The notes under the pieces: model-generated
What the model was told of the DNA's origin: nothing
The model's database searches: none
What the model saw: only the letters and a program-made list of their open reading frames with translations
Origin: a virus
Taxonomy: Duplodnaviria; Caudoviricetes
Length of the DNA stretch: 53,510 nucleotides
Strand: one strand, 5' to 3'
Virus record (IMG/VR): IMGVR_UViG_3300031578_000047
Span: 1 to 53,510 of that record
Shown here: in pieces, positions 1 through 53,510 of the stretch
How the letters are laid out: every line of letters starts with the position of its first letter
Numbering within the stretch: position 1 is the first letter of the stretch
Program-made: the position numbers and the translations under genes

Positions 1-2
1 GC

Positions 3-221
3 ATGAGCAGATACATGGCAGTTATCAGGGCAGCCGGCGAGCGCCGCGAGCTGGAGGCAGTCCGCTCCGACTACATCGGGGAGGCTCGCACCATGGCAGA
101 AAAGACGGCAGAGCGGCTAATGCTGCGCGGCGATATTACCGCCGGCGCGGACATAGCCATTGTCGAGAACGCCACAGGCATCAGGGCCGAGGAATACCAC
201 TGGCCACAATTACCGGCTTGA
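3..221 (+). CDS. Hypothetical early protein (72 aa)
   Basis: ORF co-oriented with the early cluster; no recognisable motif. Confidence 0.55.
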   Translation: MSRYMAVIRAAGERRELEAVRSDYIGEARTMAEKTAERLMLRGDITAGADIAIVENATGIRAEEYHWPQLPA

Positions 222-293
222 GGCGCCAGCTACAGGGGCCCGCGGGCTCCTGACTGGTGGCGCTTTTGCCATCATCAACGCGAGGATAAGACT

Positions 294-536
294 ATGCCAT
301 TCGTAAGCCAGAAATTTATCGACACAAGGACCGGCGAGATCGTGACGCAAGTTCCGCTCTCCCAGATCGCCCACTTCGAGGAGTACAACGGGCCGCTGCA
401 GGCTGGTGACTTTGACACCACCAAGACCAAGGCGCCGGCGCCACGCTGCAACTGCAATGATCCTGAGATCGCCCAGTATGGGCCGACCATGCCGGGTCAC
501 TGGTTTGGCTGTCCTGCGCGCGGAGGTGCTAAATGA
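294..536 (+). CDS. Hypothetical protein with C-terminal CxC...HxxxC putative metal-binding motif (80 aa)
   Basis: GAGGA RBS at 282-286; ATGA overlap with the methyltransferase gene; RCNCND...HWFGC. Confidence 0.7.
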   Translation: MPFVSQKFIDTRTGEIVTQVPLSQIAHFEEYNGPLQAGDFDTTKTKAPAPRCNCNDPEIAQYGPTMPGHWFGCPARGGAK

Positions 537-1606
537 TTGCCGAGCAATTCTCACTATTCGACACGCCAGAGGTCGAGATGCCCGAATGGCAGCGCCGGCT
601 GACTCAGTTCAAGAAGCAGCCGGCGCCGGCGCCTGCTCCAGCATTAAAGCGGGGGCCCGTTGGGCTCCTGCGAATTGGAGCGACGGCAAGCAAGCTGGAA
701 ACCCTGGCAACAGCAATGCAGGCCAGCATTGACGCCTGTTTCGCTGACCGCCAGACCAACACGCCGAAACGACTGGGCCAAGCGATGAGCAAGCGGGCAG
801 AAGGCGAGCGCCTGAAGCGGACACAGTCCGCCATGCGGGCGCTTGCTGCTCTGCATCGGGGCGATGGATGCCCTGCCAGTCTGGCCGGCCTGACAAGCAA
901 GAAGGCAATCCACGATCTGATGGCCGCCAAGATGGAGCAGGTGCCAAACGGCTATCACTCGTACTATGTGGATAGTGGCAAACCTCGGGACGAGGCCAGC
1001 CCTGAAGCATTGCAATTGTGGGCGCTGCTGTCCGAGAAGTCAGAGGAGGAACAAAGAGCAGATGAGCTGCGCCAAGCTATAGAGGGCCTGCAGTTCAGCA
1101 AGATTCCGGGCTACTTTCCGACGCCTCCGGCAGTCGTCGATCTGATGCTGGACTATGCCCAGATCGAGCTCACGCATAAGGTACTGGAACCGAGTGCCGG
1201 CCATGGTGCTATCGTGGACAAGATCCCAGAATGCGCGGCGGTCGTGGTGTGCGAGGTCAATCATACGCTCTGCGACATCCTGCGCATGAAGGGCTTTGAT
1301 GCGAGGCCTACGGATTTCTTCGAGATGTACGAGCTGGCCAAGTTCGACCGCATCCTAATGAATCCGCCATTCGAGAAGCAGGCCGACATCGCGCACGTAT
1401 TCCACGCCTTCGATCATCTGAAACCTGGGGGCCGGCTGGTGTCAGTGATGTCAGCCTCGCCATTCTTCAGGACAGATAAGCGGTCGACCGAGTTTCAGCG
1501 ATTCGTTGAGGAGCGCGGCGGCGAGGTCGTGGATCTGCCAGAGGGAGCATTCAAAGAATCCGGCACTGGTGTCAACACCAAGCTGGTCATCATCGACAAG
1601 GAGTAA
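533..1606 (+). CDS. Class I SAM-dependent DNA methyltransferase (amino/N6-adenine type) with ~180-aa N-terminal extension
   Basis: YFPTP, motif I LEPSAGHG, motif IV ILMNPPF, LKPGGRLV, C-terminal FKESGTGV. Confidence 0.9.
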   Translation: MIAEQFSLFDTPEVEMPEWQRRLTQFKKQPAPAPAPALKRGPVGLLRIGATASKLETLATAMQASIDACFADRQTNTPKRLGQAMSKRAEGERLKRTQSAMRALAALHRGDGCPASLAGLTSKKAIHDLMAAKMEQVPNGYHSYYVDSGKPRDEASPEALQLWALLSEKSEEEQRADELRQAIEGLQFSKIPGYFPTPPAVVDLMLDYAQIELTHKVLEPSAGHGAIVDKIPECAAVVVCEVNHTLCDILRMKGFDARPTDFFEMYELAKFDRILMNPPFEKQADIAHVFHAFDHLKPGGRLVSVMSASPFFRTDKRSTEFQRFVEERGGEVVDLPEGAFKESGTGVNTKLVIIDKE

Positions 1607-1609
1607 CCA

Positions 1610-1876
1610 ATGAGCACGTTTAACACACTACTGCACGGATCCGCGGCTGACGCTGCGGGAATACTTGGGGGCGATAATGCGCCTTCGGACAACATGAGCC
1701 TGCGAGCTGCGCTTACCAACGCGCTAGACCGCATCGATATATTAGAGCGGAGACTCAACAGCAAGGGCAGGCCGGGTATCCGGCCGCCTGCTGAGTGTCG
1801 CGATTGCGGCACGATCTACACCAAGAAGGACATCGGCCAGACCTGCGGCGAGTGTCATCGTGGGGTGATCGAGTGA
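1610..1876 (+). CDS. Small protein with C-terminal Zn ribbon
   Basis: AGGAG RBS; CRDC...CGEC motif. Confidence 0.7.
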   Translation: MSTFNTLLHGSAADAAGILGGDNAPSDNMSLRAALTNALDRIDILERRLNSKGRPGIRPPAECRDCGTIYTKKDIGQTCGECHRGVIE

Positions 1877-2070
1877 AGCCTAACGCTGCTGAGTACAACC
1901 CGGATCCGGATTACTTCTCTGATCTGGTGGCGTCGACTGGATTGACGCAGAAGGACCTGGCTAAGGTCATCGGTTGCACCGACCGGGCAATCCGGCAATG
2001 GTGCTCAGGACAGCGCAAGTTCAGCTATCAGACTCAGTTCACGCTTGAGGCGCTGGTGCTTGGTGTTTAG
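1873..2070 (+). CDS. XRE-family helix-turn-helix protein (65 aa)
   Basis: GTG start in GTGA overlap with the upstream stop; GLTQKDLAKVIGCTDRAIRQWCSGQRK is an XRE HTH pattern. Confidence 0.8.
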   Translation: MKPNAAEYNPDPDYFSDLVASTGLTQKDLAKVIGCTDRAIRQWCSGQRKFSYQTQFTLEALVLGV

Positions 2071-2420
2071 TTGCGGAGGTCGGGGTCAATGTACCCGGCC
2101 TCGCCTTTCTTGAAGTCGTCAGGGTCATCGCTCTCGCGATACTTGGCAGACTCAGGGACCCGGACCACGCCAATCTTGTCGTTGTACAGAACAAGAACAT
2201 CACCGGGGCTGACTTGGATGTCGGCCCCGGTGAATGCTCCTTGAATCAAGAGCTGGTCGCCGGGTATCGGCTTGATGCGCACCATGAAGTCCTCAAGGAA
2301 CCGAGCAACTTCCTCCTGATTCTCGACGCGCCATTGGATGTGTGGACAACCTGGGGGCAAGTCCCGCGGATGTGGAATCGCAGCAGCTACGCCTCGGCCG
2401 CGTAAGTTAGTGTCTGCCAT
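2067..2420 (-). CDS. Hypothetical protein (117 aa)
   Basis: Last ORF of the leftward operon; converges on the HTH gene. Confidence 0.65.
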   Translation of the reverse strand: MADTNLRGRGVAAAIPHPRDLPPGCPHIQWRVENQEEVARFLEDFMVRIKPIPGDQLLIQGAFTGADIQVSPGDVLVLYNDKIGVVRVPESAKYRESDDPDDFKKGEAGYIDPDLRN

Positions 2421-2504
2421 TTACCATTCTCCAGACGTTCGGGAGCCTCCAGCGGAGACCGGATTCGGAACAACTCCCCGCATACCATCTGATACTTTGG
2501 CCAC
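2421..2504 (-). CDS. Possible 27-aa micro-ORF
   Basis: GTG...TAA fills the gap, and its stop abuts the next ATG; no other support. Confidence 0.2.
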   Translation of the reverse strand: MAKVSDGMRGVVPNPVSAGGSRTSGEW

Positions 2505-2511
2505 TCTGGAT

Positions 2512-2979
2512 TCAGAGCGACAATGATCGGTCGGTAGACGGTAATCGTGCGTTTGCATTCAGTCGTATCCATTCGTTTCTTGTGCGCCTCGCGGCTCGAC
2601 GGTTGACATTGTGCTCAGGCCATGGGCTCGCGTCAAACTCAGCGAGCAGAAAATTCTGCACTGGGATCAGTACCTTGACCTCATCTCCGAAGTGTTCCTC
2701 GAAAGGAATCCTGCCATGAGCCAATGCGGGACCCAGATCGCGACGATACTTGGAGCGCCGGCCAGAGCCATGCGTGTGGCCAAAGTGATGCCAGATGCAC
2801 AGGCCAATCGTGGCCATATGCTCGTCCTCAAGGCGCCGGCCGCGGTTGGTGACATGCTCAATGGTGGTGTGCCTGTCCAGATAGCCGCGCAGCAGGCATG
2901 GCAGGCAGCCGCAATAGATCGCAATGGTATCCATGCGCTGCCGCTCGTTCTTGCGAGCTCGCGGAGTCTTACCGACCAT
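2512..2979 (-). CDS. Ref-like (RecA-dependent HNH) nuclease
   Basis: GCLPC...TIEHV...HMATIGLCIWHH...FEEHFGDE matches the phage P1 Ref family pattern; ATG at 2979 has a GAGG RBS. Confidence 0.7.
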   Translation of the reverse strand: MVGKTPRARKNERQRMDTIAIYCGCLPCLLRGYLDRHTTIEHVTNRGRRLEDEHMATIGLCIWHHFGHTHGSGRRSKYRRDLGPALAHGRIPFEEHFGDEVKVLIPVQNFLLAEFDASPWPEHNVNRRAARRTRNEWIRLNANARLPSTDRSLSL

Positions 2980-3169
2980 CCTCAAACCGCGGATTAAGCC
3001 TACTAATCTCCGCAAGAGCATCCCGCAAATGACTGCGCGGCCGCCTTCGAACGAAAGCCTTATCTATTCCGGCACGAAGGATTTTTACTTCAGCGGTCAG
3101 GCGCTCGATTTCAGCGTCCTGCTCGACAATGATCTTTCGCGCGTGTTTGTAGTCAGTCACGATTCTCAC
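2969..3169 (-). CDS. Hypothetical coiled-coil protein (66 aa)
   Basis: Overlaps both neighbours in the operon. Confidence 0.55.
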   Translation of the reverse strand: MRIVTDYKHARKIIVEQDAEIERLTAEVKILRAGIDKAFVRRRPRSHLRDALAEISRLNPRFEDGR

Positions 3170-3419
3170 TTCCCTTCTCCTTCCAGTGCCTGTCTACGCC
3201 CGGATCGCAACTATCTTTCCACTGCTCTAGCTCAACCTCCAGCTCATCGACCCTTGCTTGCAGTCGATCAACTGCGTCTTTGTCCCATATTGACTCTGCT
3301 ACCCTCCAATGGACACACGCATCTTCCAGCTCGGCTATGCGCTTTAATGCTTCAATAAACTCAGGCGCATCATGTGTTCTTTTACAGAACGGGCAGTATG
3401 ATTGTGGGTCACTCATCAC
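3153..3419 (-). CDS. Hypothetical protein with CxxC-x3-H motif and coiled coil (88 aa)
   Basis: AGGAGAG RBS; YCPFCKRTH; ALKRIAELE. Confidence 0.65.
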   Translation of the reverse strand: MMSDPQSYCPFCKRTHDAPEFIEALKRIAELEDACVHWRVAESIWDKDAVDRLQARVDELEVELEQWKDSCDPGVDRHWKEKGSENRD

Positions 3420-3425
3420 TCTCTC

Positions 3426-3608
3426 CTATCCATGATCTCTACTCCCAACGCCTACAGCCCTCGGCCGGCGCTTGTTGCCGCGTGTTTCCAGCGGCGGGTT
3501 GATCTTCCACTTCCAGTCCTTGAGGTACTGGTCAATCCTGGCAGTCGACCAGCCACGGCGCTCAAGCTGCCGGCGCTTGGCTTCAGCCTTAGTATTCAGT
3601 GATGTCAT
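3426..3608 (-). CDS. Small basic hypothetical protein (60 aa)
   Basis: Tightly packed in the operon. Confidence 0.55.
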   Translation of the reverse strand: MTSLNTKAEAKRRQLERRGWSTARIDQYLKDWKWKINPPLETRGNKRRPRAVGVGSRDHG

Positions 3609-3610
3609 AG

Positions 3611-3928
3611 CTATAGCTCCGGCACATCACCGACCAGTATCGTGTCGTCATCTCTACGCGACGATGCGATGGTCAGCTCAAGCCAGTCCTGATTCGTTTG
3701 GTCCCACTTCCACGCATAGCCGTGAATTGCCTCCATGTAATTGCCAAACGAGATGTAAAGCACGGGATCGCCCGATTCCGTGTCGGTCGTCCGCATTACG
3801 CCGAGGTTTTTCAGCACATCAAGCACAGCAATGGCGGCGGCCGAGCATTGTTTTTTCTTGAAGCCCTGCTCCTCCATCCAGTCGAGACAGTGTGTTTTTA
3901 TCCAATCTATTTTTTCCTGTTCGGTCAT
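3611..3928 (-). CDS. Hypothetical protein (105 aa)
   Basis: ATG at 3928 directly after the upstream stop, preceded by GGAG. Confidence 0.65.
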   Translation of the reverse strand: MTEQEKIDWIKTHCLDWMEEQGFKKKQCSAAAIAVLDVLKNLGVMRTTDTESGDPVLYISFGNYMEAIHGYAWKWDQTNQDWLELTIASSRRDDDTILVGDVPEL

Positions 3929-3929
3929 C

Positions 3930-4391
3930 TCAATACTCCGTAATGTCATAGCCCATTGCCTTCATCAGTGCTCGTTTCAGTTTGTAGACGTCAGTCCGAT
4001 GACCGCTCTGCATCTTGACGTCCTCGATGACCCGATTGCCGAATGGCGCCTTGGTCAGGTAGGTAAAATCAGCCTCGTAGATGACCTGCCGATCCCATTT
4101 GTTGTGCTGGTTGGAGCTGGTCATTATCGGCACCCCGCCAATGATGATTGGAAATTCAGGATGCACTCGCAGATCCGAGATCTCGCCGGCTCGCTCCAGA
4201 ACCTTGAGATCCATGTAGCGCAGAAACTCGCGCTTGCTGTCGAACCTGATGCCGTCATGGATCGGCTTGTTCACGTTACCGTAGCGGCCCTTGCTCTTGC
4301 CATTGGTGGCCTGATGCTGCCCGGGCTTGTTACGCTTACCGACCGAGGTGCTGGCCAGATCCTCCTCGCTCCATCGCTTTTGCTTTACCAT
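3930..4391 (-). CDS. DUF1064-like PD-(D/E)xK nuclease (putative resolvase)
   Basis: DGIRFDSKRE...AGEISDL...YEADFTY...VIEDVK...VYKLKRALM; GGAGG RBS. Confidence 0.82.
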   Translation of the reverse strand: MVKQKRWSEEDLASTSVGKRNKPGQHQATNGKSKGRYGNVNKPIHDGIRFDSKREFLRYMDLKVLERAGEISDLRVHPEFPIIIGGVPIMTSSNQHNKWDRQVIYEADFTYLTKAPFGNRVIEDVKMQSGHRTDVYKLKRALMKAMGYDITEY

Positions 4392-4470
4392 TGGCCTGCC
4401 CTCCAAGGAAGGTACGGCGGCAAGCCTCGGTCATGCAGGGGCGGCCTAGAGCCACCGAGGAGGGCACCAT

Positions 4471-4728
4471 TCATTTCTCACGCTCCATTCGTTTGATAAA
4501 TAGCCTGACAATCTTCTTGGCTGCCTTGTAGTCTGGCCACTCTCGGATGTTCTCACCGAGCGAGTCCTCCGCATCCCAACATGCCTCACCAAACCACGGT
4601 AGCCAGTCATCGCCGTGACGCTGCTTGAGCACAACCAGGGCGATGGCCAGCCGATCGGCAAGCAGGGCAATGCGTCTATCCGATCTTGCCTTGTGCTCGC
4701 AGTTTTCTTTGCATTGCTCCATAAGCAT
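4471..4728 (-). CDS. Hypothetical protein (85 aa)
   Basis: GAGGA RBS; overlaps the helicase 3' end. Confidence 0.55.
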   Translation of the reverse strand: MLMEQCKENCEHKARSDRRIALLADRLAIALVVLKQRHGDDWLPWFGEACWDAEDSLGENIREWPDYKAAKKIVRLFIKRMEREK

Positions 4729-6214
4729 ATTTCCTCGACTGGATGTAATTGCGGACCCGCTTGTCTGGGATTACAGGATTGAACGTATCCCAATCCCCGG
4801 GCGGCGTGACGCCAGCCTTCTTGCGGAACTGGTTGACTGCCCAGTTTTTCGATTCATTGTTGGCCCGCTGGTGGTGTAGCAGCATGGCATAGAAGGTTTC
4901 ATGCGGCGGCCAGCCCTCCGGCAGGCGCTTGACCATGTTCTTGCCAATTGGCACAAGGTCGGCCTCCTCGACAGCGACGTCGCGCTTGGAAAACGGAATC
5001 TCCCACCCGCAGTTTGGACAGCGGCGCTGGCCCCTGAAGATGTGGCCACAGTCACCGCACTCGTAATCCTTTGACTCCTTCTGCTCGCCTGACTCCTTCA
5101 TTTTCGACCAGTTCTCGCACGCTGCCTTGCCTTCATCGAGGCGCCACCGGAACAGATCGTCAGCCTGACCAAGGCGCAGCGTGTTGCCGGCATGGTCGAG
5201 CACCATGCAGGGGCCGTACCCTGGGCGCATCCCGCGGCCGATCATCTGCAGGTGCAGCACGATTGACTTGGTCGGTCTGGCCAGCACCACGCAGGTCACG
5301 CTCGGAGCGTCAAACCCATAGCTGGCGATGGAAACATTGCAGAGCACTTGCACAAAACCTGCCTTGAAATCATCCACGATTCGATCTCTGGCGCCCTGAT
5401 CGAGTCCGGTATGCAGGGACCTTGACTGGATCCCAAGCTGCTGGAAGCGGTCGTTCAGGGCCTCACAGTGAGCAATATCGACAGCGAACACGATTGTCTG
5501 TCGGTCCTTGGCCAGCCTGAGCCAATTGTCGACGACATCACCAACCAGAGTGACAGCGACCTTCGACAGCGGCGTGCGCTGATAGTCACCCTTGACGACT
5601 TTCATGCCTGTCAGGTCAGGAGTCGCTCCACCCCAATACTCACAGGGCGCGAGGAAGCCATCCGCGATGAGCTGCCGGACTGATGTCACATGCTTGATCT
5701 CTGTAAAAAAGCGCCCGAGACCCTTGCCAGTCATTCGTGCCGGCGTTGCGGTGTAACCGTCTATGCGGGCCTTGGGCGCGTAGTGGTGCAGGATCTCGAG
5801 GATCTTCGGCGCCATGCTGAGATGGCACTCATCTACCAGCAGGCGGTCGACCTTCGGGAACCAGAAATTAGAGCGGCGGGCGCGGGCAATCAGCGTCGGC
5901 CACGATACGACATGCACAGCGTTGACAGGATTCCAGCTCTCGCCCTCGCGCTTGGCCCTGAGCACCGACACGTTTTTGTAGCCAACGAGATCCTGGCAGA
6001 CTTGTGCGGTCTGCCCGAATATCTCATTGCGCGGCGTCAGGATCGCCGTACTGTTGCCGCGAGCCATCTCACGCTGAGCTATCAGGGCTTGGATGATCGT
6101 CTTGCCTGAGCCCGTAGGTGAGCAATGGATGACCTTATCGTCGAGGCCGTGATTCATGGCGTAGTTGACGTCATCCTCCTGATACTGGCGCGGCTCAATC
6201 TGCACAGGGGGCAC
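4676..6214 (-). CDS. Superfamily 2 DExH helicase (RadD/YejH-like) with C-terminal Zn finger
   Basis: SPTGSGKT (I), DECH (II), TATP (III), QMIGRGMR (VI), LDHAGN, CGDC...CPNC. Confidence 0.93.
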   Translation of the reverse strand: MPPVQIEPRQYQEDDVNYAMNHGLDDKVIHCSPTGSGKTIIQALIAQREMARGNSTAILTPRNEIFGQTAQVCQDLVGYKNVSVLRAKREGESWNPVNAVHVVSWPTLIARARRSNFWFPKVDRLLVDECHLSMAPKILEILHHYAPKARIDGYTATPARMTGKGLGRFFTEIKHVTSVRQLIADGFLAPCEYWGGATPDLTGMKVVKGDYQRTPLSKVAVTLVGDVVDNWLRLAKDRQTIVFAVDIAHCEALNDRFQQLGIQSRSLHTGLDQGARDRIVDDFKAGFVQVLCNVSIASYGFDAPSVTCVVLARPTKSIVLHLQMIGRGMRPGYGPCMVLDHAGNTLRLGQADDLFRWRLDEGKAACENWSKMKESGEQKESKDYECGDCGHIFRGQRRCPNCGWEIPFSKRDVAVEEADLVPIGKNMVKRLPEGWPPHETFYAMLLHHQRANNESKNWAVNQFRKKAGVTPPGDWDTFNPVIPDKRVRNYIQSRKYAYGAMQRKLRAQGKIG

Positions 6215-6413
6215 ACTCGCAAAGTATTTCCTGACAGATCGGGCAGATGGAAGAATCTGCTGAGATCAGGTTCCACTCCTGTTCTGCCAAATCCCTGATG
6301 CAGACCCGACAGGTGGCACAGAAGGCGACCGGGATGATCCCGAATTCGCCCTCCATGCCCTCCTCGTCAGCGTCGAACGATGTGCTACAGGTTGAGCAGT
6401 AGCGAGTTTTCAC
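6195..6413 (-). CDS. Cys-rich Zn-finger protein (72 aa)
   Basis: CSTC, CATC, CPIC motifs; ATGA coupling. Confidence 0.6.
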   Translation of the reverse strand: MKTRYCSTCSTSFDADEEGMEGEFGIIPVAFCATCRVCIRDLAEQEWNLISADSSICPICQEILCECAPCAD

Positions 6414-6940
6414 TCCTCGGTCTCCGTTTCGTCAGTCTTGACCGGCACCGACTCCATGCCCGGAGCAGCGTGGTACGACTGGATGTTGCCGTACTGATCC
6501 CGCATCTCCGGGTTGCCCGGATTGAAATGATGCTCCGTGCCGAGCGTGGACTTGCGCATTATGGAGTTGCGGAACACAAGGCCCACCATGTTCTGATGGT
6601 CCTCGACTCGCTTCTGCTCATAAGCCAGTGACATCTGCAGCACCTCGGCCTGAGACTCGCGATCCTGCAGCTCTGACTCGCGCGTGTGGTAGTGCGCTAA
6701 GTCGCTTTTGAGGTCTGCAATGGTGGTGGCCGCCGCATCATAGTTTCTCTCGATGGCCTTGAGCTCCTCCTCCAGATCTTTTTTGCCCTTGCGCAGCCAT
6801 TCGTTTGTGCTCTCGAGTGATGCGACCTCGTCCTTGAGGTGGAGAAACTGTTTCATAGCCTCGCCACTGAATGCCGCCTCTCCGCTCAGATCGAGGATGA
6901 TTTTGCTGATTTTCTCCATGTGGTTGTCGTTGTCCGCCAT
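6410..6940 (-). CDS. Coiled-coil hypothetical protein (176 aa)
   Basis: GAGGAG RBS; TAATG overlap; heptad pattern. Confidence 0.7.
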   Translation of the reverse strand: MADNDNHMEKISKIILDLSGEAAFSGEAMKQFLHLKDEVASLESTNEWLRKGKKDLEEELKAIERNYDAAATTIADLKSDLAHYHTRESELQDRESQAEVLQMSLAYEQKRVEDHQNMVGLVFRNSIMRKSTLGTEHHFNPGNPEMRDQYGNIQSYHAAPGMESVPVKTDETETEE

Positions 6941-7653
6941 TACTTTCTCCTCATTACGAGCACAGCATGAGCCAGCCAGCTCGAGACATACTCAAAGTCA
7001 GCGACGTCATCCTTGTTTGGGTTTAGTTTCGTGACATCCCCGCCGCCGTATGGCAGCGCCTTGATTGCCGACATCGCCTGCCTGAGCTCCTCGAGCTCGG
7101 CTTCCTCCTGGGTAGGAGCCGGCCGCGTTGGGCGTACATCCTCTGGCTTCGGATCCACGGCCTTCCCGGGCTTGTTCTTGCCGCCCGGTTTGACGTCCTC
7201 GAGCATACGCTCACGCACGCGGCGAACAGTGTGGCGATTGACGCGGCACATATCGGCAATCTCCTGAACAGCCATCTGCGACACCTCCGGATCCTTGAGG
7301 GCCATCTCAACAACGTGGATCTTGTCGGCGTTGGTGCGGCGAGCTCCGTGCTCCGTGTTGGCGCCAAGGCAATACCGGAAGGCCGCGTGCAGGTCGCCGT
7401 CATGCAGCTCACACTTGACCTCTGTGATGTCGCACTCAACAAAGGCCTGCAGGCGTTGAAAACCATCGGCCAGAATATATCGCTCGCTATTCACCTCAGC
7501 GAACACCACCAGCGGCGGGAAAACCGCCCCGTTGTGTATGTCCTCGACGTACTGCGCGACGACATCAGGATCCAGTTTTTTACGCGACTGGGTAGCGGCG
7601 CTGGCGAGGATATTGTCCGCGGCCAGCGTGATGATCTTATGCTTCGACGACAT
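6940..7653 (-). CDS. ParB/Srx-like N-terminal domain protein with HTH
   Basis: FPPLVVF...YILADGFQRLQA...ANTEHGARRTNAD, followed by HTH-like AVQEIADMCRVNRHTVRRVR. Confidence 0.8.
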   Translation of the reverse strand: MSSKHKIITLAADNILASAATQSRKKLDPDVVAQYVEDIHNGAVFPPLVVFAEVNSERYILADGFQRLQAFVECDITEVKCELHDGDLHAAFRYCLGANTEHGARRTNADKIHVVEMALKDPEVSQMAVQEIADMCRVNRHTVRRVRERMLEDVKPGGKNKPGKAVDPKPEDVRPTRPAPTQEEAELEELRQAMSAIKALPYGGGDVTKLNPNKDDVADFEYVSSWLAHAVLVMRRK

Positions 7654-7951
7654 GGGTATCTCCCGGCATCAGGTCAAGCTGCTTGTTGTATAGCGCCTCG
7701 AGCTCGTTCTCGACCTCGTTGGCAAGCTGCGTGATGAGCTGCTCGCGCAGCGTCTTGGTCTGGCCACCGCAACAGAGCTGCATAACCACATCAGGAGGAA
7801 GGCTGGTTTTGGCAGACTTCAGTGAATCTTCAACCGCCGCCCTGACATCTGCGGCGATCACATCCAGGCGCTCCGCCGACTGCAGCCGAAGCCGCTGGCG
7901 GAAAGACAATTTCCTGATTTGTTGCTTAGCAACATTCTTCTTTTTACTCAC
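7637..7951 (-). CDS. Hypothetical protein (104 aa)
   Basis: GTGA overlap with the upstream gene. Confidence 0.6.
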   Translation of the reverse strand: MSKKKNVAKQQIRKLSFRQRLRLQSAERLDVIAADVRAAVEDSLKSAKTSLPPDVVMQLCCGGQTKTLREQLITQLANEVENELEALYNKQLDLMPGDTHVVEA

Positions 7952-8187
7952 GATTCGTCCCTCTCATTAAGTTCATCCTCGGCCGCGGACAGGAAGCTAC
8001 GCATCTTCTCCTCCATCTCCTTGACCTCCTCAACCGTCATTCGAGTACCGTCCTCATGGACTCGGTACTTCGGAAGCGGGACAGGATCAATGTTTTTGAC
8101 CGCCCACTTCAGATAGCCGGACGGAATCTCCGCCAGCAGTTCGCCCTCATGCTTGCCAAAATGGCATCGCAACCCCTCGTCACTCAT
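7948..8187 (-). CDS. DUF3820/ExoX C-terminal-like small protein (79 aa)
   Basis: HFGKHEGELLAEIPSGYLKW signature. Confidence 0.72.
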   Translation of the reverse strand: MSDEGLRCHFGKHEGELLAEIPSGYLKWAVKNIDPVPLPKYRVHEDGTRMTVEEVKEMEEKMRSFLSAAEDELNERDES

Positions 8188-8339
8188 TTTTCTCTCCCAA
8201 TTTCCTCGCCATCGTTAAATTTGATCCACTTCAGGGCGGCATTCGGAAACACCTGCCTGACCAGATCCATGAATTCACGGTCGGAATCGGACAGCTTCGC
8301 CCGGATCCGCTCTCTTTCGCTCTGCTGCGTTTTCTCCAC
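8184..8339 (-). CDS. Small hypothetical protein (51 aa; not in ORF track)
   Basis: GGAGG RBS, GTG start, MEKTQQSERERIRAKLSDSDREFMDLVRQVFPNAALKWIKFNDGEEIGREK, ATGA overlap with the next gene. Confidence 0.65.
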   Translation of the reverse strand: MEKTQQSERERIRAKLSDSDREFMDLVRQVFPNAALKWIKFNDGEEIGREK

Positions 8340-8359
8340 ACATACCTCCGGGCCTTTGG

Positions 8360-8640
8360 CCTGATCGGAAGGATCGGTTACTCGGCTCGCCTTTGTCCTG
8401 TCGGATGCGCCTAATGGCCACGCAGATCAAAGGACAGCCCGTTGGTCCTCCCTGCGATTTTTGCCTGCTACGAGTTTCGGTCGAGTGTGGGGGTAGCACC
8501 GCTGGTTGCGGTTGAGGGTTGCGAGAGACACAAGATCTTGTGTTAAGATGCTCGCGTCTGGTTTTCGCCCGTCAAAGCCAACCAGATTCGAGGCCCCTTT
8601 TCCGTGTCGGAGTAGGGGCCTCACTTCGTTTGAATGTAGC
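8360..8640. other. Multi-hairpin non-coding element (candidate origin or structured RNA)
   Basis: Inverted repeats 8390-8395/8428-8433, 8466-8471/8493-8498, 8521-8525/8551-8555, 8557-8563/8580-8586, 8590-8598/8614-8622. Confidence 0.5.
8528..8543. promoter_or_regulatory. Perfect 16-bp palindrome ACACAAGATCTTGTGT, NrdR-box-like
   Basis: Palindrome seen directly; resembles the NrdR consensus acaCwAtATaTwGtgt. Confidence 0.45.
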
Positions 8641-8644
8641 GGAG

Positions 8645-8881
8645 TCATCCGTGCTCCGCAATCAAATCTTTCATCTTGACTACCATGCGGTAGTAGATCG
8701 AGTCGGGCACAGTGCAACAAAACTCGCACTGGACCTGCTCGCCGTTGTGTTCGTACCAGCCTACATTCGTACAGCTCGGGCAACTCAACCCCTTGGAGAT
8801 GTCCACCATCTTGCGCAATTTCAGAAGCGCCTCGTACTCGGCCTTCTTTTCCATGTTGAGAACCTCAAAATCTCCAGTCAT
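8645..8881 (-). CDS. Zn-ribbon hypothetical protein (78 aa)
   Basis: CPSC...CEFC; ATGA overlap at 8878-8881. Confidence 0.65.
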   Translation of the reverse strand: MTGDFEVLNMEKKAEYEALLKLRKMVDISKGLSCPSCTNVGWYEHNGEQVQCEFCCTVPDSIYYRMVVKMKDLIAEHG

Positions 8882-9027
8882 TCCCAAAACATCCTCCAGT
8901 AACGATCCCGGTCCTGACGAGCTTCCCGGCGACCGATCGAGCGGCCAATGATGATGGCAAATATCGCAGAAAATATGCCTGCGCCATAAAAGGTCAGGGC
9001 CAGCAGGAAAACATCGAAGTCAGTCAT
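8878..9027 (-). CDS. Small single-TM membrane protein (49 aa; not in ORF track)
   Basis: MTDFDVFLLALTFYGAGIFSAIFAIIIGRSIGRREARQDRDRYWRMFWE; ATGA overlaps at both ends. Confidence 0.65.
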   Translation of the reverse strand: MTDFDVFLLALTFYGAGIFSAIFAIIIGRSIGRREARQDRDRYWRMFWE

Positions 9028-9347
9028 ACCTTGATAACATGGCTTTCCAAGCCATCCCCAACTCTGGCCATCTCTTTGGTTTCCTTGTTGTGCAGGCAGA
9101 GCTCATGCTTGCCATCACTGGCGTCGTCGATCATGGCTGCAGCAACCTGCATCATCAGGATTGTGGCCCTCAACCTGCCCTCGGCCTCGCTCATGGTGTT
9201 GGATCCGCTGGCGCACTGAGCGATGCCGTTTGTCTCAATGATTGTGACGCCAATGTCTGCGCAAGTGGCGGACATGATGTGCCTCTGAAACTCAGTAAGC
9301 TGCATCTGGATAATTTGATCGTAGCCCTCCGGCTTTTTCTCTTTCAC
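9024..9347 (-). CDS. Hypothetical protein (107 aa)
   Basis: GTG at 9347 with GAGGAG RBS (preferred over ATG 9401, which lies inside the RHH gene). Confidence 0.65.
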   Translation of the reverse strand: MKEKKPEGYDQIIQMQLTEFQRHIMSATCADIGVTIIETNGIAQCASGSNTMSEAEGRLRATILMMQVAAAMIDDASDGKHELCLHNKETKEMARVGDGLESHVIKV

Positions 9348-9366
9348 GTTACTCTCCTCGCGTTGG

Positions 9367-9519
9367 TTAAATCGGGATCTTCGCCTTCTTGGCCTGCTCA
9401 TGTAGATAGCGCCTAAACCACTCGGACTTGCTCAGTCCCTTGCGCTTGGCGAGCTGACTTAATGCCACCGACTCTTGTGGCGTAAGACGAACATCTATGT
9501 GCTTTGATTTTGTGTCCAT
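9367..9519 (-). CDS. Ribbon-helix-helix (CopG/Arc-like) transcriptional regulator (50 aa; not in ORF track)
   Basis: MDTKSKHIDVRLTPQESVALSQLAKRKGLSKSEWFRRYL: beta-strand IDVRL, helix, GLSKSE turn, helix; first gene after the leftward promoter. Confidence 0.82.
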   Translation of the reverse strand: MDTKSKHIDVRLTPQESVALSQLAKRKGLSKSEWFRRYLHEQAKKAKIPI

Positions 9520-9532
9520 GGTGGTATACAGT
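9504..9532 (+). promoter_or_regulatory. Candidate rightward sigma70 promoter for the recombination operon
   Basis: TTGATT (9504-9509), 17 bp, TACAGT (9527-9532). Confidence 0.45.
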
Positions 9533-9556
9533 ACCGACAGTTGTACCGACAGTCAA
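9528..9556 (-). promoter_or_regulatory. Leftward sigma70 promoter, near-leaderless for the RHH gene, with tandem operator-like repeats in the spacer
   Basis: TTGACT (9556-9551), 17 bp, TACTGT (9533-9528), 8 nt before the ATG; direct repeat GTACCGACAGT at 9531-9541 and 9543-9553. Confidence 0.7.
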
Positions 9557-9579
9557 TAACCTACGCGAGGATAAAAACG

Positions 9580-10629
9580 ATGAACGAAAATTCAGATTTC
9601 ATACCTGATGACGGCGAAACCACAGAGGCCAAGCCGAAACCAATAGTGCGCTTCAACATCAATGACCAGCGCATCGCTGAGCTAAAAGAGGAGTGCAAGG
9701 ACGTCGATGCCTACAAGGACTTCGACGCCGCCAAGGAAGCCAAGTCAAAGCTCACCAAGATGCGCTCCGCTCTGACTGAGTCACACAAGACGGTCAAGGC
9801 TGATGCACTGGCGTACTGCCAGCTCGTCGACGGCGAGAAGCGCCGCCTGCTGGAGCTGATCGCAGAGATCGAGGACCCAATCACCAAGCAGCTCAAGGAG
9901 ATCAAAGAAAAAGCTGACCGTGAGGAGGCCGAGCGTGTCGCCGCTATCATGGGGCACATCGAGCAGATCCAAGCCTTCTCTCTGGATCGCCACAGCCTCA
10001 CCCTGGCTGAGCTCAACCAGCGGCTCGAGACCCTGCTGACTCTCGAGATCACCGAGGAGATCTACCAAGAGCACCTCGAGGACGCGGAGAACGCCAAGGT
10101 TGTAGCCGAATCCAAGCTGCGCATCGAGATCACCGCCGCCGAGGAGCGCGAGGCCGCCGCCAAGAGGGCCGCCGAGCAGGAGGAGGAGAACCGCGAGCTG
10201 CGCGAAAAAATGGCCGCCATGGAGGAGGAGCAGCGCAAGAAGGACGAGTTGGTTGCTAAGCAACAAGCCGAGCGCGATCGTGAGGCCGCCGAGCAGCTCC
10301 GCAAGGAGAACGAGAAGAAGCAGGCCGAGCTCGACAAACAGGCCAAGGAGCAGGCCGAAAAGCAGGCAGCCATTGACGCCGAGAACAAGCGCCTAGCTGA
10401 CGAGAAGGCCGAGGCCGACCGCAAGGCCGCCGAGGAGGAGGAAGCGGCTCTCAGGGCCATACAGGCGCCTGACAAGGACAAGATTGTCCTATTCGCTGAT
10501 GCCGTGGCACATCTCATCAAGGTCAAACCAACCCTGCAGTCGGATCTCGGCAACGAGATCATGCTAAACGCTGTAGCCAATCTAGTTGAGATCGAGCACG
10601 ACCTGCGTGCCCGGTCGGAGGAACTGTAA
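9580..10629 (+). CDS. Long coiled-coil protein (DUF1351-like position upstream of ERF), 349 aa
   Basis: GAGGA RBS; E/K/A/Q-rich heptads. Confidence 0.8.
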   Translation: MNENSDFIPDDGETTEAKPKPIVRFNINDQRIAELKEECKDVDAYKDFDAAKEAKSKLTKMRSALTESHKTVKADALAYCQLVDGEKRRLLELIAEIEDPITKQLKEIKEKADREEAERVAAIMGHIEQIQAFSLDRHSLTLAELNQRLETLLTLEITEEIYQEHLEDAENAKVVAESKLRIEITAAEEREAAAKRAAEQEEENRELREKMAAMEEEQRKKDELVAKQQAERDREAAEQLRKENEKKQAELDKQAKEQAEKQAAIDAENKRLADEKAEADRKAAEEEEAALRAIQAPDKDKIVLFADAVAHLIKVKPTLQSDLGNEIMLNAVANLVEIEHDLRARSEEL

Positions 10630-11381
10630 TGTCAGAAGAACAAGCAATCTACGCCGCGCGCTCCAATACGCCACTACTTGACGACCTTGTCCACAGAGTC
10701 AAGAACGTCGAGTCCCTTCTCACCAATCAGGCAGCGCCAGCTCCACAGCACGACAAGCTGTTCGCCGCGCTGGCCATAGCTCAGGGCCAGATCCAGTCCG
10801 CTATCGCTGACAAGGAGAACAAGCACTTCAACTTCAAGTACGCGGATCTCGATGCCTGTTGGGATGCCTGCCGCAAGCCGCTGTCTGAGAACGAGCTCGC
10901 GGTCGTGCAGCTCCCATCGGTCGGCCCGGACGGTGCCGTCACAGTCAAGACTATCCTCGGCCACAGCTCCGGGCAGTCGATCTCCTGCACGTACACGATG
11001 CACCCGGAGAAGTCCGGGCCCCAAGCCCTCGGCTCCTGCATCACATACCTGCGGCGCTACACGCTCTGCCCGCTGGTCGGCATTAGCCAGGAGGATGACG
11101 ATGCCAACATGGCCACCAAGGATCCAAGCGAGTACACGCGAATCACCAAGATCCAGATGAACGAGATCCTGTTGCTGGCCAACAAGCTGTTCGGTGATCG
11201 CGAGGACGAGGTTCTTGACCGGATGCTGCAAAAGCTGTTCGAGGGCTGCGCCATCAGCGACCTGCCGGCCGACAACTACGATCAAGTGGTCGGGCTGCTT
11301 AACAATCAGGCCAAGCGTGAGGCGGCACAGGCGCAGAAGAAAGCAGAGAAGGAGGCGGACGAGCCAGCCGCCAAGAAGTAA
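10629..11381 (+). CDS. erf: ERF-family single-strand annealing protein
   Basis: NKHFNFKYADL...LGHSSGQ...PQALGSCITYLRRYTL...EDDDAN. Confidence 0.92.
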   Translation: MSEEQAIYAARSNTPLLDDLVHRVKNVESLLTNQAAPAPQHDKLFAALAIAQGQIQSAIADKENKHFNFKYADLDACWDACRKPLSENELAVVQLPSVGPDGAVTVKTILGHSSGQSISCTYTMHPEKSGPQALGSCITYLRRYTLCPLVGISQEDDDANMATKDPSEYTRITKIQMNEILLLANKLFGDREDEVLDRMLQKLFEGCAISDLPADNYDQVVGLLNNQAKREAAQAQKKAEKEADEPAAKK

Positions 11382-12044
11382 ATGGACTGCCGCATTATCC
11401 GAGTCGAGCAGGGATCTGACGAGTGGCTGGCACTACGCCGCTCGCGGATCACCGCCTCGAGACTGGGCGATGTCATGGCCAAGCCAGACACCAAGCGATA
11501 CCAGAAGTATCGCCGGGAGAAGGTGCTGGAGCTCCTCGGCAACGAGAACGTCGAGGAGACTCCAGAGTGGGCCAGACACGGCCGGGAGAACGAGGACAAG
11601 GCCATCGCCGGCTACGAGTACAAGTACGAGGTCGACGTCGAGCACAATGTCTTTATGATCTCAAAGAAGTACGACTGGCTGGCGGCAAGCCCAGACATGC
11701 TGCAGATTGCACCCGAGGCTGAGGAGGAGTTCGATCAGGGCGCGGAGATCAAGTGCCGCGCGCTGTACAAGAACTACAAGGCGGCCCGGGCGCTGGCGGT
11801 CGACAAGAAGGGCTCGATAGCGGCTTGTCCAGCCTGCGATCGGCACCAAGTCCAAGGCAACATATGGGTATCAGGGTGGCGCTTCTGGTGGTACGTGAAC
11901 TACTACATCGGTGACGATCTCGAGGGTGGCTTGGTGAACAAGATCCATCGCGTCGGGATCCCGCGCGATCAGAAGTTGATCGACCAGATGGAGGTCAGAT
12001 GCCTGCAGTTTATGAAAGAATGCTACGAGCTTGCTGGCATGTAG
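11382..12044 (+). CDS. YqaJ/lambda-exonuclease family 5'-3' exonuclease
   Basis: EQGSDEWLALRRSRITAS, GRENE, ASPD, EIKC, HQVQ. Confidence 0.9.
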   Translation: MDCRIIRVEQGSDEWLALRRSRITASRLGDVMAKPDTKRYQKYRREKVLELLGNENVEETPEWARHGRENEDKAIAGYEYKYEVDVEHNVFMISKKYDWLAASPDMLQIAPEAEEEFDQGAEIKCRALYKNYKAARALAVDKKGSIAACPACDRHQVQGNIWVSGWRFWWYVNYYIGDDLEGGLVNKIHRVGIPRDQKLIDQMEVRCLQFMKECYELAGM

Positions 12045-12063
12045 CCTAACCAAGGAGAAAATA

Positions 12064-12375
12064 GTGAGTGATCCACAAGTACCAAATGAGTTCGTCGATG
12101 GCCCAGATCAGGAGCCGTTACCGGAAACTATCGAGGCGGCAGTAAAGAACGCCATTGCTGCCAAGACGCCACAGCGCATAGAGCTGAGGCCATGTCCGTG
12201 CGGAGAGTTATCCGTCACGCTGATGATGGATGCCGCGCCAAACTCAAAGATCGGCCGCGCAACCTGCGGAACCTGCGGCACATGGGGAGTCGATTTTCTT
12301 GTGCCGCGTAGCCAGGACCAGAACCTCGTTGGCATGAAGGCAGCAGAGGCATGGAACGAGGCGCCGCGTGGGTAA
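12064..12375 (+). CDS. Lar/Ral-like restriction-alleviation Zn-finger protein
   Basis: ELRPCPCG...CGTCG...AAEAWN; AAGGAG RBS with GTG start. Confidence 0.6.
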   Translation: MSDPQVPNEFVDGPDQEPLPETIEAAVKNAIAAKTPQRIELRPCPCGELSVTLMMDAAPNSKIGRATCGTCGTWGVDFLVPRSQDQNLVGMKAAEAWNEAPRG

Positions 12376-12475
12376 GTGGCTGCCTTGGGTTCTGCTGGTC
12401 TTGCTGATGGCGGGATTTGGGCTGGCCCTGTTAATACTCTGGTGGTTTAGCAATGGCGGTCTAGTTATGATGTGA
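12368..12475 (+). CDS. Hydrophobic 35-aa membrane peptide (not in ORF track)
   Basis: MGKWLPWVLLVLLMAGFGLALLILWWFSNGGLVMM; GAGG RBS; last ORF before the terminator. Confidence 0.5.
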   Translation: MGKWLPWVLLVLLMAGFGLALLILWWFSNGGLVMM

Positions 12476-12529
12476 CTTCTTTCCTCGCGGAAGGAATGCG
12501 GAGCCCGACCGTACTCAACTCAGGGATTT

Positions 12530-12555
12530 AGGCGCCAGCAATGGCGCCTTTTTTT
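12530..12555 (+). terminator. Intrinsic terminator of the recombination operon
   Basis: AGGCGCCA-GCAA-TGGCGCCT followed by a T-run, at the convergence with the late operon. Confidence 0.88.
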
Positions 12556-12745
12556 ATTGCTGGACCTTGCCCTCGAGGCGGGCTAATGAGCGAGAGATCC
12601 CCGGGACCTGAGAGCACACAAACTCAACGTGCTCAACCTTGCCCTCGAGGCGGGTGATTCGCCGCTCTCCGCGCAGGGCGGCCCCTACTATGATGATAAC
12701 AAGCACGATCGTCTGGCCAATGATCCACATAGCAAACTCATTCAT
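12554..12745 (-). CDS. Small N-terminal TM protein (63 aa), lysis-module accessory
   Basis: WIIGQTIVLVIIIVGAAL TM; RLEGKV duplicated (19-bp direct repeat 12564-12582/12636-12654). Confidence 0.65.
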   Translation of the reverse strand: MNEFAMWIIGQTIVLVIIIVGAALRGERRITRLEGKVEHVEFVCSQVPGISRSLARLEGKVQQ

Positions 12746-13032
12746 GGCGCGGTCAGGTCTCGAAGCAGGTCCTCGAGGTCCCTGACCTCCTCCTTCAGGA
12801 GCTCTACCCGGGTCTTGGTCTCGACCAGCTCGCCATTGATCTCAGCGAGGCGGGCCTTGTAGGTCTTGCCAGAGTCAGTGACCAGAGTCTTGTTCAACAC
12901 AATGAGTATCTGATCCTCAGTGATGGCCGCGGTGCCCTTCTCGAACACGCCCATGAAGAACGCTCCAACGCCAAACACGATCGCCGTGATAACGGCGACA
13001 GCAACCTTCTCAAATATCGGCTTAGTTTCCAT
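12742..13032 (-). CDS. N-terminal TM plus coiled-coil protein (96 aa)
   Basis: [22 protein letters not shown] followed by a heptad C-terminus. Confidence 0.7.
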
Positions 13033-13966
13033 CCTTGGACCCCTTCTCGTTCAGTCGCTTGTTGATGGCTGCGCGACGAGCTGCCTCAGCCTCCTGTTTT
13101 TTTCTCAGCTCCTCGGCCTCTGCCTTCAGTCGCGCCAGCTCAGCGTCATTGGCTTCACGCTCTGCCTTGATGGAGTCGAGCTGGTTCTGCTGCTGCGCGA
13201 AACGGCGCTCTTGCTGCTCAAGATAATCCTCGAGCTCCTCCTTCTGCACAGCCTGGGCAGTCAGCTCGTTGTACTCCTCCTCCCAAACCACGACCGCGCC
13301 GGCAGGGATAACTGGCTCCGCTGGTGGTGGCGCCGCTGCTGGCACAGGTGCGATGTGTGCCATGTCTACCTTCATCGTGCGGTTGCCACCAAACTCGAAG
13401 CCGAACGATCCCTGAATGGCCGTGTCGCCTCCAGCCCTACCAACACCAACAGTCAGCGCCGTGTTGCTGTCGTTGTCCAGCATGTAGGCAAAGCCCATGC
13501 CGAAGCCTGTCCTATTGCCGACGCGACTGGCGCCAAAGGTAAGGCGAGATGTCTGGTCTTGCGGCAAGTGAACCTGTATGGCCTGCGTTGCTGCAAGATA
13601 ATTTCTGCTCTCGTCGTACAGCTTGTTGACGTTGGTGATCCACTCTGTCGGAACCTCGCCGGCAGGACCTCGCTCTCCTTGTGGCCCGCGCTCACCCTGC
13701 TCACCCTGCGGACCTTGCGGACCTTGCGGGCCCGGAGGGCCTTGCTCACCCGGAGGGCCTTGCTCACCCGGAGGGCCCTGCTCACCAGGAGGGCCTTGCG
13801 GGCCCGGAGGGCCTTCGCCGCCGCAACCGTGCTCAATGAACCGAGGGTGCTCACAGTCGCCGTGCTCCTCACCGCCAGTCGCATTCGCTCTCTGCATGAA
13901 CATCACAAAGCAGGCAAGCACAAGCAGGCCAGCCAGCGTTAAATTGATTTTGTGGTGGGTTTTCAT
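13022..13966 (-). CDS. Signal peptide + collagen repeat + YadA-type anchor + C-terminal coiled-coil protein (314 aa)
   Basis: Sec signal ending ANA; 18 Gly-X-Y triplets; [13 protein letters not shown] helix plus four amphipathic strands ending GSFGFEF; 122 further residues. Confidence 0.75.
13652..13813 (-). repeat. Collagen-like Gly-X-Y repeat (18 triplets)
   Basis: [12 protein letters not shown] tandem repeats. Confidence 0.95.
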
Positions 13967-14385
13967 AGTGCCGCTCCAATCAGGCCAAGCGCGATTATCC
14001 CCCGATAAAACCAGTTGTCCATCTTATGCGCGTGACGCTCGTCCTCGAGGAGGTCCTGCCTAATCTGTGCAAGCTGTTGCTCGAGCTTGCCGGCAGCGAC
14101 CAAGTGATCGTAGGCAGCATCAGATTTGCGCAGGCCATCAGCCATCAGCGCAGCTACCTCGGTGTTTGTTTCTGCGATCTCGACGTAACGTACAAAGATC
14201 TGCCAGCACTCCAGCGACCAAGCACCTGTCTCGCGATCGATGTCGCATAGCTCAGGGAGTGAGTCAGGATCCACGACCTCCTGCGTCTGGTCACGCTCGA
14301 CCGTCTGCCAGTCAGGGATCTGGTATCGCTCAGTCGCGCACCCGCTTATTAAAATTGTCAGCAAGATCAGCCAGGGTTTCATCAT
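13963..14385 (-). CDS. Outer-membrane lipoprotein spanin (o-spanin or u-spanin-like)
   Basis: [16 protein letters not shown] lipobox; overlaps the 3' end of the i-spanin gene; hydrophobic C-terminus [16 protein letters not shown]. Confidence 0.72.
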
Positions 14386-14659
14386 GGTCTCCGAGTTTCT
14401 CGAGGCGGGCCTTGGATTTCTCCTTGAGGGCTGCAGCCTTGGCCTTGTCAGCGGCAGCACCGGCCTGCAGTTTAGCTGCTTTCTCGAGATTCTTTTTGGT
14501 GTGATCCTGAACGATGACCTCGGCCTTGTGCTCTGCCTTCTTGGCGCGGCGCTCGAGGCGGGTAGATTTTGCGCCCGCGAGAACCATCAGGATAGCCGTC
14601 AGGACGGCGCCAGCGGCCGCCAGCCAGCCGATCGACTTTATCTTGGCCCAGAGGTTCAC
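14330..14659 (-). CDS. i-spanin (Rz-like) inner-membrane protein
   Basis: N-terminal TM followed by an Ala/Lys coiled coil; located between the holin and lipoprotein genes. Confidence 0.68.
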   Translation of the reverse strand: MNLWAKIKSIGWLAAAGAVLTAILMVLAGAKSTRLERRAKKAEHKAEVIVQDHTKKNLEKAAKLQAGAAADKAKAAALKEKSKARLEKLGDHDETLADLADNFNKRVRD

Positions 14660-14928
14660 CCTTGACCCTTGCCGCTGAAGCTATTGGCTGCAGCGCCCGT
14701 AACAATGGCGGTATAGAACGTCAGGCTACCATCCAAGGCCAGTCCAGCAGCGCCGCCGATCGCATAAAACATAACCATGAAGGTCTTGTAGGGATTCTCC
14801 ATCAGGTATCGCTTGAATGAGAACGTCAGGTCAGTCTCTCGCTGCTCGATCACTTTCTTGACAATGTGAGCAGCAACCCCAATGAGCAGGCCAACCGCTG
14901 TTACCCAGTACGCAGTAATTATTTCCAT
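14656..14928 (-). CDS. Putative holin (90 aa, 2-3 TM)
   Basis: AAGGAG RBS; hydrophobic segments; lysis cassette position. Confidence 0.65.
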   Translation of the reverse strand: MEIITAYWVTAVGLLIGVAAHIVKKVIEQRETDLTFSFKRYLMENPYKTFMVMFYAIGGAAGLALDGSLTFYTAIVTGAAANSFSGKGQG

Positions 14929-14970
14929 CTCGGTCTCCTTACCAAAACGAGCAGCCGGATCCTCGGCGCT

Positions 14971-15372
14971 TTATATCGACGACAGGCCCGCAGGAGCCAT
15001 CGGGACACGCGGGCCTATAGTAAAATTTATGCTGTTAGACGGCCCCGACTCCGCAGCAAGCAGGGTTGTGGTAGTTAGCTGGCAGGCGTAGTCGCCGGTA
15101 GGTAGTCCTGTCAGGTCGACAACGTCAGTGTGATCGCCAATAACCATGTCGATCTGCTTGACCTCTGAGCCGTTGCAGTAAAGCGTGTAGAAGTCCAGCT
15201 CTTGCTCGAGCAGCGGAGCTCCGTCCGTGTACTGACTTGGTGGTGTCCAGCTTATTGTGAGGCTTCCTGCCTGCTGAGCATATGCTGCTCGTAGCGTGAA
15301 CCCGCGATCATAGTCAATCGTCAGGCTTGCGAGGAGGGATACAGCCACAATCCATTGCAGCAATCGCTTCAT
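14971..15372 (-). CDS. Exported fibronectin type III-like protein (133 aa)
   Basis: Signal-like N-terminus; LTISWTPP...YTLY...LTGLPTGDY...ESGPSN FN3 pattern. Confidence 0.7.
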   Translation of the reverse strand: MKRLLQWIVAVSLLASLTIDYDRGFTLRAAYAQQAGSLTISWTPPSQYTDGAPLLEQELDFYTLYCNGSEVKQIDMVIGDHTDVVDLTGLPTGDYACQLTTTTLLAAESGPSNSINFTIGPRVPMAPAGLSSI

Positions 15373-15827
15373 CAGTCGAGTCTCCGTACTCCAAGAAGTC
15401 GTGATGCAGGATACCTTGAAATCTTCACCGTGTCCGACTGGTTGCCGCCGAGGATCTCGATGAGATCACCGGATCTGCCAGCATAAAAACCGACATGACC
15501 GGGTGCATCAGTAACCTCGGGCCCCGGCTGCTCACCCTTGCCTCGTTTGATGACGATGATGTCACCAGCCTCCGCGTCGTCTATCGAGATTCCAACGCCA
15601 ATGTTTAGCCAGGACCGAGCGCGCAGGTCCTTTGACCTCGGCAGGCGGGCAAGCCAACAGATGTAGTTCGCAAAGCCAGAGCACCACGGCACCTCGTCGT
15701 TGCTTGGCCATGCGTTATCGAGCTTTAGCATAGCCATGATCTGAGGGTTGTCGACGCTGCCGCCAATCTCCTTGATGCCAGTGAACCGCTGCGCCAAATC
15801 AAATGCGTGTCCGCGAGTAAATATCAT
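15372..15827 (-). CDS. TIGR02594-like NlpC/P60-CHAP cysteine amidase, probable endolysin
   Basis: NPQI, DEVPWCSGF, ARSW, GHVGF, ILGGNQSDTV. Confidence 0.85.
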   Translation of the reverse strand: MIFTRGHAFDLAQRFTGIKEIGGSVDNPQIMAMLKLDNAWPSNDEVPWCSGFANYICWLARLPRSKDLRARSWLNIGVGISIDDAEAGDIIVIKRGKGEQPGPEVTDAPGHVGFYAGRSGDLIEILGGNQSDTVKISRYPASRLLGVRRLD

Positions 15828-15988
15828 TCCGTTGTCCTCGAGTTGCGCACCCGCATCATCTCGTCAGCCATATCCGCACACTCCTCAATGGTGGGCTTGG
15901 TGGCATTCTCTCGGTAGTAGCCGGGGTGCATTGTCCAGCCAACCAACGTGCAAAAAAAGTCATCCCAAACCTCTTGATTCTCGTTCAC
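15824..15988 (-). CDS. Small hypothetical protein (54 aa)
   Basis: GTGA/ATGA coupling; GWTMHPGY...EECADMADEMM. Confidence 0.6.
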   Translation of the reverse strand: MNENQEVWDDFFCTLVGWTMHPGYYRENATKPTIEECADMADEMMRVRNSRTTE

Positions 15989-16647
15989 GCCGTCACCCAC
16001 GTTGTCTGGTCGGTCGTCCAGCGCCAACCAACCAGACCCCACTCGTCCTGGCCGTAATCGATACGCAGCATCCCGCGGATCTGATTGGTGTTTAGCGGAT
16101 CGCCATTCTCGTCGAGCTCATCCCATGCAGGATTTTGCCCCTTGTAGTCGTCGATGACGTTTTGACGAGCCTCACCAGAGAAGTGCCGCGGGCTGACCTC
16201 GATAATGGTGTTGCCGATGCGCTCTATTTCGAGGTATCTCGAGATCCCTTGCAGCTCCACCGGAACACCGGGCAGGCCAGTCTGCCGGTCCTCCACTGTC
16301 ATGCGGCCGTTCTGGTCAGTGGTTCCGAGTGTCTGACGCAGCGGGTTGTCGTTCAGGTAGTAGGTCCACGATGCCTGACCGTCTACCCATGGAGTAGCGA
16401 AGTAGCCGGGACGGTTGCGGATCCTGCCGCCGGGATGAGAAACCTTGAAGAAGCCGCCGCCGGCCATGCCATACAGGTTCATTATCGGCCGGATGCAGTA
16501 GTCACCTGCAGGGGCAACCACTCCGCAAGGGTACGCCTCCATACCGAGCCGAACGTGCAGCTCCAGCTTGTTTAGGATCCACCGTTCCGAAGGATCTATC
16601 AGTGGCCAGAGGGCATAGTCGAGAGTGTATGGTTTTTGGATAATCAT
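15985..16647 (-). CDS. ATP-grasp-like protein (220 aa)
   Basis: YCIRPIMNLYGMAGGG (KP..G.G-like loop), PWVDG, LEIERIGNTIIEVSPR (E-x-N/S-x-R-like). Confidence 0.5.
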   Translation of the reverse strand: MIIQKPYTLDYALWPLIDPSERWILNKLELHVRLGMEAYPCGVVAPAGDYCIRPIMNLYGMAGGGFFKVSHPGGRIRNRPGYFATPWVDGQASWTYYLNDNPLRQTLGTTDQNGRMTVEDRQTGLPGVPVELQGISRYLEIERIGNTIIEVSPRHFSGEARQNVIDDYKGQNPAWDELDENGDPLNTNQIRGMLRIDYGQDEWGLVGWRWTTDQTTWVTA

Positions 16648-17330
16648 TAGTTAATTGCCTGTAATGTGATGGTCGCGCTATCGTCGGCGCTAGACGTTCC
16701 ATTGTCGCCAAGTTCAAACGTGGCCGAACTATTCCTACTATCGGGTGCCGACTTAGCAATAATCGAATGCCCCCAAGACCTATCGGCGTCGGTTCTAATC
16801 CAAGTGTCGCCCGCCGCCGCCGGGGTAGAGTACGTTGAGCCGGTTTTGCTGGCCGATGTATAGCGTACTTCGTAGTCGGCCCCGGTCGTACTCGGTTCGT
16901 CGGTGTGCCATTCGCCCGCCGCTACATCGGTTAAGGTGCCATCGTCGTCGTGTACTAGCGTACCGTCCGATTGGAAAACGACGCGGCAAGTCACTAGGTT
17001 ACCTATATCTGTAGAACTTAAACTATGATTGGTTAGCGATACGCCGCTGGCCCCGCCCCCGCCAAGAATCGCCCGCTTGACGCCCATGCCTGAGAGCATT
17101 CCGCGCTGGTACTTTGGTCCCTTGAATGACTGCATCGCCATGGCCAGCCACTTCAGCGGATCCCCTTCTCCGTTCCACCCAAGCTGCAGGATCTCGTACA
17201 TCCATCCAGGCATCCGCCAGTCCTGCTTGAAGCGAGTCTCACGCACGCGATCGCGGAATGCCTTTGGCTGTGTGAACTTGGCAAACAGTCCGTCAGGACT
17301 GATGCCATCGATGATGACTCTTGATGCCAT
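16647..17330 (-). CDS. Fibre-associated beta-rich protein (227 aa)
   Basis: TAATG coupling to the large fibre gene; Gly linker followed by a Thr/Ser-rich domain. Confidence 0.7.
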   Translation of the reverse strand: MASRVIIDGISPDGLFAKFTQPKAFRDRVRETRFKQDWRMPGWMYEILQLGWNGEGDPLKWLAMAMQSFKGPKYQRGMLSGMGVKRAILGGGGASGVSLTNHSLSSTDIGNLVTCRVVFQSDGTLVHDDDGTLTDVAAGEWHTDEPSTTGADYEVRYTSASKTGSTYSTPAAAGDTWIRTDADRSWGHSIIAKSAPDSRNSSATFELGDNGTSSADDSATITLQAIN

Positions 17331-20300
17331 TACGAGTAGTCCGCTCCTGCGCCATACCAAGTGGTTCCGCCGTCCCAAGTCTCAAACGTGAAGATTGAGA
17401 ACCCATCGAGCGTAGCATTCATTACGTGAGCCGCTCCTCCTGCCCATCTGAACGTGCCACCAGCCCATGTGATCGTGCGGGCGGTAGCTGAGTCCTGCGT
17501 TACCTTGACCGTGATCTGGCCGTAGGTGCCGGAGGCAGGCGCATTCGACAGCGTGATGGTGATATTGCCAGTGACGCTCTCGAGGTCCACCTCGAAGGCA
17601 GGGCCAACAGTGTAGTCGAGTGTCTGCGTGGTGCCGGAAGGCGTCGACGACGAGGACTGGATCGAGTAGTCGAGCAGGTTCGCACGAATAATATCGTTGT
17701 CCTGCATATTGACGTCGATGTCCGTGAACACCCAGTCGAACGAGCCAACCGCCGAAGCGATAGCGACGTTGGTGCCGTCGAACGTCATGGTGCAATCGCC
17801 AGTCGTTCCCATGATGAACGTCGCGTTGTCGTCCATCTGGAAATTCAACGTGTCGTCGAGATACAGCGTACCCAGGCCAACCTTCGAGAACACGATGTCG
17901 GTGCCATTGTTGGTCATCGAGAACGTGTCGGTGTTGGTCGAGTCGTACAGCGTAAAGGCGTTGCCTGTCCTTACCGAGGTTGGCGACGTAAATTGCACCC
18001 CGCCAGTGGCCGTGTTGATGACAAGGTTTGTGCCGTTCCAGTCGATCTGCGCATCACCGCCAGCGGCACTACCGAAGCGCATCTCAAAGTTGTCCTCGAG
18101 GCGTGTCGAGTTGTTGAGGATGATCTCACCAGTGGTATTGCCAATACGCACAAGGCCACTCGTCACATCCATATTTATCAAGGCGCGCGTGGTGGCAGCC
18201 GAGTCATCCGTTGCTTGCAGGAAGCAGAGATCGTCCTGTTTGTTGAAGCCAAAGGCGTCAGCAGCATCACCAGAGCCAACCGTGTCGAAGATCATAAACT
18301 GGTTGCCAGGACCATGAACCTCAAAGCCGTTGGTCACAGTCGGCGTTGCAATTATCTGGGTGCCGTCATAGGTGAAGCCGGCATTGCTGTCGATGTCAGT
18401 CGCGGTCGTGAACACCGCAATCTGATTGTCGAGCGGGCTGCCCGATGATGTAACTGTTCCGGATCCACCGGCAGGAGCGGCCCATGTTCCATCTGCTCTC
18501 AGGAAGTTGGTTGTGCCGCCGCCTGACAGAGGAACCGATCCATTCAGCGTCGAAGTAAAGACAGGCAGGAAGGTGTTGACCTGGGTGCCAGTCAGCTCAG
18601 TGACGATGCCGCCAGCAGAGAGACTACCGAGCAACGTGTTTGCCGAGACAACATTCTGGATCTTGGCATAACTGATCGCGTCATTTGCGATCGTGGCTGC
18701 GACAGAGCCGGGTCCTGTGGCTGTTACATCTCCCGTTAGTGCGGTGATTGCGACATTTGAGACCTGATGATCGACACCATCGTCGGCTGTGAAGTACAGC
18801 TCATCGTCGGCGCTGTTGACCCAGATCTGTCCGTAGCCAACAGAGTCGGCCTGCGCCGCCGCTCGCTGCTGAAGGAATATCGACGAGCTTGCGAGAACCA
18901 AGGTTCCCGTTACATCAAGAACCGAGCCGTCCCATGTGAAGTTGGGATCACCCTCAATGGTGGTTGCGCCAGTCCATACAGCAATCTCGTTGTTAGCCGG
19001 AGTTCCTGAGTTGCTGACGTTGCCGGTGCCACCCGCAGCGGCAGATGTCTTTTGCAACTCGAACTGAACATGATCGACGTTACTGAATATCGTCGTGCCG
19101 TTGTCGATAATGGATACGCCAATCGTCCACCAGCCAGTATTGTCGGTGACGCTTGTCACCTCAAAGACGAAATACTTTTGTCGGCCAGCAGTCGTGCGGA
19201 GTGTCAGGACATCGCCAACCTCAATGGTGTCAAGGAACCATGCGGCATCATCGTCAGCGTAGTCGTTGTCGTCCAGATAGATTTCTGTGACGGATGCAGG
19301 TGTCGCGCTATTCAGTCGGAACAGACTTGTCGCTGGGTCTGCTGCCCCTGTTGGGGTGTTGAACCGCCATGTGCAGACTTGCAAGTTATTCAGCGGCGAG
19401 GATATGAACTCGCCGCGGTCGTAGAGGGCCGGGGCCGCATCGTCGCAACACCAGATCAGCGAGTGGCCTGCTATCGCTACCGGATCTCCTGCCGCTATCG
19501 TCTGACCAAGGAACCCAAGGTCAAGCGATTGAAATATCAAGTGGTTCTTTGAGCTCCCTGTAAGCGTTACCCTTCCTGCCGTGGTGTTGGCATCGAATGT
19601 GATGTTCTCGCCCCATGCCAAGTTGCCGACACTGAATGTGCCGCCACTCACGCGCACTGGCAGGTTAATCAGGTCCGTCACTGTGTTCATGCTCAGACCA
19701 ATCGTGCCCGACTGATTCACCAATTGCAGGGCGGTTGTAGTTGCACGAACAGAGCCTTCCAGCGTGAGACCAGAAGCACTGTAGAAGCTAAGCGTAGGAA
19801 TAGATGACGGTTCCGAGTACCGCATATTGAGAGTCGGCTCGTACCTTGTGTCTGTAGTCTCATCCCAATACAACATCTGCCCATCGACAGTGCCGTCTAC
19901 TAGAGCGGAGGCAGGAGCCTTCCAGCTCGCAGTTGTTGCAGTATCCGCAGATAACACCCAGCCAGCCGTCAGGCCAGACAGGTCGAGCAGGTTAAGCTCC
20001 GTTGCAGACGCCGTGACATCAGTCGCGCCCGCGGCGAGCAGGTGAGTGTGCGATGCTGCCGCGAAGTTGCTGTCAGCGTAATTGACCCAGGCGGTGCCGC
20101 TCCAGCGCAGCAGGTCGCCGGTGGTGATAGTTGTCTCGGTTACGTCACTGATATCGTCAAGGACAAAAGCGCCGGCAACAGCAGCAGCGTGCTGCGTAAC
20201 ACTAGATTCGGTGATGTTTGCATCAGGTACGTTGGCCCATGTTACTGCGGCGGTAAGGTCGTTAGTCTCTGTGGTCAGGTACGTTCCGAGGTCCGAGATA

Positions 20301-21805
20301 TCAGCTTCAACAAGGGCGCGTCCAACGTAACCAGTCGTGCCGTTTGCCACCAGTGCAAAACGGTTCGTGTTCGTCGCGCTTACAACATCGGATAGCTCAT
20401 CCAACTGACCTACACCAACTACACCCAAATCCCAATCGGTGCCGGTATCGTCAGTGAACACAAGGACGTTGGGCGTATCGTTTCTTACCCAAAGCTGGCC
20501 GTGGCCGGTTTGATCTGCCTGTGCTGCGGCAATCTCCTGGAACATGAGGGTGGCGCCGTTCTGCACAAAAACCTTCTCGACACCACTGACGCTGCTGATC
20601 TCGACCGGGCTGCCGGCAAACGGCAGGAACCGGATAACGCCGTCAGCCTCCAACTGCAGGAGATCTCCAGACAGGTCAGATTTGATGATTAGGCGATGGT
20701 TGCCGGACGAGAGGGTGTGATCCATCTCTATCTCGAAGCCGTTGCCGCCAGTCTGGTCGCTGACGCGGATGAAGTTGTACGGGTTATTCGCGGTCGTCAG
20801 GAAATTGATGCCGTTTACCGCGGTGCTGCTGCCCATGTCGAGTTCGAGTATGTAAGCACCAGCGACCGAGCCAGCGTCGAGCCTGAGCTGGCGAGTGGTT
20901 TCGTTCCATGAGATGTTGCTGCTCGGCTGATACGTCGAGCCGTCCCAGTACACCATGTCACCAGCGACGGCGCCATCGACCACGTTGCTCAACCCGATGA
21001 CCGTGTCAGTGCCGGTATCGTCAGTGAATACGAGCACGTTGGGAGTATCGTTTCTTACCCAAAGCTGGCCAACACCAGCCGACGAAGCTGCAGCGGTCGC
21101 GGCCTCGTTGATCTTTATGTTGCTGGCGCCAAGCCTGATCGATGTGTTTTCTACCCAGTTCGGATCTATCCAGACCAGCGGCGAATCATTGACTGTGCCA
21201 ACCGGCAGCGCCCCCGCAATGCTCGAGAGCTCAACATCGTTGCCGAGATCATCCGTGAACATCAGGACGTTAGGTGCGGAGTTCCTGACCCAGATCTGTC
21301 CAAAGGTTGCAGCACTGGACTCGGGCGGAGTGGCCTGCTCGAACATGACGATCGAGCCACCGTTTAAGGTGATCGAGTTGGTTGTTGTTGAGCCTACGTC
21401 AGTCGTGTCCTGCAGGCTGGTGGCTGTTGCTACTTCAGGGTTAAAGAGCTCAGTGATCGAGACAGAGGTCACACCTGGCTGAATGACTCCAGTCGTCTGG
21501 ACCTGCCACAACCTGTCATCGCCGGTCTGCTGTCCAGCCCAAACGGTCGTGCCCTTGACAAGGTCGCTGCTGCCATCCCAGTCTGGCGCGCGTGACCAAG
21601 CACCAACCGAGTCAGCCTCCCAGATACCATTCTCGGTTGCATCGCTCTGCGCTGTCAGTAGGACGCGGTCTCCATTTGCAATGAACACGCCCCCGTAAGG
21701 GTTGCTGATGCCGCTGAGCACAGGGACGTTGCTCTCAACCGCCACCACACATCGAACCTTGATCGCCAGTGATGCGATCACCCCGTTGAATCTATCGATA
21801 GCCAT
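17330..21805 (-). CDS. Large tail fibre / receptor-binding protein (1491 aa)
   Basis: N-terminal GDRVLLTAQ...ENGIW attachment-type domain; repeated GQ(L/I)WV...(V/L)FTDD modules; FLRADGTW; G/T/S/D-rich. Confidence 0.82.
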   Translation of the reverse strand: MAIDRFNGVIASLAIKVRCVVAVESNVPVLSGISNPYGGVFIANGDRVLLTAQSDATENGIWEADSVGAWSRAPDWDGSSDLVKGTTVWAGQQTGDDRLWQVQTTGVIQPGVTSVSITELFNPEVATATSLQDTTDVGSTTTNSITLNGGSIVMFEQATPPESSAATFGQIWVRNSAPNVLMFTDDLGNDVELSSIAGALPVGTVNDSPLVWIDPNWVENTSIRLGASNIKINEAATAAASSAGVGQLWVRNDTPNVLVFTDDTGTDTVIGLSNVVDGAVAGDMVYWDGSTYQPSSNISWNETTRQLRLDAGSVAGAYILELDMGSSTAVNGINFLTTANNPYNFIRVSDQTGGNGFEIEMDHTLSSGNHRLIIKSDLSGDLLQLEADGVIRFLPFAGSPVEISSVSGVEKVFVQNGATLMFQEIAAAQADQTGHGQLWVRNDTPNVLVFTDDTGTDWDLGVVGVGQLDELSDVVSATNTNRFALVANGTTGYVGRALVEADISDLGTYLTTETNDLTAAVTWANVPDANITESSVTQHAAAVAGAFVLDDISDVTETTITTGDLLRWSGTAWVNYADSNFAAASHTHLLAAGATDVTASATELNLLDLSGLTAGWVLSADTATTASWKAPASALVDGTVDGQMLYWDETTDTRYEPTLNMRYSEPSSIPTLSFYSASGLTLEGSVRATTTALQLVNQSGTIGLSMNTVTDLINLPVRVSGGTFSVGNLAWGENITFDANTTAGRVTLTGSSKNHLIFQSLDLGFLGQTIAAGDPVAIAGHSLIWCCDDAAPALYDRGEFISSPLNNLQVCTWRFNTPTGAADPATSLFRLNSATPASVTEIYLDDNDYADDDAAWFLDTIEVGDVLTLRTTAGRQKYFVFEVTSVTDNTGWWTIGVSIIDNGTTIFSNVDHVQFELQKTSAAAGGTGNVSNSGTPANNEIAVWTGATTIEGDPNFTWDGSVLDVTGTLVLASSSIFLQQRAAAQADSVGYGQIWVNSADDELYFTADDGVDHQVSNVAITALTGDVTATGPGSVAATIANDAISYAKIQNVVSANTLLGSLSAGGIVTELTGTQVNTFLPVFTSTLNGSVPLSGGGTTNFLRADGTWAAPAGGSGTVTSSGSPLDNQIAVFTTATDIDSNAGFTYDGTQIIATPTVTNGFEVHGPGNQFMIFDTVGSGDAADAFGFNKQDDLCFLQATDDSAATTRALINMDVTSGLVRIGNTTGEIILNNSTRLEDNFEMRFGSAAGGDAQIDWNGTNLVINTATGGVQFTSPTSVRTGNAFTLYDSTNTDTFSMTNNGTDIVFSKVGLGTLYLDDTLNFQMDDNATFIMGTTGDCTMTFDGTNVAIASAVGSFDWVFTDIDVNMQDNDIIRANLLDYSIQSSSSTPSGTTQTLDYTVGPAFEVDLESVTGNITITLSNAPASGTYGQITVKVTQDSATARTITWAGGTFRWAGGAAHVMNATLDGFSIFTFETWDGGTTWYGAGADYS
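20441..21070 (-). repeat. 60-bp dispersed direct repeat in the fibre gene (20441-20500, 21011-21070)
   Basis: 56/60 identical; both copies encode GQLWVRNDTPNVLVFTDDTG. Confidence 0.9.
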
Positions 21806-24800
21806 TAGTCTCTCGTCCCTGTGAAGTATTCGAGGAGCTCAGGGTCATCCTCGTCGATCAGTGCCTCCAACATCCTGTTGGTCTGACTGGCTGGCACATG
21901 GAATAGCGTACCAAACGATTTGACAAAAGCCTCGCGCGCCGCCTTGTCGTTCTCACCCTGCAATGCCTGTATGTAAAGATCTGACAGGTCACTGGCTAGA
22001 CCTCCTACTGGAGTGTTGCCGCCGCCATAGACGGCCGTTGTAATCTCCCGGGCAAATGGTACGCCTGAAAGCACCGACAGAGCAGTCTGCTCAGCGGTGA
22101 ACTTGAGATAGTCCTCTGGCTCCTCGGCATCATCAGGCCAGTTTCCGTAGATCAGCGCACTGGTCAGCCCCTCGAGGGTAAACAACAGAATCAGATCCGA
22201 GGCGTACTGAGCAGCGGAGATGAAACCTATGTCCTTCTTGAACTCCTGAGTTTTCATGTACGCGATGTTGCCCTTGCGCAGCATGTAGGAGATCAGCGTC
22301 GTCCACAGCCTGATGAACTGCTGCTGTCGGGTACTGGTACTCAGTGTGCCGCGCTCGATGTTGGATCTGTCAGAGAAAAATCCGGACGTCTGCGCGAGCT
22401 CTACCTGCGCATCTGCGTAGAAAATTGCATCGGCATCAGACAGGCCCTCCTCGTTGCGCCCCTTCCAGTAACCGCCATACCAGGTTGTCACATCGACGAG
22501 CGACTGCATCTTGGCGATCGGCCAGAAGAACGTGCGGCTGATCTTGTCCATGGCCATCTTCGCCGTAGTCGGGATGCCGCCGCCAAAGTTCTGCTGCAGG
22601 AAGTTCGACGTATCCTGTACATCCTTGTCGAACGCATTGGCCTGCCCGTAGCGCACCTTGAGGAAGGCAGACATCTCGAATGCCTCCTTCCATGCCTTGA
22701 CTGGATTAGCCATGACGCGACCGAGGCCCATCGCCATGGACTTGGATCCGATAACAGCCATCGACTGAAAGGCACCAGTGAGCTGCAGCGCAGTTGTGTA
22801 GATGTTGTAGGCCAGCTTCGACTTGGTGAAGCCAACACGGATGTAGGCGATGCGCCGCTCAACCACTGAGTTGGCCGGCAGCTCTCCGACAGCAGCGTCA
22901 GTCAGCCACAGGTTCAAGGTATTGAGCGCCTGTAGGTTGCCTGTTTTGCGGAAGGCAGCACGGACGTCTTTGTCGTTGATTAGATTCTTGACAAAGTTGA
23001 CCTCATTGCCGATAGCGATGTCGCGAGTGATCTCCTTCAGGTGCTTGTCGATCTGGAACACACCCAGGGCCACCACGTTTTTGTGGTTCTTGACGCGATT
23101 GTAAGTTGCACCCGCTCTGGTCGTGGCGCTGACGAACACACCGTTGCCCATGTTGGTGTAATGGTCATCGAAGATCTGGGCCTTCACGCGATCGCTGAAC
23201 TCTGGGTTGTAAGCCAGTGGGTAGTAGCCGCCACTTAGGTTTACCTCGACACCATCAGATCCAACCATGGTGAAGCTGGTCGGCTCTACCTTCTCGGCAG
23301 ATACTCCGCGGCGCTCCTTCATGGCCTGCGATAACTGCGGCCAATAGCTGCCGATGTAGTCCCAGATGTCCTGCACGAACATCCAGTCCTTTGACTCCAG
23401 CTTTGCGACCGCCGCCCTGACGTCAGCCTCGGGATAAGCGAGCTGGCCATTCTCGTCCACGCCATTAAGCAACGCGGTGAGGTTGCCATCGTTACCCATG
23501 TTCAGGGCCAGAGAGATGACATCATTGCGTGACATCTGCTCTCGCCCAACGACAGCGAAGTCCTTGCGGTCCATGCGCCGGCGCTCTGCATTGGTGTAAC
23601 GCTTTGTCCAGATTTTCGTGACGTCCTCGAGGGCCTTCTGCTGCATCGGTAGCAGGCGCTCCGTGTACGCGCGCCTGATGTTGTTAATCATCAAGCGATT
23701 GATGGCACCCCATCCCTCGCCGTCGACCAGTCTGGCCAAGACACTAGGGCCAAGCCAATGCGAGATGGCGCTGTTGAGCTCTCTGCTGCGCTGCTGCTTG
23801 GGCGTCTTGGTGCCTTTCTGCAGCGTGACATTCTGGTTGTTGTCGAGGATCTGGCTGATGATTTCCTCTTTGGCCTCCTCGAGGACAATCATCTCTCCGT
23901 TGACTGGCATCTTCAGTTGGAGGTCGGCCTCCTTCTCGAGCTGCTTGACAATGTCGCGCAGGCCAACCAGGTCATCAGCGGTCAGCTCCTTCCAGTTCAC
24001 ATTGCCGGAGAAGATCTTTTCTGCAGTCTCGGGCATGACCACCATGCGGCCAGACTCGACAGCCTCTCTGAGATCCCTGAGTGCTGCGTCGAGCTCCACC
24101 TCCTTCAGTGTCTTGTTGGCAAAGTCTACGTTCTCGATCACGGCAAGGATGCGGTCCAACACACCGAGCTTTCCGAGCCGCTGCTGAACTCTCGGCTTGG
24201 AAAATTTAGTCATGTAGTTGCGGATCTTCTCGCTCTGCTCTTTGGCCCTGACTGCCGCGCGATACATCTCGTAGTTCACGATCTGCTTGCGCTTCTCGAC
24301 GTAGGCCTCCTCAAAGTTATTCTGTCCAGCCAGCTCGAACGCTCGCCGGCCAGCCTTACGCTCTGCGTTGAGGTAGATCCGTGGATTGATGTCCTTCACC
24401 TGCTTGGCGCCGATGGTTGCTCTGGCAGCCTGCTTGATGATGGCCAGCTCCTCGCGCTTCGGCAGGCTTGCCTTGTTGGCATCCCGGGAGGCAGTACGGT
24501 TTTTCTGGATGTCCTTCTTGGTGGCGCTCACGATTGCTCTGTCGCGGCGCTGGAGCTCGCGTAGCTGACGCATCTCTGCAGCCAGCACCGATGCCCTGCG
24601 GTCGTTGTGAACGATCCTGACGGCGTCCTCAGCGATTGAGCCGTCGATCAGTGGGTCGGGAAAGAGCTGCTGCATCCGAGCTTCAGTCTCAGCCTTGATC
24701 CAGTTATTCATGGAAGGGACCTTAATCAGGTCCTCTATCATCTCGTTGGCTGACTTGTATCCCAGTGCTGTAGCGGCAACGTCAGTGTCTACGCCACCCT

Positions 24801-27800
24801 CCACGCTATACACCCAAGGCTTTGGCAGCCTGCCAACAAACTCCTTGCCGTAACGATCAATCAGATCTGCCTTATCGAGCTTGAATGGCGCCCGAGTGAG
24901 TGCAGACCCATCAGGCCGTGTACCGCGCTGCAGGAATGCAAGCGCCTTGTAGACCCGGGCAGCGTGCGCCTCGGCCTCTACCTCAGCCTGAACCTTTTTC
25001 TTTTCGTCCTTCCACCACGTTAATTGATCGCGCTTCAGTGCTGCCATGGCCTTGACGGTGAGCCGCTCGAGCTCCTCGTTATTGGCGTTGACAATGCTGG
25101 TGCGATAGACCTCGAACACCTCCTGCGACACGCCCATGGCTTCGGCCGTCAGCCAGGTCTGCTGGAGCTGCTCCACGGCTCTGGCTGCTTTGATCTCGTC
25201 GTCAGTCGCGAGCATCCGGTCCATGACTCCGCGGATCTCGTCGGTCAGTTGAATGGCGTCCGGGCTCTGCCGCATCCGGCGCCAGATGTCAGTCAGCCAT
25301 CGACGGAAGGAGTTGAATGCGTCCTGCAGGGCCATGCTTGGAGCCTTGCCCTCGTACAGATACTTCTCGAATGACTCTGCCCAGAGCTCATGGTGCTCGC
25401 GCGTAATCTGTCCGCGGTTTTCAACACCGAGGTACTCGAGGATCTTCGCGTAGTCAGCCTTGATCTTGTCGGTTGCTTCCGGGCGCTCTGCCAAGCTGCC
25501 AATGACCTCGAGATACAGGTGGCCAGACTCATGCAGGAATGTAGACAGGTCGCGAGACTGGAACAGCCTGATTGTGGCTCGGCCGACCTCGTCGAATGTA
25601 ATTGATCCCTTCTTTTTCTGGAATAGCGTTTGACCCTCGAGGGCGGCCTCCTTCATCTGCTCAGTGATGTCGAGCGAATGCACTCGGATCTGCTGATGGT
25701 TTTTCTTATTGGCGATACCTCGAGCTACTTCCTCCAGCTCATACGGGCCGCTGGCAATTCTGTTGGTGGCATCCATGACATACCAGCCAAGGGTCTCCCG
25801 GGCTTGACCGTATAGCCTTGGATTTCTCCTGAGCTCCACCCTGAAGGGTGCTCCGGTCGACGTCTGTACTCGCTGGCCATTGCGTACTACGTTGGCATTC
25901 TTGTCCAGTTTGCGCGCAGCTTTGTTGGTCAGGTTGACGAGCTCGTTGTCATAGAAGTTGACATGAGCTGAGTCATCAGCCTCCCTGCCGGCACGCTTGT
26001 TTTGTACGTGCCCGGGAGTCCAAGCGACCTGATCGTAACCCTCCTCTGCAGCCAGCCGGATGATCCGCTTCATCGCCAGCGACGGCCATCCTCGTCCCTT
26101 GAACGGTGCATTAGGAACAGCGTCAACGACTTTTCTGAGAGCTTCACGCTTTAATGCCTTGGCCTGCCTGTGCGATTCAACCGCCATTGCGTATCGGTCG
26201 CCGGCCTCTATGGCAACCGGATCTGTTACGTCCCATCGCTCCGCCCAGTCTCTATTGAAGCGAACCGCACGCCTCGCCTCTCCCTTGGTGTCAAAGCCAA
26301 GGAGATCGCTGCTATCGAGCACCTCATCGAGAGCAATAGTTGCCAGAACGCGCTCATGTTCGGCAGCCTTGATGCCATCGTCGAGGACCTTGATTGCCTC
26401 TGGGCTCAGGCCCTCCTCGTCACCCCGGTATCCGTAGCGGCTGCCACGCTGATGCCAGTCGCTCTGCACTTCCTCAACGAACAGGATCCTCTCGCCGCTC
26501 GGGCCGTACCGCTCAGTTGTGCGCATCCAGGCAAGGATATTTTTCTCGTTGAAGTGACTGAAGCCGAAGTTCTCTTGCAGGCCCTTCTCACCAGCAGGAG
26601 GAGCTTCGATCCTGAAGTCGGTCGTTGTCTCCTTCGCAATGTTCAGGCTGAGCGCGTTCATCTCCTCAACGAGCAGATCGTACTGTTGCTCAGTAACATT
26701 GCTGACGGTCAGCTTGAGGTCTGGTTGTCCTGAGTTCTCGCGCTCGAGGACAGCACCAGCCATACGCGGTTCAGATTCGATGAATGTGAACAGATCATCG
26801 GCCTGATCGTCGTCGATTGGATAACCCTCGCCTATGTGCTCGAGGTCGAGCGTGAATACCAGCGTGTCCTCAGCGATCTCTGGCAGCTTCAGGAAGATGT
26901 CGCGCGGCTTGTTGCCGTTCGGCATTGACTGGCCCTTATAGGCCGCGTCACCGAGGGCCTGAGTCTCGACAACCTCGATGCCGTTATTCTCAACAAACTT
27001 GATGATCTGGTCGCGAGTAACAGTATTGTTTAGCTCGGCCTCGGCCTCGAGCCACTCATCTACTCCGAGCCACTCCATCTCCGCCTTGGTAACACCTGGC
27101 TGCTTCTTGAGCAGGGCGAGCATTTCGTTAGCCTTGCCCTTGCCATTGGGCATGGTGCGGGCAGCAGTCAGAAGTCCAGATGTGAAGCCGATCGATGACT
27201 GATAGAACGTCTGGGTAGCCGAAAGTGTGCCCTCCGAAGCCATGCTCTTGGTCTGGCCGTTTTCCAAGTACAGCGCATCGAGCATTCTCCAGTCAGCGAG
27301 GTTGCCAAAGCTGGCCATATTGTTCGCGGCCGTGGTGTTCTTTTCCTTAGTTGATACGATGAAGGCGGCAGCATTCATGTCAGCAAGAGCGCGGATCAGG
27401 CGGTTCGACTGGCCAGTATGTTTGAGCTTTGACATCTCCTGTGGAGTCATCGACAGGAAGCCGAGAACGTGATGCCTGTTGTTCAGCATGAGCACCCCTT
27501 CAGGGTTGCCCATATCCTTCAGGACTTGCTGGGTATCTGCCGGCGAGCTGATCTTCCTGCCGTTCTGTTTACCGCGAATTTTGCGGGTGTAGACAGGCAC
27601 CTTCTTGTTGCGAGCCGCTGGCGTGATAGGTCCACGACTCAGCACGCCATGCTCACCAAACTCTGTGAACTGGCTGTTACCGCCGCCAACCAAAACGTGA
27701 CCCTGAACTTTTACGCCTGAGCCTTCCATGAGCTGATCGATACGCCGCGTGATGCGCTCGTCTGCCTGCGACGGCTCGAGGACACCGCTCGGGTGGTTGT

Positions 27801-28824
27801 GCATCAGCCAAACTTTTGCAGCGCCAGGTATCGTAATTACAGCCCCCGCGTATGTAGATGGATACACGGCCGTTCCATCAAATGTCCCGCGAGCGTGCTC
27901 GACGATGCCGACGACATTGTTATCCTTGTCCAGCACGACTGCCCACATGCCCTCGCTGGCATTGCGACGAATCTCCGCAAGAACGTGCGCCGCATCTGCA
28001 GGGCCATTGACCCTTGTGATGCCGACAGATATTTCTTTCTCGACCTCAACCTTGACGATCGCATCGTAGTTAGCCTTGGCTTCGATGATGCGCTTGTCGA
28101 CAGGTACGTCAGGGCTGGAGAACAGATCGCCCTGCTTTGGGCCCTTGGTCTTTGGCTCGTTCAGAGATGGATACGGCTCGGTCATCTCGCGCACACCGTT
28201 ATCCCTGAGCTTCATATCCAGCAGGCGATTGGTGATCTCTTGGCCTTCTACCAGCAGATCGAGCAGCTCCGTGCGGATCTCCTCACGCTTGTCCTGCAGA
28301 TCTCGGAAGTTATTGAAGATCTGGAGTTGAGTCTTTCCTTTCAGCATACCCATGACCAGCTTGCCGTTACGCAACAGGTCTCCGGTAGCCGGATGGAAGA
28401 ACATCTCGTTGATGCGTGTCATCAGTGCCGTGTCGTCATAGACATCGATGTCAGGACCACCGGGCTCCCAGTGCCGAAAAATGGACTCGATAAAGTTGAT
28501 GTCGTCAGACACCTGAGCCAGCGCACCGCCAGCATCAGTGAGCTTCTGGATCTCAGCAAGCCGTGTGCGGAGCTTCTTTTCCTCAGCCTGCGCAAACGAT
28601 CGAACCTCACCCAGGACGTCCTTGCGCTCCTGTACCTGCGCACCCTTGCTCGCCGCATAGCTGGCGATGTCGACGATCTTCTTGTCGAGCTCAACAGTCA
28701 GGGCGCGCACGGCCTGCTCATCGGTCATGCCCTGCTCGATGAAGGCTTCCAGTTTCTCGATGTCGGCGGAGCTGATCGGCACGCCGGCCTTCTGAAACTT
28801 CTTGATGCAATCCTTGAGCGCCAT
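21805..28824 (-). CDS. Giant polyvalent internal virion / DNA-ejection protein (2339 aa) with JAB/RadC domains and HExxH zincin-like domain
   Basis: HNHPSGVLEPSQAD JAMM motif; second degenerate RadC-like unit (KISSPAD...); LFVEEVQSDWHQ; DLSTFLHESGH; helical C-terminal ejection-protein region. Confidence 0.85.
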   Translation of the reverse strand: MALKDCIKKFQKAGVPISSADIEKLEAFIEQGMTDEQAVRALTVELDKKIVDIASYAASKGAQVQERKDVLGEVRSFAQAEEKKLRTRLAEIQKLTDAGGALAQVSDDINFIESIFRHWEPGGPDIDVYDDTALMTRINEMFFHPATGDLLRNGKLVMGMLKGKTQLQIFNNFRDLQDKREEIRTELLDLLVEGQEITNRLLDMKLRDNGVREMTEPYPSLNEPKTKGPKQGDLFSSPDVPVDKRIIEAKANYDAIVKVEVEKEISVGITRVNGPADAAHVLAEIRRNASEGMWAVVLDKDNNVVGIVEHARGTFDGTAVYPSTYAGAVITIPGAAKVWLMHNHPSGVLEPSQADERITRRIDQLMEGSGVKVQGHVLVGGGNSQFTEFGEHGVLSRGPITPAARNKKVPVYTRKIRGKQNGRKISSPADTQQVLKDMGNPEGVLMLNNRHHVLGFLSMTPQEMSKLKHTGQSNRLIRALADMNAAAFIVSTKEKNTTAANNMASFGNLADWRMLDALYLENGQTKSMASEGTLSATQTFYQSSIGFTSGLLTAARTMPNGKGKANEMLALLKKQPGVTKAEMEWLGVDEWLEAEAELNNTVTRDQIIKFVENNGIEVVETQALGDAAYKGQSMPNGNKPRDIFLKLPEIAEDTLVFTLDLEHIGEGYPIDDDQADDLFTFIESEPRMAGAVLERENSGQPDLKLTVSNVTEQQYDLLVEEMNALSLNIAKETTTDFRIEAPPAGEKGLQENFGFSHFNEKNILAWMRTTERYGPSGERILFVEEVQSDWHQRGSRYGYRGDEEGLSPEAIKVLDDGIKAAEHERVLATIALDEVLDSSDLLGFDTKGEARRAVRFNRDWAERWDVTDPVAIEAGDRYAMAVESHRQAKALKREALRKVVDAVPNAPFKGRGWPSLAMKRIIRLAAEEGYDQVAWTPGHVQNKRAGREADDSAHVNFYDNELVNLTNKAARKLDKNANVVRNGQRVQTSTGAPFRVELRRNPRLYGQARETLGWYVMDATNRIASGPYELEEVARGIANKKNHQQIRVHSLDITEQMKEAALEGQTLFQKKKGSITFDEVGRATIRLFQSRDLSTFLHESGHLYLEVIGSLAERPEATDKIKADYAKILEYLGVENRGQITREHHELWAESFEKYLYEGKAPSMALQDAFNSFRRWLTDIWRRMRQSPDAIQLTDEIRGVMDRMLATDDEIKAARAVEQLQQTWLTAEAMGVSQEVFEVYRTSIVNANNEELERLTVKAMAALKRDQLTWWKDEKKKVQAEVEAEAHAARVYKALAFLQRGTRPDGSALTRAPFKLDKADLIDRYGKEFVGRLPKPWVYSVEGGVDTDVAATALGYKSANEMIEDLIKVPSMNNWIKAETEARMQQLFPDPLIDGSIAEDAVRIVHNDRRASVLAAEMRQLRELQRRDRAIVSATKKDIQKNRTASRDANKASLPKREELAIIKQAARATIGAKQVKDINPRIYLNAERKAGRRAFELAGQNNFEEAYVEKRKQIVNYEMYRAAVRAKEQSEKIRNYMTKFSKPRVQQRLGKLGVLDRILAVIENVDFANKTLKEVELDAALRDLREAVESGRMVVMPETAEKIFSGNVNWKELTADDLVGLRDIVKQLEKEADLQLKMPVNGEMIVLEEAKEEIISQILDNNQNVTLQKGTKTPKQQRSRELNSAISHWLGPSVLARLVDGEGWGAINRLMINNIRRAYTERLLPMQQKALEDVTKIWTKRYTNAERRRMDRKDFAVVGREQMSRNDVISLALNMGNDGNLTALLNGVDENGQLAYPEADVRAAVAKLESKDWMFVQDIWDYIGSYWPQLSQAMKERRGVSAEKVEPTSFTMVGSDGVEVNLSGGYYPLAYNPEFSDRVKAQIFDDHYTNMGNGVFVSATTRAGATYNRVKNHKNVVALGVFQIDKHLKEITRDIAIGNEVNFVKNLINDKDVRAAFRKTGNLQALNTLNLWLTDAAVGELPANSVVERRIAYIRVGFTKSKLAYNIYTTALQLTGAFQSMAVIGSKSMAMGLGRVMANPVKAWKEAFEMSAFLKVRYGQANAFDKDVQDTSNFLQQNFGGGIPTTAKMAMDKISRTFFWPIAKMQSLVDVTTWYGGYWKGRNEEGLSDADAIFYADAQVELAQTSGFFSDRSNIERGTLSTSTRQQQFIRLWTTLISYMLRKGNIAYMKTQEFKKDIGFISAAQYASDLILLFTLEGLTSALIYGNWPDDAEEPEDYLKFTAEQTALSVLSGVPFAREITTAVYGGGNTPVGGLASDLSDLYIQALQGENDKAAREAFVKSFGTLFHVPASQTNRMLEALIDEDDPELLEYFTGTRD

Positions 28825-29024
28825 CAGTCCTTAGTCTCCAAAAATGCCATGACGAGCGCCATTAAGAGCTCGTCGTCATCGCGGAGTATCCTCTTTCGCC
28901 GCGCGAGATCCGAGCCCATTGGGTGAACTTCCTCGATGGGCGGCACGAACGGAGCCGTCCTGCCGTAGTGCGACGACAGGTTGTGAGAGCTCGCGTATTG
29001 AGATCCTCCATAGTGGCTGCTCAT
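28824..29024 (-). CDS. Small protein with SSHY pentapeptide repeats (66 aa)
   Basis: SSHYG-GSQYA-SSHNL-SSHYG; coupled at both ends. Confidence 0.7.
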   Translation of the reverse strand: MSSHYGGSQYASSHNLSSHYGRTAPFVPPIEEVHPMGSDLARRKRILRDDDELLMALVMAFLETKD

Positions 29025-29608
29025 GTTCCATCCGTGCTCGAAATGTCTCTGCCGCCATTGGCGGAGTCGTCACCAACGATGCGGTCCTTGCTGTCTGCAG
29101 CGTCACGTATTGAGTAGCTTCCATCGACAGCCTGCACGATCTTGCCGGCCGCGTTGGCACGCAGCAGTCGCAGAATCTCGGAGAAGGTCTCGCCGTTCTC
29201 AATCAGGTTGTCAAAGAACAGATCGATGTCAGCCTGCTGGATCTTGCCGGCGATCAGGCCGGCACTGTTCTGCGACAGGATCCGCACCTGGTTGGTCGTG
29301 GCGACGTCTAGGATGTTGTTGTTGGTGTTCTTGAGCGACACCGTGTACTGGCCATCCTCGAAGGTCACGAAGTATGGAGCAATGATCGTGAAGGCCTGCG
29401 CGTAGACGAACCCGGAGATGATATAGCTCGGGTTGTTGCGCTGCGTGTCAGTCCATGGCGCACCTTCCTCGGTTGCCTCGAGGTCCTTGAGGTCGACCCA
29501 AAACTGAGCGGTATCAAGCTCGCGAACCTCTGGCGATACCTGAATGATTGGCATGTCAGCACGCGGCACGAAGATCTCGCCAGTCACCCAGTCGATTGAG
29601 ACAGCCAT
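29021..29608 (-). CDS. Hypothetical virion-cassette protein (195 aa)
   Basis: TAATG/ATGA coupling; acidic, beta-rich. Confidence 0.75.
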   Translation of the reverse strand: MAVSIDWVTGEIFVPRADMPIIQVSPEVRELDTAQFWVDLKDLEATEEGAPWTDTQRNNPSYIISGFVYAQAFTIIAPYFVTFEDGQYTVSLKNTNNNILDVATTNQVRILSQNSAGLIAGKIQQADIDLFFDNLIENGETFSEILRLLRANAAGKIVQAVDGSYSIRDAADSKDRIVGDDSANGGRDISSTDGT

Positions 29609-31251
29609 TATTCGTCACTCACCATGGTAATCGTCGCGCTGAGACCTGATGCGCCGATCGTGTCGTTGATGTTCACGCGCTTATAGACCGGGCTGTTGGT
29701 GCCCTTGGCCACGTAGCCAACAACAGACTGTGGCGTTGAGCCGGCGTAACTGGTGGTGACAATTCCACTGACATTAGTGATGTCGAAAGAGATGATGTCA
29801 GTGCCGCCAGACTCCTCGAGGAACACCTTGGCCCCTTCAATCGGGTTGCCGTCCGTGTCCTGCACGGTGATCGTTACGGTGACGGTCTGGTTGACTGTGA
29901 CTGTTCCGGTGTAGCCTGCCGCGCGCTCGTAGCTAAAGGTGCCAGTGCCGTTAGATACGTTGATTGTGACGTCACCGTCTGCTGCATTGTCGACAAGGAA
30001 CACAGTGTTCCCCGTAGAACCGTTACTCGTAGTCTCGTAGCCGCTGACCTCATAGCCGTCAATATTGAAGGTCGTCAGCGAAGCCGTGTTCAGCGAGATC
30101 TCGATGGCGTGGCCAGTGCCGTCAGAGTTGAACGTCAGGTTATCCTGGGCCTCCTCGTCGGAGCTCGCATCCCAGAGAATCGCACCGAGCGGATCATTCG
30201 AGCCGTTGAACACCAATCCATCGCACGGCAGCGTGGACAGGTAAACCTGATCGCAGTTGTTGAAGATGCAATCATTCGCAAGGCGACTGGTGCCACCAGT
30301 GACCGGGAAGGTGATCGCACCGATATTGGTCATCGTTACTGCAGTCAGCGAAAGGGTGTCGATGTTTGTATCCGACATATCGAAGATCGCTCGAGTGCCG
30401 GTGTTGACAATGACCACGTTATTGAGCACGAAACTGATGGTGTCGGTCGCGTTAGCCACTACGCGGAACAGGAAGTTGCCGGTGCCGATGGCTCGACCAC
30501 CAGCGTTGTCACCGATCCAGAACCACTGTTCGCCGGTCGCCGTGAAATACGCATCGGCGTTGGCGGCAGGCTCGCCCCACTCGGTAGACCCAAAAAATCC
30601 GTACTGCTCACCAAGCGGGTTATTGGTGAGACCCCAACCGTTCGTGACGTCATCGCCCTGCACATCGGCCATGGTCTCTGGAGTGCCTGACGTACCGCCA
30701 TTGATGCGCAGCGCATAGGCGCCGTTCGTGTGGAAGCTCATGCGGTCAAGGAAGATGTTGGCTACGTTACCAACCGCCTTGGCAAGGTGAAGGGTGCCAA
30801 TGCCGACCGATGTTATTGCTGTCTGGTCGAGGTTTGCCTCGGTTCCTGCATAGGCATTGAACGATCCCGGTGTCGCCACGACCACGGAGACATCCAGCTT
30901 GTAGGCGTTATAGAACGGGACTAGCGGCAGGCCGACCGCATTGTTGCCGGCCATGTCGTAACCGATACGATCTGTGCCGTCGCCAATTACTCCCTGGGTG
31001 CCGCCGTTCGCATAGGTGTCGACGAGGTTATCTTTCAGCAACCAGTAGACAGTTGAGTCCGACAGGTCTCGAGTGCCGCCGATCGATGTCGTGTACATAT
31101 GCTCGTCGGCATTGGTGTGCTGCGACTGGATCGAGCCGGAGCCCTCATACCGCTGGCCGGTCGTCGTGTTGACGGTTGGCGTTGGACCGTCACCGAGAAA
31201 TCCGGTTGCCGAGTCACAAGCGTTGAGAGTTGTGCGGAGGTCTGTGCTCAT
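29608..31251 (-). CDS. Putative virion appendage protein with beta-helix-like middle and C-terminal carboxypeptidase-regulatory/Ig-like domain (547 aa)
   Basis: ITVQDTDGNPIEGAKVFL motif; N/D/T/G-rich repeats. Confidence 0.7.
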   Translation of the reverse strand: MSTDLRTTLNACDSATGFLGDGPTPTVNTTTGQRYEGSGSIQSQHTNADEHMYTTSIGGTRDLSDSTVYWLLKDNLVDTYANGGTQGVIGDGTDRIGYDMAGNNAVGLPLVPFYNAYKLDVSVVVATPGSFNAYAGTEANLDQTAITSVGIGTLHLAKAVGNVANIFLDRMSFHTNGAYALRINGGTSGTPETMADVQGDDVTNGWGLTNNPLGEQYGFFGSTEWGEPAANADAYFTATGEQWFWIGDNAGGRAIGTGNFLFRVVANATDTISFVLNNVVIVNTGTRAIFDMSDTNIDTLSLTAVTMTNIGAITFPVTGGTSRLANDCIFNNCDQVYLSTLPCDGLVFNGSNDPLGAILWDASSDEEAQDNLTFNSDGTGHAIEISLNTASLTTFNIDGYEVSGYETTSNGSTGNTVFLVDNAADGDVTINVSNGTGTFSYERAAGYTGTVTVNQTVTVTITVQDTDGNPIEGAKVFLEESGGTDIISFDITNVSGIVTTSYAGSTPQSVVGYVAKGTNSPVYKRVNINDTIGASGLSATITMVSDE

Positions 31252-31646
31252 TGTCCGTGCAAGTAGTGCAGGACAATAGCAGCAGCGTTGACGCCATATA
31301 GATCAGTTGGATTCAGGCTCGGAATCTTCACGCAAATATCTTCCGGGCGAGACAGATGACCGTTGCCCTGATTGGTGTTACCGAAAACGAGAACCTTGTC
31401 TCCGGATGGAATATCTGACAGTGCGCAATCCCCATCTGGCTCAAAGAAAATACGGATGCCAGTGCTGGCATCGAGGCACTCCTCCATGGTGGAGAAGTGC
31501 CCGATGCTTACACCAGACATGACAGGGACGATTGGCGTGACGTTGAACACATCAATACCGTAGGCGCCGCGCAACTGGCGCCACATGCGCCACTCAGTAT
31601 CAGGCGGTAATTGTGCCTCGTCCCATCTTGTGCAGATTGTCCTCAT
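31248..31646 (-). CDS. Minimal SPOUT (SpoU/TrmL-like) methyltransferase-fold protein (132 aa)
   Basis: KVLVFGNTNQG...ICVKIPS...DLYGVNAAAIVLHYL parallels the SPOUT knot motifs lvFG.E..G / v.IP / SLN...a.ai.ly. Confidence 0.62.
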   Translation of the reverse strand: MRTICTRWDEAQLPPDTEWRMWRQLRGAYGIDVFNVTPIVPVMSGVSIGHFSTMEECLDASTGIRIFFEPDGDCALSDIPSGDKVLVFGNTNQGNGHLSRPEDICVKIPSLNPTDLYGVNAAAIVLHYLHGQ

Positions 31647-31648
31647 GT

Positions 31649-34033
31649 TTACGCATCCGGAGTCCGAATCGTCGAGATGCTGAAGGCGCCAAATGATGCA
31701 GTCGTCTTAAACGTCTTGATTGGATCCGGTGATCCACCGCGGCGTACCGTCACAGCCACCGAGTTTGGAGTCGTATAGGTTGCCGTGTACGACTCACTGG
31801 TCGTAAAGGTCTGCTCATCGATGAACGCTCGGAACAGATTGTTGCCAGAGGTTGCAGCGTTCGGAACCGTACCGACGAGAGTGAATACGCCTGTGCCGGC
31901 TACATACGAGCTGTATTCCAGCAGATCGTAGTTGCCGTCAGAGTCGCGCTCAAGTCGCAGGAAGCCTGCTGCAGGAGTGTTCGCCGGGATGTTGCCGCCG
32001 CCAACAGTAACGATACCTTCGCCGCCAGCGAGCGTGACGGTTATTGTCATCTCGTCGAAGTCTGGCTCTGCATCGCCGTTGATGTCGAGTGTCGATCCGT
32101 CCCATGGGTACACGGTGACGTAGTCGCCAGAGACAAGGTTTGTAACCGTACCGGAGCGATTGTCTGGCGGAGCAATCGTGACTTCCAGCAGGTTCGGGAA
32201 GCTGTCGCCGGCAATCGCGTCTGTAGGATCGATTGCAATGCCAAAGTTCGTCTGGAAGTTGGTGCCAGTAAACAGACCGACAAACTGGTTGTTGATCGTT
32301 CGAGTCGAAATTGCACCAGCAACATCGATTGTCTGCAGCGAGGTAGCACCGTAAAGCGTCTGATTGTCAGCCGGAACAACACCAGTGAGCTGCTGGCCGT
32401 AGATGTTGCCATCTGTGCCGTTATCAAAGATCGCGTAAGCGAAGATCTGACCGGATGCTGAGTTATTGACTACCGTGCCAGAGGTTGCAGTCGTTTCTGC
32501 AGCGCCGCGCAGCGTGGTCAATGCCTCGGTGTTGTTGAACGTGCCAGTGACGTCAGCCAGGATCAGCGTGCCAGTCGTTCCTTGGTCATCAAGATAGATG
32601 ACTCGACCGCGACCGCCGCCTGCGCCCTCAATGGTGTCACCAATGACAAACGGACCAGATGTTTCGCCGGTGTATGGGACCTCAGTACCGTAGGCCAGAA
32701 CCTCTGGCTCAGTCAGGTTGCCACTCTCCGCGTCGTAGGCAAAGTTACGATTAAAGCCAGTGAACAACTGAGCGTTGCGACCAAACAGGGTCTCGGCCGT
32801 GCCGCGCCTCTGGATGTACTTGGTGTACTCGTAAGTCTCGAGCGCATTCTCTGTGTCGAAATCAATCGACAGGCCGAATGGCGTGGTGCCAGATCCCTCG
32901 TTGTAATCGAGCACCTGGTAGCCCTCAGTAAGGACTGGCGAGTAAGCAGCAACCGTGCCGGAAGCCGTGTTGTTGTTCGCGTCACCAGATGAGAACAATG
33001 CGAGCGAGGTTTCGGCAGTACCGAGTGTCGTGAAGCCCTCAAAGTAGTTCTCGCCATACTCGAGCAGCTTGCCTTTGACTCGCTGGCCGTCGATGCGGAC
33101 ACCAGCCTCAATCGTCTTGACCAAGATCCGGACCTTGCCTCGTACCGAATCAGGCATGTAGGCGTTGTTCCAGTAATCCGTGATGATCCCATCTTCCTGA
33201 ATCAGGATCGGGCGAGTCGTAGCAAGAGGCGTCGTTACCTGCACACCAAGGCCAGAGTACAGCTCGCGCGTATTGCCTGAGCCCTGATCGATGGACCCGC
33301 CGTACATATGCTGCGCGACGGTATCGTTGATATTCACAGCGCCAAGCAGTCGGATAATTTCGTCCGTTGATCGATCTGATGCGGTCGGATCAATGATCGA
33401 CAGATCATCGTCGCCGGCGATCGTTTCGTCATCGTTGAGATCAGACAGGAGCCTGTGCAGCTCAAGCGGACTGTAAGCGCGAGGATGTACCTCGCCATTC
33501 AGTGTGCCGTCGCCGGCGATGTCGCCAGTGAAAGTATCGTTGTTGACAGGAATGCTGGCATCGAGGTCAGTTATGAAGCGGACTGACAGTTCACCAGTAG
33601 CGCCGGCATCAGATTCGACGGTAATGACTTCACACTGTTCGCCGCCAGAGAAAGTCAGGATCTCTCCAGCCACCACGTTGGATGTCTGACCATCGAAGAA
33701 GAAGCTGTGCGTTGCACCCAATGCAGGGCCGGTCCATGTAACTGCGCCGCTCGCAGCCACCGCTACGTCATCGCGAGCGTAGGCCGGATACAACAGCAAG
33801 TTCGAGGTGTCCACATCAGCCGTGACGCCACCCTGGGTCAAGGTGTCCGCTGCATCAGGGACGATTGATCCGTCAATGATCGCGATAGCCATTTTTCCAG
33901 TATTACCACCGAGGTCGATGTCCCAAACAATAAAGCCTGAGTCAGCGGCAGCGTTCCATGTGACAAAAGCGCCTTCCTCGGCAAAGCTACCGCCTGCGCG
34001 GCCGCTGTATTCGAGTGTGTAGTAAGTGGTCAT
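31649..34033 (-). CDS. Acidic repeat-containing virion protein (794 aa)
   Basis: AGGA RBS; repeated units such as FVIGDTIEGAGGGRGRVI, VVAGEILTFSGG, FNNTEALTT. Confidence 0.75.
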   Translation of the reverse strand: MTTYYTLEYSGRAGGSFAEEGAFVTWNAAADSGFIVWDIDLGGNTGKMAIAIIDGSIVPDAADTLTQGGVTADVDTSNLLLYPAYARDDVAVAASGAVTWTGPALGATHSFFFDGQTSNVVAGEILTFSGGEQCEVITVESDAGATGELSVRFITDLDASIPVNNDTFTGDIAGDGTLNGEVHPRAYSPLELHRLLSDLNDDETIAGDDDLSIIDPTASDRSTDEIIRLLGAVNINDTVAQHMYGGSIDQGSGNTRELYSGLGVQVTTPLATTRPILIQEDGIITDYWNNAYMPDSVRGKVRILVKTIEAGVRIDGQRVKGKLLEYGENYFEGFTTLGTAETSLALFSSGDANNNTASGTVAAYSPVLTEGYQVLDYNEGSGTTPFGLSIDFDTENALETYEYTKYIQRRGTAETLFGRNAQLFTGFNRNFAYDAESGNLTEPEVLAYGTEVPYTGETSGPFVIGDTIEGAGGGRGRVIYLDDQGTTGTLILADVTGTFNNTEALTTLRGAAETTATSGTVVNNSASGQIFAYAIFDNGTDGNIYGQQLTGVVPADNQTLYGATSLQTIDVAGAISTRTINNQFVGLFTGTNFQTNFGIAIDPTDAIAGDSFPNLLEVTIAPPDNRSGTVTNLVSGDYVTVYPWDGSTLDINGDAEPDFDEMTITVTLAGGEGIVTVGGGNIPANTPAAGFLRLERDSDGNYDLLEYSSYVAGTGVFTLVGTVPNAATSGNNLFRAFIDEQTFTTSESYTATYTTPNSVAVTVRRGGSPDPIKTFKTTASFGAFSISTIRTPDA

Positions 34034-34042
34034 TCCTAGCTC

Positions 34043-34444
34043 CTAGTTAATAGTGCGTCCCTGCGGCGTTGCCACAATTTTTGAGATATATCCCTGATTT
34101 GATCGCTGAACATCGAACTCATAGGTGATCCGGCCACGCTCTGCGTTGGCGGTCTGGATCTCTGTGAGGACGGTTTGCAATGGGGCCAAGTCAACTGGCG
34201 ACCCCTTGGGTCCTGCGTTCTGTTGACGAATAAGTGCCTGCAGGGTAGCGAGCACTTCAAGTTGGCTTTGGCTGCGGGCGAGGTCTGCTTCAGCTCGCTC
34301 CTGGCTGGCTTGTACGAGGGCGTCCATCTTCTCAAGCAGCTCACCGAATCGCTCAATGGTCATAGGCTCCGCTTCAGACTCAATGAGATCACCGCCCTCG
34401 ATCATCTCGAGGTACTCGGAGTCGCTGACTTTCCGTTTAGCCAT
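34043..34444 (-). CDS. Coiled-coil protein with C-terminal beta-hairpin (133 aa)
   Basis: Overlaps the 869-aa gene stop; ITYEFDVQRSNQGYISKIVA. Confidence 0.7.
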   Translation of the reverse strand: MAKRKVSDSEYLEMIEGGDLIESEAEPMTIERFGELLEKMDALVQASQERAEADLARSQSQLEVLATLQALIRQQNAGPKGSPVDLAPLQTVLTEIQTANAERGRITYEFDVQRSNQGYISKIVATPQGRTIN

Positions 34445-37046
34445 TCAAACAATCCATTAGTTTTTTCAGCAGGTTACGGCGCTTGACGGTGCGATCGTAC
34501 TCAACATTTGCTTTAACAGTCCGTGTTTTCACCTTCCCCCGGTGAGTGAATGTATCAGTAATCGTGACGTCGCCAAAATCTTGTTGCTTTGCCAGCGCGT
34601 CCTGCTTCTGCGCGAGCAGGACCTCAGCCCTGGCCAGAGTTGTGTCGATATTCTCTCGGTAATGCGAGAAGTCCCGCCCCTGCTCGGTGTGCTCGGTAAC
34701 AACTAGGTTGAATACCAAGTCACCGAGGGCGTTCAGCTCGTCGGTATCGATCTGGTTGAAGGTCCTGCCAATCTTGAGCTTTGCGCGAATTTCCGCATTG
34801 CTCATCGTATCAATGTCAATGCCCTCCTCATCGAGAGCATTGCTCAGATCCTCCAGCATTCCGGCGAGGTTCTGCTTGCTCTCGTCGGTATCCAGAGTGC
34901 TATAGACGGAATTACCACCGAGCTCGCGGTCAATCGCATCGAGCAGCAGGTTCGGGTCCCGCTCCGCAATAAAGCCAGCTTCTTGCGCAGCCTCCGCCAT
35001 GCCATCGAGTGTGTCGCCATCGTTGCGAATGGCCCCCAGACGTCCGCTGGCGACCGCCTGAGCGCGAAAGTCCCGGGCATCTAGCTCTGGGTCGGGTACA
35101 AGTCCGCCGCGCAGAGAGATGAAATCAAGCAGCGATGGGCCAAAGATGTCCCGCTGCGTCGGTATGTCACCAGCTCGGATCATGTCAAGGTAAGGGTCGA
35201 CCTGCGCATCAATGTCCTGCGGCTTCAGGTTCTCGTTGCGCGGGCCCTTCACCCCACCGAATACCTGATTGAACAGCACCAGCGGCTCTATGCCTTCCTG
35301 CCTTGCCAGGTTCGGAATGCCACGCAGTATCTCGGCAGACTTCGAGGCAGCATCGCCTGAGTAGTTCAGTGCTCGAAGCTGGCCAATGACGTCAGTCATT
35401 ATCTGCTCGTCCTGAGCAAAGTCTCCGGCAATACTCTCGGCCATTCCCTCGACCGTTTTCATTGCCTCCTTCTCGTTGGCGTAGAAGGCCTCAGCCTCCC
35501 GGGCTGTGAACTGCTCGGAGTCTGTACGCAAATCCTTTATCAGGGCGTTGTGGTGCTCGGTCGGGGCAATGGTCTGCAGGTACTCCTTGATCGGCACATC
35601 GATGAATCCAGTGACCTCGGTGCCTTCTTTCAAGGCCTCCGGACTAACACCGAGAGTTTTGGCTGTCTCCTCCACATCCATTCCCTGCGACTGGAAATAC
35701 TCCCTAAACTTTGTCGCCTCGATCTGGATGGTCTTGTTCTGGCCAGCGTCACTGAGGCGGCTGACGAAGTCTGTCCACTTGGTTGGCGTTTCCTTGCGGG
35801 TCGTAGACTCCTTGGATGTTTCCCCAAGCGTCTGGTAGGCCTGCAACATCTGGTTGGCGCTGCGGGCCTTCTTGGCGTCACCGTAGAACTGGGTAGCAGG
35901 ACCCATGCCACCGATCAGCGCGGTGCCGTAGAAGGTATGCTCTATGGTGCTTAGCAACATCTCCTTCCAGTCCTCGCCGGTCATGGCTTCGGTTTCAGGA
36001 CGGATGTCGCCGCGCTCTCTGGCGTCTGCCTTGAGGATCTCGCCTGCCCAGGCTGTTGTGGCCTCCTGAGCTGACTCGGTCAGCATCTCTGTCGCCTGCA
36101 CTTCGCCATAGTTAATGGCAAGCCTTGTAAAGGCGTTTTTCACGGTTGGTTTGGTAAGTAGCTGATCGACAATCTCGCCAGTAGCGTCACGCTGTACTGC
36201 TCTGAATCCCGGCAGCTTCTTGGTAATCGCGCCGATACCGACTGACTCAAGGGCACCATTGACCACACCAACGACATTAGCAGCCAGCATGGCGTCCTTC
36301 TGATCGAGGCCTGCCTCGCGGTACTGATCGAAGGCCAGAGCTCGCTCGAGCTGACCTGCCGCCATTGTCCTGCCGGCCCATGCGCCAGCACCGATACCAC
36401 CGAAAAAACCCGGCACAGCGCCAATGCCGAAGCCTCCAGTTAATCCGATGCTGCCACCTATCATGCCGCCCATCATGGCCTCGTCCGCTGACTGGGCAAG
36501 AATAGTTCCCTGAATCGGGAGCTGGTTTGCCATGCCGGTCAGAAACTTGGTGAAGCCCTTGCTGGTGTCGTCGCCCTCCATGAGCTGCCTGAGCTCTTTA
36601 AGGCGGGCCATGTCCGCCTCAGACTGTGGCTCGTCAGGTGTCTCCATCTGCCGGCCAACGATCTCGGCCATCTCTGTCGTAGCCCAACCCTTGTCCCACC
36701 CCTGAAAGACTGGCGCCAGTGATCGCTCAAGGCGTGTCAGGTTGCGGCGGTCGCGCTCTAGGACGGCAAGATTGTAGGGATGCTCAGCAGCGAATTTGTT
36801 GAACACCGGGGCACCATTGACGGCGTCGGTGTAGTTCTCGTAGTTGAACTCGTTGCGCTTGACCTGCTTCTCGATATTATCGAGATCCGCGTCGACAACG
36901 TACTCTGGCAGTTTTGTCTTGGCGGAGACTGCGAATACGCGGGAAGCGCGATCCGGGTCAACCTCCATATCGTTGGCGACATTCAGGGCAAACCCGCGCT
37001 CACGCTCCTGCTTCTGTCTAAGGTATTCCTCAGTGACGCTCATCAC
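34437..37046 (-). CDS. Internal virion (ejection) protein with Gly-rich hydrophobic segment (869 aa)
   Basis: GGMIGGSIGLTGGFGIGAVPGFFGGIGAGAWAG; TESAQE; position after other internal virion genes. Confidence 0.78.
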   Translation of the reverse strand: MMSVTEEYLRQKQERERGFALNVANDMEVDPDRASRVFAVSAKTKLPEYVVDADLDNIEKQVKRNEFNYENYTDAVNGAPVFNKFAAEHPYNLAVLERDRRNLTRLERSLAPVFQGWDKGWATTEMAEIVGRQMETPDEPQSEADMARLKELRQLMEGDDTSKGFTKFLTGMANQLPIQGTILAQSADEAMMGGMIGGSIGLTGGFGIGAVPGFFGGIGAGAWAGRTMAAGQLERALAFDQYREAGLDQKDAMLAANVVGVVNGALESVGIGAITKKLPGFRAVQRDATGEIVDQLLTKPTVKNAFTRLAINYGEVQATEMLTESAQEATTAWAGEILKADARERGDIRPETEAMTGEDWKEMLLSTIEHTFYGTALIGGMGPATQFYGDAKKARSANQMLQAYQTLGETSKESTTRKETPTKWTDFVSRLSDAGQNKTIQIEATKFREYFQSQGMDVEETAKTLGVSPEALKEGTEVTGFIDVPIKEYLQTIAPTEHHNALIKDLRTDSEQFTAREAEAFYANEKEAMKTVEGMAESIAGDFAQDEQIMTDVIGQLRALNYSGDAASKSAEILRGIPNLARQEGIEPLVLFNQVFGGVKGPRNENLKPQDIDAQVDPYLDMIRAGDIPTQRDIFGPSLLDFISLRGGLVPDPELDARDFRAQAVASGRLGAIRNDGDTLDGMAEAAQEAGFIAERDPNLLLDAIDRELGGNSVYSTLDTDESKQNLAGMLEDLSNALDEEGIDIDTMSNAEIRAKLKIGRTFNQIDTDELNALGDLVFNLVVTEHTEQGRDFSHYRENIDTTLARAEVLLAQKQDALAKQQDFGDVTITDTFTHRGKVKTRTVKANVEYDRTVKRRNLLKKLMDCLNG

Positions 37047-38887
37047 TCACCCTTGAGTCTGCGGATAACCTCGTCATCCCCGAGCCCATTGTCGAGAGCA
37101 AAGAAGGCCCTCTCGAGATTGTTATTGCTCGGCTTAGCGACCCCATTCTCGCGTGCCATCTGGCGCAGAACTTCCTCAACCGTGAGCTCGGTGCCGTTAA
37201 TCACCATCTCCTGCACGGCAGCCCTGGCCAACGGTAGGTAAGCCTTGTCCAGCTCGTCTTGCGTCATAATGGCGACCGGCTTGGCCTCGTCCAGATCGTA
37301 GTCCGATGTGAAGAAGTCTCGGTCAATGAATGCAATCGGGACCATGGTACGGGCTAACTCAATGCGGCGCTCGTCATTGCTTAGCGGGCGACCGAGCTCC
37401 GTTTGCTTTGCCTGCACGGCAGCATCAAAGTTGAATAGCGCCTGCTGGTATCGCTGCGCCTCTGCATCGGTGCGTCCGGTCTGCGGAATAAAATCTTTAC
37501 TAACGAGCAGCGCATTGACCATCTGCTGATTGGTCAGCCCGCCGGGTAGTGTCGTTTGCTTACCGCTCTTGATAAGGTCCTGCTCGTCCTTCAACGACTG
37601 CCACTCTCGGCGGGTAAATACAGACTTCCACGCGGCATCATCGAGCATCGTCCTCGACTTCTGCTCTTGTGTCAGGTTGCGCCATGCTGCATAGGAGTTG
37701 CCACCATCCGGGTCAAGCGTCCACCGTACCTCTGTTGGCCGAGCGAATCCCTCGCGGCCCTCTGAGTAGCTGATAGCAAAAGTCTCAAGCGCAGCTCGTT
37801 GGTGCGGCTCCAGCTTCGATAGCTCGACTCCAGAGATGTCCTCGTATCGAGAACCATTGGCAATCCGATCCGTGTTCTCGGTGATTATCCGCTCCTGCAG
37901 AGCGTTCTTATTGCGCGTGACCTCATTGCTGGCGCCGGTAAGCATGGACTCGAGGCGCTCGCGGGTGCTGCCATCGAGCTTCTGATCCTTGGCCATCTGT
38001 CTGGCCAGGATATTAGCAGCCTCGAAATTGTCAGGGTGCTGCTCATAGGCAATGTCGACGATCGACCGAGCGGCTGCATTCTCATCGTCGATCTCATTCT
38101 CAGTCTGGGTTTCGCGCAGCATCTTGACCGCGGTCTCAAAGTGCAGGAAGTCTGCAACCGAGTCTGTGCCCTTGCCGGCACGGATGTCCTCTGGCGTGAC
38201 CGGGCCGCCCATCTCTCGACCATTGATCGATCGCTCGAGCATCTGCGCACGCATTTTAGGATCCATGTCAATCAGGCGATCGTAGGCCCATGCCTGCACG
38301 ACGCGCTGTTTCTCTGCCTGACCATCAGTTTCATCAAAAAAGCCAGCGGCAACCATGGCATCGACGCGATCGGACTGCGTCATCATCATGTCGTTCACGA
38401 CTGTTGGCGACTGCTCTACCAGCATCGCCTGTTTGTTGATCTCGGTGTCGGCGTAATACTTGCCAACCTCGTAGTCGACCCGCTTCTTGCGGCCGAGCTC
38501 ACTAACCTCGACAACACCGCGCTCGTTCATCAGGCGAGCTTCGGCATCAAATACAAGGCGGTCACGCTTGCCAGTGACGGTCGGGAAGATGCGGGCATAG
38601 TGGCCCTTCATCGCCTCCCTGTATCTGGCGTCAAACGTAGAGTAATCCTTGTCCTCTTTGAGTTTTGCGCGCTCCTGAATGTCGGCAATCAGGTATTCAT
38701 TCTTGGCGTTGGAGTAGCTGAGTGCGTCATCCTTCTGCTTATTCTCGACAGAGATTCTCGCGAAATTGCTGGCAGCATTCTCCAGAGCACTGGCGATCTC
38801 CATGTTTCCGCTGCCGGGAACGTCAACGCGGCTGCTACGCAGGCTAGGTCTAGCGCCGTAGTCCAATACTGATGGAAGTGTTGCCAT
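37043..38887 (-). CDS. Internal virion protein (614 aa)
   Basis: Helical composition; MATLPS start; position. Confidence 0.72.
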   Translation of the reverse strand: MATLPSVLDYGARPSLRSSRVDVPGSGNMEIASALENAASNFARISVENKQKDDALSYSNAKNEYLIADIQERAKLKEDKDYSTFDARYREAMKGHYARIFPTVTGKRDRLVFDAEARLMNERGVVEVSELGRKKRVDYEVGKYYADTEINKQAMLVEQSPTVVNDMMMTQSDRVDAMVAAGFFDETDGQAEKQRVVQAWAYDRLIDMDPKMRAQMLERSINGREMGGPVTPEDIRAGKGTDSVADFLHFETAVKMLRETQTENEIDDENAAARSIVDIAYEQHPDNFEAANILARQMAKDQKLDGSTRERLESMLTGASNEVTRNKNALQERIITENTDRIANGSRYEDISGVELSKLEPHQRAALETFAISYSEGREGFARPTEVRWTLDPDGGNSYAAWRNLTQEQKSRTMLDDAAWKSVFTRREWQSLKDEQDLIKSGKQTTLPGGLTNQQMVNALLVSKDFIPQTGRTDAEAQRYQQALFNFDAAVQAKQTELGRPLSNDERRIELARTMVPIAFIDRDFFTSDYDLDEAKPVAIMTQDELDKAYLPLARAAVQEMVINGTELTVEEVLRQMARENGVAKPSNNNLERAFFALDNGLGDDEVIRRLKGE

Positions 38888-38895
38888 ATTTGTTC

Positions 38896-39333
38896 CTAAG
38901 TCAGGTCAGCTTCGATCGTAACGGTGGCGATATCAATGGTGTCACCGCCCCCAGTTGGGCGAATCTTGATGGTCCCTGTGTAGATCTGCAGGCCAGAGCC
39001 AACGACATTCAAAAGCCAGAAAATTGTGTTGACGCCAGGATGCCAAACTCCTTCTGGGTACTCGATCGGGTCTGGGGTTCCCGGCCCACCGTCAATGCGA
39101 AAATCATAATCAGCCATATTCAGCGTGCCGCAGCCGCCATCCCACCGGCCAATCAGGATGTTGTTGGTCGTACTGGTAAATCGCGTGATGGTGCCATCTG
39201 TCTCGATCTCTATGCCCGGGCGAGCTGGAGATGGATAACTGTCGAATGCTTCATACGGATCACCAATGAACTGCGGCGTGCAGATACCAGCCTCTCCAGC
39301 TACCGCACGATACATCAGTGCAAGGGCGCTCAT
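38896..39333 (-). CDS. Fibre-associated small beta protein (145 aa)
   Basis: ATGA coupling to the 386-aa fibre-like gene. Confidence 0.65.
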   Translation of the reverse strand: MSALALMYRAVAGEAGICTPQFIGDPYEAFDSYPSPARPGIEIETDGTITRFTSTTNNILIGRWDGGCGTLNMADYDFRIDGGPGTPDPIEYPEGVWHPGVNTIFWLLNVVGSGLQIYTGTIKIRPTGGGDTIDIATVTIEADLT

Positions 39334-40490
39334 GTGAGCTGCTTCCCTGCGATCTTCCATTGGCCAGCGGCGTTCTTGAAGGCTACCGCGTAGCCGCCAT
39401 TAGCCAGCGTCCGAGATCCGGTCGAGCCGTCATCGGCAAAAATCAGCGTATCAGTGCCGCCAATCGCGATTGTCAGGGTGCCACCACCGTCATTGTCAAA
39501 AGCGATGAAGGTGCCGATCTTGTACGGGACTGAAGCCTCTGCAGCGATCGTGTATGTCTCGCCGGCGCCACCGGCGTCCTTACGGATTGTCTTGCCTTTG
39601 TCAGCCAGGACAGTCGTGTAGTTGCCGTTCTGCAGGTTGACGTCAGAGCGTGATGGATCAAGAAGCTGATCGGTGCCGGCGTCACTGGTAAACATCGGTA
39701 CGTTGTCGCCCTCTGACTGCACCCAGAACTGGCCAAGGGCTGCAAAATCAGTGTCGGCGGAGGCTGCCTCGCCAATATAGATCGAGCCGAGGTTCCGCCA
39801 TGGTTTTGTTTGCTCAACGTGCGTGATGCCGACCGTGCCAATCAGATTGGCAACACCGGCATTGACTGAGAGCGTGTACTGGTTAGTGCCATCTGTGACG
39901 CCAAGCGTCGACTCTGTCATCAGCGCACCTGACGCTGAGTTGATCGTTATGTCGGTTGCAATAACCCAGTTATTGCCTGCACCGTCGCCGGCAAGAACCG
40001 AGCTAACTGCTGGAGAAGGCAAGGATCCAGCGGACTCAGCAACCCACCCGGCATTGTTGCGCACGTAGCTCGAGCCATCGATCGGAGCCTCGGTAATACC
40101 AGCCAGGGTCGGATCGAAAAACAGGATAATGTCGATGTCGTCCTGACCGATGATGATAGGACTCGGCACTCCGTCGACCTGATACAGCACGATGTCAGTC
40201 ATCGACTGACGCCAGACCGGGATAATCGTGCCACCAACAATGTCGCGGTTGCCATCGAAGTCGCCGGCGCGTTGCCATGCCGAGCTCTCGACGGTGTAAA
40301 TGCCGTTGTCGATCGGGTCGGCCTGAGCTGCCAGCAAAACCCTATCGCCCTCGGAAACGATGTAGCCACCAACCAATCCGCCAGTTCCAGAAGGCGACGG
40401 AATGTTGGCAAGCGATACCGTCTTGACTGGCGCCTTAATGGCCAGCCCTCCGACAAACGAATCAACCCGATAGTTTTGCTGCGTTGCCAT
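39330..40490 (-). CDS. Short tail fibre/spike paralogue (386 aa)
   Basis: N-terminus homologous to the 1491-aa fibre (GDRVLLAAQ...DNGIY...WQRAGDFDG); EAPIDGSSYVRNNAGW; GQFWVQ...FTSDAGTD. Confidence 0.75.
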   Translation of the reverse strand: MATQQNYRVDSFVGGLAIKAPVKTVSLANIPSPSGTGGLVGGYIVSEGDRVLLAAQADPIDNGIYTVESSAWQRAGDFDGNRDIVGGTIIPVWRQSMTDIVLYQVDGVPSPIIIGQDDIDIILFFDPTLAGITEAPIDGSSYVRNNAGWVAESAGSLPSPAVSSVLAGDGAGNNWVIATDITINSASGALMTESTLGVTDGTNQYTLSVNAGVANLIGTVGITHVEQTKPWRNLGSIYIGEAASADTDFAALGQFWVQSEGDNVPMFTSDAGTDQLLDPSRSDVNLQNGNYTTVLADKGKTIRKDAGGAGETYTIAAEASVPYKIGTFIAFDNDGGGTLTIAIGGTDTLIFADDGSTGSRTLANGGYAVAFKNAAGQWKIAGKQLT

Positions 40491-40493
40491 CTA

Positions 40494-41036
40494 CTACTCC
40501 CAGAGCTTTGTTTGTACGCTGCCTGCAGGGACAGGTGACATCGGATAGCCCTGAGCTGAAACCGCTCCTGATGCGGATGCTCCAGCGGACGCAGCAGATG
40601 GAGGACCACCGCCCCAACCACCCATGGACGCGCCGTAAGATACAACTGAGGTGACGGCATTGATGTAGGAGGCCTTCACGGCGGCATCGCCCTCTCTGCG
40701 AGCTTGTTCGGCACGGAACTGCAGGCCCTCTGCCTCATCCTTTCCGACCCATAACCTCGACATCATTCGATACATGCCCTCTGCGTTCAGGTCTGCCAGT
40801 AACTTTGTTACACCATGACCAGTGCCACCACCTGACGCGGCTGATGATGCCAGCGCCCGTGAGTACATGAATTCCTTGTTGCGCTCCTCCTCGGAGACAT
40901 CTCGGGACGCTGCTGCTAGACGACGATACGACGCATCCGTGTAACCCTGTGCCTCCTGATCCTTGAGCTTCTTGGCTTCAGCTCCCTTGTACAGGGCGCC
41001 GACTGCAAGTACGGCTGCGACTGCTATCTGAGCCAT
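40494..41036 (-). CDS. Small internal virion protein (T7 gp14-like position, 180 aa)
   Basis: Ala/Gly-rich N-terminus; RALASSAASGGG; position after the GNAT-like gene. Confidence 0.7.
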   Translation of the reverse strand: MAQIAVAAVLAVGALYKGAEAKKLKDQEAQGYTDASYRRLAAASRDVSEEERNKEFMYSRALASSAASGGGTGHGVTKLLADLNAEGMYRMMSRLWVGKDEAEGLQFRAEQARREGDAAVKASYINAVTSVVSYGASMGGWGGGPPSAASAGASASGAVSAQGYPMSPVPAGSVQTKLWE

Positions 41037-41476
41037 GCGTAATACTCCCCTTCAAGGTGTGTGAATCCGAGTCGAAACAGTATCCTGCAGCCCTCGGCGT
41101 GTTCCGCGATGGAGATTACCGGCCCGCGGTAGGCATCGCAAAATCTCATTGACTTCTTGACGATCCGCATGACTGCAGGGCCGGACAGATATGGTTCCAG
41201 CTTCTCGTTGAAGTCCGCAAAGAACTTGCCGATGTCACCTTCTCGCGCAACACCGACTACACCGCAAACTTCATCGTCAACAAGAGCGACATAGGCGCGC
41301 ATCGTCACCCTTGGAGGTTCACCAAAATACGCTTCGATGTCAGCCGAACTGGCTAACCTCGTCGTGATCTTGGACTTGACCGCTTCTCGATCGACTCGAA
41401 CTCTGCTGTTGCAGCCAGGATTGTCGCCGGTCTTGGCGATTGAAATTGCAGGCATATGCGTGAATCCAGCTTCCAA
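41024..41476 (-). CDS. GNAT-fold tail/core assembly protein (T7 gp13-like position); start uncertain
   Basis: TTRLASSADIE...VCGVVG...RILFRLGFTH; follows tail tube B. Confidence 0.62.
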   Translation of the reverse strand: MEAGFTHMPAISIAKTGDNPGCNSRVRVDREAVKSKITTRLASSADIEAYFGEPPRVTMRAYVALVDDEVCGVVGVAREGDIGKFFADFNEKLEPYLSGPAVMRIVKKSMRFCDAYRGPVISIAEHAEGCRILFRLGFTHLEGEYYAWLR

Positions 41477-44151
41477 TCTCCCCCGAAAGAGAAATTGTCC
41501 TCATGGTAGTCCTCCCAGATAAAGTCATCGGCTGTAACCTGACCTTGCTCAACCAATGGCATGTCGTAGAGGGTGTTGAAATCGGGGCCGTACTGGATCC
41601 CCTGATAGTGAAGGTTCTCGGCAATGAATCCCAAGCGGCTGATCTTCTTGCGCTCCATCAGGCCAATGCCTTGAATCTCTCCGAGCTTGGCGCTCTTGAA
41701 CTGGCCAGTGTACGGCAGCCCATAAATGATGTTTGTGTAAGGTGCACCATCGAGTCCAGACAGATCGAGCTCGCCAGGTGTGCCGAACTGAGTAACCTGA
41801 GCTGTGCCACGGTCAGCGCCATCAGCCCAGATCGACACTGTCAGGCCAGACAGTCTCTCCAGCCCTGTCAGGAAGTCAGTTGCAACTCCGGTGTACTGGC
41901 CCCATGCGTCTGCCATGTAGTTATTCAGACCACCGATCGCCTCACTCTCCTTGGACCACTTCAGCAGGAATCGCTCCTCGCCTTGTGCGCTGTTGAAGCC
42001 CTTAACCGTGTAATAGACCTGATCCTCGACTACCCCGGGAAGAACCGCGACATCCTCAACGCACCAGTTGCCGGGTCCACCGAGCTCGACCTCACACCAG
42101 CAGATGACGTTCTCGGCGCGGTCATAGACCAACATCCCGACAGTGCCGTCATTACGCACGCAATGCACTCGAACGTCTGGCTTCATCTGCACAGCAATCT
42201 GCCGGATGCCAGCCACGTTGTAGTCAGGCGCGAAGATGCTGAGATCAGCAGACTGGTACTCCTGATCCGTGCCAATGGCCAGCTCATAGAGTCGCTGCTC
42301 AGTGCGATCAACGAATACGCCCTTCGAGTTGATTTTTCGGATGTTGAAGTTGGTTGGCGTGATTGCCTCATCGAACGAGCTCGAGCGTACGCTCAATGGA
42401 CTGTTTCCATCCATGCTGGCTGCATCTAGGTTCGCTGAGTTATCTGAGGTTCCGAGCAACAGCTTGCCAAATGATTTCAGCCAAGCAATTGTGCGGATCG
42501 GTCCAGAGCCTATGTTTCGATTGATCGGTCCAGCATCGCCAACCTGGTTGTCGTCATAAGACTCGTAGCCATCAGATACAGATGCCCAGATGCGATCCCT
42601 ACCGGCCCACCAGAGCCGGCCCTCATGCAGCTCTACTGTGTCTGGCCAGCCGTTTGCCATGCCACCATTCCACTGGCCAAGGCTCCAGTCTTTACTTGGA
42701 GTGATTGATCCTAAGTCGCTGAGCACCACGGCGTCGATAACCGTTGGCGAGGTATAACCTGTCATGCGGGCGATGCCCTGAATGGTTCCACCGGGATAGG
42801 TGAGCGTGCAGTTGACTGGGCCAGATGTGAAATCGCCGGCCTTAATGCCAAGCCGGTAATAAATTACAACATCGTCCTGACCATCGGAGATCGTGAGACT
42901 CTGGTTCGTTGTCCACACAGGCGACCAGTCAGTCCAAGGTCCAGAGTCGGTGCCAATAGAGAACTGCAGCGTTACCGTTGCTGATCCTGGCGGGATATTC
43001 TCGATAATTACCAAGAAGTCTCTGGCCGCGCCCTTGCCTGTTACGCGAATCGGTTTTGTGAACGTGTCGTCTGCGTTGATGCCATTCGTGACAGTCTGGC
43101 CAACAGAGTCAATACGGATAAGAGCTCCTGCACCAAAGATACTGCCGCCCATGGTCTGCTCGAAGATTGGCTCTGATGCTGTCAGCGTGATGTCGCCAGC
43201 AATCGCGGATGGCGTGATCGTCGTCTGAGATACATTCAGGACATTGAACGGGCCGTCCTCCGGGCCATAGTCAACCACCGACCATGATCGCGGATAAGAC
43301 ACACTGAGGTCGACGTATTCGCGGCGCTCGATCTTCTTTTGCTGCAGGCCATCAGCAGCGCAATAGATGACATCTCCTGACTGAGCCCACCGCACTGATG
43401 CGACCTGAGACTCGGTTGACCACCCAGTCGAGAACTGCAGCACTCCAGCGGCGGTGATGCCACAACCGCCTACCGTCACGGTGTACTCGCGATCGGTAGC
43501 AAGCTCAATGAAAAAATGATCCTGCTGAGGTATGAAAGCGATACTGTGAGCGCCCTTCTCCAGGAGTGTCTCAGACACCAGCTCGTCACCGTTCAATGTC
43601 TGGCCGACGCGCAATCGCACCGGACCTATGCGCGGCGAGATAGAGAGCGAGTGCTCGACCAGTTGCTCACCAACTCCAACCTCGACACGCTGCGTCACCT
43701 TGGCGTAAGTCTCTCCTGATCCTGACAGCAATAGGTCGCCTGTGCCTGAGCTCGCAGTTGAGCCTGACTCTGAATCGTCCTGCCAGTCATTGACGCCAAC
43801 ACCCAGGGCAGCGTTGAAACCGCCATCGGTAACAGCGGCCGAAACAGCTACGCGCGACACCAGCTCATCATCGACACGGATCCGCATGTAGCTGCCCTGC
43901 CCAAACTCAATCAGCGCCGTATCCTCGGATCCAAAGATGAACGGCATCTGCCTGACAAGGTTGAGGTCCTCGAACATGCTGTCGATGTATTTCAAGCCCG
44001 GACGGAACATCGCGGACCCGAGGACCCGCGGTATGAGGTTTTTCTGGATCTCGGCCGACATGGCCATGCGATCTAGGTCTATTCGAGCCAGACCGCGCTT
44101 TGATACAACTCCCCGGTTAAAGGCGAGGAGGACCTTTTCACCCATCGTCAT
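41353..44151 (-). CDS. Tail tubular protein B (nozzle), 932 aa
   Basis: FNRG...GSAMFRPG, WAQSGDVIY, GWPDTVELHEGRLWWAG, YGLPYTGQFKS. Confidence 0.88.
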   Translation of the reverse strand: MTMGEKVLLAFNRGVVSKRGLARIDLDRMAMSAEIQKNLIPRVLGSAMFRPGLKYIDSMFEDLNLVRQMPFIFGSEDTALIEFGQGSYMRIRVDDELVSRVAVSAAVTDGGFNAALGVGVNDWQDDSESGSTASSGTGDLLLSGSGETYAKVTQRVEVGVGEQLVEHSLSISPRIGPVRLRVGQTLNGDELVSETLLEKGAHSIAFIPQQDHFFIELATDREYTVTVGGCGITAAGVLQFSTGWSTESQVASVRWAQSGDVIYCAADGLQQKKIERREYVDLSVSYPRSWSVVDYGPEDGPFNVLNVSQTTITPSAIAGDITLTASEPIFEQTMGGSIFGAGALIRIDSVGQTVTNGINADDTFTKPIRVTGKGAARDFLVIIENIPPGSATVTLQFSIGTDSGPWTDWSPVWTTNQSLTISDGQDDVVIYYRLGIKAGDFTSGPVNCTLTYPGGTIQGIARMTGYTSPTVIDAVVLSDLGSITPSKDWSLGQWNGGMANGWPDTVELHEGRLWWAGRDRIWASVSDGYESYDDNQVGDAGPINRNIGSGPIRTIAWLKSFGKLLLGTSDNSANLDAASMDGNSPLSVRSSSFDEAITPTNFNIRKINSKGVFVDRTEQRLYELAIGTDQEYQSADLSIFAPDYNVAGIRQIAVQMKPDVRVHCVRNDGTVGMLVYDRAENVICWCEVELGGPGNWCVEDVAVLPGVVEDQVYYTVKGFNSAQGEERFLLKWSKESEAIGGLNNYMADAWGQYTGVATDFLTGLERLSGLTVSIWADGADRGTAQVTQFGTPGELDLSGLDGAPYTNIIYGLPYTGQFKSAKLGEIQGIGLMERKKISRLGFIAENLHYQGIQYGPDFNTLYDMPLVEQGQVTADDFIWEDYHEDNFSFGGDWKLDSRICLQFQSPRPATILAATAEFESIEKRSSPRSRRG

Positions 44152-44155
44152 CAGG

Positions 44156-44797
44156 CTACCCGATCAACTGGTTGCGCTTGCCTCGATCACCTGACGAGCT
44201 ATTGCCTCGCCTCGAGCTTGCCCAACCACCCTTGGGAGCGAATTTTGCTGGCTCCTCCATGGCATCTGTTGCCTTGGACTCAGACAGCCACATTTTGTAT
44301 TTTGCCAATAGCGACTGATCGGATATGTCTATGCCAGTAAGCCGAGGCGCCACCTTCATGGCCATGTAGTGCTCGACCATCTCGGTGAAGTTCGGCGGCC
44401 AGAGTGAGAAATCACCGCCAAACTGTACGTCATTCGACACGTACTTGATGTAAAGCAGCTCAGCGTCAGAGAACCACCACGCGCCCTCTCGAGAGTAGCG
44501 TGTGCATGGAAGGTTGAAATACTCGTCGTAACAGACGGCCATCGTCCGCATCCAGTCAGTTGGAGCGTCAAAGCCATATTGATAGCCGAAGGCTGGCGTG
44601 ATTGATGGATTTGCCGACAGCTCTACGGTGCGTTGCGCGAAATACCACTGGCCCATCTGCAGAACTCGATCTATCAAATCGTTATCCCAGATGTCATCCA
44701 GCTTGTAGCGAGGCTCACGATTCTCAGTCAGGGAGGCCAGTTTGCGCTCTCCGAGTACGTTCAGAGCGCCGTTGTAAAGAGCTAATTTGGATGTCAT
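44156..44797 (-). CDS. Tail tubular protein A (adaptor/gatekeeper), 213 aa
   Basis: LYNGALNVLGE...WYFAQR...PAFGYQY..DAPTDW...DAME. Confidence 0.88.
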   Translation of the reverse strand: MTSKLALYNGALNVLGERKLASLTENREPRYKLDDIWDNDLIDRVLQMGQWYFAQRTVELSANPSITPAFGYQYGFDAPTDWMRTMAVCYDEYFNLPCTRYSREGAWWFSDAELLYIKYVSNDVQFGGDFSLWPPNFTEMVEHYMAMKVAPRLTGIDISDQSLLAKYKMWLSESKATDAMEEPAKFAPKGGWASSRRGNSSSGDRGKRNQLIG

Positions 44798-44848
44798 TTA
44801 CTACTCCTCGCCAGCGCATCCCTGCGCTAATGTTCAGTCCTTGATCGG

Positions 44849-45322
44849 CTATCTGCCTGCGGCTGACTCATGGTTTGCCGCGTACCGCCGAGCAAGTGAC
44901 TCAGTCTCGAACCCATCCTTCAATGGAACATCTCCGCGCACTACTGCCCACTTGTGATGTGATCCTTTGAACTCGACCTTATAGATCGAAGGCAAGGATA
45001 CCGCCTGCTCCAGAGGCGTGAGCTCGAACTGCTGAATTCTGACAACGTGGGCGTACAGGCGGCCTGCGCCGCATACGTGGAATACATCCTTCCACGCCAT
45101 ATTGTCAGGCATAGCAACGATCTCATCTCCAGGGCGGAGCGATGTGGCAATGTGCTGCCAGTAGTTTTCGTTGAGAAGGTCGTCGCGATCAACCGACATC
45201 GGCACGTTTACACGCCATCGATTTGCTGCTTCAACCTCGAGGCCGAATCTAGCTTGTGTGATAGGGATGAGCTCCCCTTTTACTTCCTCGACTGGCTGTT
45301 CTTTTACCGCTGCTTCTGCCAT
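44849..45322 (-). CDS. Hypothetical late protein (157 aa)
   Basis: GGAG RBS; ATG at 45322. Confidence 0.72.
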   Translation of the reverse strand: MAEAAVKEQPVEEVKGELIPITQARFGLEVEAANRWRVNVPMSVDRDDLLNENYWQHIATSLRPGDEIVAMPDNMAWKDVFHVCGAGRLYAHVVRIQQFELTPLEQAVSLPSIYKVEFKGSHHKWAVVRGDVPLKDGFETESLARRYAANHESAAGR

Positions 45323-45335
45323 TACTGGTCTCCGT

Positions 45336-45371
45336 AACAAGAAAGGGGCAGACCCGGATGAGCCTGCCCCT
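45336..45371 (-). terminator. Intrinsic terminator after the capsid/decoration genes
   Basis: Stem AGGGGCAG/CTGCCCCT (45344-45351/45364-45371) followed by TTCTTGTT on the minus strand. Confidence 0.65.
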
Positions 45372-45410
45372 CGCATTGTCGCGCCTAAGCCTTTGTTACG
45401 TCAATTAGGC

Positions 45411-45707
45411 TTATGGGTTGCTGACGATGATGGTTGTCACCAAGCCAGCGGCGTCGATGGCAGACACCAGGCCCCACGATGCGTCGACCGTGTCCTCAAC
45501 AAAGAGGATTACGTCACCGACCCGAAGGCCTTTGTCGTGTCCATCAGTGATGAAGGACGCGGCCTGCATGTTGCCAAGCGTGTTGTCAGCGGTGAGAGCT
45601 CGATACGACCACTGAGCTACGGCGTAACCACCGTCATCAGCGGCCGCATTGTCGCCAGTACCCATGCGGGGAAACATTTGCTGCAGATTGTCAGACTTGT
45701 AAGCCAT
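45411..45707 (-). CDS. Capsid decoration/cement protein candidate (98 aa)
   Basis: AAGGAG RBS; directly after the MCP; GLRVGDVILF. Confidence 0.65.
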   Translation of the reverse strand: MAYKSDNLQQMFPRMGTGDNAAADDGGYAVAQWSYRALTADNTLGNMQAASFITDGHDKGLRVGDVILFVEDTVDASWGLVSAIDAAGLVTTIIVSNP

Positions 45708-45717
45708 GCGAATCTCC

Positions 45718-46566
45718 TTACGCGGTTAGAGTCGTTCCGACAGCGTGTACGAGTACAACACCACTGTTCTGGAGCAACTGTGAGCCCATGTAGATCGAGC
45801 AACGAGACCACGAATAGTCCTGCTCCTCGTCATACCCCGCCCGCGCCTCAATGTTGTCGGCATTGTAAGCGTGACCGATCGCGTTCTTGTGGTACGCGAA
45901 GCAGGTCTCGTCTGCGGTGCCTTTGCCAGGGAGGTCCGGGTGAACGACAAAGTTCATGCCGAGCCAGCGGTAAGACTGCTGGCGATCGCGCCATGCCTCG
46001 GGCGTATTGTCGATCGGCCCATTGGCTGTGAAGTCGCGACTGGTGAACGATGCCAGCGTCAGCAACATGCCCTCGAAGTGAGGCGTGACGAGCATATTGA
46101 TGTTTCCATCGAACGGCACATCGGCCTGACCCAGTCGGGTCTTGGCTTCGAGACACAGGTTGAGCGTAACGACAGCGGCGGCGCCGGTGTTGATGGTGCC
46201 GGTGTTCAGCTCGGTGATGATGTCAGAGTCAATCTTGCGATTGATGACGGCCATGCAGGTCATCTGCATGATCGCGCGCTGATTGCCTTGGCTGGCGAAG
46301 ATGTTGAAATCGGTCTTGCGAACGAGATCATGCCACTCGACCAGCGTGCAGGCAGGCTGCGCGAGGTTGTCGCCGCGTGCCGGAATCAATCCGTTCACAC
46401 CGCGGGTTTTAGCGGTTGCACCGCCTGAATCAGCTACCAGAAACGTCGCTACGTTTCCCTTGATTACGGAGTCGGTCGTGACCGAATCGCGCAATAGGGA
46501 CTGGTGCTGCTCGAATCCGGCAATGAATTCCTGCCGGTATTGTGTTTGAAAAGCAGTTTCGGCCAT
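45718..46566 (-). CDS. Major capsid protein (282 aa)
   Basis: AFQTQYRQEFIAGFEQHQSLLR, AVINRKIDSDII, WLGMNF, AYHKNAIGHA; position. Confidence 0.88.
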   Translation of the reverse strand: MAETAFQTQYRQEFIAGFEQHQSLLRDSVTTDSVIKGNVATFLVADSGGATAKTRGVNGLIPARGDNLAQPACTLVEWHDLVRKTDFNIFASQGNQRAIMQMTCMAVINRKIDSDIITELNTGTINTGAAAVVTLNLCLEAKTRLGQADVPFDGNINMLVTPHFEGMLLTLASFTSRDFTANGPIDNTPEAWRDRQQSYRWLGMNFVVHPDLPGKGTADETCFAYHKNAIGHAYNADNIEARAGYDEEQDYSWSRCSIYMGSQLLQNSGVVLVHAVGTTLTA

Positions 46567-46607
46567 GTCGGCTCTCCCAAAAAAAGTGAATTTCCATTTC
46601 CACTGGT

Positions 46608-46711
46608 CGGGTTGGCCTGATCTTGGCTGTGTGAGGGTTAGCCTTGCGGGGCCTCACACATTGCCGGCTCAGGGGCCGGGGGGCGCCGGGGCTCGAATGA
46701 GGTTGGCCGGC
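46608..46711 (-). ncRNA. Structured capsid 5' leader with three copies of a CC/CYAAC internal loop
   Basis: Hairpins 46685-46711 and 46628-46660, plus the enclosing stem 46669-46678/46608-46620. Confidence 0.65.
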
Positions 46712-46728
46712 TTGATGTGGTGACTGCG

Positions 46729-46758
46729 AATTTAGCCCTGCATCAGCCAGGTTGTCAA
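46729..46758 (-). promoter_or_regulatory. Sigma70-like promoter for the capsid transcript
   Basis: TTGACA (46758-46753), 18 bp, TAAATT (46734-46729). Confidence 0.65.
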
Positions 46759-46956
46759 CTACGTGTAGCTATTCGCTGAACCGATCACCGTGTTGGCCTT
46801 GGCCAGCTCTCGCTGACGGAGTGCCTTCACGGTTTTCGAGTCATATACGACGCCATCGAACTCAGCCTTCTCTTTGCCACGATCGAAGTAGCCCATTGAC
46901 CATGCTGTCGGAGGCTTTGACCACCTGAATGCCTTAGAATTTAGCAACTTCCCCAT
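46759..46956 (-). CDS. Small hypothetical protein (65 aa)
   Basis: TGATG coupling with the upstream micro-ORF. Confidence 0.55.
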   Translation of the reverse strand: MGKLLNSKAFRWSKPPTAWSMGYFDRGKEKAEFDGVVYDSKTVKALRQRELAKANTVIGSANSYT

Positions 46957-47078
46957 CAGTAGCTCTTTGCTTTTTTCTTGGCCTTCTTGGTCTTGCCGCT
47001 GAACGGGGTTTTCGGCTTAGCCGGCTTTGAGCTGGATAGCCTGCCAACATATTTCGTCTGCGGTGCCGATTCGCTCAT
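46956..47078 (-). CDS. Lys-rich micro-protein (40 aa; not in ORF track)
   Basis: MSESAPQTKYVGRLSSSKPAKPKTPFSGKTKKAKKKAKSY; ATGA/TGATG overlaps. Confidence 0.55.
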   Translation of the reverse strand: MSESAPQTKYVGRLSSSKPAKPKTPFSGKTKKAKKKAKSY

Positions 47079-47245
47079 AGCTGATCCGTTTCTCCACCAA
47101 GGGGAGTTTTTGCGCGACGACCTCGAGCACGGCCGGGAATCGGTGAGGCGACGTTCGAGGTGCCACGACCCGGCTCAATGCCGGTATAGGTGACACTCTG
47201 CTTGCGCTTCCTCATGTCAAAGACCTTCCTGAATAGCTTTGCCAT
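47075..47245 (-). CDS. Basic micro-protein (56 aa; not in ORF track)
   Basis: AAGGAGG RBS; MAKLFRKVFDMRKRKQSV...RARGRRAK. Confidence 0.65.
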   Translation of the reverse strand: MAKLFRKVFDMRKRKQSVTYTGIEPGRGTSNVASPIPGRARGRRAKTPLGGETDQL

Positions 47246-47257
47246 GACCCCTCCTTA

Positions 47258-47374
47258 CTAGGCTGTGAAGTCGATTGAATCACCCGGTTGAACAGGGCCA
47301 GTGTCAATCGCCGCTTCCGGCTGATTGTCGTTATTGGTCTCGATGTGCTCTGTGGGCTGCAACGGTGCTGCCAT
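47258..47374 (-). CDS. Acidic micro-protein (38 aa; not in ORF track)
   Basis: AAGGAG RBS; MAAPLQPTEHIETNNDNQPEAAIDTGPVQPGDSIDFTA. Confidence 0.6.
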   Translation of the reverse strand: MAAPLQPTEHIETNNDNQPEAAIDTGPVQPGDSIDFTA

Positions 47375-47385
47375 GATGGTTCTCC

Positions 47386-48333
47386 TTAACCAGTCTTGCG
47401 TTTGTCGTGCTCCAGTCGGATGTCGTAGAGCTCCAGAAGTCGATCCTGCATCTTCTGGTCAGCATTGTACTCCTTGCGATTGGTGCGCATAAATTTCTCG
47501 ATCTCAGCGATCTCGTTATTGAGCGTCTGAGCTGGATCGTTGTTCTGGCTGATTACCCTGGCCAGCGGATCCATCTTGCGGCTCAGGCCTGCAAGACCCT
47601 TGACGATCTCTGGGATATTCATAATTGCTCGGCCTTCACCGTCGCGAGCATTCAGTATGGCGTCTTTAGCCTGTTCGCCAAAGGTCGTTTCCAGCAGCTT
47701 GCTGACCATATTGATGTTGGTGCGGTAATCAGATCCCCACTCGTTGCGCAGCGCGTCCTCAGTTTCCTGATGGTGCGAGTGATCGATCTCCGCGAGCTGC
47801 TCCTGCTGCTGCTCAGCGAAGCCGTTGTACCAGCCAATAACTTCCTGCATGACTTCAGGAGATACGTTCTTGCTGTGCATTTTCGTTGCAAAGTCAGTGA
47901 AAATCTCCTTGTCAGCCTCACCAACAACCAGACCCTCTGGCAGATTCTCAAAGTAACCTTCAGGCTCAGCAGGGATACCGTTCGCCTCGCGAAACGCCTT
48001 GATGTCATCGTCCGTCGCGTCCGGGGCCGGGGCCTGCTTGTACATGCCACCGCGGATCGTGGCTTGCGCTTCACGGAATGACTTGCCCATGTCAGCCGGA
48101 GTCGAGAACCTGTCGAGCTGACTCTTGAACTTGGCGTCGTCGCCGGCGATGTCGACTCGCCAGTCACGGTTCTTGGTATTCTCAAAATCTTCGAGGAAGG
48201 CCTGCGGGGTGTCGTAACCCTTCAGCAGCTCAATACGCTCCGCGGGAGCATCATCGCCAACAAGCGGCTGGAACCAGGTTGGCTCTGCAGGATTGTTGAT
48301 CGGGTTATCGGTTGTCTGGTCTGTTTCCGCCAT
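47386..48333 (-). CDS. Capsid scaffolding protein (315 aa)
   Basis: DWR, GIPAEPEGY, LRNEWGSDY motifs; acidic; between portal and capsid. Confidence 0.8.
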   Translation of the reverse strand: MAETDQTTDNPINNPAEPTWFQPLVGDDAPAERIELLKGYDTPQAFLEDFENTKNRDWRVDIAGDDAKFKSQLDRFSTPADMGKSFREAQATIRGGMYKQAPAPDATDDDIKAFREANGIPAEPEGYFENLPEGLVVGEADKEIFTDFATKMHSKNVSPEVMQEVIGWYNGFAEQQQEQLAEIDHSHHQETEDALRNEWGSDYRTNINMVSKLLETTFGEQAKDAILNARDGEGRAIMNIPEIVKGLAGLSRKMDPLARVISQNNDPAQTLNNEIAEIEKFMRTNRKEYNADQKMQDRLLELYDIRLEHDKRKTG

Positions 48334-48649
48334 CTTCTATCTCTCTCGCTGAAATTTTATCGGGATCCGTCCTTGTCGGGGCCGACTTCAGCATCCATAC
48401 CAAAGTGGTTCCTATGAAGCGTTTGCCTTCCGCGAAGGTCGTGCCGTGCTGATCTCCTGGCCGGTAGCTCGTATCGTGAGTGCCAGCAGCGCGAATCATA
48501 TACTCGATCGCTGCAATTTGCTGCCGCTCTGAGGCCTTTCCGTTCATGCAGGCGCGCAGCGCCATGACCTCGAAGTTGGTGTAGTCCGGACGCTCCAGAG
48601 GATCCTTTTTCGGCAAGCACTCGCCAATCGTGTCGCGGATCTCTCCCAT
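48305..48649 (-). CDS. Conserved post-portal protein (Bbp19-like, 114 aa)
   Basis: SYRPGDQHGTTFAEGKRFIG motif; position. Confidence 0.72.
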   Translation of the reverse strand: MGEIRDTIGECLPKKDPLERPDYTNFEVMALRACMNGKASERQQIAAIEYMIRAAGTHDTSYRPGDQHGTTFAEGKRFIGTTLVWMLKSAPTRTDPDKISAREIEDGGNRPDNR

Positions 48650-50292
48650 CAGGCAGCTACATCAACGCCAGTCAACTGCGAGGCCTGAGCAACATCGCGG
48701 ATCGCGGCGCCACCCTTCTGGGCAACTTCGGCGCCTTGCTGAATCTCCATGGCTTCCTGATCGCGGTCGGCCTGTGCCTGCACTTGATCCAAAGGAACCA
48801 TGTGTCTGGCCGGCAAACCGATACCTGTCAGGGCATCTCTGAGAGAACCATTGACGTCGACGTTGTAAGCGGCAGTCGGATCCATCTGTACAGCCCTCTC
48901 GAGAAGATCTGCAGTTTCGTAGAATACCGCGGCCTGCTTGCGCTCGATGGCGTCGTGCAGCGGACTGACAAACTTGAAATGCACTTCCTGACCCTGCAGC
49001 TCTTGTGGCATGTCCTGCACGGATCCAAAAGCGCCAGCGCGCAGAAGGCTGTCGAAGGTATCTTCACAAAGTTGGCCGTTGTAGTCGTGCTCCATCGGCT
49101 CGAATAGTGGCAAGGCTGCCCTGACATACTCCTCTACGCGCTGACCTACTTCAAACGCCGTCATGTCGCCCTCTGGCGGCGGCAGCGTTAATTTATTCAG
49201 GTAGAAAGCCTGCGTGAGCATCTGCATCTGCATGTCGCGCTCGTTGTAACCCTGCGGCAATCCCCTGCGATCCTGAGCGATCGGCCTGAGCACATCACCC
49301 TTGCGCTCGTCGTACTCGACATCGGCCCATGTAATGCCACCGGCATACAGTTGCACATCACCGCGGACAGCGTCCTGGGTGGCAATCATCGGTGGACGCA
49401 CGGACATCTCGCCGGCTTCGAGAAGCGTCAGGCTCATGGCCTGTAGCAGCCGTGCGTCCGGTAGGCCGGCAACAGTGGCGGGGGAATAAGCGTATTGGGA
49501 TCCGGATACGGTCTGCCATCTTGGCACCGTGAAGCCCATGGAGTTCTGCGGCATCTCACCCATGATGTGATTGTTCAGAGTGTCGATGTAGCTCAGCACC
49601 CACGGATAGCCCTTGGCTATGTCCTGCTGGCCCTGATAGACGTCCGTCGAGGCAACCATTCTGAGGCAATCGATCTTCTGCAGATCGCCACCCATCTGCA
49701 TCGACATACGCTCGACGTTCGGGTGCAGCTTCATGCCCATCTCTTTGAGCTCTTTGATGGTCGGCTTCCATTTCACATACAGCTCGCCAATGGTGCCATC
49801 AGATTTCTCGGCCCATGCGCAATCGCGCAGATGCCATGTCCTGTATAGCAAGTGCGGTCGCTGTGAACTCCAGATTATTTCACGCGAAATTACACACTGA
49901 CCAAACGCGGCAAAGTCTGCATCAGCCTCAGCCGTGGCGCGGATGAACTGCGCCTTGCGATCGTACATCGCCATGCGCATCCGCTTGGTGGCCCAGTCGA
50001 GCCACTGGTGGCCGGCCTGCGTCAGCATGTCCTCGTCATGCACCGAGATCGAAAACCACTCTTTTGCCCGCGGGCGCAGCATCGCTGCAAACGAGGTCGA
50101 CAATTCGCGGTGCACAATAATCGGATAGGAGCTGTACAGATTGGAGGCAAACTCCTCACCGACATAGCGAGTCACGGTGAAATCTGCGCGCTGCGGGTAA
50201 AAGTTGTCGGCAATTTCCTGCCACAAGGTTGTCAGGACCTTGCGGTCAGACCAGAGCTGCATTCCGCGTGCTACAAGGTCTTGAGGTCTCAT
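48649..50292 (-). CDS. Portal (head-to-tail connector) protein
   Basis: WQEIADNFYP, EWF, VPRW...YAYSP, MTAFEV, FVSPL. Confidence 0.92.
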   Translation of the reverse strand: MRPQDLVARGMQLWSDRKVLTTLWQEIADNFYPQRADFTVTRYVGEEFASNLYSSYPIIVHRELSTSFAAMLRPRAKEWFSISVHDEDMLTQAGHQWLDWATKRMRMAMYDRKAQFIRATAEADADFAAFGQCVISREIIWSSQRPHLLYRTWHLRDCAWAEKSDGTIGELYVKWKPTIKELKEMGMKLHPNVERMSMQMGGDLQKIDCLRMVASTDVYQGQQDIAKGYPWVLSYIDTLNNHIMGEMPQNSMGFTVPRWQTVSGSQYAYSPATVAGLPDARLLQAMSLTLLEAGEMSVRPPMIATQDAVRGDVQLYAGGITWADVEYDERKGDVLRPIAQDRRGLPQGYNERDMQMQMLTQAFYLNKLTLPPPEGDMTAFEVGQRVEEYVRAALPLFEPMEHDYNGQLCEDTFDSLLRAGAFGSVQDMPQELQGQEVHFKFVSPLHDAIERKQAAVFYETADLLERAVQMDPTAAYNVDVNGSLRDALTGIGLPARHMVPLDQVQAQADRDQEAMEIQQGAEVAQKGGAAIRDVAQASQLTGVDVAA

Positions 50293-50531
50293 CCGAGTGT
50301 GTCTCCGGAGGTCATTACCGTCGAGGCGCGTGAGCCTACTCGTTTGGCGGCCTTGCGCCGTTCGATCAGCTTGAGCATCTGCTCATCCGGCATGTTGGCA
50401 TTCTCGAATTGCTTGTTGATGGCCTTCTGTTTTTTTGCCTTTTTCTCGGCGCGAATTTCGTCGTTGGTTTTCCAGCCCTTGCCGACAGACGCATTGAATG
50501 ATCGCTTGGCTGTATTTTTGAGTCCTGACAT
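50289..50531 (-). CDS. Small basic pre-portal protein (80 aa)
   Basis: GGGAGG RBS; ends SRASTVMTSGDTLG, typical of the gene preceding podovirus portals. Confidence 0.72.
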   Translation of the reverse strand: MSGLKNTAKRSFNASVGKGWKTNDEIRAEKKAKKQKAINKQFENANMPDEQMLKLIERRKAAKRVGSRASTVMTSGDTLG

Positions 50532-52186
50532 TAGTGTCTCCCTCCCCTCCGTGGGCCGAGATTTACGGCAGGTCGCCGCGAGGCTTTGCCAAGCATCGTA
50601 CCCGCCAATTGATCTTTGCGCCACTCATGCAAGTGTGTAACTGCCCGGGCGCCTGCACTCCATGCCTGCACCACAGCATCTCCCCTGTCAGGAGAACGAG
50701 CAAGCAAAGCGACTACGTCTTTTTTCGGTGTGATCTTGATGCCGTTTGCGGTCAGCTCCCAGGCCACAGCGGTCAGGTCTGAAACCAGCATCGGGTCATC
50801 CGGAAGCGCAATCGGTGAGCCACCATCCTGCTCAGGATCCAGCGCCTCCATGAAGCGGTAATAGACCTCTGCGCGCTTGTTGAAAAACTTGAGCTGCTTC
50901 TGTTTAGTGCGGCCAACGGACGGATCCATGCCCACATGGCGCTGACACTCAACACCATTCTCCTCGAGATGCGCAAACGCCTCAGCACCGTTCATCTCAC
51001 CACAGTCAATCACCGGAATCGCGTTATGCTTCCTGTGCTTGATAACCAATGCCGCGACATCGCGGCCGTGCGGGGTCTGATGGCCCGGGACGGCAATAAC
51101 AGGTGGATAAAAACCGTCATAGCGCGGCGCCAGCACCGTTTCGTCCTTCTGGCGAGCGGCATCGACACCGATCGCGCACATCGGCACATTTACGGGCGGC
51201 TGGCCGTTGTAATCGTCGCGCCATCTGTTTTGCGCGGCTCTGATCCAGTCGGTCGGGATGAGCTGGTCGGGCTCGTCCTGGCGGGCCGCCATGAAGTTAC
51301 CGTCACGAATGGCCGATCGTAAAGGCTCCTGTAGCGCATCGAGCTTGGCCGCATACTTACCGTCTGAGGCAAGAAACGGATTGTCGTCGAGCTTTCCGGG
51401 GATAAAGGTTCTTGATTCGGGGGTGAGGTATCTGATCGTGCCATCCGGGTTCTTCCTGCCTGAGTCAATTTTTACATCCGGGCCATCGATCCAGTGATCG
51501 AACGAATTACCACCATCGCCCTGCATCGTGACTACCCAACGCAGCTCACCAGGCTTGGCCGGATTCGGGTAACGATTATCCAGCCACGGCGCAAACATCG
51601 AAATGATCCAGTCGCCCGCTGAAGTGGTTGGCGGGTTGCTGGCCAAAACCACCCGACACCGCTGCCCATCCTCCGCCGATCGCACCCAACCCATCAAAAA
51701 GCGCACCTGCTTCTCACGATTCTGCACCACCTCGTCAATCGCGAGCAGATCGTGCGCCTGACCCTGCCAATGCTCCTCATCACCCGGCTTTGCCAAACCA
51801 CCAAAATCGATCAGGCGATCATTCACGGTGCGCAATCTTGGCGGAATCGAACCGTTGTAACCCTTGTCCGTGCCATTGATCTCCTTGGCCCGATCCGTCA
51901 GGGCCGTCAAATCAACGTAGTGCTTCCTGATAATCAGCGTGCGCTTGTGCTCAGTGAATGCGAGGCCGAGTATCAAATCGGTCTTGCCGGAACCACCGGA
52001 CCCGCCGTAAAGCAATACATCGGCCTCACAATTGACCGCGTCAAGCTGCGGCCCAACAGTCGGAAACCACATCCTCCCTGTTGAGCGATCGCCAATCGTG
52101 GCATCCAGCTCAGCACGCTGCTCAGGCGTCATCTGCTCATACTTCTTGAGCAGATCCTCCATCAGTAAACTCGACTGCACGTTCAT
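50531..52186 (-). CDS. terL: Terminase large subunit
   Basis: Walker A GGSGGSGKT, Walker B LLAIDE, ASNPP, DNPFL, nuclease IGVDAA and SPDRGDA. Confidence 0.95.
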   Translation of the reverse strand: MNVQSSLLMEDLLKKYEQMTPEQRAELDATIGDRSTGRMWFPTVGPQLDAVNCEADVLLYGGSGGSGKTDLILGLAFTEHKRTLIIRKHYVDLTALTDRAKEINGTDKGYNGSIPPRLRTVNDRLIDFGGLAKPGDEEHWQGQAHDLLAIDEVVQNREKQVRFLMGWVRSAEDGQRCRVVLASNPPTTSAGDWIISMFAPWLDNRYPNPAKPGELRWVVTMQGDGGNSFDHWIDGPDVKIDSGRKNPDGTIRYLTPESRTFIPGKLDDNPFLASDGKYAAKLDALQEPLRSAIRDGNFMAARQDEPDQLIPTDWIRAAQNRWRDDYNGQPPVNVPMCAIGVDAARQKDETVLAPRYDGFYPPVIAVPGHQTPHGRDVAALVIKHRKHNAIPVIDCGEMNGAEAFAHLEENGVECQRHVGMDPSVGRTKQKQLKFFNKRAEVYYRFMEALDPEQDGGSPIALPDDPMLVSDLTAVAWELTANGIKITPKKDVVALLARSPDRGDAVVQAWSAGARAVTHLHEWRKDQLAGTMLGKASRRPAVNLGPRRGGRH

Positions 52187-52452
52187 TTCCACACCGGAAA
52201 TCGAAACCAGAACGGCATACTGGGTATCGCAATCGCCCGCAAATCCAAAACCACCTGCTGCACAACATCAGTCGGAACCATCAACAACTTCAACGGCCCC
52301 TCACGATCATCCAGCGGCAACGGATGCTGAAACGCCGGATTCTGAACCTCAACAACCGGCCCGGTGACACGCTTAAAATCCGTGTAGATCAAGCCATAAC
52401 CCAACGGCATCTTGGTCTTATTGATCGAGTCAATAAACTCCTCACAATTCAT
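52183..52452 (-). CDS. Hypothetical protein (89 aa)
   Basis: ATGA coupling at both ends. Confidence 0.6.
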   Translation of the reverse strand: MNCEEFIDSINKTKMPLGYGLIYTDFKRVTGPVVEVQNPAFQHPLPLDDREGPLKLLMVPTDVVQQVVLDLRAIAIPSMPFWFRFPVWK

Positions 52453-53003
52453 CCACGGATCGCCTTCATCGCCTGCTTGAAATCGATCATGCCACCGTAC
52501 ATAGGCGCCGACAATCGCCTCGCCAAAGAACGCAAATACTCCACCTGACGATTCCTGTCCTTACAATTCCGACAAAACTCCGTGTACTCCGCCTTGTGCG
52601 CCGGAATCTCCTGGGTAAGCCGAAACTCCGGATCAGCAAGAAACATCTCCCACCACAAATCCACCAAATCACCCTGCTGCTGAAAATGCACCCGCTCATG
52701 CGCAATCAACTCGCGCGACAAATCACCCCTCGAGGGCGAATAGATCTTCCCACCATAAGCAAAGATATTCCGCTCAGTAACCGGCAACACCGCACGAATC
52801 GCCTCTATATTCGGCGGCCAATCCTGCACAACCTCCGTCACTTCCAATATCCCAACCTCCAAAGCGACCAAATGCCCCAAACGATCAACACCCGGCCAAA
52901 ACCCAGTCAAACGCCACCACCTCTGACGCCACCCCTCAAACCCTCGCCTGTCAAACTCAGGCGCCTTAACAGGATCCCCAAAAACCTGACCCCTTCGCGA
53001 CAC
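52449..53003 (-). CDS. Small HExxH zincin-like metallopeptidase (alternative TTG start at 52847)
   Basis: LIAHERVHFQQQ followed by EIPAH; GGAGG RBS before TTG 52847. Confidence 0.68.
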   Translation of the reverse strand: MSRRGQVFGDPVKAPEFDRRGFEGWRQRWWRLTGFWPGVDRLGHLVALEVGILEVTEVVQDWPPNIEAIRAVLPVTERNIFAYGGKIYSPSRGDLSRELIAHERVHFQQQGDLVDLWWEMFLADPEFRLTQEIPAHKAEYTEFCRNCKDRNRQVEYLRSLARRLSAPMYGGMIDFKQAMKAIRG

Positions 53004-53371
53004 CTAGCGAAGCTCGAAATTTTTTTTCACCCTCACTTATCCCGCTCCACACACACCGCAATAAACCCAACATCCTCGCGCTCAGTCTGCACAGAATCGC
53101 GGGCAGCAATGCAGCGGGCCTCCTGATGATACACGCCCGCCTCGACCGCAGGGGCAGGGGGATGACCAGGAACCACCAACCAAACCAGCAAAATCCACTC
53201 AATCATGTCGGTACACCTTTTTGCTACGAAATTTTTTGAAATTCTGTATGGAGAGGCTCCATCCCCGCGGTCGGCCGCGCGCTCAGCGGGCCCCGGGTCG
53301 TATATAAGGCCACCCCACCTTCGGCGCCGCGAATCGTCGTGTTGCTTAGCAACAGAGCGAGGCTGAAGCCC

Positions 53372-53509
53372 TTAGTCTGCAATGGATGTGTCCGGCGATT
53401 CGGGCCATTCGGGCTCTGTCGGTACAAGGCTCGATTCGCCCTCAATGACTGCCCCGGCTGCCTGATCCTCCAGCATGAACAGGGCGAGGCGCCGCATTTT
53501 CTCCCGGTC
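53372..53509 (-). CDS. 3' end of probable terminase small subunit (partial, runs off window)
   Basis: Open frame from the window edge: DREKMRRLALFMLEDQAAGAVIEGESSLVP...; position upstream of terL. Confidence 0.5.
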   Translation of the reverse strand, partial: DREKMRRLALFMLEDQAAGAVIEGESSLVPTEPEWPESPDTSIAD

Positions 53510-53510
53510 T

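Follow-up and report, generated by a model that had tools for sequence, protein, structure and literature searches.

Gene organization of the locus

The window, by which we mean the whole stretch of 53,510 nucleotides of viral DNA analysed here, carries on its minus strand a gene for a 314-aa collagen/anchor protein that lies between the gene for a 140-aa lipoprotein and the genes for two small proteins, p96 and p63 (Table 1). We observed that the stop codon of the lipoprotein gene and the start codon of the 314-aa gene share an ATGA, that p96 starts 11 nt inside the 3' end of the 314-aa gene, and that the p96 stop and the p63 start share an ATGA as well. The initial annotation of this DNA had proposed that the 314-aa gene is coupled to its neighbours, and the overlaps on both of its sides bear this out. 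The hairpin beyond p63 was scored as terminator-like on the plus strand under the rules of the terminator scan. A sigma-70-like site was also seen at 14021-13994 on the minus strand, ~28 nt 5' of the 314-aa start (four found against 1.1 expected), and is to be taken as a lead only.

Table 1. Features of the locus, with residue ranges in protein numbering
Feature	Position	Strand	Basis
140-aa lipoprotein, lipobox LISGC, C-terminal hydrophobic segment	13963-14385	-	ORF, lipobox scan
Collagen/anchor protein (314 aa)	13022-13966	-	ORF
Signal peptide, residues 1-29	13880-13966	-	by eye: MKTHHK start, hydrophobic core, QRANA followed by TG
Head, residues 30-48, C38 and C48 flanking an HPRF motif	13823-13879	-	alignment
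Collagen-like stalk, 19 Gly-X-Y triplets, residues 49-105	13652-13822	-	Pfam Collagen PF01391
Predicted pore helix, residues 106-133	13568-13651	-	AlphaFold2 helix, model 5-27 = protein 107-129
Four-strand YadA-like membrane anchor, residues 134-192, end GSFGFEF	13391-13567	-	Pfam, AlphaFold2, Foldseek
Pro/Ala-rich linker, putatively periplasmic, residues 193-228	13283-13390	-	sequence; model without secondary structure, block pLDDT 64-76
Charged helical tail, putatively periplasmic, residues 229-314	13025-13282	-	single helix, model 127-210, pLDDT 81-97
Predicted docking site, tail tip, residues 295-308	within 13025-13282	-	complex model
p96 (96 aa)	12742-13032	-	ORF
p96 N-terminal transmembrane helix (~residues 8-30), then putative periplasmic helical domain	12742-13032	-	sequence and 11-sequence alignment A4
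p96 predicted contact, C-terminal tip, residues 82-96	within 12742-13032	-	complex model
p63 (63 aa)	12554-12745	-	ORF
GC-rich hairpin 3' of p63, at the end of converging operons	12531-12548	not assigned	sequence, terminator scan

Domain structure of the 314-aa protein

The 314-aa protein is built from a signal peptide, a short head, a collagen-like stalk, a helix with a four-strand anchor, a linker and a long helical tail. The elements that had been read from the sequence initially (an ANA signal, collagen repeats, a helix and four strands running to GSFGFEF at residue 192, a Pro/Ala linker and a coiled tail) were all present, and so was the run of Gly-X-Y triplets, although it contained 19 triplets and not the 18 counted earlier. 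The A-x-A site of the signal peptide was conserved throughout a 42-sequence alignment of the family. C38 and C48 were invariant in the same 42 sequences, and the motif C-x-HPxF-x4-C was also found in all four of the canonical short relatives that were inspected. The Gly-X-Y repeat is uninterrupted in the 314-aa protein and matched Collagen PF01391 at 37 bits (gathering cut-off 27.2), a match shared by 42/42 family members.

An AlphaFold2 model made from a 21-sequence alignment (mean pLDDT 87.6) placed a helix at residues 107-129, strands at 140-149, 152-164, 169-178 and 181-190, an unstructured linker, and a second helix at 229-312. The chain thus continues for 122 residues after F192, the last residue of the anchor.

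The anchor resembles those of trimeric autotransporters

A YadA-type anchor had been proposed for this protein, with a comparison to the Pfam YadA_anchor profile (PF03895) as the suggested check. The outcome of this comparison was divided, since the match covered profile positions 4-60 of 60 and finished exactly at F192, but scored 12.7 bits (E 0.14), below the gathering cut-off of 22.7. Within the family, 30 of the 42 members matched the profile at E<=1 (best 1.4e-6). Two relatives, P0125 (26.9 bits) and P0139 (28.3 bits), exceeded the cut-off, and these match the 314-aa protein at E 9.9e-11 and 2.7e-8, respectively.

As solved anchors do, the modelled one has a single helix and then a meander of four strands. 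When it was searched with Foldseek, the top five matches were all trimeric-autotransporter anchors (E 8.3e-5 to 5.1e-3, rmsd 2.5-2.9, 79-91 columns), and the next match had an E of 0.22. The best was AtaA (9vnj_A, E 8.3e-5, TM by target 0.67), and the other four were Hia (3emo, 2gr7 and 2gr8) and YadA (2lme). The modelled pore helix superposes on its counterparts in the AtaA, Hia and YadA anchors. Homology through P0125 and P0139, together with these five structural matches, upholds the YadA-type assignment, and the modelled fold is like that of AtaA, Hia and YadA. Against it, a profile of the anchor-to-end alignment returned only weak coiled-coil matches and no anchor from PDB sequences; a profile of the full-length alignment gave results swamped by collagens.

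The 314-aa protein departs from the classical proteobacterial pattern, where the anchor forms the extreme C-terminus. The initial statement that such anchors end the polypeptide was too strong, as about 12% of trimeric autotransporters, mostly outside Proteobacteria, are described as having a periplasmic extension (preprint 10.64898/2026.01.22.700529; PMC7549365). Among them are Veillonella Vta and the autotransporters of Fusobacteriia, Synergistia and Synechococcus, in which a periplasmic coiled-coil or an SLH/OmpA domain follows the anchor (PMC7549365; preprint 10.64898/2026.01.22.700529). The results support the 314-aa protein as a collagen-bearing miniature trimeric-autotransporter anchor, whose tail would have to lie in the periplasm and whose stalk would be displayed on the surface; it would be a trimer because of its anchor fold and its collagen repeat.

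Relatives and integrity of the reading frame

We found a metagenomic, phage-borne family of the 314-aa protein with 50 close homologues (E 1.6e-58 to 8.5e-15), and 146 representatives that match it at E<=1e-3; the open reading frame is therefore not a chance one. The whole architecture is common to 41 full-length homologues from other assemblies. About 30 of the 146 matches (the table being read by eye) terminate, on their own last residue, exactly at query residue 192. Four of these tail-less matches were inspected, and each had a signal, the Cys motif, collagen and an anchor ending in EF. The tail has thus been added onto a mini-autotransporter of canonical build.

Among 50,697 isolated-phage records, tblastn with the 314-aa protein gave no match. 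A scan of a genome collection with a single peptide pattern found one locus, in a Desulfuromonadales MAG, which suggests rarity in genomes. PADLOC-DB returned only coiled-coil noise for the 314-aa protein (PbeC E 0.019, JetC E 0.082), and nothing for p96, p63, the 140-aa lipoprotein, p109 or the second-family protein described below.

The 314-aa protein could have been a virion fibre, or an assembly artefact in which a collagen-like tail-fibre gene became fused to downstream sequence. Either would be in keeping with its PHROG matches at E<1e-3, which were confined to tail-fibre, tail and virion families and arose from the collagen repeat, and with blastn against the isolated-phage records, where only collagen repeats matched. 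However, the 41 full-length homologues carry the whole architecture in other assemblies, and a signal peptide and a membrane-anchor fold are unsuited to a virion protein. Moreover, independent contigs from four runs were concordant across the junction between FEF and the tail. Those of runs X4 and X6 span 12400-13709 unbroken with one substitution (13174 A>C), and that of X7, from another study, was identical over 13367-13706; runs X1, X4 and X6 are possibly from the window's own sampling campaign. The run contigs showed a single indel, in three runs, where 9 nt inserted in frame give the collagen repeat one more triplet. A stop right after FEF, which the initial annotation had named as evidence against its reading, was present neither in the contigs of the four runs nor in the homologues, and these showed no frameshift there either. 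An artefact or a virion fibre is therefore extremely improbable.

p96 and its pairing with the tail

p96 has an N-terminal transmembrane helix followed by a helical domain that would lie in the periplasm, which is the build of an inner-membrane spanin subunit, its topology being read from the charge distribution alone. We observed that the next gene in 18 of the 18 long-tail loci (the window, L001-3, L005-7, L009, L012, L015-21, L033 and L037) encodes a protein of 84-112 aa that has a hydrophobic segment at its N-terminus and is otherwise helical. When the starts of the longest ORFs are taken, this gene begins no more than 52 nt ahead of the stop of the tail gene and no more than 3 nt beyond it. 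Partners of the L001 and L003 type have a weak hydrophobic segment, its best 17-residue window scoring 1.62. The pairing of the tail protein with a p96-type partner gene is thus conserved. A survey of gene neighbourhoods, which had been suggested along with the claim that homologues would be linked to both transmembrane genes, bore this out for the p96-type gene of long-tail homologues (18/18) but not for the 63-aa gene (3/26 loci).

The suggested multimer model of the tail with p96 was made as a 3:3 complex. The ipSAE was 0.63 (runs 0.63, 0.60 and 0.64), while the best of three controls, which were unrelated proteins and not other coiled coils, gave 0.00. In calibration, 58 of 80 solved complexes and 2 of 110 mismatched pairs attained this ipSAE mark, although the 3:3 design is unlike that calibration and the model was made from small alignments of our own (19 and 11 rows). 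The runs share at least 93% of contacts, with a partner pLDDT of at least 82. In the model, tail residues 295-308 meet p96 residues 82-96 tip to tip and not as a side-by-side bundle. The adjacent partner gene and this modelled contact both favour the proposed pairing with the 96-aa protein, and a tip-to-tip contact is what the model predicts. Across the 18 pairs the partner tip was net acidic in 15 and the tail tip net basic in 12, a weak trend only.

The number of residues after the barrel varied between 85 and 139, while the periplasmic part of the partner was steady at ~61-68. The loci were compared for a constant sum of tail and partner lengths, and no compensation was seen. Three of 11 p96-family members weakly matched Rz-like spanin PHROGs (E 0.0027-0.0072). 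Searches of the ESM Atlas with p96 and with the 140-aa lipoprotein returned unnamed viral clusters only.

The protein might instead be a stand-alone surface adhesin or shield, its tail only stabilising the autotransporter as in Veillonella, and p96 being linked to it genetically without binding. It agrees with this that partnerless periplasmic coiled-coil tails exist and guard against degradation (preprint 10.64898/2026.01.22.700529), and that structure models often place helices together. In the short-tail relatives (L011, L013, L022, L024 and L025), too, the next gene encodes a two-helix membrane peptide of 43-51 aa, which is too short to reach a tail tip. Yet the partner gene abuts the stop in every one of the long-tail loci, and the modelled interface is specific when set against the controls. 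The same partner is also found behind an unrelated N-domain with which the 314-aa protein has the tail alone in common (see below). We consider a stand-alone adhesin improbable.

The tail occurs on a second protein family

We identified a second family of proteins in which an unrelated Cys-rich N-domain is joined to the same tail as in the 314-aa protein. In L034, a second-family protein is followed by a p96 homologue. In L040, such a protein occupies the slot that the 314-aa gene has in the window, downstream of homologues of p109 and of the 140-aa lipoprotein. In L035 and L036, a second-family variant with cysteines in its tail is overlapped by a 100-aa gene of i-spanin build. The tail is thus portable across N-terminal domains, and the recurrence of tail and partner behind an unrelated N-domain suggests that the two make up a portable docking module.

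Pfam returned nothing at E<=0.1 for the N-domain in the four second-family members scanned. The AlphaFold2 prediction was of low quality (mean pLDDT 69.6, N-domain blocks 32-77) and showed a hairpin and short helices, with no barrel. When viral contigs were searched with this family, nothing came back but the tails of loci already known. Somewhat speculatively, the tail and its inner-membrane partner could be a portable periplasm-spanning connector that is used on different outer heads, the collagen-bearing barrel in the first family and the Cys-rich domain in the second. It might be a third kind of spanin, with an integral barrel replacing the lipid anchor, or a device by which surface events, for instance the collagen tip touching another phage or cell, would act on lysis proteins of the inner membrane and hence on the timing of lysis; we regard this as a minor possibility.

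p63, the lipoprotein and the lysis context

p63, which is small and has a transmembrane helix at its N-terminus, had been suggested as a second docking partner. This was not supported, as p63 homologues adjoined the gene in just 3 of 26 loci and a weak relative was found in a lysis cassette. This relative is an 89-aa gene of G003 (26% identity, pairwise E 8e-6), where the autotransporter pair is ~18 kb away. p63 is probably a lysis-cassette gene that lies outside the docking module.

Homologues of the 140-aa lipoprotein were found in 7/26 loci and in L040. Judged by its sequence, and by the definition given in PMC6139136, the lipoprotein has the build of a candidate unimolecular spanin (u-spanin); its PHROG match to an Rz-like spanin was at E 0.032 only.

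The placement of the pair relative to the lysis genes varies. In the window, L002, L005-7, L015, L018 and L019 it lies within the lysis cassette, coupled by overlapping codons. In L016, a locus of 12.5 kb, it follows three genes after a lysozyme-like gene, and no clear lipoprotein was found in that locus (one candidate passed the first filter and failed the second). In six loci the pair adjoins a gene read by eye as a putative small terminase subunit, and not lysis genes. The complete genomes G002 and G003 each have, 18-21 kb from the autotransporter pair, a lysis cassette of endolysin, holin and i-spanin, the last overlapped by a lipoprotein o-spanin, so that two of three complete related genomes carry an ordinary spanin pair elsewhere; in the third, G004, the lysis cassette was not located.

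These placements bear on whether the pair could be an additional spanin of novel construction, with an outer subunit anchored by a barrel instead of a lipid, in which clusters of tail and p96 would fuse or tear the membranes once the endolysin has degraded the cell wall, adding to the lipoprotein spanin or backing it up. The loci with the pair inside the lysis cassette speak for this, as do L016 with its nearby lysozyme gene and the weak Rz-like matches in the p96 family. The predicted contact would join C-terminus to C-terminus as described for i- and o-spanins (PMC6139136), and the tail variant of L035/L036 has cysteines, as spanin subunits do, along with an overlapping gene of i-spanin build. 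In its favour, too, is a survey in which 91 of 677 phages had no recognisable spanin (PMC6139136). Against it, every better-resolved genome has another candidate (the u-spanin-like lipoprotein in the window, the i-/o-spanin pairs in G002 and G003), and the six loci beside the putative terminase gene place the pair away from lysis genes. A conserved surface stalk with a Cys-loop head would also be useless for membrane fusion. In addition, the lipobox that defines an o-spanin is absent from the 314-aa protein, where cleavage at A-N-A is followed by T; the family does not share the one Cys within its signal peptide. A second spanin therefore appears unlikely to us. Since G002 and G003 have separate lysis cassettes, the pair is probably an accessory envelope-bridging module and not the phage's spanin, and it is probably not the main outer-membrane disruptor either.

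Proposed mechanism

With modest confidence we favour a two-gene phage module that bridges the cell envelope in an accessory role, and the functions that we infer for it are as follows. The 314-aa protein would cross the inner membrane through Sec and become a miniature trimeric autotransporter of the outer membrane, four strands from each of three chains forming one barrel whose pore is filled by the helix. A collagen triple helix of ~16 nm would stand on the cell surface, tipped by a disulfide-closed HPRF loop. Past the last strand, the Pro/Ala linker and the 84-residue helix would descend through the periplasm, while p96, held in the inner membrane by its N-terminal helix, would point its helical domain upward. 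The basic tail tip (295-308) and the acidic p96 tip (82-96) may then join end to end, three on three. The pair would move as a cassette, which here was presumably inserted at the end of the lysis cassette and would be made late.

Most likely the role would be an accessory one in which p96 docks, pre-trimerises or stabilises the autotransporter, by analogy with the inner-membrane SadB for SadA. The tethered rod may alter the surface of the infected cell, for example to promote adhesion, or so that neither other phage nor newly made progeny settle on the cell and its debris. A SadB-like helper does not account for the barrel-less protein with the same tail and partner.

Comparison with known systems

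As in the YadA, Hia and AtaA anchors (type Vc, PF03895), the 314-aa protein has a signal peptide, a helix, four strands and a terminal aromatic residue on the anchor, and a passenger that needs trimerisation. Unlike these, its passenger is merely a 19-residue head and a collagen stalk, its chain runs 122 residues past the last strand, it is phage-borne and its own Pfam score is below the cut-off. To our knowledge, trimeric autotransporters have been regarded as bacterial adhesins that need only the general insertion machinery as a partner.

The closest parallel to the tail is in the Veillonella-type autotransporters, which also have an extra C-terminal periplasmic domain, often a long coiled coil; in Veillonella these domains are reported to be required for stability (preprint 10.64898/2026.01.22.700529). 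They differ in being chromosomal and almost all outside Proteobacteria, and no inner-membrane partner is described for them. The words phage, prophage and collagen are absent from the main text of that preprint, whose supplementary tables might list similar proteins. Periplasmic coiled-coil tails on such anchors are thus already known in bacteria; the phage setting and the inner-membrane partner are new.

In SadA-SadB of Salmonella and AtaA-TpgA of Acinetobacter, as here, a small envelope protein is encoded beside a trimeric autotransporter. SadB is described as an inner-membrane-anchored trimer that assists the trimerisation and display of SadA (PMC3953254; preprint 10.64898/2026.01.22.700529), and the AtaA anchor was crystallised together with a TpgA domain (9vnj). 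In contrast to these helpers, p96 is anchored by a predicted transmembrane helix and not by lipid, and the likeness lies in gene adjacency and a modelled contact; the predicted contact is on the periplasmic tail, which SadA and AtaA lack.

With the Rz/Rz1 spanins, whose outer and inner subunits are described as meeting through their C-termini and threading the cell wall (PMC6139136), the pair shares overlapping genes and a place in the lysis cassette of this phage, and its modelled geometry would likewise be C-tip to C-tip. It is unlike lambda Rz/Rz1 and the unimolecular spanin T1 gp11 in having as its outer subunit a lipobox-less putative barrel with a surface passenger, in its gene order (outer first), in the coexisting spanin candidates and in giving no family-level match above noise.

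What emerges is a phage family whose minimal trimeric autotransporter, with working parts of ~200 residues, combines a collagen stalk and a periplasmic tail and has an inner-membrane partner of its own. Provided that the predicted contact is true, the pair would be a very small and tractable model for the periplasmic pre-assembly of a trimeric barrel and for the building of a protein bridge through the cell wall. An envelope-spanning complex would then join the spanins in the late-gene repertoire of phages, and it would become directly testable what collagen rods do on the surface of infected cells, be it exclusion, adhesion or shielding progeny from debris. The tail and its partner may also be useful as a compact handle with which to tether proteins between both membranes.

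Like Bucl8 of Burkholderia, the 314-aa protein is a predicted outer-membrane protein that carries a collagen-like region. Bucl8 is reportedly a trimer with its collagen part outside and with periplasmic helices that meet inner-membrane-anchored partners. It differs from the 314-aa protein in being chromosomal and part of an efflux pump, with an open channel and a barrel of another family (efflux-pump domains). The published account presents Bucl8 as a TolC-like outer-membrane efflux component with an extracellular collagen-like region (PMC7682875).

A predicted trimeric-autotransporter anchor followed by a putative periplasmic tail

An AlphaFold2 model of the 314-aa target protein (anchor-to-end part, 21-sequence alignment) had a mean pLDDT of 87.6, with a helix at residues 107-129, four strands between 140 and 190, an unstructured linker, and an 84-residue helix at 229-312. 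When Foldseek was run against the PDB, the top five matches were all trimeric-autotransporter anchors (AtaA 9vnj_A, Hia 3emo, 2gr7 and 2gr8, and YadA 2lme; E 8.3e-5 to 5.1e-3), and the sixth match was at E 0.22. The initial annotation had read the protein as a YadA-type barrel with a tail projecting into the periplasm, and this structural reading is well supported. The sequence evidence for the anchor is indirect. The target's own YadA_anchor score (12.7 bits) was below the cut-off of 22.7, with an alignment that covered the whole profile and stopped at F192. At E<=1 the profile was matched by 30 of the 42 family members (best 1.4e-6), and two relatives passed the cut-off. The anchors were not recovered in a profile search of PDB sequences.

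Features of the window and of the compared loci (window positions, residues of the target, or positions in the locus named)
Feature	Position	Strand	Evidence
CHAP/NlpC-type peptidase, 151 aa	15372-15827	-	PHROG 1259 (baseplate hub and tail lysozyme), E 2e-25
Secreted fn3/Ig-like protein, 133 aa	14971-15372	-	Pfam Ig_RIMBP2, E 4.3e-6
Membrane protein, 90 aa	14656-14928	-	ORF
p109, 109 aa, single N-terminal membrane helix	14330-14659	-	ORF
Lipoprotein, 140 aa, C-terminal hydrophobic segment; overlaps p109 gene	13963-14385	-	ORF, lipobox LISGC
Sigma-70-like site, within lipoprotein gene	14021-13994	-	TGGACA, 16 nt, GATAAT; 10/12
Target, 314 aa	13022-13966	-	ORF
p96, 96 aa	12742-13032	-	ORF
p63, 63 aa	12554-12745	-	ORF
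GC-rich hairpin closing converging operons	12531-12548		sequence
Converging early operon	12031-12375; 10629-12044	+	
Target: signal peptide ending ANA	residues 1-29		read by eye
Target: head, two cysteines flanking HPRF	residues 30-48		sequence
Target: collagen stalk, 19 Gly-X-Y triplets	residues 49-105		Pfam Collagen, 37 bits
Target: anchor, ends GSFGFEF	last residue 192		sequence
Target: Pro/Ala linker	residues 193-228		sequence
Target: charged helix	residues 229-314		sequence
Second family, proteins P0115, P0116, P0122, P0138, P0151, P0169			
Second family, L034	257-1048		
Second family, L040	4650-5627		
Second family, L035	325-1065		
100-aa gene and second-family variant, L035	26-1068		4-nt overlap
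100-aa gene and second-family variant, L036	90-833		4-nt overlap
Short-tail mini-autotransporter, L011	5962-6701		
Short-tail mini-autotransporter, L013	788-1547		
Short-tail mini-autotransporter, L022	150-853		
Short-tail mini-autotransporter, L024	133-629		
Short-tail mini-autotransporter, L025	968-1731		
fn3/Ig-like protein, L047	15068-15496		
fn3/Ig-like protein, L016	7061-7438		
fn3/Ig-like protein, L012	7857-8462		
fn3/Ig-like protein, L033	7797-8381		

The initial annotation named, as a finding that would refute it, an assembly error hiding a stop just after FEF; contigs read through this point. Contigs from sequencing runs X4 and X6 were continuous over 12400-13709, with one substitution and, as the sole indel, 9 nt inserted in frame into the collagen repeat, while a contig from X7 (another study) showed zero differences over 13367-13706. 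The insertion, at 13689, adds one Gly-X-Y triplet and was present in contigs of three runs, two of which also carried the substitution at 13174 (Ser265 to Ala by reading). Assemblies were interrupted inside 13700-13780, where a repeat makes such breaks likely.

With residues 105-314 as query, a word-indexed search gave 50 homologues (E 1.6e-58 to 8.5e-15), all metagenomic, 39 of them with a precomputed collagen domain. We aligned 41 of these with the target, omitting nine shorter, seemingly partial records; the 42 sequences have in common the signal site, both cysteines, the collagen, the anchor motifs and a tail. In an exhaustive search with residues 106-314, 146 representatives were found at E<=1e-3, and about 30 of these (read from the table) have their own C-terminus exactly at query F192. 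The four tail-less relatives examined are canonical mini-autotransporters, in which a signal precedes C-x-HPxF-x4-C, collagen and an EF-terminated anchor. Since such relatives stop at the F192 equivalent, the tail is an add-on to a pre-existing small autotransporter. In bacterial collections of one genome per species the family was close to missing, with one MAG locus found by a single search pattern; this would fit phages that rarely reside in sequenced genomes, and a role played in lytic infection, not in the lysogen.

The tail is paired genetically with a small membrane protein

We examined 26 viral loci, one genome and seven metagenome loci. L026 was dropped as a collagen-only match, and L004, L008, L010 and L014 were repeats of other loci. 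In each of the 18 distinct long-tail loci, counting the window, the stop of the long-tail gene is abutted or overlapped by the following gene, which encodes an 84-112 aa protein that is hydrophobic in an N-terminal segment and otherwise helical. A homologue of p96, the protein encoded after the target, was detected by BLAST in 9 of the 26 viral loci. The partners not detected by BLAST have the same build in another sequence type, and the tail type shifts in step.

Five relatives have a short tail of 29-37 residues and a Cys pair past the anchor, and all five genes are followed by one for a 43-51 aa two-helix membrane peptide. After this pair comes a gene of ~120-130 aa in each of the five loci, with a Cys/His pattern that is HNH-like by eye. 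The L023 relative, with a 54-residue tail, lacks a small membrane-protein neighbour of this kind.

Some of the 146 matches align on the tail alone, and represent a second family with a signal peptide, a low-complexity stretch, a ~100-residue domain with four invariant cysteines, the motif SNNTNVVLVPNNNT..C, and the same linker and helix. Four members scanned had no Pfam match at E<=0.1, and the AlphaFold2 model of the N-domain was too poor for envelope placement. In L034 the second-family gene is followed by a p96 homologue with a 4-nt overlap. In L040 it takes the slot that the target has in the window, preceded by homologues of p109 and of the 140-aa lipoprotein, and a membrane-helical gene follows. 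Since the second family carries the same tail and partner, the two stay together whatever the N-domain. A second-family variant in L035 and L036 lies after a 100-aa gene of i-spanin build; the variant's short helical tail has two cysteines, and the 100-aa protein also ends in two. The arrangement resembles a spanin-style pair in which the outer partner lacks a lipobox.

Predicted contact between the tail and p96

The tail (residues 195-314) and the periplasmic part of p96 (31-96) were modelled together in three copies each, both from their own alignments. The tail-p96 ipSAE was 0.63 (runs 0.63, 0.60 and 0.64), and the three controls, which were not coiled coils, were all 0.00. In calibration, 58 of 80 solved complexes attained the mark, as did 2 of 110 mismatched pairs; these counts are rough for own alignments and multi-copy jobs. 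Contacts agreed by at least 93% between runs, and partner pLDDT was at least 82. The predicted interface is small and specific, between tail residues 295-308 and p96 residues 82-96, both C-terminal tips. In this model the tip contact shares the C-terminus-to-C-terminus geometry of i- and o-spanins, as described in the accessible part of PMC6139136. Across the 18 pairs the partner tip was net acidic in 15 and the tail tip net basic in 12, a weak trend. The 84-residue helix would span ~12.6 nm at 0.15 nm per residue (hand arithmetic), so that tail helix, linker and p96 ectodomain could plausibly reach across a periplasm.

Docking of the tail on p96, as proposed in the initial annotation, is thus supported by synteny and by the model. 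Docking on p63, the product of the next gene, was also proposed and is not borne out, as p63 homologues adjoin the gene in only 3 of 26 loci. The observation itself is confirmed, and we regard the target as a mini-autotransporter of phages that has its own inner-membrane partner, to which its docking is putative. A collagen stalk bearing a conserved tip suggests that the protein acts at the cell surface. PADLOC models gave no match. Periplasmic coiled-coil tails on trimeric autotransporters are known in bacteria (accessible parts of PMC7549365 and preprint 10.64898/2026.01.22.700529), and the main text of the preprint does not mention phage, prophage or collagen. Among the papers listed in full-text literature searches, titles and abstract openings included no phage-borne, collagen-bearing or barrel-type spanin-like autotransporters.

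Genomic setting and lysis genes

The 53.5-kb viral contig was rated 97% complete. Its large terminase, portal, PHROG 376 tail protein and giant proteins of 2339 and 1491 aa suggest a podovirus, and a scan of 20 large ORFs in the window revealed no integrase. The minus-strand genes around the target are densely packed. The coupling to the lipoprotein gene and the overlap with p96 noted earlier hold: the lipoprotein/target and p96/p63 junctions are each a shared ATGA, and target and p96 overlap by 11 nt. The sigma-70-like site ~28 nt upstream of the target start codon is one of four such sites found (1.1 in shuffles), and this putative site could give the target/p96 pair its own promoter. The converging early operon ends in an Erf-like annealing protein and a RecE/YqaJ-like exonuclease; a Lar-like restriction-alleviation match at its end was weak (Pfam E 3.1e-4, below cut-off).

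The target/p96 pair is a mobile cassette found in several settings. It ends the lysis cassette in the window and in L002, L005-7, L015, L018 and L019, and a BLAST homologue of the u-spanin-like lipoprotein lies immediately upstream in seven of these eight loci (L007 is the exception). In six loci it adjoins a small-terminase-like gene, and elsewhere a lysozyme-like (L016), tail-fibre-like (L020) or RtcB-like (L021) gene, all named by eye. Among three related records rated 100% complete, G002 and G003 keep an ordinary cassette 18-21 kb from the pair, with an M15-like endolysin, holin, p63-like gene, fn3-like gene, and i-spanin with overlapping lipoprotein; in G004 a lysis cassette was not located. 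Where genomes allowed a check, the pair is therefore not the sole spanin.

Weak relatives of p63 and of the 133-aa fn3-like protein lie inside the G003 cassette, which places both with lysis cassettes and not with the autotransporter module. The fn3/Ig-like protein, an unusual lysis-cassette member, is 31% identical to the product of a 143-aa G003 gene between holin and i-spanin, and such secreted proteins recur in or beside lysis cassettes (window, L047, L016, L012 and L033).

The lipoprotein, with its lipobox and C-terminal hydrophobic segment, is built like a unimolecular spanin. It differs from the 58 u-spanins surveyed in PMC6139136 in having two periplasmic cysteines. Its periplasmic part is helix-prone by eye, and its gene overlaps the p109 membrane-helix gene, as that of a two-component spanin would. 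This lipoprotein has homologues in 7 of 26 loci, and a further one in L040.
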